Below, piece after piece: positions 1 to 64,000 of a stretch of DNA of 64,000 nucleotides. A program made the position numbers and the translations under genes. Source of the stretch: Camelus dromedarius. Taxonomy: Eukaryota. The stretch lies in assembly GCF_036321535.1 (NCBI RefSeq), contig NC_087436.1:50284001-50348000 (forward strand), in the 5' to 3' direction. The notes beneath the pieces were generated by a model. The model worked only from the letters and a program-made list of their open reading frames with translations. It searched no databases and was not told the DNA's origin. Position 1 is the stretch's first letter. Every line of letters begins with the position of its first letter.

Positions 1-885
1 CATGGGCATCCCCTAAGAACGCTGCTAGGTGTTCACTGTGAGGCTCCAGGAAAGATCCTCTTGTAGCTCTGGGTGAGGGGAAGAGTAACCAGTGTGAAAC
101 ACTCCCCAAACCTCCTCCGGACAAAAGCTGTCTTCTCCAGGGGGAAAGAACTTTGTCTGAAATCCCGAAATCCTATCTCAGCAGGGTGAAGGGAATTCCT
201 GCCCACTCTAGCCCTTCCTACCTTCTGTCTCATCTATAGGGAAAAACTATAATCAACAAGGGACAGGGCTTCAAGGATATGAATTATGAATTCTGCAGAC
301 AGGGAAGAGAATAGTGGACAAGGTTTACAAAAAAAAAAAAAAAAAACCTATAAACTGGAAGAGGATCAAGAACATTTGCGAAGGCCATAGGCCAGCCCAA
401 GGCAAAGTCCCACTAAAAGACAGATTTAATCAAAAGATTATAGAAAGTTTTCCCTCCCCTAAACCTTACCCTTCCAGCAAAAAGGCTCCAGTATAATAAC
501 AGTAATTACAACAGAAAGAGCTGCAAAGCAGACTCTCTCTGAAACACAATATACAGAGAAGCCTCTAAGACAAAAACAAGGACATTAGAGGAATTTGAAG
601 CTTCTGGTACCTATAGCTACAATAATCATTAAACACAGTCTAACTGTAAGACAAATGCACATAAATCCTCACACTAAAGATCTATTTATATTATTTCTTA
701 GTTTAATTCCTATTATTCAATACAATGTGTACAGCTCTCAGCAAAATAATCAAAAAGTATGCAAAAAGGCAAAAAAAAATCTATGCAGAAAAGACAACAC
801 AATCATCTAAACTAAAACTGACAATACACACATGTTGGAGTTATCAGAAGAGAAATAAAAATATTTATGATTAATGTTAAGGGTT
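1..885 (+). mobile_element. Probable ancient L1M 5' region / ORF1 start remnant
   Basis: A-rich degenerate sequence with an L1M-like segment (catgttggagttatcaga...tatgattaatgttaaggg). Contains A18 at 329-346. Confidence 0.4.
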
Positions 886-1265
886 TGTAATGGAGTCCTC
901 ATGAACACCCCCAGGCTCAATGATTCCCTGAAGGATTTTTGGGACTCAGAAAAAGCTGTTATACTTACAATTAAGGTTATTACAGTGAAAGAATACAAAT
1001 GAAAATCAGCAAAGGAAAAGATACATGGGGCAAAGTCTTAGTGAAAACAGGCACATGCTTCCAGGTATCCTCCCCTAGGGATTCACACAGGCATGCTCTT
1101 AATTCTCCCAGAAATGACATGTGAGAACACATGAGAAGTGCTGCCAACGAGGGACTCTCACTTGAGCTTTGATGTCTTGAGTTCTTACTGGAGATCAGTC
1201 ACACAGCGATGCAGCCCCCACATGACTTAGCCACTCAGATTCCAGATTCCTCCTCCAAAAATAAA
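886..1265 (-). mobile_element. ERVL-type LTR fragment (MER21/MER77-like)
   Basis: Motif caggctcaatgattccctgaagga...actcagaaaaagctgttatactt...tattacagtgaaagaataca...aaaatcagcaaagg resembles the MER21 family. Confidence 0.65.
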
Positions 1266-1280
1266 GCATTACATATATAT

Positions 1281-3520
1281 TAGAATAGCTACAATACAAA
1301 AAGCTAACAATAAAAATTGCTGGCAAGAATTCAGAGCAACAAAACTTTCATTCATTGCTCGTGGGAATGTGAAATGGTACAGCCATTTTGAGAGCCAGTT
1401 TGGCAATATCTTATAAAGCAAAACACAGTCTTACCATGATCCAGCAATGGCCCTCCTAGATACTTACACAACTGTTTGAAAACTCATGTCCACACAAAAG
1501 CCTGTACACAATGCTTATAGCAGCTTTATTCATAATCACAAAATACTGCAAGAAATCAAGATGTCCTTCCACAGAAAAATGAATAAACCAGCTGTGAGAC
1601 ATCCACATAATGGAATAATATTAACAATAAATATCATGCCCCACAAAGACATGGATGAATTTAAGTGTATACTGTTAAGTGAAAGAAGTCAGTCTGGAAG
1701 TGTCATATAATTCCATTTTTATGACATTCTGGGAAAGGTAAACTATGAAGTTGATAAACAGATCAGTGGTTGCAGTGGTTGTCAGGGTTTTGTAGAAGGA
1801 TATTTTTAGAGTAGTTGAGCCAAGATATGTTATACTGTAATACTAGTTAACATGACTTTTTGCACCCGTGTAAACCCATGATAATTTACAACCATAACAC
1901 AAATCTTAATGTATGCAAATTTAAATTTAAAAATCACTTATGAGGTTGAGAGTATCCCAGAATGGAATGCAGACTGTGACAAAAGAATCTAATTGCATTA
2001 AAATATATTAAATAACCTTATTTGTGAGGGTGGAAGAGAAAGTTCTGAGCTGAGCAATTGTGGCGATGACTGGAAGTTGTATGTTTAAAGGTAAAAGAAA
2101 CTACACATAAGCATTGTACTCTAATTGGTAAAGTTGTTTTCTCACAGAGGTACAAGTTAACAATTCTGAAATCACAACACAGGTATAAGGGAATTGAACA
2201 ACTAAGTAAATTAATGTCTGATGGTGAGATTCAGGTTTATCACAGTTGGAATGGAACAATATGGACGAGTAAAGAAAAAGCAGAAAGATCCTTGTAGTAC
2301 TGGGTTAGAGACATTAATACTAATCCATGTTTAGTCCAATAGAGAGAGATAGATACACATAGAAATATTTGTCGATGTAGGTATATACACAGGCTGGTGT
2401 ATACACAAATACTGTCCTGCTCTGTCCTCTGGGAGGGTCTAGAAGCAAGAACGGTTTAGTAGCAATAAACACACTCAGAGTCCAGATTTTATTTTCTAAT
2501 ACTATTCTCCAATCAAAGGAAATAGGGCTCCTCAGTTAAATGTCTGATTCTTGAACTGGAGCAGGAAATACTCTGGATGAGGCTAGAGCATCTTGTAGTG
2601 TTAGAAAGTAAGAATGCTAAAAACAATAATAACAAAATGGTAATTTGTCAAAGAGACAGAGAAGCCAACTAAAAGATCTCCAAGGGCCAAAGCCAGAATA
2701 ATTTCAGCAAGAAAATAAAAATAAACTGGTATTAAATTATAACCCAAAGTATAAAATATATATCCATGAGTCCATACTGATATAAATAAGTGACTTAATT
2801 AATAAATAAATGGGGAGGGAACAGAAAAACATCCTTTTATGTGGAAGAACTCCAAATAATTTACGTAGCTACTCCACCCTCAAGGAGAAGCATAACCACA
2901 AACTTCCTAAGCATGCATTGTGCATAGTGAGTACTGCTAAAGAAAACAATAGGGCCAGGGAGAAAAACATGAGGAAATTTTAAGTAGTTAAATTTGACAA
3001 ACACTAGCTCAGTCAAGCGATCGAGGTCAACACCAACAGCGATAAGCCATATTGATAGCACACACCCTTAATATCATATGATGAGAATGGCACTTTATCT
3101 CTGTGGTTGACCTCCACAAACCACGTAACCTCAGACTAATCATGAGAGGAGCATCTGATAAACTCACATTAAGGGGTATTTTATGAAATACCTGTCCAGT
3201 GGTTCTCAAAACACCGTCATCATAAACAGGCAAAGCCTGAGAAACTCTACAGCTTAGAGGAGCCCAAAGGATATGATAACTAAATGCATTAAGGTAGCCT
3301 AGATGGCATTCTGGAACAGAAAAATGACATTATGTAAAAAACTTAGGAAACCTGAATAAAATATATACTCTAGTTTATAATAATGTATCAATATTGGTTG
3401 ATTAGTTTTAACACATATATTATTCTAATGTAAGGTTTTTAACAGTAGGACAGGGTTATGAAGTACATGTGAAATCTCTGCATTATCTTTGCATCTTTTT
3501 TATAAAAAAATTATTTTTAA
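1281..3520 (+). mobile_element. Old L1 (L1MC/L1MD-like): ORF2 end and long 3' UTR
   Basis: tgggaatgtgaaatggtacagccattttgga...atgatccagcaat ORF2 C-terminal motifs, followed by typical L1MC/MD 3' UTR blocks. Confidence 0.8.
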
Positions 3521-3577
3521 GATAAGTACAATCATGAATTGATTATACTCAGTATAAAAATGGGGGTAAGTTATTGA

Positions 3578-4320
3578 TATTTTTTAATTTAAAAAATGTA
3601 TACAATTTTAAGGGTTACTTTCCATTTATAGTTATTACAAAATATTGGCTATATTCTCCACATTGTACAATACATCCTTGAGCATATCTTACACTCAACA
3701 GTTTGTACCATCCACTCCCTGACTCCTGTAATGCCTCTTCCCTACCCCACTGGTAACCACTAGTTTGTTCTCTGTATCTGTGAATTTGCTTCTTTTTTGT
3801 TATATTCACCAGTGTGTTGGTTTTTTTTAGAGTCCACGTATGTGATACCATACAGTATTTGTCTTTCTCTGTCTGACTTATTTCACTTAGCATAATGCCC
3901 TCCAAGTCCATCCATGTTTCTGCAAATGGCAAATTTTCATTCTTTTTGTGGCTGACTAGTATTCCATTGTAGTATGTATATAGATATATATACTTACTAC
4001 TTCTTTATCCATTCATCTGTTGATGGACAAAAGTTCAGTTGTAAATATGCTGCTATGAACATTGGGGTGCACGTATCTTTTCAAATTAGTGTTTTTGTTT
4101 CTTTTTGATATATATGCAGGAGTAGAATTGCAGGGTTATATGATAGTTCTATTTTTAGTTTTTTTGAGAACTGCCAGATTGTTTTCCACAGTGGCTGCAC
4201 CAATTTACATTCCTATCAACAGTGTAAGACGGTTCTCTTCTCCACATCCTCACCAACATTCGTTATTCGTATTCTTTTTGATGACAGCCATTCTGACAGA
4301 TGGGAGGTGAAATCTCATTG
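3578..4320 (-). mobile_element. 5'-truncated lineage-specific L1 with TSD
   Basis: Minus-strand L1 3' end (translates as MPFAETWMDLEGIMLSEISQTEKDKY). Flanking repeats tgggggtaagttattga (3561-3577) and tggaggtaaattattga (4321-4337), 15/17 identical. Confidence 0.92.
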
Positions 4321-5039
4321 TGGAGGTAAATTATTGAGTTTTAAACAGATATTTATCAGTACTAGAGAACAAATATATTTATTGCCAAAATGTACATTCC
4401 TTATACTCCCTGTGCCTATATACAGATGTAGATAAATTTAGGTGCTAGATAGCTTAATTACTGGCTCACATATTTAAAAATCTAATGCACTTATAAGGTG
4501 CAAAAGGGACTCAAAGCTAATTGATTAATGACTACATTACTTACATGAAATAACAATTTGTTCTATAAAATGTCTAAATATTTTTGTTCTGCTTTATAAA
4601 TTATAGCTCTTGTCTGAGGCTCTTTCTTTTTGAAAGAACGAAGTGAAGTAGAAAATATCACTGTCACTTTTCATTAGGCAATTTGGCAATAATCATTCTG
4701 TGGTGAATCCTTGTTGCTGTTGAATATAGCTATTGTGATGGTTTCTCCAAACACTGCTGAATAGTCACTGAACAACACCTCCCTTAACTCATGTAGCTCC
4801 CAAGGAATCAATTTTATGATAAAGTAAATTGAAAATGGTCTGAACATAAGACATATTAAAAGAATATCTACAATGAATCGAAGCAATAAACAATGTGGAA
4901 TTTTCTTTTTGTGAGCATTTGAGCATCAGTTGATAGTGGTTGCCAGAATTAAATATTACATCCTGACTACAAAATGATGACTTTTCTAACCATATGATTC
5001 CTTACACATGTGTTAGTTGGCATTTTTATGTAAAGCAGT

Positions 5040-5700
5040 CCCTGTCTCCCACCATTTTTTTTTGGTATTAAAATGGACACAGTTTATTTGTATTATGCAT
5101 TACTATCATGATTATTTTTTGATGCTGACTTGGCCCAGTTTGACCAGTGGAGGCGCCTTCAAGTCGGCTCTCTGCCCCTTTGTTCTGATTCTATCATTCT
5201 TTGAACACCTCTGTGTTTTCTCCATAATAAGACAGAACAGTTTTCCCTGTATTTTCCCTGCCCCAGTTCTGAAAGCTGTTAATTCTCTAATAATTCCTGG
5301 TTTCTTTTAGCGGAGTACAGCACTTAGAAACCAAGATTTAACCTCTCATTGTATATACTGATAGTAGGATGCTATTGTTTCTAGGTCCCTTCAGTGAGCA
5401 GAGCAAGGAAACTAAGTCATGAGTTCACACAGATACCACCAACTCAATTCCAACATTCTGAGTCCCCCCTAATTTTCGCTCATTCAATGTTTGTAACTCC
5501 CTTCTCCCATTAGGGGAACCCTCATTCCACATACACTTAATATTAATGTTTTTCTATGTCTTACAGTTATTTAAAAATAGCTCCATAATTACAAAACTAC
5601 TACCACTATTAAAAGCAAATCTACCATGTAAAGTTCAGAATTCCTTTGAAGTTCTTTCAGTCCTGATAGTTTATCTCACTCAGGGTTCACAGTCAGTGTC
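5040..5700 (-). mobile_element. Ancient L1M (L1MC/L1ME-like) 3' UTR fragment
   Basis: tttttgatgct...cccagtttgaccagtggaggcgccttcaagtcggct and cacttagaaaccaagat motifs typical of old L1M tails. Confidence 0.6.
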
Positions 5701-6100
5701 TAATACTTTGAATCGTTATTGATATTATTTCAAAGTTATTGGAATGATGCAAGGGGGAAATGATGGAGTGTATCAATAATTGCAGTAAAATCTGGAACAT
5801 CTAGAACAGCTCTGATATTGTCCATTTCTGAAACTCTTTCTCAAGCATTTCTATTAATGTTGTGAACAACTCAATAGCCTTCCAAAAACAAAAAAACAAC
5901 AAAACAAAACAAAACACATCATTTTAAGTTAGCAAGAGTTGATGTTGTTGTAACCAAAGAATCTGAGTCAGTACAAACGAAGTACCCACAGCAGGATCAG
6001 TTCATATTCCCTAGATACATACATGTTTTTTTGTTGACCTACTCACTCATGCTGTCTACTCCATTGTAAATTTCTTTCTCTCAATTTCCAGAGAGTGAAA

Positions 6101-6312
6101 TGTATGATTGCTGGAGCCAGACTGCTGAGTTTGGATCCTTCTTCTCCTACTTAAGTAGCTGTGAGTTATGTCATTTAATCTCTTTTAGCCTGAATTTTCT
6201 CATCTGTAAAATGATGATAATCAAATACCTAATTCATAAGGTTGTTATAATGATAAGTTAATAAATGTAAAACTTTAGAATAGTACCTGACACATAGTAA
6301 ATACTTCATGAA
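6101..6312 (+). mobile_element. MIR SINE
   Basis: ctggagccagactgc...ttttctcatctgtaaaatgatgataat...tagtacctgacacatagtaaatact (MIR core and tail). Confidence 0.85.
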
Positions 6313-6949
6313 TGTCGCAAAATGTATTGTAAGCAACCAAAATGCATGTGACTTTCCACATCTCTGATTCTTAGTGTGACCTCTCTTGGCATTTAATACA
6401 TTTGGCCTTTTAATATTATATTTCCTAACACAATGCCACACAGTGTAGATGCTCCAAAATATATGTATTATAAAAACGGATTAATTGTTGCATTGTTGAG
6501 ATAGTATTTAATTTTACTTCCCTTAAGGACAGATAGTGTGCAGTATGCATAATTATTTTCAATAATACTTGTTAAATTTAACTTAGAGACACAAAAGTAC
6601 TGTCTATTGCTTTATTGTTAGCCATTAAAACTTTGATCCCCTGTAAACAGAAAAGGGTCTCATTTGACCAAAATCTGGGAGCAAATTGCTCAAATCATTT
6701 ATTCCATTCAAGGCCTGGAATTTTTGATTCTAATTATCAGATTAAGTTGACTCAGTTCAATATCTGAAAGACTCCTTTTATGGAGAGGGTTAAAAATAGC
6801 AAAATATTTGTTGAGAATGAACCAAATTTGAGTGCTTGAGTTACATATAATTTCTTTTGTGTGTATATAAAGTTAATCATCAGTGTGCTCTTATGTATCA
6901 TTTTTCTGATCTCACAAATAAACACAATAATCCTTTACCAATATGTCTA

Positions 6950-7130
6950 TTGTTTCTACCTGTAATCAATATACATTAATTAATGAGATGTATTAATTTA
7001 ATTTTTCATAATAAGTGTTTGAGGTCTAGTGTGTATCTTATACTTAACACACATCTCAATTTGTACTGACCACATTTTAAGGGCTCCCTTAGCCACATGT
7101 GACTGGCGGCCACTGTGTTAGATAGCATAA
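6950..7130. mobile_element. hAT-Charlie MITE (MER3/MER33-like)
   Basis: tctagtgtgtatcttatacttaacacacatctcaatttg...tagccacatgtgactggcggccactgtgttagatagca. Confidence 0.75.
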
Positions 7131-9699
7131 ACTTAGTGTCTTACTATTTGCTTATGTTCTTGCTCAAAATAAAGCCTTTAAGCACTGTTTTTTTGTTTGT
7201 TTGTTTGTTCTGTCTATTGATATCTACTGAAGTTTTGCTTTGGACAAATAAAAACTCTCCAATTGAAGACAATCAACTGCTCTGCAGTTAATGAAATCAT
7301 TTTTGTTATGCTGAAGCTCTCTGCCTTTCTATACCTGAGAGTTCCACCTTATATATGTGCTACTCTTCAATGGATGTGATATTCCCTGTAATTTGTTTTT
7401 TTATCTGCATGCTTTAGAAAAAAATGACTGAAATTATTTTAGTGGAAAAAAATAATAGCCAACTGTGTAATAATCCTATGAAGCACTTTTAAAAAACACT
7501 ATTAAATATCCTCCTGGAAGAAGGAATTAATTGGCATTACCATGAAATCACTTCCCAGAAAGAATAAATTTGACCCAATTGGGCTCATTCAACTCTCAAA
7601 AATGCAAATTAATACTTTACATTTTTAATATAAAAGCAATTAATTAACTGTACTTCCGACCAGTGGGTTTTGTTACCTACTCAACTCATCCAGACAGTCT
7701 CTTACTGGAATTGGTCATCATGACCTCTCTTATTTGAGGTTACCAAGTCCTCCTGAGCAGTGTTTTTAAACTTTTTAATGATGACTTTTTTCATTTAAAT
7801 AAAATCTTTAAAGATAAAAATCTAATTTTATTAACGAGACAAAATAGAACCTCAATCTCTTTCTCTTATTTTTCCCCTCTGAGGATTCAGAGAAATTCTC
7901 TATGGCATCTCTATGGTGGTGAAAAACACAGAGAGAAAACAAATAGTTTAGAGCAATTACAAATATAATCACACTCAAATTCTGAATGTCTTTCCTACTT
8001 CTTCAACCTTAGAAAACCACATACACAAAAAGAGAATCCTCATCTTACTCCCAAATCCTCCAATAGCAGTTGTAACTACATCAGACCCTGCCAATTAAAT
8101 ATAAATATAGTCTGTAGAGCTATATTTATATTTCATTAGGCTATGTTTCCAAAAAAATTTACACTGAAAGCCCTGAATATTTATAGAAATAGAGCAAGTT
8201 CACACAGCATTATCACAGCTTCTTTCTTCTTGCTATCGTCCTTTTTGTTGTGTAGTACTTGATACATTGCTTTTCTGTGATGTGCTTCTGAAAACTAATA
8301 AGAAAATACCTCTCCACTATAAGCAGTCTATATTCTAACTCTTTGGTGGGTACCAACTACAATAGGAGCTATCACATAAAAATATTTTCCAAAATACTGT
8401 ACAAAGTGGGGAGATAAAGTTGGCTATAACTACAGTATATGCTAAGGGTAACATGCATTCTGAGATCATAGACTTCAAGAGCATTTATTACTATTTCTTT
8501 TCTTTACTATTTGACGGATGACTCCCTTCAGTAGAGTGATTCTAGTAAGTTAGTGGAAATGTGATTTTGTTCAAAATATTATTTAGTTCCAATTCCATGG
8601 ATAAAAGAAATCTGTAAAGAAATACCAGATTTTTAAAAAATCATTCATATTAGTAAAAGATTTTTATATATTCAGACGATTTTTCAAAAAACTATTGAGG
8701 AATCCCTTTTTTCACATTGTGGTATGAATTTAAACATACAAAATACATTTAAAATATAATTTTTCATGTGTTTTTCTGTTCTGCTTTGAAGCAAAAATCA
8801 GAATACAGAAACTACATATAAATAGTTGTTTATACATACAAGTTTCTTTGAAATTATTATTCATAGAAAAAAAGCAAAAGTTAAAGGGATTTATACTACA
8901 CGAGGAAGAGATTTCTTTCATGTTCCGGTAGCAGAGGCTTAACAAACAACTTCTTAAAAAATTATAAAGCACAGAATGATGTTCATGTGTAGTATTTTGA
9001 AATGCTGGCCTCTACAGTCAATTAAATATTTATTTAGCTCTTACATTGTGCACTGTGTATCTCCTACATTATTATGCTGAAGAAATTTTTTGAAAAGGTA
9101 GAAAGTTTATTCTCTGCCCTCAAAAAGAGTATTAGCATATCCCTGAATTTAAATTTCATTTATGATGGCTCTGTTGAGGTAGACGTAAAAGGATTCTGAG
9201 AACAAAACTAACCGAACAGGCAGATCTTACTTCCTCCCTGCCTTCTCTCCATCCCATTTTTCTCTCTTGAATCAAATGGTTTCTGAGGCCTTCAGACTGC
9301 TTCATTCAGGTGTTCTGAAATCTCTATTGAAAATAGGTATTCTCACTCAAGGGAGAGGGTATGTTTAGAGACCACTTTAAAAGAGATACTATGTTGCAAA
9401 GCCACAATTCACTATCTGGACATAAATTTATTCTAAGCGATCCGCAGGTGCCATTGGGAATAGAATAATATCTGACAACTCAACTATGCCTAGTCTCTCT
9501 GGTCCCAAGAGGGCATTAGGAGTTTGAAGGAGTTACTCTGTTGTTTCTGCTTCTTATGATGGAAAATTAGAAGGAAATAAGCTTTCCCCTAGTGCTTCAG
9601 GAAGATCCAGTTGCCAAGGGAGAGAAAGATGAGTTAAACAGAAGAATATCCAGCAAAATAGGATTGATGGAAGAGGCTCTTGAACACAAGAGAGACTTG

Positions 9700-10330
9700 A
9701 ACTTAAAAACGATGATAATGATGATTAACGAAATTAAGAAAAATTTGCTGTGGGTTGAAAAGTCTTTTTGAGTTAAAACAAAAATAAGCCAAAAAACATG
9801 ATTTACCACCTAAGAAAGTCAGTAGATGGACTGAATGAGAAGACAGAAACAGTTGTAACTTAAGTTAATGGCTTGGAAAATCAAGTTGAAGAAATATCTA
9901 AATCACAGAGCAAAACTGTAAATAAATAGATATAATGAAGAAAAAGATGGAAAGATTGGAGAATATATTAATGGTACATAAAGTATAAATAATAGTAGTT
10001 ATTTTTTTAAAGGAAGGCACAGATGCAGGGGGATAAAAATTTAAGCTAAGAATAGAAAATGGCCTCAAGATGGAAAGAAACAAAGTTTGAAGATTAAAAA
10101 AACTCACAGCTGGTCATGTCATTTCTGAATTTGAAAAAAATCTAAACTCTAGGAATAAGAAAATAATAATTACACAAGTTTCCAAACAGAAGTAAAATGT
10201 TATCTACAAAAAAATTAACCAAAAAATAAAATTTACATCAGAATTCTTTATAATACTGGCAGCTAAAATATAAATGAATAGTATCTACAGACTGAAAGTG
10301 GAATGCAACCATGAAACTTGAAGATGGAGT
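9700..10330 (+). mobile_element. Ancient L1 ORF1 / HAL1-like remnant
   Basis: Strong A bias on the + strand. ttggaaaatcaagttgaagaaatatct...acagagcaaaa and atcagaattctt resemble degenerate ORF1 coding sequence. Confidence 0.5.
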
Positions 10331-12206
10331 AAGACTAAGAAAAAAAAGAGTGATGAGAAATAAATTTTGCAATATATATAAATCTAGATTAAAATATTAA
10401 AAGATAGACAAATAATGTGTATGAAAATTGATAATTAATTTTCTTGAAACAGCTATACTTCAGGGGATATTAAAATGAAATTAAAGATCAAAATTACTAG
10501 ACTATCTCATCAAACAAAGAAGCTGGAGCAATACTGAAGAGGGAAGAAATAAAAAAGGGTGAGGAGAAAGAGACTGAGTCATATTTATCAGCCCTGTTTG
10601 ACAGCCAGCCAACTCCTCCATAGCTTCCTAGATGATGGACAAATGCTCACAGATGAATAAATAGGCAAGTTTTCCCCTTCTAAATCCATAATCTATAATC
10701 CATTGTCTCTGTCAGCACTACTGAGATTCCTTCCATCAGTTATGTACGGCTAATTTTCTAGATATATTGCTGGTTCATTGGCTATTGCCCTATAAATGTT
10801 AAAAATCTATGCTATATTACTATCAAACAGTCACAGTACAGATACTTTCCAGATGAAGTGACAACCTTCCACTTGAGACATCTATAACCATGTTGCATAT
10901 TTGCATAATTGTTGGGAGAGGCTCACTTAATCAGAACATTAGATAGTTTCTCAGGAACATTTAATGTAGGACTCAAAGTATAACAGCTACATGTTCATTT
11001 ATGTGGTTAATACCCTCAGTGGTTCCCCCTGTTGCATGTGCTTGCATATACCATTTCCATTTACTGGGGAAAGCCTCTGTGCATCTACCACCCTGTCATG
11101 ATGATGAACGTACATAACATAGGCCACAATAAGTATATCAAGTCTCAAAATAACTGCATTTTATTCAACAATAGAAGCAGTTTTAATTAAAGCCCAAGAA
11201 CTAGTTAGCAATTACTAGCTAGGTATGACAGTATATTGAGCACCAGTGTCCAGCAATACTTAAAAAATTTCTTCACTACTCCCAAGCCATTTTATCTATA
11301 CAAATGCAAATGACTTGTCAACTCCTGGTGACTCAATTGCTCCGGTCTCTAAGGGATTTAGATTAAGTGATCTCTACAGCCTCTCCAAAATAAGAGGCCT
11401 CTGAATACTTTGAGTTGATTTTTCTGTCCCTTGATTTCTTCAGCCATCTAAGGAAATTATTTACGTAGATGAAGCAATCACTTTCTTCTAAGCCCAGGGA
11501 CAACAATTGAGTCTATAGCCTCTTATCTGAAAAGTTATTTCTATAAATAAACTGCATCTTTTTACAAGTTTCTCTCTAAGGTTTCATAAACAGTCCTATT
11601 TACAGCTCAGCAGGCAATAATTTTTGCTGTCAAATAACAAACTGCAGCACCCAAAAAAGAGTGGTAATCAGTGCAAAGGCTAAGATCAGAATTTTCCCAT
11701 TTTAAGAATGATCTACTCAGATGTTTCCCCTCTCACTTATACTTGATCTATACTAACATAATAAGCTAGAAAAAATCTCAATAAGTCTATTAGTCTAAAG
11801 TTTCTGGAGAAATACATTTTTAAATCTCTGGACAAAGAATACCTGCTGAACAGAATGCAAGACATCAGGGTTGGATTAAAGATCTGCCAGGCAGAATGGA
11901 AATTATAAGCATAATCTCCTAAAGCAAAGAAAAAGTCTATTACATAACCCTACTTTTCATACTACCACTGAGACTCAGAAAGATGGCACAAACAAGAGAG
12001 TAAGCGTGGTCTTTGTTACTCCAGCATCCTTGTAGTCCTGCTAGTTTAAGCCAACAGGGGGAAATCTGTTAGGGGCAGAAAGCAAGGCAGCTTCTCTGTG
12101 GCTGGGGAATGTCGTGCCAGCGGGAGAAAAGGAACAAGGAAGGGAAGTACAACATAAAGATCTTTTATAATAGATACCAATTGAAAAATTAGTGCATCAA
12201 GCATGG

Positions 12207-12237
12207 GCACACACACGCGCACGCACGTGCACACACA
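12207..12237. repeat. Alternating purine-pyrimidine (CA/CG) microsatellite
   Basis: gcacacacacgcgcacgcacgtgcacacaca. Confidence 0.85.
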
Positions 12238-13309
12238 ATCATTAAGGCACAATTTATATCTTGGTTCTACTTTACTAATACATTATGAAAATTTAAAAAT
12301 ATGTATCAACAACATAAAACAGTTAAAGGATAAGACTGAAGAATAAAAATAATGAAAGTTTGAATATGTCCTATCCTAATGAATCATCTTGCACTAAATG
12401 GAATATATGTACCTCACTTGAAGACCAATGGTACAAAGGAGAGATGCTAGGATTAGAATCATGTATATTCATTTACATAAAATAATGCCTCCCATTTTAT
12501 TGTTTTATAAATGTTGTTATTCCTAGAGACTTTTAAATGTTATTTTTCTCAGCCTTTTCAGATTCTCATACTGGCTTATTTTATATAAATTTAATACATT
12601 TTCAAAACGTTATGAGAATGTTGAACCTAGAGATTCAACTACCCTGGGAATTTTGCTTTGCCATAGAAAACCACAAAAATAATGAGACTGTGAGGGTTAT
12701 TTCAAAATTAATATAATTCTCCCATATTTAAGCATCAAGTTAAAATCAGTTTAATTCATATATTACACAATGTATTTTTCTTAAAATATAACTGTAAAAT
12801 TAAAATTGGAGTTTCTGTTAATTGAAAAAGAGAGAGAGAGAAAGAGAAATATTTCCTGCCCTTGATCACATAATCTTATAAATTCTAGATTCTATCATTA
12901 TTAGATATTTGGCTGTTGTTTCCTAGAAACCCCTGATCTTTTTCTGTCAAGCAATTTGATACTATCAGGAATCCATGGTTTTTCAGATTAATAATGAAAG
13001 TGTCGAGTGAAATATCCTCACAGATGCTTTGTTTCTGTGAGAAAATGATAAGAACTCATTTCCATTCAAAATTTCTAATTGATGTCGTAATATAAACTAA
13101 ATATAAATTGACATGTAAATGATTTTGAAATACGTTCCCTTTTACATTTTTTTTTCATTTTGTTAGCTTTTAAGAAATACTGGTGTATTGCTTGTTTATC
13201 CACCTTGTCTATTTAACACTCCCTGTGTGATGTTTTGACATAGAAAACCACATTAGCCTCTTCCAATGACTTACCAATTAAATTGAGGCTAGAGAGTGAG
13301 TGATTAAGA

Positions 13310-13420
13310 CTATGGACTATGCTGTTGAAACATCTGGATTTGAATCCTGGTCCTGCCAGTTAAGTCACAAATTACTTCTCTGTTTGCTTCCTCACTCATA
13401 AAATAGAGATATTAATAACA
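13310..13420 (+). mobile_element. MIR fragment
   Basis: catctggatttgaatcctggtcctgcca...ttcctcactcataaaatagagatattaata. Confidence 0.7.
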
Positions 13421-13706
13421 ATTATGGCACTATGTATATTATTTATTAGATTATACATATTTCTACTATAATTCCATTATGTATGCTTCTGAAAGAGTCT
13501 GATTCAGGGAAAAACTTACATTTCAAAAATTAGCACATATGGGGAAAAAGGACTAGTGACACCTCTTAACTTTTATCCAATTTAATTACAGGAGCATTAA
13601 GAAAAGTTCCAGTCAGTACTAAGAAAGAGATTTTGGACTACTGAAGCAGGTTGCTCAGCATGACTGCAGGCAGCCTCAGCAGATATTAAAAGTGTACCAA
13701 CTTCTC

Positions 13707-15460
13707 CCAACAGCTAACATCATACTTATTGGTGAAAAGCTGAAAGCACTTCCTCTAAAATCAGGAACAAGACAAGGATGCCCGCTCTCACCACTTTTAT
13801 TCAACATAGTTTTGGAAGTCCTAGCCATAGCAATCAGAGAAAAAAAAAGAAATAAAAGGAATCCACATTGGAACAGAAGGAGTAAAACTGTCACTGTTTG
13901 TGGATGACATGATACTGTACATGGGAAGTCCTAAAGAAGTGACAAAAAAGAACTACTAGAGTCCTTCAATGAATTTGGTAAACTTGCAGGATACAAAATT
14001 AATATAGAGAAATCAGTTGTATTTCTATACACTAACAACAGAATAGCAGAAAAATAAATTAAGGAAACAATACCATTTACCATCACAACAAAAAGAATAA
14101 AATACCTAAGAATAAATCTACCCAAGGAGGCAAAGGACCCGTACTCTGAAAACTGTAAGACATTGATGAAAGAAATTGAAGACAGCATAAACAAATGGAA
14201 AGATATATTGTGTTCCTGTACTGGAAGAATCAATATTGTTAAAATGGCCATACTACCCAAGGAAATATACAGGTTCAATGCAATCTCTATCAAATGACCA
14301 ATAACATTTTCCACAGAGCTAGAATTAAAAAATGTTAAAATTTGTATGGAAACACAAAAAACCCCACAAATATCCAAAATAGTCTTGAAAAAGGAGAATG
14401 GAGCTAGGGGAATCATGCTCCCTAACTTTCAGACTATACTGCCATCAAAATAGTATGATTCTGGCACAAAAACAGACACATAGATAGATCAATGGAACAG
14501 GATAGAAAGTCCAGAAATAAACCCACACTTACGGTCAATTAATCTACAACAAAGGAGGCAAGAATATACAATGGAGAAAAGATAGTCTCTTCAATAAGCG
14601 GTGCTGGGAAAACTAGACAGCTACCTGTAAAAGACTGAAATTAGAACATACTCTAACACCATATACAAAGATAAACCCAAAGTGGATTAAAGAAATAAAT
14701 GTAAGACTAGATATTATAAAACTCCTAAAGGAAAACATAGGCAGAACACTCTTTGGCATAAAAAACAGCAATAGTTTTTTTGAACCAGCTCATAGAGTAA
14801 TGGAAATAAAAGCAAAAAATAAACAAATGGGATGTAGTTAAGCTTAAAAGCTTCAACACAGCTAACGATACCATCAGCAAAACGAAAAGACAACCTACAA
14901 TAGGAGAAAATATTTGCAAATGATGCAACTAACAAGTAACTAATTTCCAAAATACAAACAGCTCATACAACTCAGTATCAAAAAGCCAAGCAAACCAATC
15001 AAAAATTGGGCAGAAGACCTAAATAGACATCTCTCCAAAGAAGGCATCCAGATGGCCAACAAGCTCATGAAAAGATGCTCAATATCACTAATTGTTAGAG
15101 AAAACTAAATCAAAACTACCGTGAGATATTACCTCACACCAGTCAGTATGGCCATGATTAAAATGTTCAAAAATGATAAATGCTGGAGAGAGTGTGGAGA
15201 AAAGGCAACCCTCCTACATTGTTGGTGGGAATGTAAATTGCTACAGCCACTATGGAGGACAGTATGGAGGTTCCTTAAAAAACTAAAAATAGACTTACCA
15301 TATGATCCAGCAATCCCACTCCTGGACATATATCTGGAGGAAAACATAATTCAAAAACACACATGCACCCCAATGTTCAGAGAAGCACTATTTACAATAG
15401 CCAAGACATGGAAACAATCTAAATGTCCACTGACAGATGACTGGATAAAAAAGATGTGGT

Positions 15461-15491
<31 letters not shown>

Positions 15492-15919
15492 TGTATACAC
15501 ACACAATGGAATACCACTCAGCCATAAAAATAAAATAAAATAATGTCATTTGCAGCAACATGGATGGACCTGGAGATTGTCATTTTAAGCGAAATAAGCC
15601 AGAAACAGAAAGAAAACTACCATGTGATTTTGCTTATATGTGGAATCTTTAAAAAAGGCCACAAATGAACTTACCTACAAAACAGAAATAGACTCACAAA
15701 CACGGAGAACAAGCTATGGTTACCAGGGTTTAAAGGGGGTAAGAAGGGATAAATCAGGAGTTTGAAATTTGTACCTCTTGGGGAGTGATGGAAATGATAG
15801 CTATCTTAATTGTGGTGGTGGTTTCATAGGTGTATACAACTATCAAAATTCATCAAATTTTACATTTGAAATATGTATTTTACTACACAGGAATTATACT
15901 ACAATAAAAGTGTTTAAAA
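13707..15919 (+). mobile_element. 5'-truncated L1 (degenerate ORF2 RT to C-terminus plus 3' UTR) with chimeric tail and TSD
   Basis: Fragments [40 protein letters not shown] and [20 protein letters not shown]...[10 protein letters not shown], with frameshifts and stops. TSD TGTACCAACTTCTC at 13693-13706 and 15920-15933. Confidence 0.95.
15461..15503. repeat. (CA)n microsatellite within L1
   Basis: Direct reading; slightly interrupted CA run. Confidence 0.9.
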
Positions 15920-18039
15920 TGTACCAACTTCTCAATATAGAGTTCTCATTCCCTCATTTGCCAATCATATGTGAACTAGCACCTACAGATACTTCACTAT
16001 CAAGTATAATATCTTTAACTGTTGAAATACTAAAGAACTCCAAAAGTTCCCAGGGAAGAAGATAGGACTTTTTGGGAAGAAAGAGGGAAAAAATGTACAT
16101 TTCAATCAATTAGAAAGTATATCAATACTATAAAAGCTAGGACGGTCATTTCTAGATACACCTGTTGACTCCCAACTGTAAAGGGAGCCACGGAAGTAGG
16201 GTTGCTAACTATTTTGTAGAGGTTGTGAGGGAAATGCCTATGCACCATCATTATATAATTTTAAATTAATTATGGAAGTAAAGAGAATTTTCATTCCCAT
16301 GACCAAAGCTACATTGTATGAACAGAGATTACATACTAAGATGCTACACATATATATTTTTAAAACTATTGTCAATGGCCTCATCTTGCCTTTTCATTTT
16401 TGAATATTTTAAATGTATGTAATACATTAGTGCAATCATATGATATGTGTAATTTATAAATCAATAAAGATACATAATTGACAGTATGTTCTTTCTTTTC
16501 AGCTCTTAATCAATAATCTGTAGAATACCACACTAGTCAGCATATAATAGTACAAAGATTAGAATGTAATTTGTACCTGAGAGTTAGTTATATTTGAATT
16601 TTTAATCTAAACCATATTTAGATTAAACCATGTCAAATGCTGATTTGATAATAGATTATATTAGAAATCTTCTTAGACCACTAAGAACATTTGGGAATAA
16701 ATGTGCATCCAGAAAATTCTGCACACTTTCATGAACAAATTTGACCTATTTTCTCTTTAATATACTTCCATTTCTGTGGTGCTTATGCAGTGATCATATT
16801 TCAAATGAAAAATTATGCCAACCATAAATGAAGCATATGCAAATAAAGGTATCAGCAGCTCCTATACACACTACTTTCTGATTCCTCCTTTAAATGATAG
16901 TAAATGAATGTGTGGCACAGAAATTATACACCAATCATGCACTCCTACAATTGTACTGATTAACTTTGATTCAATTAACAGAGAGGAGCTCTCCAAGGAG
17001 CTCTTATTTTGAGGACTAAAAAGAAGCTAAATTACCCAACCACTCCCCCTCAAATTCAGCAGTCCTTACATTTCGAGGATAGATACTTTAATAAGTTATG
17101 AAAGATTAATTTTTCTCTTGTTAGTCTCCTGTATGTCTTGCAATAACATGGGAAATTCCAAAGTTTGCAGACAATCAACACGTTTGATCTACCACCCCAT
17201 ACTTACTTGACAAGAACCCTTTCTCCTCTTACACAAAAAAGTAAACAAATCCCAAGGTTACTAGAATTATTTTTTAAATTAACTTGTATGAATATGTTTT
17301 TGTTTCTCTGGAAAATTGTCTCCAAACTACTTGAGAGTAAGACTTCAGGCGGCAAAATTATCATCACCATATAACACTATGGAATTACATCATATATGCA
17401 TTTAATTTTCTGAAATTTCAATAAATATACCTGGAAAATAAAGAAAGTAAAAAATGGAATGAGAGGCAGGGAGAAAAGAAAGGAAGGAGAGATGTGATCT
17501 ACGTTGTTCAGATAATACACTTCTCATCTCCTTCATTTAGTTATTAAGGGAGAAGAGGAGGTAGGAGACGTGAACCTTTGATTCAGTCATTCTCAGCTCT
17601 CACTGTTTTGTACAAATAATTATGATTCTAGTGTTTAAATGTGCATTTTATACCAGCTAGACCCTGAATACAATGTAATACTTTATCTTGTGCTAAACTG
17701 AAGCAGCAGCAATATATTCCAGTTTGAAGACTAGCTATTTTATTCCTTAGGAAATATGGTGTGCACACATACTATACTTTATAAGTGATACAGAGGATTC
17801 TCAAGGGTGACTTTGATATTGTGATTTGCTCTTTAGAGTGTAGTAGCTAATCCCCACATCTCTGACTATGTTATGCATGTGTATGTTTAAAAACATTGGC
17901 AGTGACAATATCAACCACTTCGGAGTTATCACTATGGATCATACCCATATGGTCTAGTCTACAGTCCCAGTCTTTAAACCATAACTATTCTAGTCTGCTT
18001 TTGTTGGTTGCATTTTGTTTGTTTGTTTATGTTGTTTTG

Positions 18040-19243
18040 TTTTATTGAAGGATTAAGATGTTGTGCCAATTTCTGGTGTACAGCATAATAGTTCAGTCAT
18101 ACATATACATACATATATTCATTTTCATATTCTTTTTCATTATAGGTTACTACAAGATATTGAATATAGTTCCCTGTGCTATACAGTATAAACTTGTTGT
18201 TTATCTATTTTATATATAGTAGTTAGTATCTGCAAACCTCGAACTCCCAATTTATCCCTTCCCACCCCCACCACCCCAGGTAACCATAAGTTTGTTTTCT
18301 ATGTCTCTAAGTCTATTTCTGTTTTGTAAATAAGTTCATTTGTCTTTTTTTTTCTCAGATTCCACATACAAGTGATATTATATGGTATTTTTCCTTCTCT
18401 TTCTGGCTTACTTCACTTAGAGTGACAGTCTCCAGGTCCATCCATGTTGCTGCAAATGGCATTATTTTATTCTTTTTTATGGTTGAGTAGTATTTCATTG
18501 TATAAATATACCACACCTTCTTTATCCAGTCATCTATTGATGGATACTTACGTTGTTTCCACATCTTGGCTATTGTAAATAGTGCTACTATGAACATTGG
18601 GGTTCATGTATCTTCAAATTAGAGTTCCTTCTGTATACATGCCCAGAAATGGGATTGCTGGATCATACAGTAAGTCTATTTTTTGTCTTTTGAGGAAATC
18701 TCCATACTGTTTTCCATAATGGTTGCACCAAACTACATTCCACCAAAAGTGTAGGAGGGTTCCTTTTCTCCACACCCTGTCCAGTATTTATCATTTGTGG
18801 ACTTTTGAATGATGGTCATTCTGACTAGTGTGAGGTGATACCTCACTGTAGTTTGGATTTTCATTTCTCAATTAGCAATACTGAGTATTTTTTCACGTGC
18901 CTATTGGCCATTTATATGTCTTCACTGGAGAACTGATTGTTTAGGTCCTCTGCCCATTTTTGGACTGGGTTGTTTGTTTTTTATTATTAAGTTGTATGAG
19001 CTGTTTATATTTTCTGGAAATTAAGCCCTTGTCAGTCTCATCTTTTGCAAATATTTTCTCCCATTCTATAGGTTGTCTTTTTGTTTTGCTTATGGTTTCC
19101 TTTGCTATGCAAAAGCTTGTAAGTTTAACTAGGTCTCACTTGTTTATTTTTGCTTTTATTTCTATTGCCTGGGTAGACTGCCCTAAGAGAACATTGCTAA
19201 GATTTATGTCAGATAATGTTTTGCCTATGTTTATTCTAAGAGG
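18040..19243 (-). mobile_element. 5'-truncated lineage-specific L1 (ORF2 3' part plus 3' UTR)
   Basis: Minus-strand translation MFIVALFTIAKMWKQRKYPSIDDWIKKVWYIYTMKYY. Reverse-complement similarity to the 14740-15770 L1. T-rich (GTTT) decayed tail on the left. Confidence 0.95.
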
Positions 19244-19744
19244 TTTGGTTTTAATTCCAAACAGATTATCTGTTTGCATTTTTGTCTGCTTGTTTGTTGG
19301 TTTCTTGTAGTTTTGTTTGTCTTCTATGAGACACTCATCAGTGCTATACCTGAGACCCTGTGTATTTAAAAATGTCTTTCTATTATCTTAACATTTGAAA
19401 AAGAGTTTAATCAATGAGATAAATTTTTTTCAAACACAGTTTTATTTCCCTAAGAATTTTTAAAGAATTCCTCAACTCTATTCCAGCAGGCAATGTTATC
19501 ATTTAAATTCTGAGACCAGAATGATTTATTAAACCTATGGGTGATTTATTTTTTGCCTGCAACATATAATATTATTTCCTTATCTAGAGACCAAGTGGTT
19601 GAATAACTTTATTGAGTACATCTAGAGTTGATTCTTTTGTATAAATTTTTATTGTGACATGAATTTTTCTGACTCTAGCTCTTTTTTTCTTTAATAAAGT
19701 TTCCTGTTTTAAGTAAGATTCACATAACATAAAATTTTATGTTT

Positions 19745-19875
19745 TAAAATTTTAGGCAAAATTCACAAAACATAAAATCCACCATTTAAATCATTTTAAA
19801 GTATACAGTTCAGTGTTATTTAGTACATTCACAGTGTGGTACAACCATCATTTCTATCTAATTTTAGAACATTTA
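19745..19875 (-). mobile_element. L1MB-like 3' end
   Basis: aaattcacaaaacataaaatccaccattt...aaagtatacagttcagtgttatttagtacattcacag...caaccatca. Confidence 0.75.
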
Positions 19876-20389
19876 AAATATGCTCTTCAAGTGACAGGAT
19901 AAAACTCTTCTTTGAAGATACCAAGTTCAAACATGCCAAAATTATTTTACATGTATGCCTTTACATTTTGACTTCATAAATATCATGCCACTATACATTC
20001 TTGCACATAAATTTTTGTCTGAATTTCTGACTATTTCCTTAGATCAAATCACTAGGAGTGAAATTACTGGACTCAAAGACTGTGATAGTAATAATTAAGA
20101 TCCTATATTGCTTTATAGGATACCAATTTCTACTTCCTTAATAATTTATACATCAGTATTTTGGGTTATTATTTTAAGAGTGCTTGCTATTTTGAAGGGG
20201 AGAGGGATTTGCTCTTTTTTTTTAATTGCTTCCCACCCAGTTCTTGGTTTGTAAGAGCTATAAACAACAGATGAGTTGTCATTCTGCAATTTAAAGCTCT
20301 TTTTAAATATTATCTTCAACATTAAATTTTTTCAAACATTGCAAGTGAGTCCATTTCTTTATACTGCAAAGTTTCTCCCTCCATTTACC

Positions 20390-20540
20390 ATCTCTGTGTC
20401 TTGGACAAATTAACCTCCTGAAGTCTCTGCTTTTGTTTCTGTAAAGTAGGTACCTCATGTACTTTAGTAGTGTTTAAGGATAAAGTTAAGATTTATGTCA
20501 GTACAGTGCCTTTCAGAATAAATGCTCCATAAATAACAGC
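20390..20540 (+). mobile_element. MIR fragment
   Basis: cttggacaaattaacctc...ctgtaaagtagg...acagtgcct...aatgctccataaat. Confidence 0.6.
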
Positions 20541-23024
20541 TATTTAATTAAATTAAATGTAAAATCAATCTTTAAAAAGTAGCTGATAAAATATTTTCAT
20601 AGTATCTGTCCCTAAGAAAAAGGTATAATATATTTAGAAAAACTCCATAGTCAAGTTGCATCAAAGCAAAATCCTGTATAATTTCTATACCTAAAACAGC
20701 ACCTCAATAAATATTTTCTGACTGAGTGAATGCTGAGTAGCTTCTTGCCACAACACTGGAGTTTTCAAGTCTTTTAAAGATCCAGAAAAAAAAAATCATC
20801 TTTTCAACTAAAGCTTATAAAAAAGATCTGTTTATAAATATCCAAATTTTTGAGCATTTGTTGTATTCTGCTTTAAAAGAAGGAACAAAAGAAAGAAGAA
20901 AAAAATTACATCAGAGAAATAAGAGTTATGTATTCAAAATACTTTACTGTGTTTCAAAGATCTTATTATTCTTTTTACCTAAGCTGTACAGGTCATTATT
21001 TTTTATATAGAAGTAGTAGAGGAAGCAGTTAACCATATGGATGAAAACCCATTCCACATAATATGAGCACAAGAACTAAATCACAAGAAAAAAAATGACA
21101 AAAATGAGCAAAACAAGAAAGATAATTTTAGGTTCTCTTTTATGAAAATTGCACATTTTCAGGGAAAGTTAATTATATATAAAATTAATATAGCTCTCTG
21201 TATCATGTATCAGAAACTATTATAGTCTCCCTTCCACAAGTGATTCATTTGGAGATTCTGGGAAACCAAGTATACTTCCAAATAATTTAATTTCTTACAT
21301 TACCAATCAGTGTAGTGGAATTATACAATTTTTCTTTACTGAGATTTTGCAAAACCTTCTCAGCTGACTTAATGTACAAAGCTTTCTCAAACTCACTGTT
21401 TGAAATGTGAACTATAAATATCTGTATCACATTTCTTTGCCTGAAATTTGACAGGGAAAATACACACAAGAATTGGAGATGTTACCAGTAACCTGGTGAA
21501 TAGAATGAATAACTGTGGATACTTATTATTTATTTCTATTAATATGTAATTAGAGGGTATGAAAGAAATATTTTTAGTGAAGTTACTCAGCAATAGAAGA
21601 AAATCCCCCATTTTCTATTATATATTTTATACAAAAGAGAAATAAAAACTGAAGTTCTGTGAATATTTAATATGGTATTTTGTTGTAGGGAATGAATGTG
21701 ATGTTTGAATATTCTGTGTGTATGTGTGTAAATCAAATGATTTCATAAAATATGGCATTCTATTAAGTGCACAAGAATATGTACCTTGAGATAATTACAA
21801 ACTCACTATCAAAATAAAATCTAATACAATCTTCTGTGAATCTAGTGATAATGGTAGACGGTATTAATCTCATTAGGGCAAGGGAAAGGGGAAAAGACCA
21901 GTATATTACTTCTTATGTAAAACATATCAGTGTATTTTCCTACATAAATCATAAAATTATTTCTTCCTAATATTTAAAACACAAATTAACTTCTAAAATA
22001 ACCATTTTCAATACAACATAAATTTCACCTATAAATAACAAATCCAATAAAATAAACTTTATTTCTGAAAGGTCTTATTTTTATAAATCAAATGTGCTTT
22101 TAAATAATTTAGTGTTAAGCATTTAGTGATTCCATTTACATATACTTGGTATAGGTTCTCAGGTAGCCAGCTGAATAAAGTTCATACTTGGCTCTTAAAT
22201 GTCTTATATCTTAGCTGGGGAGACATACAGGTAAATCAGTAATTACAGGATGGTGTAAGAAGAGCCAAGCTAATGACATAAACAGGGTACTATAATGGAC
22301 TGCCCCATGATAGGAAGTTTCTTCAAAAAAGAAATAATCAAAACAAAATCTAAAGAATAGGTGACAAATTGTAGGAAGGGAAAAGGTATTCCCGGAAGAG
22401 GAACCAGAACTGTGAAAACATGATGTGTAAAAGAATAAGATACGCTGGAAGAATTGCCCGTAGTTCTAGATAGCTAAAGTGAAGAACCAGGAAAGGAAGA
22501 AGGAAAAGATAAAGTTAAAGAAGCAAACAGGGACCTAGTATCGAAGGGACTTTTTGATTTCCACTGAAAGATTTTTGGCAGGAAGATAATCCATCTAATT
22601 TTTTGTTTAGAAAGATCTCTCTAAACCATTGCCAAGCATAGTTGACAGGTATGATGCTGACTAAAATCAGCGGTGATCCATTCATCAAAGTGATCCATCA
22701 TGAGCCTGTCACAGAATCCACAGAATTAATAGAAATTTAAAGTAGGAAAGTATCAGTGAGAATAGAAGTAAGAACAGATGACATAAGAACTTCCAAGAAT
22801 GCTGACTCTACCAGAGTTGGTAAGTGACTGGATTTGTGGAACAAGGGGAGAAAGAAAAATGCAAAGAAATCTAGAATAATTCCCCAGTTCCTAGTTTGGG
22901 GAACTAAATTCAGCCAGATTCATTTCCTTATCACCATGGGAAAAATGGAAAGAAAAGGTTTAAGACCTTGAAGGTGAGTTCAGCTTGGGTACTGTCGAGG
23001 CTGAAGTGACTGCAGAAGACGAGG

Positions 23025-23271
23025 TCTATTAGTTTGGGGTTGGTCTTAATTCAGTAACTGATGACTTTAAGAGAAAAGTGTGATGTGGACACAGAAAAAT
23101 ACACAGGGAAAGTGATGTAAAGACCCACAAGGAGAATATCATGTGATGACAGCAGAGATTGGAGTAATGTATCTATAAATCCAGGAACACTGAAGATTGC
23201 CAGCAACCAACAGAAACTAGGAGAGAGAAGGCATGGAACAGATTCTCCTCACAGCTTCCAGAAAAACAACA

Positions 23272-23312
<41 letters not shown>

Positions 23313-23440
23313 GCAACAACAGCCTTGCTCACATCCTGTTTTCTGATTCCTAACCTCCCAAACTGTGAGAGGATAAATTCTGTTGTTTAAGCCATTCCAT
23401 TTGTGGTAACGTGTTATGACAGCCCTAGGAAGCTAACGCA
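23025..23440 (+). mobile_element. MLT1 (MaLR) LTR, 5'-truncated
   Basis: gcagagattggagtaatg...gattgccagcaacc...gaaggcatggaacagattctc...ttgtttaagcca...cagccctaggaagctaacgca. Confidence 0.9.
23266..23320. repeat. (CAA)n trinucleotide microsatellite inside MLT1
   Basis: About 18 near-perfect CAA units. Confidence 0.92.
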
Positions 23441-24128
23441 AATGTCAAATGCTAATGCTACAGAGAGGTCAAGAAAATTAAGGATGGAAAGTGAAAATGT
23501 GGTTTAACATGCAGGTAATTGATAGGACAGAGCACTGACAAATAAATATTTCGTTTAAAAAGATCACCTAGGAATAAAAGAAGAGAGATAAAGTGGTAAC
23601 TAAATCAGAATGCAGTCAGGAAAGGGCTTTTTATATAGATCCTTGGATGTCTCAGTCCTAAAGAGGTGTTCAAGAGAAAAGAAGAGAGAGGAATTGTTGA
23701 AAGAACAGGCAGTACAGATAAAAGAAGTAAACCACTTCCACAGAGACAATAAGAAATGACTAAAAAATGGATGAAATGAACAGAAATGTGAAATTCTTAG
23801 CTGATGGTTTTAATTTTGTCAGATAAATTGGAAACAATATAGTATGTTGAGCATAAAAAGGAAGATGGAAAAGAAAGAGAACTGAGGAATAGCTGGGAAC
23901 TGATCACAGACCCACATGGAAAGGGTGTCTGGTAGACAGCAAGAATTGCTAAGGAGTACAATTAAGTGGAGATGTATTGATTTTTGATTGATTGATTGGT
24001 TGTCAGCAATACTCAGCAGCCTGTTTGTAGGAGTCCAAAATTCAGAGGGTAGAAATGATCCAATGTAACTGCAAAGCAAGGACGATGAAACAATAGAAGG
24101 AAAAAACATAAAGCAAGGTCAAAGAATG

Positions 24129-24236
24129 TGAATATATGTACGTTCCTATATGACCGAAGCACTGTGCTGTACACCAGAAACTGACACATCATAAACTGAC
24201 TATACTTCAATTAAAAAATGTATTTTTTAAAAAAGA
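24129..24236 (+). mobile_element. Very short (~110 bp) young L1 3' end with TSD
   Basis: gaatatatgtacgt...tgctgtacaccagaaactgacaca...tgactatacttcaattaaaaaa resembles the 3' end of the 18040 L1. TSD GTCAAAGAATG at 24118-24128 and 24237-24247. Confidence 0.88.
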
Positions 24237-25349
24237 GTCAAAGAATGGACTATCAGAATCTGTCACTGATTAAAGTGAAAAAGAAATTTTCATTATAGTG
24301 GGAAACAATTAACATACTGAAAAAAATGTAAGAGAACTGTCAAACAGAAGATTATTGTCGGAGACAGACATCTAGAAATTTGACAACCTTTTTTTTTCCC
24401 AAAAATAACTCCTTTACTAGCCAGCAACACTACCTGAAATTCTACTCTGTTATATGTATTTTTTAGGAAGCCTGTTAAAATAATACAAGTATGAAATATG
24501 CCATATTATCTCCTTGAATTGTAAGAGAGGAAAAAATAATTAATATATGACCAGCATCCATTCTATTAGTGTAAATTGTTAGCAAATCACTGGGAAACAT
24601 AACAAGTATGTATTCTAAGTGAAAATATGGAGAGTAAATAAAATTTAGAAGAAATGTAATCTATTGTGCATAATAAAATAGGCAAACATTTCTTGCATCA
24701 AGAATAAATTTCAAGCATTCACATAAATAATCATAATTTGTATTACATTTATGCAGTCAAACCAAGATTTACACACTATTATCTAAAACCTATTAATGTC
24801 TCCTGGGGTCCCATGCTTGGCTAATCTCCCAGTATCCTCGTGCATTTGCATAGGGACACTCTCACAAATACTCCCAGGTCTTAAATGTGGGAGTATAGGA
24901 TTCTTCTCTACGTCCGTCACCTAGTGTGCTACCGTATCTTCAGCCTCTCGGCTCCTTTCCTCAGTGGTCCAAGGCTAAGGCATTTGGCGTTCTTATGGTA
25001 AGACAAAGAACTGGAAAACCAGCAGAGTGACTCAGATAAGGGCAGGATTCAGACTCTGGAGCTACAATGGCCATATTATTCATCAAATTCTCTTAGTTGG
25101 CAAACCTCCTCCGTAACCATTATCTCCTAAACCTTCCCATCTTTTAAGGCATAAGTTTCTGCTTAGCCTATCTTTCTTTTTGGCACTTCATTTTATCCTC
25201 ACAAAGAAATTTTTAAGAGAAGTTGACAGAGTCCAGAATCCAGTGGGCACAACATCCTCCTACTTAGCTACACATTCTCATTTTTCTCAGAATTTGCCTA
25301 TTCTACCACTCACAATACTTGTTTTAATGTCAAAAAATACTGCTAGACT

Positions 25350-25472
25350 GCAGACTCCCTGAGGACAGAATTCACATTTGGTTGTTTCATTGCTACCTCC
25401 CTAGTACTTGGTATAGCTCCTGGAAGGAAGTACACTCAATACATGTTAAAGGAATGACTGAAGGAATGAATG
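25350..25472 (+). mobile_element. L2 3' end
   Basis: gactccctgaggacagaa...tgtttcattgct...ctcaatacatgttaaaggaatgactgaaggaatgaatg. Confidence 0.7.
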
Positions 25473-26391
25473 GGTAACGACTACCCTACTGGGACACAGG
25501 GGGATTCTCTCTATGTAAGGCAAGTCTAAAAGTAAAGCCATGACCTGCATCCCTCTCTTCCTCTGAAAGTAAACAACACTTTACACCCCTTTCATTGTAA
25601 CTTCTTCTAATTCCATCACCACTCATTTTTCTCATATCATCTCTACCCATGTGTTAAGTCTAATAAGGACAAGATCACAGACTTACAATGTTCTGTATGG
25701 ATAAGTAAAGCAACAGTATAAACTGAATAGATTCCTACACAGCTGAGTAATTTTACAACTTTAAATATTTGATCAAAATATGCATAACTACCAAACCACA
25801 ACATGGCCCATTTTGTAATCTTGATAAATGGTGTGTCATACAAAGGATTTTTTTAATTCTTCTTTGATTTCATTAGAGAAGAGGCTTTCATTTGTAACTC
25901 AAGTAATTTCAGATGGTGAGTTGATAGAAAGAAGTAATTTGCCTTTCATGAGAAAATGATTTAATTTAAAATTAGTAAGCAGGAAGTGTGGAATCTCTAT
26001 TAACTTTACTTATGATTTATTACATATTTTTGCAGGCCTTTCTGGGAAGAAACAGAAAATAGTAACCCTTGATAATTATCATTTTCAGCATGGTATTTTG
26101 AAGCTGGATTGTGTCAATATAATTATCAGGTTGTCTCAAAATTATTTATATATATTACCTTTTTGTCATAAAAAAATTAAAGAAGGAAAATGTTATTCAT
26201 TACCAGTAGCCCTAAGTCCATTTGTACAATAAACAGAGTTTTTGAGGAATAGGTACTGAACCAGGAAATAAATTACAGAATGCTCTTAAATCACAAGCTA
26301 TCTTCTCTTGAAGCAAATAGAACTTGCTGCTCTGATACATTTAATCCAAAAATGTTTAGATGAAACACACAATGACAACAAGGGAAAGGGG

Positions 26392-26940
26392 CACTAACGT
26401 TTATTGAGGTCTCCCTCCTGTCTTGTGCTGCTGAAAGGCTGTTGAAACTACTCATCCCCATAATTACCCTGTAAACTAGATTTTTTTAAACATTTTTTAT
26501 TGATTTATAATCATTTTACAATGTTGTGTCAAATTCCAGTGTAGAGCACAATTTTTCAGTTATACATGAACATACATATATTCATTGTCGCATTTTTTTT
26601 TCTGTGAGCGACCATAAGATCTTGTATATATTTCCCTGTGCTATACAGTATAATCTTGTTTATCTATTCTACAATTTTGAAATCCCAGTCTATCTCTTCC
26701 CACCCCCCCACCTCCTTGGCAACCACAAGTTTGTATTCTATGTCTGTGAGTCTATTTCTGTTTTGTATTTATGCTTAGTGAAGTAAGCCAGAGAGAGAAA
26801 GAAAAATACCGTATGAGATCACTCATATGTGGAATCTAAAAAAAATTAAAAAATAAAAACTAGATTTTTTTAAATCTTCATTTTTAAGTGAAGAAATCAA
26901 GGCTCGGAGCGTTCAAGTGTTTTGGGGGGGTTGCTAACAT
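26392..26940 (-). mobile_element. MIR split by the inverted L1
   Basis: ctaacgtttattgag...cataattaccctgtaa on the left; catttttaagtgaagaaatcaaggctcggag on the right. Confidence 0.65.
26491..26856 (-). mobile_element. Young 5'-inverted (twin-primed) L1 inserted into a MIR
   Basis: Minus-strand 3' UTR at 26491-~26770 joined to a plus-strand upstream segment at ~26771-26856. Perfect 18-bp TSD AAACTAGATTTTTTTAAA at 26473-26490 and 26857-26874. Confidence 0.92.
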
Positions 26941-27881
26941 ATGTGTAACCCTAAATCCCTTCTCACCTGCCCCCAAGAGACTAATAAAACCAAGTCTTGG
27001 CTCTAGAACATCCTGCTATGTTGCCGGTGAGGTCCATCTAAGCACAGACTACTTTATCCAGCTTGTAATCCACTGGACACCCTACCTCACCTGCTCTAAT
27101 CCAAAACTCACAAGTCAGGCCGGCCTGTCTGCCCAGGAAATTAAGATTATTTTCATCTGTGTGTCCTCACGATCAGACTCTGAAATCCAAGGTTCCAAAT
27201 GTCCAAAACCGTATAGCTATGTGTATGTATTTAGATTGTTTACAGAATACAATTATCCCAGGGAAGTGAAGAAATTCAAGTCTTGTCACCATGTTTTAAG
27301 AAACATCTACATCTTGGGATTTCTGGTTTACCCTCAGTGTGTTCGGTCATTCCAATCTGAGCAGAATTCTCCATGAAAAACCAGTCTCCCTCTACCTAGG
27401 GATAAGCGGAGCCGAGGGGACTCCTTCCTGGTGACAGAGATTAGAGGAAGGGGGAAGATGGGTGGATTCTGGAAGTGGGAGCAAGAGGAAACGACATCTG
27501 AAAAGCGAGGACAGAAACACACAAGCAGTAAGTTGAGTGAAATTCCAAAAGCCGGTGACACCTAAACAAAGCGCGAGGCACACGGTGCGCAGAGTCCTCA
27601 CACTATTTTCGAAAAATCTCCTGGGATCATGACTTACAGGTGAATGGTTTAATTGGTTTAGAAAAGAACAGCTCACAATAAATGTCTGAGAGCAGGGACC
27701 TCAGCAAAATATCTTGACGTTGAAAGAGGGAAAGCAATCTTGTAAAGATTTTAACTGCATCTGAGAAAGTGCAGTCCTTCCTAGAGAGTATCCACCCGCC
27801 AAGCTCCCACGAGGAGCTAGTGAATGAAACCCAAAGGGCGGGCTGAAAGAAAGCAGCACAATGGTAGCCCACGAAGGGGTT

Positions 27882-27928
27882 CGTCAGTGCCGCGGCCCCC
27901 ACAGCGTCACCGAAGCAGGGACTATAAG
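27882..27928 (+). promoter_or_regulatory. Candidate core promoter: two half-CRE motifs plus a TATA-like box
   Basis: CGTCA at 27882-27886 and 27905-27909, TATAAG at 27923-27928. No ATG between 27864 and the start codon at 28297. Confidence 0.5.
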
Positions 27929-28296
27929 AGACCGTAAAGCTCGCGGCGGCGCCTGAGCCTCGGTGCTCCAGCTGGCGCCCGGAACTCGCGCAGGGACCGC
28001 GCCGGGCTTCTCCGCTAGTGACTGCCCCTAACACCTTTCTTTCCGGCCATTTCATCCTTTCTACCTGCTAGATTAGCAAACTCCTCGGAGAAAGTGCCGC
28101 CCTTGCTCCCCATCACCTGAGGGTTGAGAGCATCGCTTAACCAGCAAGGGCTGTGATACCGTCCCTATTTCGCTTCCGGGAGGGGCTAAGGTCCGCTCCG
28201 CAGCAAAGCAAGCAAGAGGCAAAGAAGAATTTCACGGGAGTCGGCCCGGGCTGGAGGTGGGTGAGTCGAGGGACCCGGGGCTGCAGACCCACCGCG

Positions 28297-28844
28297 ATGG
28301 CTTCGCTCCCCGCAGCCGCGAACTGGACGGAAGGTGCAGGAACAGCGGGAGCGGACGCCGGGAGCCCGAGCGCTGCGTTCCAGCCAGGGGCAGGCACGGG
28401 GGTGGCTGAGCCTGGGTGGCTGCAACTGCTAGTCCAAGCTGGCAATCTTTCTGCTTCCTCCTCCACGTTGGGACTGGCCGCCGCCACCCCGGCGCCTTCG
28501 CAGCCCCTGGCCAACCTCACCAACCAGTTCGTGCAGCCGTCCTGGCGCATCGCGCTCTGGTCCCTAGCGTACGGCGTGGTGGTGGCCGTGGCGGTCTTCG
28601 GGAATCTTATCGTCATCTGGATCATCCTGGCCCACAAGCGCATGAGGACCGTTACCAACTACTTCCTCGTGAACTTGGCTTTCTCCGATGCCTCCATGGC
28701 CGCCTTCAACACCTTGGTCAACTTCATCTATGCGCTTCACAGCGAGTGGTACTTCGGCGCCAACTATTGTCGCTTCCAGAACTTCTTTCCTATCACAGCG
28801 GTGTTCGCCAGCATCTACTCTATGACGGCCATAGCGGTGGACAG
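28297..28844 (+). CDS. TACR3: Tachykinin receptor 3 (NK3R) coding exon 1: N-terminus, TM1-TM3, up to the DR of DRY
   Basis: ATG at 28297 in strong Kozak context (gcgATGG). Translation [10 protein letters not shown]...[18 protein letters not shown]...[24 protein letters not shown]...SMTAIAVDR is diagnostic of NK3R. Ends at GACAG|GTGAGG donor, 548 nt, phase 2. Confidence 0.98.
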
Positions 28845-31828
28845 GTGAGGAGAAGGCTGGGAGGATGGTGGAGGGAGAAAGAGGAGCTGGGCAGTGGGAG
28901 AACGTTACAAACGAAAAGGTGACAAAATTGGTTTGATAAAAGGAGAGGGACTAGAAAACAGTTCTTGAGGAAAGGAGGTCACTAAGCCATTTGTAGTCTA
29001 ATGATTGAGCCGGTTTCTGCTTCTACCGCCTCCCTACTCCCACCCTAACCCCCTGATCTCCGTTAGGGCATCTTGAGGGACTGAAGAAAGCAAATGAGAA
29101 GGACGGGAAAATGTGTCCTCCCAAGCAGGACAAACTCAGCTAGAAACAATACTAGCACATTTTCTCAAATGGCTTCAAACAACTGCCATAAAAAGATGTT
29201 ATCTGTAAAATGTACTTTCTGGTCTTCCTTCTCTGTCAGTCACTATTGCATACGAGAAATGAATGATGAGTTACCCTCCTCTTTCTGGTTTGCTGGTCCT
29301 CATCACCACCCATTCCAATCTCTATCCTTGCCCCAAAGCCAACACTGGTTTGGACTTCCAGTTATGCAGGATTTATCAGAGGCAACAAGCTCCCTCTAAA
29401 TGACTGCTGTCAGCTAAAAGTTTCCGCAGAATTTCAGATTAGATTTAACTTCCAGTAATCTGAGCAGGCCATGAGCTGGGTAAACCCTGCTCCTGGAAGA
29501 TGGCATCCAAATCTTTCAGATGATGGGCAACAAAAAACCCAAAGAATAAATGGTTAACAAATGAGACACACCGCCTTATAACTTTTTAAGATAATTTTTA
29601 GAATGTTCCCTCATCTAGAGTGGGGATTCTGGGATTCTTAAGCAATTATAAGAAGCTGAATAGACCTCTAATATTTGTTCTCATATTTAAGTTTTTTAAA
29701 TTTCTGGGTGCATTTGCTTTCTCATATTGAACATTATGAAATACCCATACTGTGTTAAAACAGTGGTAAATCTTTACCTGTTACTGAATAGTTACACTTT
29801 AATCAAATGTTATGCTAAAAAGATCCAGTAGATTCCAGTCTCCACTTTGTGATTGGCAGCTTGCATGGGGGATGCATGGGGTGGGAGGTGATGTCACTTT
29901 AACTTCAAGTCTCAATATTCTCATCTACTAAAAGAACACTTCTTTTCTACATTAGCAAGTTGTTTCAAAGTAAAATGAGGCTTAATACTGATTCTTACTA
30001 CATTAAGCCACCACTATAAGAGAAATTAAGAAAAAAACAACTTCCTGCCCTAAGTCCATTCTCTGTGTTTACTGTTTTGAAATAGTGAGCACAGAGGTAT
30101 TGATGACACAAATCTTTAGAAACAATTTTCTCATGCCAGGTCCAGAGGGTAAATTGAAGGAGCTGTGGTTAGTTGCCACTAACTGGGCTAAATAAGCACA
30201 AAACCACATTTTTTTAAGTCTCTGAAACTGCCAATCTTCCCTTTCCCCTTTGTCTCTGATATTCCACAAGTATCTCACCCTTTCATTTCTGTAGGGATTG
30301 AAGTGAGTACTAAGAAGAAACAAAATCAGCCCCAAGTTGGAGAACAGGTGAAATTGCCTCTAATCTTGCTCCACCAAGAAAGGACTGTTTCTTTGGTTTG
30401 AGCATCTTTCTTTTTTGTTTTGGTTTGATTTACTTTTCTTCATTCTGATCTAGAGGAGACACATTAGGATAGTAGGTTATAAAACTCTCACAATCTTCTT
30501 GAAATGCTAATAATGCATTATGAATTTTGATAAAAATTTAGTACGTGAAGTTGATATTTCAAGTCTGCGAGGGAGGTCATTTTCCTAATTCCTTTCTGCC
30601 AATATTTACACAAAATCTGAAATGGTCTTGGAGTTATTTTAACAGATAATATAATGGTATTTCACCACACTTACTGGTTTGAAATCGATAAATACTTTAC
30701 TACTTATTCTTTAATATTTCCTTACTAGAAAATATTATTTAATTACCAAAACATTTCAAAGTTTAGGAACACACAATTTCCAACAAAATCTGAAGCATAC
30801 CCAATTTGGATACTGACAATTTTTTAAAAATTGTTAATTAAAAAAACTTTTATTTGAGCAGAAAATTGACAAAAAGAATTACAGAAATAGAGATAATTTA
30901 TTTTAGAATCAAAGGCTATACAAATACAACATTTATTAGAATTCTCAAGTTTACCAGTCCACAAAATCTTTCTGCATTAGTGTTTTATAAAACATGAACT
31001 GAGAAAACTAGTCCTGTGGTATTTGCAGTTATTGCATTGATTCAAGTTGGCAAGGTTGACCCCTCTGAGGAAGTTCAGGTGAGTCATGGTGCCTTTGGTT
31101 GTGGCTGCATGGGCTTCCTGCCCCATACAGAACATAGTTAACAGTATGTGCTCAGAGAAATTATATTTTCCTATGTAATTAATGCTTTATTGAAGTAACA
31201 GTCAAGTTATATAAGCCCTAATTAGGTTTCAACTGATAAAGGAATACATCATTTAGACTGCAGTGTTAACACTTGGCTTGTCAAATTGTGAGTGTTTTTT
31301 ATCCCCATTTAATATAAACTGAATTGTGTCCTCACAGCCTACATGGAAAATGTATTCAACTCATTCTGTCCCTCTGCCTAAAACCAAAAGATCCTCTAAG
31401 CTTTAAGACTACTTCAGCTTTGACTCAGGCGCTTAGGTCTTTCGTTCATCAAAGTCCTTGCAACCTCCTATGACCTCAGAAATCTTAGACCTGAAAAGGA
31501 CTGTAGATATCACTTTAATAAACAACACTTGTATTTTACAAATGGAGAACCTCAAGCCAACAGTCACAAATTTTGCTGAGTAAAAGGTATTGGGTTTTCC
31601 TTGAAGTGTTTTGCACTCATTCTGCACTGAGAGAATTGCTTGATTTTTAATTCCACATTTTTAATATAATATTAGTAACTTTACTAAAAATTTCATTGTG
31701 AGTTCACAGGTTCTGATCTTATCCTGAAACATCTTATCCTTTTGCTTTGTTACAAATTCTTGCAAAGCTGTGTTTTTATTGGCAAATAAATCATCTTTCA
31801 GTTCTACACAGGCTGCTTCACCATCCCT

Positions 31829-31841
31829 ACACACACATATA

Positions 31842-31873
<32 letters not shown>
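31829..31873. repeat. (CA)n microsatellite, intron 1
   Basis: Direct reading. Confidence 0.92.
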
Positions 31874-33589
31874 GAGGAATTATTTGCCAATGAAAAGTCC
31901 CTGTTTCTCTCTACCATCCTTCACAAATTTGCCATTTTGAAATGTAACATTTAAACATAACATTTATCTAAAAGATGCTCAGCTTTCCCAAGATCACAGA
32001 GTTAAGCCAAGATTTAAACCACTGCAGTCCACTCCAGGACGTGTTGCATAGCCTCTCCATTCTTATGGCTCCTGGGGAGTTGTGATGACTGCAGGGTTTA
32101 ATTAGACAACATTATTACTTTCATTTAAATTAGAATTTAGCACTTGTTTATATGCTATATATCTTACATGTATGTATAACACATGTTACATATATAACCT
32201 ATGTTTTCATTGAAAATGTAGATGCTAGAAAATTATTAATAGAACAGTTAGTACAATAAAATCATTATCCTTTTAAATTTATGGCAAACACCACTTGATA
32301 TATGGGGATATTAGAAAATAGATTATATTTTGTTCCATTTTCTAAGCACATTTTTGAGGTTAAGTGAGAAACTCTAGGAAGGTTTGTTAATATATAGAAA
32401 AGGATAATTTCACGGCACAGGGTCCAGTATTGACTAAAATATTTAAAGAATTTTTTTAAATGACAGTCACCATATTTTACCAGGAAATCTTAAGGAAGTA
32501 ATACAATATGTTTTATTTAATACTCCAAAAGCATTAACAAACACAGAAAAATACTTTACATTCTTCAAACCCAGGGACACCTGATAGAAGTAATTATTAA
32601 AATAAATATTTAATCCAACTGAACTAAGTTCTATTTTTAGCGAGGTAGATTAAAAATTTATCTTATATGCTACACCTTGTTTTTTAATTTCTTTTTCATA
32701 AAGCTAACTGTTATGCAAAGCACTGATAGAACCTCTATTTCTTTTGAAATTTATTATGGACAAATAAAATATATAGTCATAAATAATCATGAGGCGTCAA
32801 TTTGGTAACAAATTATCTAAATGTATTGTGGTAAATTTTACCATTGCTTTAAATATTATGGATACAAACACCTGGTGAGTTTTTAAAAACTCCTTTATCA
32901 GTCTTTAATTCCAGTGCCTGAGCCAATCCCCTCATTCCTCCCTATTTTGGGGAAAGCCACTGCCCATGCAGTTACTATGCTTTATTAGTGTGACAGTAAG
33001 ACTTGACATTATTTAGCCCAGAGGATAAACTGCATGAGATTAGCCTAAGATCAATTGCTTTATGTTTGCATTCTTGGCAAAATAGTAACTAAAATTATGT
33101 TTTGGAAAAGATTATTTTTAGAAAATTTATGACTCTTTAGCTCTTTTTACAATCTGTAGTTCTTACTCAAGGATTTTGAAATATCTCATTTGCATTCACT
33201 AAAATTACTGCTGTAGTGAGCTGTGAATGTTCTATTAAAATTATAGTGCAAATTCTTATAAAATTAACCCTGAGTATATAGTGAAAGCAATAAATATATA
33301 TTAATTGAATGGATGAAATATAAGATCATCACAGAGTAAGATGTAATCAGAAGTGGCTCTTACATAACTAGCAGAACTCCACTTCATATCAAAGTTACAT
33401 TAACTACACTGGGAAAAAAAAGAATTTACATTCTATTTAATAGACATAAAAAAACCCTTGAATATATGACATATCCTTACACTAATAAAAATATATAACT
33501 CTAATATAAAAAGAATAAAAGTAGTAGAGAATTCACAAAAGAAGAAATAGAAATGTCTAACAAACATTAAATTATGGGTTGCTTATATT

Positions 33590-35255
33590 CTGTATTTCCA
33601 TTTCCTCACCTGCTATTTGCTTCTCAAGGCATTCAAATCTGAACTCTTTTCCCAACACTCTATCCAAAGAGCCTCCCTGAGGAATCTGGTGAGCACTTTT
33701 CAGTCCTAAATTTCCTTGACCTATCAGTAGAATTCCTCACAGGAGGTTACTGCCTCTTGGCTTCCAACTTTCCTGACCACCTCCCTCCCTCCTCAGACTC
33801 TTTTGCATGGATGTATTTTTGATTCTCTGCCTCTATGTACTGATTAAATGCATAGGTTCCTCAGTGCCAAATCCTGGCCCTGATTTTGTCCTTACTTAGT
33901 CTCCTCTCCCAAGTGATCTCATTCAAACCCATGGCTCCATTTTTCACTTTTGAATGAAGAGTTTCCATCTTTTTCTATTATCTAATTGGTTTTCTTATGG
34001 ATTATAGAAGATACATAGTAATCCATACAATAAAATAGATGAATATTAATAAATGAAAAATTAAAACTGGAGAAAATAGAAAATGAGAGCAACACCAGAG
34101 TGAATTTGTAATGTGGACATTCAGGTCAAAGACTCCTAATCGTTTACGGAAGTTAGACTTCAAACATGTCTCTGAGACTCTTGATGAACACACAAAAAAG
34201 AAAATACAGTTAGTAATATGGCTTGCACTCCCATAAAAGCAATATATACACATTCCTTGAGGGCTTAGGAACTTCCGATATATGAATTTCAAGAAATGTT
34301 TTGTATGGTTAGTTAAGAGGACAGTGTCCTCAACCACAGTGTCATAAATGCAAAAGAAGATTTCCCACAGGTGTTTGTTTAGCATTTCTCTGAGAAGGTC
34401 AAAGGCTTGTGCCAAAGCAGAACTCAGTGAATGAAGTTCTCAAGAATCCATCCAGTTGTTCAAATAGCTCCCAAATCTGGGGGTATAGCTCAGTGGTAGA
34501 GCACTTGACTGCAAATAGCTCCCAAATCTGTTACTTTCTTTCTATCACTACCCCTACTTCCCTAATACAAGCTACCATCACATCTTTCCTGGCCTACTGA
34601 AAAAGTCTCCTAACTGGCCCCCTCACATCCAGTCTTAATCCACCCTAGCATATGTAATCCATCTAAACATACGTAAGAACATGTTTCTGCACCCTTTCTT
34701 AGAATGCTGTAATGTTTTCCCAAGTTCTTATGAGAAGAATATTCTTACCCCAGACAGTAGTGCCTTGTATAGCCTGATCCCATGACCTGTCCGACTTCAA
34801 CTGATACCATAACTCAACTGTCCTAATCTATGTTCTAGCCATTCTGATCCTCTTTCAAGTCCCAAAATTTATGATGCTATCTTTTTGCCATAAAGCCTTA
34901 ATTAAACACGATTTTCCTTCTATTTCAAATTCCCTTCTACCAATTCCTCGTCAGCTGAATGTACTCCTCATTTAGATAACAGCTCAAATGTCACTTTCAA
35001 AGAGAAACCTTCCATAAGCCTCCCAATTTAAATGTCCCTTTATAGGTTCTCTTAGTACATATTAGTCATAGCATTTTTACATATTAAATTTCGCATTTAT
35101 ACTTAAGAATATGTGATTAATAATCTCCCCTAATAAGCTTGTAAACATTATGAAGACAAGTTCAGTTCTGTTCTTAGTCCTCTTTGCATCCTATGCCTCT
35201 CACGCTGGCTTGTACATGGTAAGTGCACAATCCAGACTGCTGAATAAATGAATCA
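33590..35255 (+). mobile_element. Fragmented L2 LINE hosting the tRNA-half insertion
   Basis: ttccttgacctatcagtagaatt, gtgatctcattcaaacccatggct, aagctaccatcacatctttcctggcctactg, cagctcaaatgtcact, terminal tgaataaatgaat. The 33970-34430 portion is unassigned. Confidence 0.7.
34479..34513 (+). pseudogene. Tailless retrocopy of the 5' half of tRNA-Cys(GCA)
   Basis: GGGGGTATAGCTCAGTGGTAGAGCACTTGACTGCA matches the 5' 35 nt of mammalian tRNA-Cys through the GCA anticodon. Flanked by the perfect direct repeat CAAATAGCTCCCAAATCTG (34461-34479, 34512-34530). Confidence 0.9.
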
Positions 35256-36533
35256 TAAAAGTCATCAAATAAATAAAAATTAAAGTGATGAGATAACTTT
35301 TTTCTGTTAAAATTGGCAGAGATTGCTAAGTATGTAATAAATGGCATTTTTACACACACTTTTAGATTGAACTATATGAAATGGCCAATTTTTATAGTTT
35401 AAAATGTCAATTAACATTTCATGTGGTTTAACCTAACAGTTGGGTATATATTGTCAAAAATCTTTCAGGGGTGCAATTTGCCAATATGTTCAAAGATATT
35501 TTTCAAAACAAAATTCAAAGAACTGAAAACAACTAAAAATCCCAATTTAAAAAAATGAACGAATAAATGATGGGTCATCTAAGAATAAAATTCTATGTAG
35601 AAATTTAAAAATCACACTTGAATACAGTATCAATTCTCTCAAGTCTCTAGGAAAATGCGCTAACATTAACATACATATCTAAATTTTTTCAGTCCATAAC
35701 CTTTGCTTGTAATCTATTTCTTGCTAGTCTCCAATTACTGCAAAGAGTCCCTAGGAAGGTCTGATGAGAGTTTATCAGTAGTCCTCTTTAGCACTTCCAT
35801 TCTGCCCACCCTATCCCCCAAAAGAAGAAAAAGAAAGAGAGAGAGAGAGAAAAAAGAAAGCAACGTCAACACTTCGGTACAGAGCATGACAGTTTCTCTG
35901 GAAGAAGCCACGTCTTTCTCCAGATGGCTGTTTTGGACATACTGCATCCAAATCTGCAAAACTCATAAATTACAAACTTTACCCTCTGCTTGAAGTTCCT
36001 GTGATGTCTATTTGTGTTCCAAATAGAATTTAGAACAAAAATCCTGTCCCTAATCTTTGCTCCACTAACAATTTCTTAATGACCAGCATTCCTTCATTTC
36101 CTACTTGCAACACATTTTCCCTGAGGCTCAGCTCTAAACCAAATGTCCAGGATGAGGAATTGGCCCTACCTCTTCTTCCCTATGCATCATTGCTTTGAGC
36201 ATAAATCATATTTATTGAGGCTTTCTCACTGGTACATTAAATAAATGCTGCAAAATGGTGGGGTTTGCAGCCCACCACTTCATTGGACAGAGTCAGAGCC
36301 TGAATCCCATTTTAGACTCAGCAGGATCTCTAACACATGAGGAATTTTTTGACTATGGATTGGGACAGTTTGATGTAATTCTATATGTGCAATAAGTTAG
36401 ATACAAATTTGATTTGCTGTGAATGGTGAGACTTTGGGTAATTTTGTTTTCCTTTATACTTTTCCTTTTTTAATTAACTACAACAAAATGCATTTCTTTT
36501 ACATAAAACAAAACACGTTATTAATTAATTAAA

Positions 36534-36660
36534 ATTCCGGAGAGGGATGATGGTCATGATTGCACAACAATGTGAATGTACTACTTAACTACACACTTAA
36601 AAATAGTTACAATGGTAAATTTTATGTTTGATATATTTTACCACAGTAAAAATTTTAAAG
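36534..36660 (+). mobile_element. L1MB-like 3' end with possible old TSD
   Basis: gatggtcatgattgcacaacaatgtgaatgtact...acacttaaaaatagtt...gtaaattttatgtt...ttttaccaca. Flanks tattaattaattaaa (36519-36533) and tattaattacttaaa (36661-36675). Confidence 0.8.
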
Positions 36661-37183
36661 TATTAATTACTTAAACAAATACTGTTTAAAGACCTAATAA
36701 TCATTCTGCTATATATGCCAGAGAGTTTGGACTCCAAAAAAGAACAACTTGCTTAAATTTGTATAGATATTTTTTAATAGATGCTTTATGGCAACATTTT
36801 AAAACACACTATCTAGGCTAACTTAGAAATCATGAAGACATCTTTGGCAAGAGAGAACTGTTAATATTACAATGAATAATTTTGCAAAATGTGAAATCTT
36901 TTATCCAGGAACCATATAAAGCTATCTCACCTGTGTGGAGTAATTTAGAATACTGCCTAAAGGTACAGGGATAAATTAGCTCAGGGTTTCTATTATTTAG
37001 TCTGGTATATGACAAAGGTTTTAAAATATTTGCTTAAGTCTCTTAGTTTGAGCTTGTGTTTTCATCAATGAATTTCTTTTCCTTCAAATCTGCCCAAGTA
37101 TCAAGGTTATTTAATTCTTCTTTTACACACACCTGTAAGTAAGAAAAATGTGTATCTGATTCTATGTAAGCAATAAGAGGGCT

Positions 37184-37407
37184 CAGTTCTGTTCTGGAGC
37201 TGGTTTATACTGGCTAGAAGGAATTAACTGTGCACATTTCTTCCCAACTTTGCATTCAGTGATGTTACCTTTGGTAGCTTGAAATCATGGCAGGAGTATT
37301 TACACCTCAGAAATGTGCAAATGCTAGAAATCAGTTTTGTTTTGTTTCTGTATTTTTTTTTCCCTTCAGAGTGTTTGTGATTAGACATTTACCAGCGTAC
37401 TACACTA
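37184..37407 (+). mobile_element. MER63-like hAT (Blackjack) non-autonomous DNA transposon
   Basis: cagttctgttctggagc...gtgcacatttcttcccaact...ggtagcttgaaatc...ggagtatttacacc...acatttaccagcgtactacact, with degenerate TIRs. Confidence 0.8.
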
Positions 37408-37539
37408 TATTTGTAGTCATTCACTCCACAGATACTTCTTGAGTACCTTCTAAGTACTAAACAAACATTGTAAAGCTATTTTTATTCATGGGAATAAGCA
37501 AAATAAATATGTCCCATACTCTAAAGAAACTGTAATTAA

Positions 37540-38400
37540 TAGCTCCACTTGAACCCCCTCAGCTGTATTTCAGAGTCCCAAATCCAACAACCTGTTGGAC
37601 TTCACCATTTGAATGTCTAATAAGCATCTCAGAATTTACACGTTCCAAACTAAGTTCCTGCCATTCCTCCAAAACTTACTCCTCCTTCTATCTTCTGAGG
37701 TCAAAATCTGAACCTTAGGTCAGAACTCTTGGAATTATTCTCAGCTCATCTCTTCTTTCATACTCTATATCCAATCAATCAGCAAATCTAATCACCTCTA
37801 CTTTCAAAACATATGTAGAATCTAATCACTCTTTAAGATGTCTATTGTTGCCTCCCTCATCCAAGTCAGTATCATTTCTCATCTAACTGGTTTCCCTACC
37901 CCTGCTCTTGTTCCCCTTTGGTTTGTTCTCAGTGCAACAAGTAGAGTGATCCTGTAATGAGTCAAATCTTATAACCCCTCTACAAATCCTCCAATGGCTC
38001 CCCAGTTCTCTCAGGATAGAAATCAAAGTTCTTACAATTTATAGTAGCTGGTCCTTTGTAACTTTATGACATTATCTTCTACTACTCACCTCTCCACCGC
38101 CCTGCTCCAACCTGCTCTGCTCCACCATCAGATACTAAGTATGTTTCCATCTTGGGATTTTGCACTCTGTGTGAAACACTCTTCCTTCATATAAGCCGCA
38201 TTGTTCATTACCTGTACTACCTCTGAACCCTGAATACTCTATTTAAAACTGCTTTAATTTTTTTCTTTATCACATATATAACCTTCTAAAATATTACATA
38301 ATTAGTTCATCTGTAATGTTTATTGTTTTTTGCTACTGGACTGTAAGTTCCACGAGGACAAGGCTAGACCTGTGCCTCAACTGAGTAAATGAATAATAAG
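37540..38400 (+). mobile_element. L2 LINE 3' portion
   Basis: tgaatgtctaataagcatctca, atccaatcaatcagcaaatc, cctccaatggctcccc, tgtaagttccacgaggaca, terminal aatgaat. Confidence 0.85.
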
Positions 38401-39254
38401 TAGAGTCTATGGTAACTATGAGAACATAGCAGGGGAAAGCACATTTACAGTGATAGAGCAGAAAAGCATAGAAATGTAGAAGCATTTTTAAAGTTCTTTA
38501 TTTTACACAGGAATAGAAAATATCTCCTAATAAATTGGCTATGAGTAGTTACTATTTTAAGTAAAAACAAAACATTTAAAATATTCTATACAACCTAATA
38601 TGTGATTATCATATTAAGCTGAATCACCTTATAGATGATTACAAGAAAAAGATTTGGAGATTTCCAAATGAGTATAGGGAACAATTTTGAAGAAATTAAA
38701 ATACTCACAAATTGAGTGCTTATGTTGATTAAGTACTATTAGTCACAATTCAGAATTTCTGAGTGAATAAACTTATTGAATTAAAAGATGTCACAGTACC
38801 ATATGTATGGATTTTTTTATATCTTCAAATTATATGGATATGAAGGCAGTTTTTTTCCAATAAGATAACTGCATGGTGTAAAGTAAATCAAAACTCTTAA
38901 ACTTATATCATGTTTTCATTAGCTTGAAATGTTTACTCCTTAAATAAAAATATTTCAATAACTCTGCAACAAAGATTTACATAACCTAAATTTCATGTTG
39001 AAGACTATGTTATTTCAGAATCAAACAAAACTAGTGTAATGATATTACTTTTAACAATAGATTAAAAAGCTCTTCTATGTAAGAAATTACTGACAGTCCC
39101 CATTCACCAGTCACAAAACCATTGCTGAGAATATCTTTAATAAGCAGGAGTGAAACAGGCTTCCTTAGAAACATATAAAAGGATACCGTTTTAAAGTTTT
39201 AGCAGCTCAAAAATAAAACACATGTGCTAAAGAACACACACACAATAACCAATT

Positions 39255-40045
39255 CTATACATGCACAATTCTATATATGCACTTCTTGTTTTGCACAAAT
39301 TTCAGTTGCTAACATTATTAACACCAGTCCCCTCAACAGCATGGCTCAAAGTTTAGTTACCATGTCATATTAACTGTGAATACTTACATAAAGTAAAAAT
39401 TTAGCTGCTAGCTCCGCAGTCCATGAATCAATAACAGATGTACTTCATAATCAGTGACAATCATATTCCTATTTTTCAAAATCTGTTACTGATTGCTCAC
39501 TGATTATCTGTTAGTCAGTTCACACACAGACAGCAAAGCACATAGTTGCATTGCCGCATTGTCTTTCAGTGATAAGCTCAAATGACATCTTACAAAAATT
39601 TCTAATCAAAAGAAGGACTTGCCAACAAAGATGAAAGTATAGTGAAGAAATAAAAAATGGTAACACTGAAAGTGAAATTCACATCCAGTATAGATGGAGA
39701 CAAAGAAGAAGAGCTAAACAAGGGAACATTCACAGTCACTTTACAAGGGACTCTAAATATGTAGGCAGAGGAAAATGAGTAAAGGTGAATTTATTAGCAT
39801 AAATGAGGAAGATGATAGTGACAAATGATGACGATGTCCCAGAGGAGGTGACATTGGCAAAAATATTCACATAAAAAAAAAACTCTCAGAGATATCTCAC
39901 CACTTTAAGGTTCAAGGATAAAATGTTGGAAGATGATTCAAACTTCCAAAAGAGTATGACACTCTTCCAAGGCATAGAAGAGATGTTGGCTCTTAAAGTT
40001 ATATGAACGAAGAAGGTAAACACTATTCAAACTACTCATGATACC
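39255..40045 (+). mobile_element. TcMar-Tigger family non-autonomous element (MER82-like)
   Basis: ataaatgaggaagatgatagtgac...gatgtcccagaggaggtgacattggcaaaa...aaggataaaatgttggaagatgat resembles the acidic C-terminal remnant of a Tigger transposase. Confidence 0.7.
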
Positions 40046-40049
40046 TTTA

Positions 40050-40572
40050 TATTTTTTTCTAAGAGTTTACTTTTAGAGAAATATTTTGTCAACAGCAAAA
40101 CTGAGGGAAAGGTACAGATTTCCCATATATCCTCTACGCCTACATATGCACATCTATTATCAACATCTCCCACCAAAGTGGTACATTTGTTACCACTGAT
40201 GAACCTATGCTGGCTCATAATTGCCCAAAGTCCACAGCTTACATTAGGCTTCACTCTCAGTGTCATACATTTTATGTATTTAGGCAAATGTGTAGGACAG
40301 GTATCCATCATTATGATATCATCCAGCATATTTTTACTGCCCTAAAAATCCTCCATACTTTGCCTATTCAACCCTACTTCTCTGAAATCTCTAGCAAATA
40401 CTTATCTTTTTACTGTCTCCATAGTTTTGCCTTTTCCAGAGTATCACATAATTGGAATCAGATAGTATGTAGCCTTTTCAGATTGACTTCCTTCATTTAG
40501 TAACATGGATTTAGGGTTTCTCTATGTTTTTTCATGGTTTGATACCAAATTTCTTTTTAGCAGTGAATAAAG
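40050..40572 (-). mobile_element. L1MC1/2-like 3' end
   Basis: agtggtacatttgttaccactgatgaacct...cccaaagtccacagcttacattagg...tttactgccctaaaaatcctc. Confidence 0.85.
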
Positions 40573-41544
40573 TGTGGAGATTCCTAGTGCATCCAAAGGA
40601 CTTACAGAATCTACAACTATAACATTGAATATTTCCATTTAATCATTGAACCATTGAGCACTAGTTGCCCTGATTGATGTTGCATCGAAGACCTCATTAC
40701 TTTCCATGGAGGAAATTGTTTTAAAAGGAAAGATTTAGAAGAGAAATAACCTATAATGCACTACTCTGATGGAATAGGTTTTTGTGGAAGAGCTAGGGAT
40801 GATATCAAGTTTTTTAATCCTTAGATCAAAATTTTGGAATGAACTCATTTTTCTTTCCACTGTAATCATAACTACCTAAGAATCACTTTAAATAAGTTAT
40901 TTTTGTTTGTTTTTGTCTCAAGCTTTCCACAATAGCTTTTTTTTTTTTTTGGTATCAAGTGTTTCATTTTTTCAACATAATTTATGATGATCTAGGTTAT
41001 GTGTATATTGTGTCTGACATAAAGTCTCCATGAATACACTGTGTTATTTAATGTCATTTTTACCTCATAATCATTTTATATGTTATGTTTATTATTCCCA
41101 TTTAGCAAAGTTAAGAAAAAAATTTCTTTTAAAAATTGTGCACACACTCAAGTTTCCATTTATAAACAACTCTTCACTCATCCACGTGTCCAAATATTCA
41201 ACCACCATTTGCAGTCACTATTCTACAATCATGTTGACTACTACGGATACTTTGTTAGGTGCTACAGAACAGAGAAGAATAAATCAAATCTCCAATGAGC
41301 TAAAATCAAAGTATGAGCATAATGCTGTTGCAGTACTGAATAGGTAAAAACTAATTCTGGACAGAAAGAAGGGAAGGAACCTACAGTGATCGTTCTGTAA
41401 CCTGAATGGAATTTAAAGATTAGGTAAAAGTTTTCCAGTCATAGAACTTCAGAATAACATATGAGCAAGAGAAAAATCATTCCAGCAAGGAAACTAGCAT
41501 GTAAAAAACATGAAATCATTAACAGATATTTGAGCTGGATAATT

Positions 41545-42067
41545 TCTGTTTTTTTCAGTTCAGATCTACTCACCATCAATTCCATCCACTCTTTTTTCTG
41601 CCCCCTTCCCATTAGGCTAACTATGGACTGACTGTATCAAGAGGGTCCCTAGTTCTCTGGCCTCTTCTTGGAGCCAGAGCTAATGGGAGCCCCTGGAGGG
41701 GATGGGAGGAAGAGAGGAGAGTGACTCCGGGGCTATCTCTACCTCTCCTGCCTTGCCTTTCAGGATTGCTTAGTCTCCAGCTGTACACACATCTCTTATC
41801 AAGTGCTCCTTGCTAAGCCTCCATCTCCTCACTTCAGACTATGGGATCCTTTCATCCTCCAGGCCTGGAGCAAGGGGGACACCTACTCCTTGTTACTGTT
41901 AGTCCTGGGAACATTCATTTCAAGTTGGTTTCCTTTAATCTCAATCATAAAATGTGGTTTATAAATGGCTTCTTCATTAAATTTTGTAAACGGCCTCTTT
42001 ATTAAACTCCCCTCAGTTTTCCCATTCCAGTCTGTTATCTGTTTTTCCTGGAGCTCTGACTGATACA
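41545..42067 (-). mobile_element. ERVL solo LTR (LTR33-like) within L2 remnants
   Basis: Reverse strand begins TGTATCAGTCAGAGCTCCAGGAAAAACAGA...GAGTTTAATAAAGAGG, like the LTR33 5' end. Confidence 0.7.
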
Positions 42068-45000
42068 ATACAGTAAATTTGGGGAAGAGATAAGACAAGC
42101 AGTGTCACTGTAGTAAAGGGTCTGCAGAATTGCAGTTAATCCTGTCAGAAGTGAAGAAACAGTGAAAAGTTTTAGAAAGATCACTTTGAAGACATTATGA
42201 AAAAGCTGGGAAAAAGTAACAGCAGGGAAGCCCATAAAGATAATGTTTCAATAGTCCAAGCATTGAAAGTGGGAAGGGAGGGAAGGAGCACATTTGGTGA
42301 TGTAGGAAATTAGACTGATAAGATGTATGATTGTGCAAAGGAAATGAGCAAAAGGAAGAGATTCAGAATAACTCCTGTGTACATATGAATAATACTTACA
42401 ATGAGCATATGCAAAAAGTATTACTTTACCAAGAATGAAAACTATTAATGAAACATAAACATATTTTCATATATATATAGAAATATTTATGTTTCTTCTG
42501 TAATCATTCATACTGTAGGAGAGTAGATATAAAATCATTTTCATTCATTCCCATAGCACTCTTAATGTTGCTATTGGTTAAGAAAAAAGCCTGTTGACTT
42601 GTAGTGCTAATTATAATATGTAGCTTTATTCAATCATATGCTTAGAAGGCATATAAAAAGAGAAGCTAAATAATCATAAGAAGCAGCTAATAAATAGAAG
42701 GAAATTTTGGTTCCATACAATTTGATGTATGAGTTATACTTGTAGTACTCCGCAAGTTACGCAAAGTAATAACAGTTACTTTGAACATACACAATTTCCA
42801 ACACTACTTGTCCCCATCAATCTGCTTCTTGTCATAACCCTGAACACAAGGGCCTGGAACTATAATTAGCTTTCTGACAATCTACCTCTGATTTAAATTA
42901 GAACCTCAAAGCTGTGAGGGAGCTCACTTTCATCTATTTCAGCTACTCATCTGGAAGTTTATAGTCCTTTAATTCTCTCAATAAATGGTCACTCATTCTA
43001 TTCTTGAGTACTTTCAACAACAGAGACCAAAAGAAAAACAAAAACCTCCATACCACTGGAGATAACCCAATATGCCCTTGGCGAGTTGTAACTCATCTTT
43101 CTCCAGAAACTATAGTCTTAGCTCTACCCCTTAGGGTGAGCTAAAACTGTTCTAATGCCTGTTCTACACTACATTTCTTCATATATTTGACTAGAGCCAG
43201 CAAGTGTCTTGAGTCTTTTCTCATTAAAATTTTTTACCTCCTTTACCCATTGATTACTCTGTGATACGTCTATTGCTCCCACTTGGGAGTTTCTTTAGCT
43301 CTTACTCTTCTAACTCCTCCACTTTTGGACAACTGTTTGAATTCTCTGCTCATCAAAAAATTCTTCCATTTATAAAATGAAATAAAACTGATTAAATGTC
43401 TCTTCTATTACCCTGAAAAAGGTCTCTGTATGCATTTTAGGAAGCATGTTACCTTATAGTATAAATAGAAGATCATATATAGTTACATATACTACACACT
43501 ATTATGTATAGTATCTTGTGTCATCTCTATAAAATGTTGAATACTAAAAATATTTATACATGAATTCAACTTCAAATATATTTCAATGAAGGCATTTCTT
43601 CCACAAAAGTAACCTGCCAAGAGTTCAAAAGTATTTTCATAGGAAATTAAGATCTTAACAAAGTTGTTTTTAATACATGGTTGATAACATAAGAGTGACT
43701 TTGTGCAATTGGTGCTTTTGAAGTGATTTATTTAAAAGTGGTTATCTAAAATACTTTCCTATTAATTTTCTGAGACAATACAAAGATGACACAAAATGTT
43801 AGTAATTAGACTTCAAAAAATTGATTTAGAATTTTATATTTCATGGATGAAATAATCTACTATGTTCTGATTTTTAAATTATCTATTACGAGAGATAGTA
43901 TAAGAAGCAGAAAATAATTTTTAGCAGTAAGTTTTATATTGATACAGAAAATCATTTCTAAATCTGTGTCTGAAATTTTAAGGAGAAACTGTTTCATGTA
44001 ATGATCACTAATGAAGTAGCATTTTGATATAATCATTTTATAAATGTTTGGTATAGTTTTAATGACTATAAATAATTAGAATATAAAGATCATTATATTA
44101 TACAATCTAATATAATTATATATTATATACAAAGCTTTCAGAATAGTGTCTGGTATATAATAAATATTTAACAGGGATTAGCAATTATTGCTTTAATTGT
44201 TAAAAAGAAAATCTAAATGTATATTGAATATATTGTATTAGTGAAATCATGCTTAATACCTACACCTCCATCTTCATTTAACACCTCTGCTTTTCTCTCT
44301 CTGTGCTACAGGGAAGCTGGCCTTCCTTAGTTCAAGTATCTCATGCTTTCTCCAACCTCAGGACTCATTGTTCTACTTTCTATTCTCATCCCACCTTCAC
44401 TCTGATTAACCCCCATTTATCCTTCTGATTTGATGTTGCTTCCTCAGGGAAGACATACCTAACATATCTACCATCATTTTGGCCTATACCCCAGATTAGG
44501 TCAAATTCCCTATTTTATGTTTTACAATCACTAGTACATGACTTCATAACATCACAGTGTACACAGTGGGGACAGTTTTATTCAGCAGAATTACCACAGG
44601 ATTGGGCTAGACAGACCAGTCTAACGAGGAAATGGGGGACTGGGCTAACCTTCTCAAGGGAATATAAATGATAGGGTCACCTATGTTGCATATAGGGTCT
44701 TTGGAAATTGCAGAATATAAAGTGGAGTATAACAAAGAGAAGAAAGTTGAGTTTGGAACCATCAGGATGAATAATGGTGGTGTATTCTCCCCTCCCGTAA
44801 ACTCCTAAACACAATAAAATTTTGAAATCTGAAATGTTTTATACAATTGGATATTTTGTGGAAGTCATATAACAATACAACTTTGCATTCAGGTTCACAC
44901 TAGGTAAAATGAGTATATTTTACAGAGATTCAAAAATGGAAACAGAGAATACCAACTAGGTCAGGTTGGAAATTTTTAGAAATGATGCGAGAGGGCACTG

Positions 45001-46027
45001 AACTCACACAGACCATTATGCTAAAGATCCAATGAAAGTTTAACCAAATCCAAGAGGCAATGCTATCCCAAGCAACATTTAGGTAATAATTTCTTATGTA
45101 TTTTGTAACTATTTGAATTATGTATTTCTTCCGTGTTACTCTCTAAACTCCACAAGAGTAGGAATCATATCTACTTTGTTCATCAATATGATCAAAGAAT
45201 GTAATACAATCCTGGAAAAAGTTAGCATTCAAGAAATAGTTGGAAATAAATAGCTGATATTCAGAAAATAAATGAATAGATAAATCTAATTGCTAAATTT
45301 AAACTGAAAGAATATGCAATGAAAATCAAATAGTTTTACTATTCTGATGCTTTATTTTTTAATATAATTTCCCTCAAATGCTAGTGTATACATTTTACTT
45401 ATATAAATAAAGAAATCAGAGTAAATGAACAAGTGATTTGTTTCTTGAGGGGTAATATTTTGAAGTTCCTATTATATGTGTACATACTTATGAATGTATA
45501 TATGTATATGTATGTGTTTATTTTAATAAATGCTTATTCACTTAGAAATTTAGATAATATTCACAAACAATTAATTGGCTCAACCTTAAGTATGTTTAAA
45601 GCATTTATGAAAAGGTACAAAATAAAATTTGAGAAAATGCAATTTCAAAAAAGATTATATTTCTCTCTAGTGATCTGTCAAAGCAGAAAATGATCTAGCA
45701 TTAAGTTGAAGATTTTTGGCTCATGAGCTACTGCAACTAATATTTATTTTGCACAGATAATAGCCAGAAAGCATTTTATATTTGGGATTTACACCAAAGC
45801 AGTGTACACTGTGGACAGAAGCAAACTGGAGAACAGTAAAATCCATGTCACTTCAGGCAAATATTCTTTGCATAGTTAATATAATTAAGTAAATAGCTGA
45901 AGGCTGCACTGTCTTTATACCAAAATTTTTAAATGTATAGAAGCACATAAGGATCCAGAAATAGAGCTTAATAAAACGCGAACAAAAGGAAGAATTAAAC
46001 AGGATACAGAGAACAACTGCAAAATGA

Positions 46028-46656
46028 TGTTACCAAACCTGATGCACAGCAACACCAATCTACTGACACCAGGTTGTGGTGAAGGAAAGCACAGCATTTA
46101 ATGCAAGGCCAGCAAGGAGAACAGGCAACTCATACTCAAAAGACCCAAATTCCCCAATGGCTTTCAGGGAAGTGTTTTTTAAGACAGTGTGAGGGTGAAG
46201 GTCACAGGTTGTGTGATTATCTCATGCACAATTCTCTGATTGGTTGGTGGTGACGTAACAAGGTGGTATTTCTAAAGTTAACAATGTCAATCTTCTGGTT
46301 CCAACCAGTCTGGGGTCTGTGTGCTAGTGGTCAGCGTGCAGTTAGCTTCTTCCATCTGATGGGGGTTTTAGTTTCTGAAAAAAAACTCAAGGATATGGCT
46401 CAGGATATTATCTGTAGCCTTTGAGGAGGAACTAAAGATCCTTGACTTTCTTTTATGACTAAACTATTACTATTTTGTCTTGCTTGACTGTTTTCCTTTG
46501 TTTCTACATTATCTCTCTTCTCTGATTAAATCTGCTCTTTGGAACTCAGGGAAGGCCTAGGAGGCTAAAGCTTTTTTTATAAACAAGAGTGGGAGACATG
46601 AGGAGAAGTAAAAGGTCTGTCCGTGGGAAGGCTCTGCAGGGTACTGCTCTGTTTCA
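46028..46656 (-). mobile_element. ERV1 solo LTR, MER41-like
   Basis: TG...CA termini (tgttacc...tgtttca), 629 bp. Motifs ctactgacaccaggttgtggtgaaggaaag, tctctgattggttggtggtga, gaggaggaactaaagatccttgac. Confidence 0.8.
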
Positions 46657-47439
46657 AAGGAAAAGCTTACTTATTGAGAGTAAGTAAAGAAAAATTATGT
46701 CAAAAAATTCTATTTTGCAAAAGACATCAAAGTAAATAGAAAAGACCCCTTCGATTATATCAGAAAAAAAAAAGTTAGTGGTAAAGGAAACTGGTCTAGT
46801 ACTAGAGTGGAAAGGAAAACTAATAATAGATGGCATTAAAAATACGAGCTTTCAATGGATACTTCTGGGAATTTCAGCCTCTATAAAAGATAATAAAAAT
46901 AGACTTTAAAACTTGTTTTGGTGATATGCTAATTGGAAGAGTGAAGAATCCAGTCTCAGCTATTCCTTGTGAAATAATCATACTAAAATGACTCTAATGT
47001 GTTTGATAATCTGTTCATTGTGGGGAAAAAGTGGTGGTAAGAAGCTCAAACACCTAGGAAAATAATGTGATCATGTCAAAGATGTGTATTTCTTTAAAGG
47101 AAGAATGAAGTACTGACAACCATTAGCATGAGATTATATCTTGTATTGTATCATTTCTTCTCAAGGTCCAGAGGATGTTTATTTGGATGACCCTAAGGAT
47201 CCATTTTCTTCATGCATACTGTTGAGCAAATTATTATTCCTGGAGAGAGTCACAGAATAGGAAATGCCGCAGTGAATTCCTAATTACCAATTTCAGATTG
47301 GTCTTCAGCAGTGCCTGGCAATTCTATCTACTTCTTTGGCCAACTGGCTCTCCACTTTTACCATAGTTCAACATTTCTTTATTTTCCTCAATCATTAACA
47401 TAAGTCAGTCTCCATGGGTAACACTATATTCCAAGCAGC

Positions 47440-48505
47440 AATCATCTCTCACCCAAACCAAAATAATAACAAGGTAACTTATTTCCTTATTTTAATTCTT
47501 TCTCTCCTTCAAGCCATTCTCCAAACTAAAATCTGATTACTCTCCTCCTCTGACTGAACCACCTCAATTACTTTCTATACGACAAAATTCTATGATCTGC
47601 CCTACAACTTCCTCTCAAACCACTTTCCTCCTTCACTTTCAATGCTTCAGTTATATTAGCCCTTAATTCTTCAGGTGCACAATTCTTCTCCCACTCTTAC
47701 CCATCAAATCGGTTTCTTAGGGCGACTGTAGCAAAGTAGCACAACCTGAGCGGCAAAACAACAGAAACTTATTTTCTCACATTTCCAGAAGCTAGAAGTC
47801 TGAAATCACAGTGTTGGCAAGGGCCATGCTCCCTCTGAAACCTGTAAGGAAATTCTTCCTTGCCTCTTCCTGTTCGCTGGTGGACTGCTGGCAGTCTTTG
47901 GCATTCCTTGGCTTGTCGATGGATCTTTCATCTTCAAACGGCGTTCTCTCTGTGTTTCTCTGTTTCCAGATTTCTCCTTTGTATCTTATATTGGATTAGG
48001 GCCCACCCTAATGACCTCATTTTAACTTGATTACCTATATAAAACTCTATTTCCAAATAAGGTCACATTCTGTGTTACTGGGTATTAGGATTTAAACATA
48101 TCTTTTTAGAGGGGACATAATTCAACATATAAAAACTCACCATTAACACAGGAGTTTTTCACATGTTGTTTGTTCTCCCAGAAATCTTGGCAACCCTCAC
48201 CCTTCCACTGCCTTGTCTAGTCACCTTTTCAAGTTTCAACCCAGAATGCTTTTCTTAGGAAAGACTAATTCACAATCTAAATATATTTTTTTCCAGTAAA
48301 TGCACTTAGATGGCCATAAACATTACCTTTGTGACATCTATTACATTTGTAATTTTACATTTATTGGTGAGATTATTTGATTACTATCTATCTACTTCAT
48401 TAGGCTATTAACTCTGTGAAGGCCATTTTTTCTCACTGTTGTATTACTACAGTGTCTGGAATACTATAGTAGGTATCCAATAAATGTTTGGTTGAATGAA
48501 TGAAT
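47440..48505 (+). mobile_element. L2 fragments flanking the MLT1
   Basis: ctatgatctgccc...; ctcactgttgtatt...tagtaggtatccaataaatgtttggttgaatgaatgaat tail. Confidence 0.65.
47707..48133 (-). mobile_element. MLT1 (MaLR) LTR within an L2
   Basis: aacaacagaaacttattttctcaca...gctagaagtctgaaatca...ggattagggcccaccctaatgacctc...tccaaataaggtcacattctg. Confidence 0.9.
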
Positions 48506-49529
48506 AATAGATCAGACCAGAAATGACAAAAATGTCAACTTAAAGTTTCAAAATTTCTACTTTCACTGAAGTGTTAGTTAATGAGAACATAAATTGATTG
48601 TGTCTATACAATTCAAATAAAATAATATTCTACCTGTCAGGAAATAATTTTATTTACATTAAACTAATTGACAAAAAAAAAATAAGAAGTTTGCAGTCTA
48701 TTTTGAATTATCCATGCTACAGTAGGTGTACAAGGCTGTAAATCTGCTCATGTCACTCAACTTCTCATTTTAGTCTTAAAAAATCAACTGCCTACCCACT
48801 CAAATTGCATTCAAAAATATCTAGAGCAAGCAAACAAGTAAAAGATTATGATAGAACTGAAGAATATTCAGTTCAGCACAGTAAAATTTACTGATAAATG
48901 CTGTGTCTGACTCTGGGAACACCATAAAGCAACAATTCAATATAACGAGAGAAATGCTACAGTGCATGTTATTGTCTACTCTGAATATTAGCCATAATTT
49001 GGCCATTAGCCATATTATCAAATTTAAGGCAGGAATTTGATTCTCCCAGACATATTGTTACTATTTTACCACATGAATAAAATTTGCTTTTTGTTATTAT
49101 GTTCAAAGAGTTTCCAATGTCCCAAAAAGTCGCACTCTAAAAAAATATATGTGTGTTTTTTCAGAGCCTCAATATATTTTCCTATAACAATTCTGATATA
49201 TATAGTTACATAGACACTATGAATATTTACACGATGCAGTATGAATTCAATTTTGAAAGTAACAGGAAAGCACCGCCTCAATTAAACTTGATTTATTTGT
49301 CCTTATGTAAATCCTGAACTTGTCTCTGGGTGCTTTTAAATGGATATATTGACAATATCCTTCCTAGGGGTTCCTTATCTTTGTCAATCATATAGCTATT
49401 ATCTATATTAGCTCTCTAGAATTTTCTTTTAAAAAAAGTTAAACATACAGAAGAAAAATGGAGGTCCTGGGGTACATAATTCATATTTTTAAGCCCTTAA
49501 TATGCACCTTTCCAATTCTGTTCAGCAGA

Positions 49530-50076
<547 letters not shown>

Positions 50077-51773
50077 TAAGTTAATGCTCTATTACAATTT
50101 TCAATTAAATGTATTGATCACTTGAGGAACTATAGGTTGGGAGCAACAATTAAGCAGATAAGACACAGACATTTCCTCCAAGACCTCACACATTCCTTGG
50201 GAAAAGAGACACATAAAAATATTATACTACAATATGATATGGCCAATTAGTTTGTATAAGTTACAAAGGTTTCTGATTGGAAAAATGTGACGACCTCTAT
50301 ATGGGGAAGCTCTGGGGCATTTCTGGAGGAGGCAATGAGATTACTGGAGATGAAATCGCAAAGGAAAGTGAGGTTGTTATAGATTGAGAAATAAGTGAGA
50401 AGGGAAGAACTGAAAGGTGTGGACTGATCTTTTAAGAAGCCTGGCTGAAGGGAAAGGGAGTCCTGGTAGGTTCTTGGTTGTGTTCCTTTGTTTTAGCATT
50501 AAAAAAACTTAAGCACTGGACTGGAAAGGAAATAGGGATGCTATACAACAGAATTTAGTATTTCATATTTTGGACCCACCTTAAGAAAAGCAAAGGGAAA
50601 AATAAAACATAACTGTGTGATTGTTTGCATTTTGTTTCTTATTCTGACCATTTAACTTTTATTTCAATAAAATTCTTACCTAGTGATCTGTTTTGCCTTT
50701 AAAAACAGCAAATGATGCAAATATAATGGTCATTTTTTAAAGTACCCATTTAATCAAATTCTGCTCTACTCAGAGTCCAGATTTTAAAAGAAAAACACTA
50801 GAAAGTATTTACTGAAGGAAAAGCAGGCAGCAGTTATTAAACTGAAAACTGCATTCCTTCCCTTAGGTATTATTAATAAATCTTAGTTGTATGATAACAA
50901 AATAAAATTAATCATCATAATAATATTATTTGTTGACTGAATCAAATCCCCATTGACATTAATACTTAATAAGCAAACAAGCACAGAAAGGCACGGAGAT
51001 TTGAGTCCCTTTACACAAAAAGCACAGGTATTGAGAATACCAGCATACCAGACTCTTTAATCACTTTAAAGCCTTCCTAAAACTGGAAGTCACACAAAAG
51101 TTTACACAAATTCTAATTCACTATCATGTTATTGGTTGTCCTCCTATTCCTCCCTAATTACATCCTTATAATTTTGATTGAAAGCTATGAAATCTCAGAA
51201 TTTAGTTTGATAATTTATAGTCTCTTGATTTTGGTGTGACTAACACATCTGTATGTGATATGTCAAATTAATGATGCAATCACATGTGCCATGACTTTGG
51301 AAAAATGCATGTAAATGTCTTTATCTGATTTTTAAATCATAGTCAAATAGCTTGTGGGTCCAATGTGACTCAGAGTATCTAGTTACTTTTTCTCATTTGG
51401 ATGAAAACCAATTTATTTCAAATATGACTGATACTACAGGATATATATAATAGTTTTACATAGGAGAAAATGTCAGTTGATCAGTTTATTCTGTCCCATC
51501 TCTTTTCCTCTGATTATACATTTAATAAGGTTAGATCAACAATTACCAAACAGAGGAAAGGCATCCATCCTGAGCCTCTAGGCAAGGGAGAACGAGTGTA
51601 GTTTAAACAGGCACTGCAGTTCAGCTATAGTTTTCATACATGAGGTAAAGACTGATGAAGATCAACTGATAGCATTTGGACGATTGTAGGTGACAACAGT
51701 ATGGTATTTTGATGGATTTGTGAAATGAGGACTTAGAGAAAATGTGGAGATAATCTTTGGCATTTTCAATTAA

Positions 51774-52037
<264 letters not shown>

Positions 52038-55000
52038 TAAATTGTGGCACATCAGAGAAGGAAAACACCTAATTATGGCAATTTAATATAGTAAGCTTTG
52101 ATGCTTTACTCCTACTTCTCTTTTTTCATTGTTTTATTTCTTTTTATCAAAATTTTATTTTACTTTCCTTTTGTCTTCTATAAGCCACTGTCCATGTATA
52201 ATATCAGTTTGTGATAGAACAGTCTCTTCCTTACAGAAAGACTTTTTATTACCTTTTGCAGAGTATTCTTAATTACTCCACCATAAACTTCTGAAATTTC
52301 CCTTTGGGAGTCCCAGTTGATTGCTCTCTGTAGCTCTAGTCATCTTTTTCCTTTATTGAACAGAATGCCTTTGATGTACTATATAATCTTTCAGAAGTTT
52401 CATTTATCCCAGGAATGACACATTAAACAAGAAAACCTATCAAAATTATTATAGTGATGTTTTACTAGGATTATTTTTTTCATTAAGTTTTTTTCTGTCT
52501 ACCACTATGTGACTCAATGAGTGAGATTTTTTTTTTTATAAATGTGTGCAGTTAAAAAAGAATCTTAGAGTCATCTATTCTATCTTCCTCTCTCCAGTTG
52601 GTGAGTATCTAGTACAAATCAGGGAGGTTTTTCCAAGGATAAGCAAATCGTACTGATTATGCCACTTACTATTTATTCCACTTGTGATTCATTTATTTAT
52701 GTAGAACTACAATCAGCTACATGGACACTTCCCTTAAAAAACACTTGGCATTTTTAATCTTTCCATTTATTTGCTGCCATAGTCTTTCAATGGTATGAGT
52801 AGTTATATGCACAGGATAAAACAATGTTGAGCCACCGTAAATTCAGATGGAGTAACCATTTCATCTCTTCTGCATGGTCTAGACATTGCTTAAAAAAACA
52901 CTCAACAATTTAAAAACCACTTACCTACAGACACTCACTTAACAATGATAAATAAGGTTTTAAGACTAGATCAATCTAATGTAGAAAATGGATTCTATCT
53001 TAACACTAGTATGTTTTTCCTTTGTTACTGACAAACAAAGCATGTTTGGTTAATATTTTATCATGATGTCTAGTATTTGAAAACAATTTTTTCACATCAG
53101 TTTAGTCATTTCAGCCTATAATATACATAATTTCATTATATTTCTGTATGGAAAAAAACCTTAAAAATGAAGTACACAAACAACCAAACTATCACATTAC
53201 AAAATTAAAAAAAGAATCTGAGAACTACCAGAACTTCAATAACATGGTCATCTTGTATAAAAAGTTTCTCCTTATAATTTCAACCCTCACTTTCTAACAT
53301 CTTGCTCATATTGCATCCTTTTTTAGAGAAACATTTTCTACCAGCTATGTTCTAGGCATAATCATATTAAATAACTGATGTGATGTATTATATTTCAGAA
53401 GAATTTGTCTTAATCTTTCCCACTTAGTCTCTTGTCTTTTATTTCTTTCCTGCTGGTTTAAGCATCTTTTTAAAAAACATTTTCCCCTGTTCAATTCTAG
53501 ACAAATTAAGTTCAGAAATTATAGATTATAGATCCTTTTCCTTCATATACATGTAACATTTTTCTAGGAAAAAGTGAAAATTTAATGAGTTCTCCTTTGA
53601 GTTGAGTCCCAGAAGAAACAAAAGCAAAAGGAACTGTTTTTATATTTGCCCCCACATAACAGATGAGAGTAAGGCATAAATATTCCTTTTTACTTCATTA
53701 CTGTATAATTTCAAAGTACAAATATCAATTCAAACTGAGAGTGTGACTCTTCTAGAAACTTTCAAAAATTAAGACATTAAGTCCATATTTCTTTTTCTCA
53801 GATTGTGTTCTGGGCATAAAATGACACATGTGCATGGACTTTCACAATAAATCACCTTGTCCTTGGATTTCTTTCACAGTCACTTAGTGGTACGACCATC
53901 AATATCTCAGAATTAACACCCATTCTGTCCAAAAAAAATTTAAATTTCAAAATATAAATAGCTCTTCTCAAATTTCTTTTTAAATTTGAATTAAAATATT
54001 GTCTGCTATGATTTGGAATACAGTTATTTCTAGTAATCATGCTATTTTCATATTTTAGTATGACTACCTATATCAAAGATATGAATCGTACCCTGGATGG
54101 GCCATTTAATTATATGCTGTCTCCTAGAGAATACATCATTGATTTTACAGATCGTACTTGAGAGATAAGAGAGTATCGGTTATAGGAGTACAAATTCATC
54201 ACGACTGTTGGGAAAAAACAACTCCGTAAACAACTATGAGACAGCCTAATACTAATAAAAGAATAGTGGTTGTTGATTGAGCTCTCATATACACATGAAC
54301 AAGAATAAAGAAAAGCTTAAGAAATTTTAGTCAAATCACTGAGAAGATCTTTGCAACTACTGAGAAACATTGATTCCATTTTTCTTTCTCCCACAATCTT
54401 TAGGAACTGTGCTCAGTTTCAAGCCTCGTAGATTAAATTCTCTGAAGAACAGCCAGTAGAAATAAATTATATGTCTAAGTTATATAGAACCTAGCAATGT
54501 CTAAAAATTAAACTAATATGAAACTTTTAGATAATTTAGGATTAATAACCCCCACTTGCCCTTGACATTTGTGCTGCCTAAGTACATACATAGTTTGAAA
54601 ATAATACCAGTGGTTCTATCCAGTAACAGGTAAAAAGACAAAATATTAGCCTTGAGAAAAAAGTTAATACTTCTAGAACTATTTCCTCACCATTAAAATT
54701 GGAGTATTGAACCTGAAAATCAGTATTAAAATTCTATGGCTGCATGAAGCTTCTTAAACCCTAGGAGACAATCTGTAGGATTGTCTAACATTTGATTCAC
54801 ATAATATAGAACTAGGTTTTCCGAAAGAGTTAGCAAGCACGTTAATATACTCTTTCTTACATAATGTATTTTACAATTTTAAAGGACAAAGTATGCCTCA
54901 TAACTCAACCAAATGTATCCTTAATTTATAGTTTTCTGAGTTTTAAGATCCTGTATGATATGTACCCATTGACTTTAAATTTGTCTGTTAAGTGTGTATA

Positions 55001-55850
55001 TTGAAATAATAATATCTCTTTAACTTACAGATTCCTGCACTTTAAATAACAGTATCTTCAGATAGTAGCAAAATATAAAATATTAATATCACACAATCCC
55101 CAAAGCCTTGGCTAAGGTTGGTTCTATTGTTTCTGGTGGTAATTGGTTAATATTCTTGCCAAAGCTCACCTTTAGGAAATATATACTATTCAGTACATTG
55201 CTATAAAATTAAAATTGAAAATTAAAATTATAACATTTTTATAAACTTTTAGGAAGGAATGCTTTTCTAACATTATCCTATTTGCTGAGCTTATTGTATT
55301 AATGTTTACATTCCAGTGTGAGAATAATTTAGTGTCTAGAAAAACAAAGTGATCTTTGTCTATTTTGTTCTACTTATTGGTAGATATAGTCATAGATTTT
55401 GGCTACCTATTGAAATCTTGGCTAAAGTACTATAAATGAAAATTATTATTAAAGCTATCTATTAAAGCCATACCAATTACTCAACAAAATTTAAAAACTT
55501 ATCTCTTTATTTAATATATGTTGGCATATGAAAAGCCAAATTTTAAATATCTAGTGCTCAACTCACAAGCTGATTTAAAATACATTTGTAGCTTAAAAAA
55601 ATCTATTTTAGAATGATAGATTTGATCAGCACCTTAAATTTCATTAATCCCTTATCTTACTGCTATTCTTTATGGTAGCACATTAAAATCTTGCCACAGT
55701 TGAGAAACTGGCAAAAAGCTTCCATGGTGTATGTGGTTCTTTGTCTTTTTTTTACTTTTAAAAAGAAACACCCAGAAAGATGCATCAGATTTGTGTAAAT
55801 GAGGGTATGCCAAGACAGATTTGCTTTATGATCTTAAGAAAATTTGTGAC

Positions 55851-55940
55851 TGTATATATGTATTATATTATAAATGTGTGTATATATATTATATATATGT
55901 GTGTGTATAATATTATATATGATATTATATATAATACACA
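55851..55940. repeat. TA-rich low-complexity repeat
   Basis: Degenerate (TA)n/(TG)n run. Confidence 0.8.
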
Positions 55941-57764
55941 TCTCAAATCAGCAACAGGACTTTGTTTATATTGCAGATAAATATTATTTTTTCTTTAAAA
56001 AATTTTGATTAAAATCAAATGCAGTTTAAAATGAATGCAGAACTAATTTCAAGACATTTGTATTTGACTCTTATTCTATTTCTTTTAATTAGTCAAGAAT
56101 TTGTATTTATGACAGCTGTAGATTTTATCAAGATTTACAGTTAAAATAATTTACATTAAGGATAAAATCAGTATCCAAGTGGCGTAAAGTTGCTTGTTTT
56201 TTCTCTGCATTTAGTTAACAAGAAATGTAAATGGAAAATTTCCTATGGTGATATTTAACTGAAGTTAAAACAAAGCTCAACCATAGAAGGGAAAAAAAGA
56301 GTTATTTTCAACTTTTTCAGATTTAGCCTATAAACCTCTTACTCTTGGAGAATATCCATTAAAGATGAATCAAGAATTTGATACTACATTTCCTTTTCTG
56401 TGTTTTAGTAGTTATATAACATTTTGTAATATTAATTTGAACTTTTTCTTGTTGTCTTCCTTTAGCTAACCAGCTTAAACAAATAAAGTCACATAATATG
56501 TATATATTTTTCTAAAAGAGCACTTATTGTTCAGTATCAGCAGTGGTAAATGTTCACGTTAATTGAGAATCTGCTGAAATGCTAGCTTTGTGAATAAACT
56601 AGAATTTTTCTGTCTGACTCTCCCCATAACCAATTTCTTTATGTACTTTGCTTACTTTGTTGCAATAAAAAATACTTGGTATTATCCATATGACTTAGAC
56701 TTCAAACAGTAATACATTATGTAGATGTACAAACTTGTGTATACTGCAATGTGATTTACCTTTGTGTCCTTCCCTCATTTCTACACCTCCATGACACATT
56801 TCTAGTTATTTCCATGCATATTCTGTCATATTATTATTAATTATAAAACCATATATTCCTTTAAAAATATTTCCATATTTTAAAAATATATATCTTGTGT
56901 ATTCTGCTTTCTTTTAAAAATCTATATTATCATCCAGGTATAAAACCCACATTTCAATGGTAGATTTTCTAGGGAAATGAAAGTCAAGAACCATAAAATT
57001 ATCTTTTTAAGTTTCTGTCATGTATAAGACAGTAACTCCCCAATAAATAAAAATTAATATTGTAAGCACTTTTATACAGAAGTTCATGATTGTTTATCAA
57101 GTGTTTTTCACTCAAATATTTTGATAAAAGTTTGTATTTTGGTTGATGAATCAATGAACACCATTAGAATGTATCTGCTTTTTATACTTCTGAAATTATA
57201 TAAAATTTTAATTCTTCAGGATATGATGAAAATTTAGCCAACTATTTTAAAACCCTATTATCTTAAAGGAAAATAACCAAAATCAAAACAAAGTTTAAAA
57301 AAAACCTTAAATTTATGACAGATATTGAAACAGTGAAGTGTAAAGAAAACTAATAGCTGTTTGTTCCCTCTAACGTCTACCCCAACAGAGATACAAGCTG
57401 TAATCAAGAATGCCTCCTACACTTCAGCTTTGCAGTGATCACAAACGCCACTTGCTTTGATTAAATCTTCTCCCTGCTCTTTATGGGTGACTAATGGATA
57501 GAAATTATTTTGAAAAGTCTAAAAAAGTCTCTGCGTGTTCCTTTTTGGTTTCCTACTAGTACTTGAGAAGTAGAAATGTTTATTCCTTGAAAAAAAAGTA
57601 AGAAAAGATAGCACTTTAAGAAGAATATCTGCAGCCCTTGAATGCTTGGCAATCACTTGAAAAGATTCTTCTATGGTTACCCATTAATATTTCTCATGCT
57701 GCAGTTACAGGTGCAGGCAAGATTGCAGCCATGTTTACGCATCATGGATTTCTCTTAGCATATG

Positions 57765-58465
57765 AAATCAGTAACACATGCTATAACATCAACATACAGA
57801 AATCTGTCGTGTTTCTATACACTAATAGTAAACTATCATTAAGAGAAATTAAGAAAACAATACCATTTACAATTCAGTCAAAAAGAATAAATTATCTATG
57901 AAGAAACTTAACCAACACTGAAAACTGTAAGGCAGTGATGAAAGAAATTGAAGAAGACATAAATAACTGGAAAGATATTTTGTGCTCACGGATTGGAGGA
58001 ATTAATATTGTTAAAATGTCATTATTACATAAAGCAATCTATAGATTCAATACAATTCTTATCAAAATTCTAATAGCATTTTTCAGAGTATAACAAATAA
58101 TTCTGAAATTTGTATAGAACCACACACACACACACACAACACACACACACACACACACACAAACCACAACCCTGAATAGCCAAATCACTCTTGAGAAAGA
58201 AAAACAAAGCTGAAGGCACCATGCTTCCTGATTTCAAACTACATTCTGAAGCTATAATAATTAAACCATGCAGTATTGGCTTAAAGATAAACACATTGAT
58301 CAATGGAACACAATAGAGAGCCCAGAAATAAACTCACACATATATGGTCAACTAACTTACAACAAAGGAGCCAAGAATACACAATGGAGAAAGGATTGTA
58401 TAAATGGTGTTGGGAAATCTGGAGAGCCACATGCAAAAAGAATGATCCTGAACTACTATCTTAAA
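57765..58465 (+). mobile_element. Internal L1 ORF2 fragment, degenerate, with (CA)n at ~58120-58160
   Basis: YNINIQKSVVFLYTNS...EIKKTIPFTI and YWLKDKHIDQWNTIESPEINSHIYGQL. Homologous to 13975-14600. Confidence 0.9.
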
Positions 58466-59094
58466 ATTCTCAATACTTCTGAACATACTCTTGCATGTGA
58501 GAAAAGTATCAATTATTGTCAATTTTATAAGATCACTCTTTATATGGATAGATTAGGTTGAATCAAAATCTTCTTGTGGTTTCAGAATGTGTTTGTTTTA
58601 GATCTAGCTTAAGTTTATTTAGGTAAATTGTGGAATGAGACCCCAGTTTTATTTTTTAGATAATTTCCTGTTGTATCTACTGCCGTTTTTTGAGTAACCC
58701 ATTTTTCAACATTAACTTCAAATGTTACAATTATCATAGTCTAAATTCTCCGATGTGTTCAAAGCTCTGTTGGCTTTCTACCCTGTTTTATCTGGTTGTT
58801 CATGCATTATCATCTCACTGGTTAAACTAATGAAGCTTTATAACATAGTTTAATATCTAAAAGGGCAACTCTCCACTCTTTTTATTCTTTTTTTTTCCCA
58901 AAATTTTCTTAGCCATTCTTGCTTATTTTTACATAAAAATCATTTTGCTTACTTAAAAATGATTTTTGTTTGTGGAATTAGATTATATTTTTTAACTTTG
59001 AGAGAATTAGACACTAAACATTCAGAAAAGGAAATATCGAATGGTTTGATGAACAGATAAACGAATGACATTTTTGTTACTCTTAGACAAGTGA

Positions 59095-59335
59095 ATGTAA
59101 TCACTAGAAACAAAGACTCTTAGTGTGCCAAGTTCAAATGCTGACTCTGGCAAATATATTGGGTAATATAACCTATCTTAGCCTCAGAGAGGTTACAATC
59201 CCTGTAAGATGAAATGAAAATGATAATAATGCATACTCATGTGGTTGTATAGGGATTAAATGAGGCAATAAATGTTGAGTACTTCAAAAGGTGCCTGGCA
59301 TATAGAACTGCTCTCAGTAAATGGCACCTGTTACT
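59095..59335 (+). mobile_element. MIR
   Basis: gtggttgtatagggattaaatgag...gtgcctggcatatag...ctcagtaaatggcacctgtta. Confidence 0.75.
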
Positions 59336-60194
59336 TTAGGCACGTTACTGTGAATATACACGCCAGCACTATGGCACTCAGAAAGCATCAGGTGGTAGAA
59401 AAATACAGAGGTAGAAAACTGGCCTGTAACACTGGCCTTTTATCTTTTAGACATAATGTTGACCTACCTTTTATAGTGATTCATAGTTTGTAAATAACTT
59501 CTACATAAATACTAATTCTCACAATATCTAGGTGAATTTTTCTTGTTTTATAGAAAAATGAAACTGAATCTCAAACTTTTAACATTAGTTAAGTAGCAGA
59601 ACTTGGACTTGAATCCTGGATGAAGGTTTTTAGAGTTGTGTTCTTTTAGAGAACTAGCTCAAAGGACCAAGTTTTAGAATGGTACTTCATGTTTAAGTCT
59701 TTTTTGAATTACACAAAGTGCATTCTCATACACTAACTGTACCAATCTTCACAATACCCCCTGAAGGTAGGGCTGCTGGAAATTATCTTCTTTCATTTTA
59801 ACAAATCAGAAAACTGAAGCTCTGAGAAGGTGAAAAGTACCCAAATTCATACTACTGGTAATATTTCAAGTGGAGTCCATTCAGTCCTGTGGAATGCAAG
59901 ATGACCCATTGTTCCTTCCATTAAACGGAACTGCAAAGAACCGGCAGCTACCCTAGGCCAATCTTCTGCCCATTTTCTCATTTATAAAATACTGAAGTCT
60001 TATTTCTTTTCTTGAAATCTTTTTGGATGAGGGCTAATCAAGATAATGTATGTATTAAAGTGTCTGGTACCTAATGCTCATGAATATGCGATTCCAACCT
60101 GCACTTACATTCATCTATTCATGAGACCAAAATAAACCTAACTATTATCACTAATAAAAGGAATAATGCTTGTGATAGCTCTATAAAAGCATCT

Positions 60195-60420
60195 AGCACT
60201 TATTATGCTTGTTATGTGCCAGAGACTTGATGTATGTGCTTTAAATAGATTAACCAATTGAATTCTGACTACTGCAGAAGGGAGGCACTATTGTTATTTT
60301 CATTTGACAGATGAAGAAACAGTCATTAGATGAGTTAAGTAACTGCCTAGTCTATGGAATGATAGAGTCAGGATTTGAACCCAGAAAGTCTTGATTCTAG
60401 AGAATGTGTTCTTCACTTCC
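60195..60420 (-). mobile_element. MIR
   Basis: tatgtgccagagact...catttgacagatgaagaaac...gttaagtaactgcc...agagtcaggatttgaaccca. Confidence 0.8.
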
Positions 60421-61919
60421 CTATTAGACTGATCATTTCTATACTTTGCTTAAAGGGGGTGGGGCTAAATAAGACAAAGTAATTATTTTCTTATTTTTCT
60501 ATTTGTTTAATTACCAGTAGTACAACTGAATAATATTATTGTATTATTTATTGACATATTCTGAGTTAAAAGCTTTTGTAGATCAAACTAACCAAAATAT
60601 ATGACATTGTCTTTAAGGAAAAGTTATTTCCCAGTACCAACAGTCAACTTAAAATTTATTTCCAGTGGCAGTAATCAGCTTAAAAATTAATTCTTAGAAA
60701 ACAATTTATCAGTAAACTGGGACTACATGCAGTAACGAAAATGAGAAGGCATCTATTTTAGATATGCAAAAATGTACACTAAAATATGTTTTTGATAGTT
60801 AAAAACTGTAAATCAGCTCAATATATAGCTAAAGCTCCTTTTAATGTATATTGAATAAAAGCAATACACAATCCCCCCTAACAAATTCTCCTTAGTTAAT
60901 ATAACACCCTAAAGCATCCTGATAGTGATGGTTTTGCTGCAACTAAAGCAATTCTACCATAAATACATTGCCACTGGCAAATATCAGTAGACAAATATAA
61001 ATGTAATTGTTTCTTATATTTGGAGAAAATCTAGGTTTGTAAAGTCAAATGAGCATGATGTTTTATATGTGCCTAAGACAGAAAGAAAACTAGGAAGAAG
61101 AGTGATAGATATGATGACACAAAACAAAAGAGATGCAAAGTTTTGTAATTCAGTGGAAAGAGAACTGGGACTCAGGACAGATGAATGCCAGACCTGGTAT
61201 TATATTTCAGCATTATTTTGTATAAATCACCACTTTTCTCTGGGCTCATTGTCTTATTTGTAAAATGAGAAGATTGAACTAGATTACCTCTGAGTTCTCT
61301 TCCAAATATAAATACCCATGATTGAGATTCATCAAATATTTATTTAAAATCTAATATGTACTAGGCATTGTGCACAAATGATTTTACTTAAACCTTACAA
61401 AATCCTATAAAAGAAGATGTATTTCAGTCAGAAATATTAGTGGCCCAGGTCATAGGAAATTTTCTAATGGGCTCTGTATAGTAGATTTTAGTTAGAGCGA
61501 AAGATTTCCCTCACAATTTTGACCCCATTCAAGTAACCAGTCACCCATATTAAACTGGTGTCTGCAAGTGATGCATTATGCAGGGTTTGGGATGGAAAGA
61601 CCAACACTTAAGGTCAGTTCAGCACAGAGTCCCCTCCACTTGAAAATAAAATTTATTCTTCTAATTTGTAAGATTTCAGTCCCTACACTTTATTCTCTCC
61701 AGTCTCAGCCACCCCTCCATCTCCTTCTTCTTCTACCCCAGCCCTATCTATTTGGAGAAAAGAACTATGTGCTTTGACATATGCTTAAGTAAGTGTTTCG
61801 TAGGAGTACTAATGGGACAGAAAACAGGGAGGAAAATCACAGGAAGCATTAATACAAATAGTATCAAATTCTACTGCACTGTAATACTGTTTATATGTAG
61901 TAGTTCTGTGTCCACTACT

Positions 61920-62020
61920 TACATGAATATGTATATATGTATAATACATATAATACATATTATACAAAGATATATATATGTATATATGCATATGAAATAT
62001 GCATAATGTATTTATACATA
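61920..62020. repeat. TA-rich low-complexity repeat
   Basis: Degenerate TATA/TACA run. Confidence 0.75.
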
Positions 62021-63539
62021 GCATACTAGATGGCAAGGCAAAGGAGCAATAATGGAGTCCAAAACTAGCTCAGAATCTATAGGGAAAAAATTTTCCAATT
62101 TTATAACCTTTCATAGAACACAGTCTATACAGTATTTTATTTAACACTAACAAGAATATTCTAGGATAGATAGGAAGGGTTTTATCTTCAGAGATACATA
62201 AGCGAAAACATTGAAGCTAGAGAAGTTAACAGTGAAATAGAAAGGGATCAGTGGGAAAACTTTCAAAATAATCATCAGTTTGGTGACTTATTAGATTTAA
62301 AGACTGAGGGAGAGGAAATGGAAAAATTCTATTTAAAGATTCAATCACTAAGAAAATTGGGACATTATTGACAAGAAATATGGAATCTGTGAGAAAATGC
62401 AGCAATCTTGGGTGAAGCAGATAAATTCATTTTAGGAGAATCCAGCAAGATGGAAATGGCCTGTATGCAGCTGGAGGTATGCTCCAGCAGAGAGAATGCT
62501 TACGTATGCTGATGAAGATAACACGCTATTACAGAACATTTCATACATCTCTAATCTATCAGCACAGGGTATTTTGTACCCTGATTAGAAATGTTCATAA
62601 GAACATTCTATCACACCCTCTGAATGACACAATAATTGTGTCACCTTCTATGAATATAGGTGAGCACAAATTCCTCTACTCACATCTCCTGTTTTTCCCT
62701 CCAAATCTCCACACCCTCAGCCACCTGAAGCCCAGGTCAGAGAAGTAGAGAAAAATTCTTTTGCCAGACCTCTCAGCTTCTCTTTATTTCATCATTTCTA
62801 CCTTTTATTCTTTCTAATTTAGTTAAAAGAAGATTTTAAACCAATGCAGAAAAATCCATTGATAACACTATAGCCTCTTTACTAGAGATTAACAGTTAAT
62901 AACAGGTTAACAAAATGTCCTTTGAAAAAGATGAGCTGCTAATTGACAGTTCACACAACTATTTTTTTGCTCTCAAAAGCAGGAGAGTGGATACCATTTG
63001 TCTTCTGTCCCTGTTTCATTTTCCATCATCATCATCCAGCTTGGGTTAATATTAATAAGTAGTATTTTAGCTTCTGACCCTTTGCCAGCAAGAGATGACT
63101 TTATAGTTGTTTATTCAGTTTAGGGATACATTGACTTTTTGATAATAGCCATTCTTACATGGGTGAGGTGAAATCTTGTTGTGGTTTTGATTTTCAAAGT
63201 GATAGACTGATTGATACTGACATTTACAGACTTACTCCAGTTTCTATTTCAAAAGATTCCATTTGTTGGAAAAATAGTCAACTTAGGGAAATCTCTGGCC
63301 AGAAAAATAGAGCAAATACAACTAACCTAAACTCTAAGATAATGAGTTCAAGAAACCACCTGGTGATTTTTTAAATGATTCAACTGAAGAAGGAAATAAT
63401 TTCATTTAAATTCATAGTCAATAAGCTACCATGGATCTTTGTTTATTTATTTAGAAACAAGTGGGCATTAAGATTATAAAATCTAGATATACTTTCCTCC
63501 AGATGTTCAATGTTTCTTTATCTGGTTAATTATTTTTCA

Positions 63540-63745
63540 TTATAAGGCATACTAAGACCATATGCCTAAGTACTGTCAGTTACATGTATTATTTAATTTA
63601 GTAGCCTCATTAACAGTCTGAGGTATTATCATACTAGCTGACTGGTGATGTAACCAAGGCTTGGAGAGTTCAACTTGCTAAAAATTATGTGTCAAGTAAG
63701 CAGAGGAATCTGACTTGGAACCCAAGCTAAAACTAAACTCAAGGA
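63540..63745 (-). mobile_element. MIR
   Basis: catatgcctaagtactg...cctcattaacagtctgaggta...ccaaggcttggagagtt...acttggaaccca. Confidence 0.65.
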
Positions 63746-64000
63746 TCTAATCCATTACCATTCTTCCTCCTTTTATAGTTAAAGTACATTGTAATGTCAA
63801 TAAAAGAGGTTAAAAAAAGAGGGGGAACAAGTCATAACACCATCATTCTAACACTTTAGCTTTTTCTATAATGTATACTCAACACATAAATTTTAAGAAG
63901 AAAAATTCCTTCTATAAACTAAATCCTTCTAATTCTATTGTCCACATAATTCACAGTACACCTCACCTCCTTCAGTTATCTATGAATGATCCATTATAAT

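Follow-up and report, generated by a model that had tools for sequence, protein, structure and literature searches.

The first intron of the neuromedin-K receptor gene TACR3 in the dromedary (Camelus dromedarius) carries a 35-nt 5' piece of tRNA-Cys(GCA), which ends at the anticodon, has no tail and lies between two perfect 19-bp direct repeats. We assign this locus with high confidence to the tailless class of retropseudogenes made by LINE-1 (L1). It was probably produced by L1 target-primed reverse transcription, with priming inside the anticodon loop of a tRNA that was intact and had a processed 5' end. The window analysed is a 64,000-nt stretch of contig NC_087436.1 (positions 50,284,001 to 50,348,000, forward strand), and all coordinates refer to it. 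The cited papers were accessible in part, and statements drawn from them are limited to those parts. The features on which the argument relies are the following.

26473-26874: insertion of about 370 bp with perfect 18-bp repeats at 26473 and 26857
28297-28844: coding part of TACR3 exon 1 (exon 2 begins at 49887)
28845-49886, plus strand: host intron 1 of TACR3 (neuromedin-K receptor)
34459-34467, plus strand: putative L1 endonuclease site TT/CAAATAG, from comparison of the sequence with the tailless consensus
34461-34479, plus strand: left copy of the 19-bp direct repeat, putative target-site duplication
34479-34513, plus strand: piece of tRNA-Cys(GCA), nt 1-35, with 34/35 identity to 9 tRNA-Cys genes
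34504, plus strand: single mismatch to the closest genes, C at nt 26 where those genes have T
34512-34530, plus strand: right copy of the 19-bp direct repeat
60369-60424, minus strand: next best tRNA-like piece in the window, scoring 89 against 180 for the insert, with a B-box-like motif

Anatomy of the insert and its repeats

The two 19-mers at 34461-34479 and 34512-34530 are identical (100%) and spaced 51 bp apart. The 35-nt insert overlaps the left repeat by a G and the right repeat by CA, exactly as an earlier note on this DNA had described. The target-site duplication measures 16-19 bp, according to whether the shared G and CA are counted with the repeats or with the insert, and because of the shared CA the true 3' end may be nt 33, 34 or 35. 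The insert-plus-repeat structure exceeds chance. The 19-mer pair is the only perfect repeat of at least 19 nt in the window (spacing 26-7000 bp, at least three different letters), and the same search on block shuffles gave 0 repeats in 10/10; the 21-nt core of the insert has a single match in the window against 0 in 100 shuffles.

The insert covers the 5' strand of the acceptor stem, the D-arm with the A box, and the 5' strand and loop of the anticodon arm to the end of the anticodon. No leader, B box, T-arm, oligo(A) or SINE body was found at the insert, which confirms on the sequence the tailless tRNA half at 34479-34513 that the same note had reported; the three A that follow the junction C are part of the right repeat and not a tail. 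From this anatomy we infer both an insertion and a target-site duplication. Since the A box is present and the B box absent, we predict that the element is no Pol III gene and was dead on arrival, a neutral intronic fossil. A functional tRNA gene with a full cloverleaf and T-arm was also considered and rejected: ARAGORN called 0 tRNA genes in the window, and the Rfam tRNA model gave the insert 22.2 bits (E 0.041), short of its gathering score of 29, and aligned well over the 5' half alone.

Identity of the tRNA piece

The first 25 nt of the insert gave at least 119 matches at no fewer than 118 loci in metagenome contigs (39/64 parts), and 118 of the 119 listed matches were compared, one being dropped as too short. 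At least 9 of these 118, which come from metagenome contigs and not from camel, agree with the insert at 34/35 bases. All six of the 9 closest matches that were tested (6/6) were called tRNA-Cys(GCA), and they are animal-type genes. The proposed match to tRNA-Cys(GCA) up to the anticodon is thus supported and can be refined to 34/35, with C for T at nt 26. The exact 35-mer had 0 matches in the metagenome contigs, which thus yielded no gene carrying C at nt 26; the C is either a variant of the source gene or a later change. In the cloverleaf, nt 26 stands opposite G42, where a C would change a wobble into a Watson-Crick pair.

As a reference we used a 72-nt gene (L111), whose cloverleaf is that of ARAGORN, the minimum-energy fold having given none. 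The insert lacks 37/72 nt of this gene and ends in the anticodon loop of its cloverleaf. At the other end, the copy begins at tRNA base 1 (nt 2 if the shared G is assigned to the repeat) without a leader, so the template was probably 5'-processed. Three other metagenome loci carry a tRNA-Cys 5' part but cease to follow the full gene shortly after the anticodon, owing to a deletion in L020 and possibly, in L056 and L103, to an intron or a truncation.

The insert might instead be a 3'-truncated copy of the head of a tRNA-derived camelid SINE, e.g., vic-1. Vic-1 is a simple tRNA-like camel SINE, and simple SINEs differ from their own tRNA by few diagnostic changes (PMC3531059), while the insert shows one difference from the compared tRNA-Cys genes. 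We nevertheless give a SINE head only a very slight probability. The 34/35 identity to tRNA-Cys includes the whole 5' strand and loop of the anticodon arm, the C at nt 26 is compatible with the stem, no second copy of the 21-nt core exists in the window within 3 mismatches, and the next best tRNA-like piece there reaches half the score of the insert. A tRNA-derived SINE has A and B boxes, a tail and many copies, and here we found an A box only and one copy in the window. Vic-1 itself derives from tRNA-Ala. The insert shares with vic-1-type simple SINEs a tRNA-like head and L1-type repeats, but it is without B box, body and tail and keeps the tRNA-Cys sequence through the anticodon (PMC3531059). 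Nearly all camelid SINEs are MIRs (PMC8605555).

Membership in the tailless class

Noll et al. (2015; PMC5322556) defined the tailless class on 2,402 human cases, and tailless tRNA retropseudogenes also go back to Schmitz et al. (2004), known here through citation. Kojima (2010; PMC2912911) found 22/25 human- or chimpanzee-specific non-coding RNA retrocopies without poly(A). Like the tailless tRNA retropseudogenes of Noll et al., which are 5'-complete (lacking no more than 5 nt) and measure 30 nt or more, the camel copy starts at nt 1 and has a length of 35 nt. Members of the class have lost 10 nt or more from the 3' end, with a break that falls in a loop or in single-stranded sequence, and here 37/72 nt are absent beyond the anticodon loop. 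Identity to the source is above 69% in the class and 34/35 here, as measured against 9 tRNA-Cys genes from metagenome contigs and not from camel. The flanking repeats, 8-35 nt long and at least 70% identical in the class, are 19 nt long and 100% identical at our locus, and there is no oligo(A) tail in either. In the class, the target can pair with the terminal 2-18 nt of the RNA; at our locus the complementarity covers 2 nt exactly, or 4/5 positions with one wobble.

Compared with the human class, the present case differs in species and locus (camel TACR3 intron 1) and in its target, as TT/CAAATAG fits the tailless target consensus TT/WAAAAWW at only 6/9 positions (PMC5322556). A mechanistic difference from tailless tRNA retropseudogenes was not found in comparison with the accessible part of that paper. 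Its Table S2 contains 72 human tailless copies of tRNA-Cys, whose lengths are coordinate spans and not checked end points: 37/72 span 33-38 nt, six of them exactly 35 nt, and 35/72 span 40-57 nt (33 at 40-46, one of 49 and one of 57) (PMC5322556). Together with the tRNA-Cys identity and the tailless anatomy, the criteria of Noll et al. support the assignment to the described L1 class that had been proposed from the sequence. The locus is an ordinary further member of this class, and both ideas on its template, internal priming and a cleaved half, are already in print.

As for the enzyme, L1 is the likely source because it makes up 7.8-9.0% of camelid genomes as against 0.13% for RTE in dromedary (PMC8605555), and because a second insertion in the window (26473-26874) has a perfect 18-bp repeat. 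An origin outside L1, by break repair or by another LINE (RTE) plus a local tandem duplication, could appeal to the fit of the nick site to the tailless consensus at only 6/9 positions and to the RTE copies that exist in camelids (PMC8605555). This origin is very improbable in our judgement. The repeat length and the junction microhomologies are those of L1 products, the repeats of full-length L1 peaking at 14-16 bp and tailless tRNA copies having short 3' microhomologies (PMC2912911); the tRNA 5' end is exact, and RTE is rare in dromedary.

Template and priming

In the mechanism that we favor, L1 ORF2p would nick the bottom strand at or near TT/CAAAT (34460/34461), and the freed 3' end would pair with tRNA nt 34-38 through four Watson-Crick pairs and one G:T wobble, so that no A-tail would be needed. 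The cDNA synthesis would run from the anticodon to tRNA base 1, the cDNA would join the other strand via the 1-nt G microhomology, and fill-in of a staggered second nick would duplicate 16-19 bp, the whole event taking place in the germline. A target complementarity of 2-18 nt and the argument for internal priming were put forward by Noll et al. (PMC5322556).

The first 5 nt of the right repeat agree with tRNA nt 34-38 at 4/5 positions (two shared, two matches and one G:T wobble position), and three of the five compared positions lie past the junction. GAT follows the anticodon in 92/104 compared GCA-anticodon genes among the matches listed. The same continuation occurs after 46/922 TT/CA sites in the window (5%), and T follows TTCAAA at 25/121 window sites (21%), so that the extra complementarity is weak evidence. 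Methylation of G37 would weaken the wobble pair. The accessible parts of PMC11417395 and PMC10275265 do not establish G37 methylation in tRNA-Cys.

The primer end matches T-loop nt 55-59 at 5/5 positions, better than it matches the anticodon loop, and this site was not used. Including the flank, 34458-34465 equals T-loop nt 52-59 at 8/8 positions, as do 3/918 other TT/CA sites. In addition, 34464-34470 equals tRNA nt 7-13 at 7/7 positions, a match shared by 2775/127122 window 19-mers (2.2%). Both resemblances within 34458-34470 were noticed after the fact, against a window background of 1.0% for nt 52-59 and 2.2% for nt 7-13.

The same L1 reaction could also have taken place on a pre-cut 5' tRNA-Cys half (tiRNA), of which the last 1-2 bases paired with the nicked target. 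The copy ends in the anticodon loop (nt 33-35), where angiogenin cuts and tRNA halves end, and a 5'-tiRNA-Cys with five leading G has been described (PMC9655011), in line with the earlier mention of oligo-G 5' tRNA-Cys halves as known tiRNAs. A 2025 preprint proposes that the half-length tRNA pieces of L1 chimeras come from tRNA halves (10.1101/2025.02.02.635956), and the better T-loop match (5/5, or 8/8 with the flank) would be left unused, as expected if the 3' half was absent. The locus would then be the fossil, in heritable DNA, of an oligo-G 5' tRNA-Cys half that was present, already cleaved, in the camel germline and was used by L1, and the 7-nt agreement of the target with tRNA nt 7-13 may have contributed to holding this half in place. 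We regard both the pre-cut template and the fossil that it would imply as unlikely. The target match extends 3 nt past the junction, with one wobble and a chance of 5-21%; moreover, 35/72 human Cys copies continue past the loop, a length for which a half cut in the loop cannot serve as template (PMC5322556). Priming in the T-loop is rare anyway, with only 1/72 human Cys copies longer than 49 nt (PMC5322556), and a T-loop that was simply unavailable as a priming site also fits its non-use. There was no sign of pre-cut templates for 5S rRNA and U2, the RNAs, not tRNA, on which Noll et al. made these tests (PMC5322556). Of the two templates offered from the sequence at the outset, internal priming is thus modestly favored, and one locus cannot decide between them; an intact tRNA or a cleaved half is a question for all such copies in the genome.

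The relation to known RNAs and chimeras can be stated in the same terms. The 5'-tiRNA-Cys with a terminal oligoguanine motif resembles the insert in running from five leading G through the anticodon loop, but it is a cleaved cytoplasmic RNA, whereas the camel element is a DNA copy without a B box (PMC9655011). Likewise, tRNA/LINE-1 chimeras contain tRNA 5' pieces of half length (nt 1-37) that entered mammalian genomes by reverse transcription; they carry L1, whereas between the camel repeats the tRNA piece stands alone, with no L1 sequence (10.1101/2025.02.02.635956).

Presence in sequencing runs and age

All 73 words sampled from the stretch 34100-34900 are present in 20/24 listed runs, which come from 8 studies and bear two organism labels (A and B). 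One run (X21, organism C, share 0.00) counts as no evidence, and three (X22-X24) are unindexed. Among the 20 complete runs, 14 are flagged as a possible source and 6, from 3 studies, are unflagged. The junctions determine 57 of the 771 possible words; among the 73 sampled, about 5.4 such words are expected, and the probability of having sampled none is about 0.003 if sampling was random. Given the complete word sets, unflagged runs included, and this low probability, an assembly artefact has next to no likelihood.

The runs were chosen for the best share, and the list therefore says nothing on allele frequency. At 0.5% divergence the probability of no difference in 801 nt is 0.018; that both labels hold the stretch in full implies that the animals behind them are very closely related. 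Label A is a single run, itself flagged, and does not establish that the insertion is present in more than one species. If substitution rates of 1-2.5e-9 per site per year are assumed, a 19-bp pair would stay perfect with a probability of 0.62-0.83 after 5 My, 0.20-0.52 after 17 My and 0.02-0.22 after 40 My, and perfect identity of the repeats is compatible with an insertion that took place many million years ago. The suggestion that the insertion is recent therefore holds only loosely, as the pair survives 17 My with a probability of 0.20-0.52, and the suggestions that it may be lineage-specific or polymorphic are unsupported.

Alone, this one more clean example of a described L1 by-product has little weight. 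If an empty allele is found, the locus becomes a usable presence/absence marker for camelid phylogeny. We would also expect that small-RNA reads can be drawn, when mapped, to a genomic sequence that copies a tRNA 5' half almost exactly.

Host gene and genomic setting

The insert lies in sense orientation to TACR3, 5.6 kb inside intron 1. The exon 1 protein is 98% identical to the alpaca protein over residues 1-90, and over the aligned residues the identity is 99% to alpaca and 100% to the Camelus ferus model. This model (P0013) is without 33 N-terminal residues that are present in the window (28297-28844) and in the alpaca protein, probably a gap in the gene model. A literature search, with most subscription journals outside its coverage, found no paper on this locus.

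The flanks at 33600-35050, together with 37530-38000, may be decayed LINE-2; the alignment between these two stretches was not significant. The predicted empty site gave a best nhmmer E of 3.2 against other old repeats in the window, and its local alignment score of 116 was not significant (shuffled mean 113, sd 15). The tRNA-like piece at 60369-60424 may be the head of an old MIR. At 62301-63000 a tile scored higher, but this was rejected as a diffuse chance alignment.

Two pieces of the insertion at 26473-26874, which we presume to be L1, match other repeat copies of the window, one in each orientation, an arrangement like that of a 5'-inverted L1 3' end. A Pfam search on 3 L1-like frames gave one match, RVT_1, with an E of 1.1e-6, just under the cut-off. 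Downstream of TACR3 exon 2 we identified one further small-RNA feature.

52759-52888, plus strand: full-length SNORA20 match, 95 bits

The match is flanked by a 13/14-bp repeat, with copies from 52733 and from 52889 that differ by one A. It has 13 extra nt ahead of the snoRNA and no tail beyond the A run of the repeat itself, and has the appearance of another small-RNA retrocopy within TACR3.
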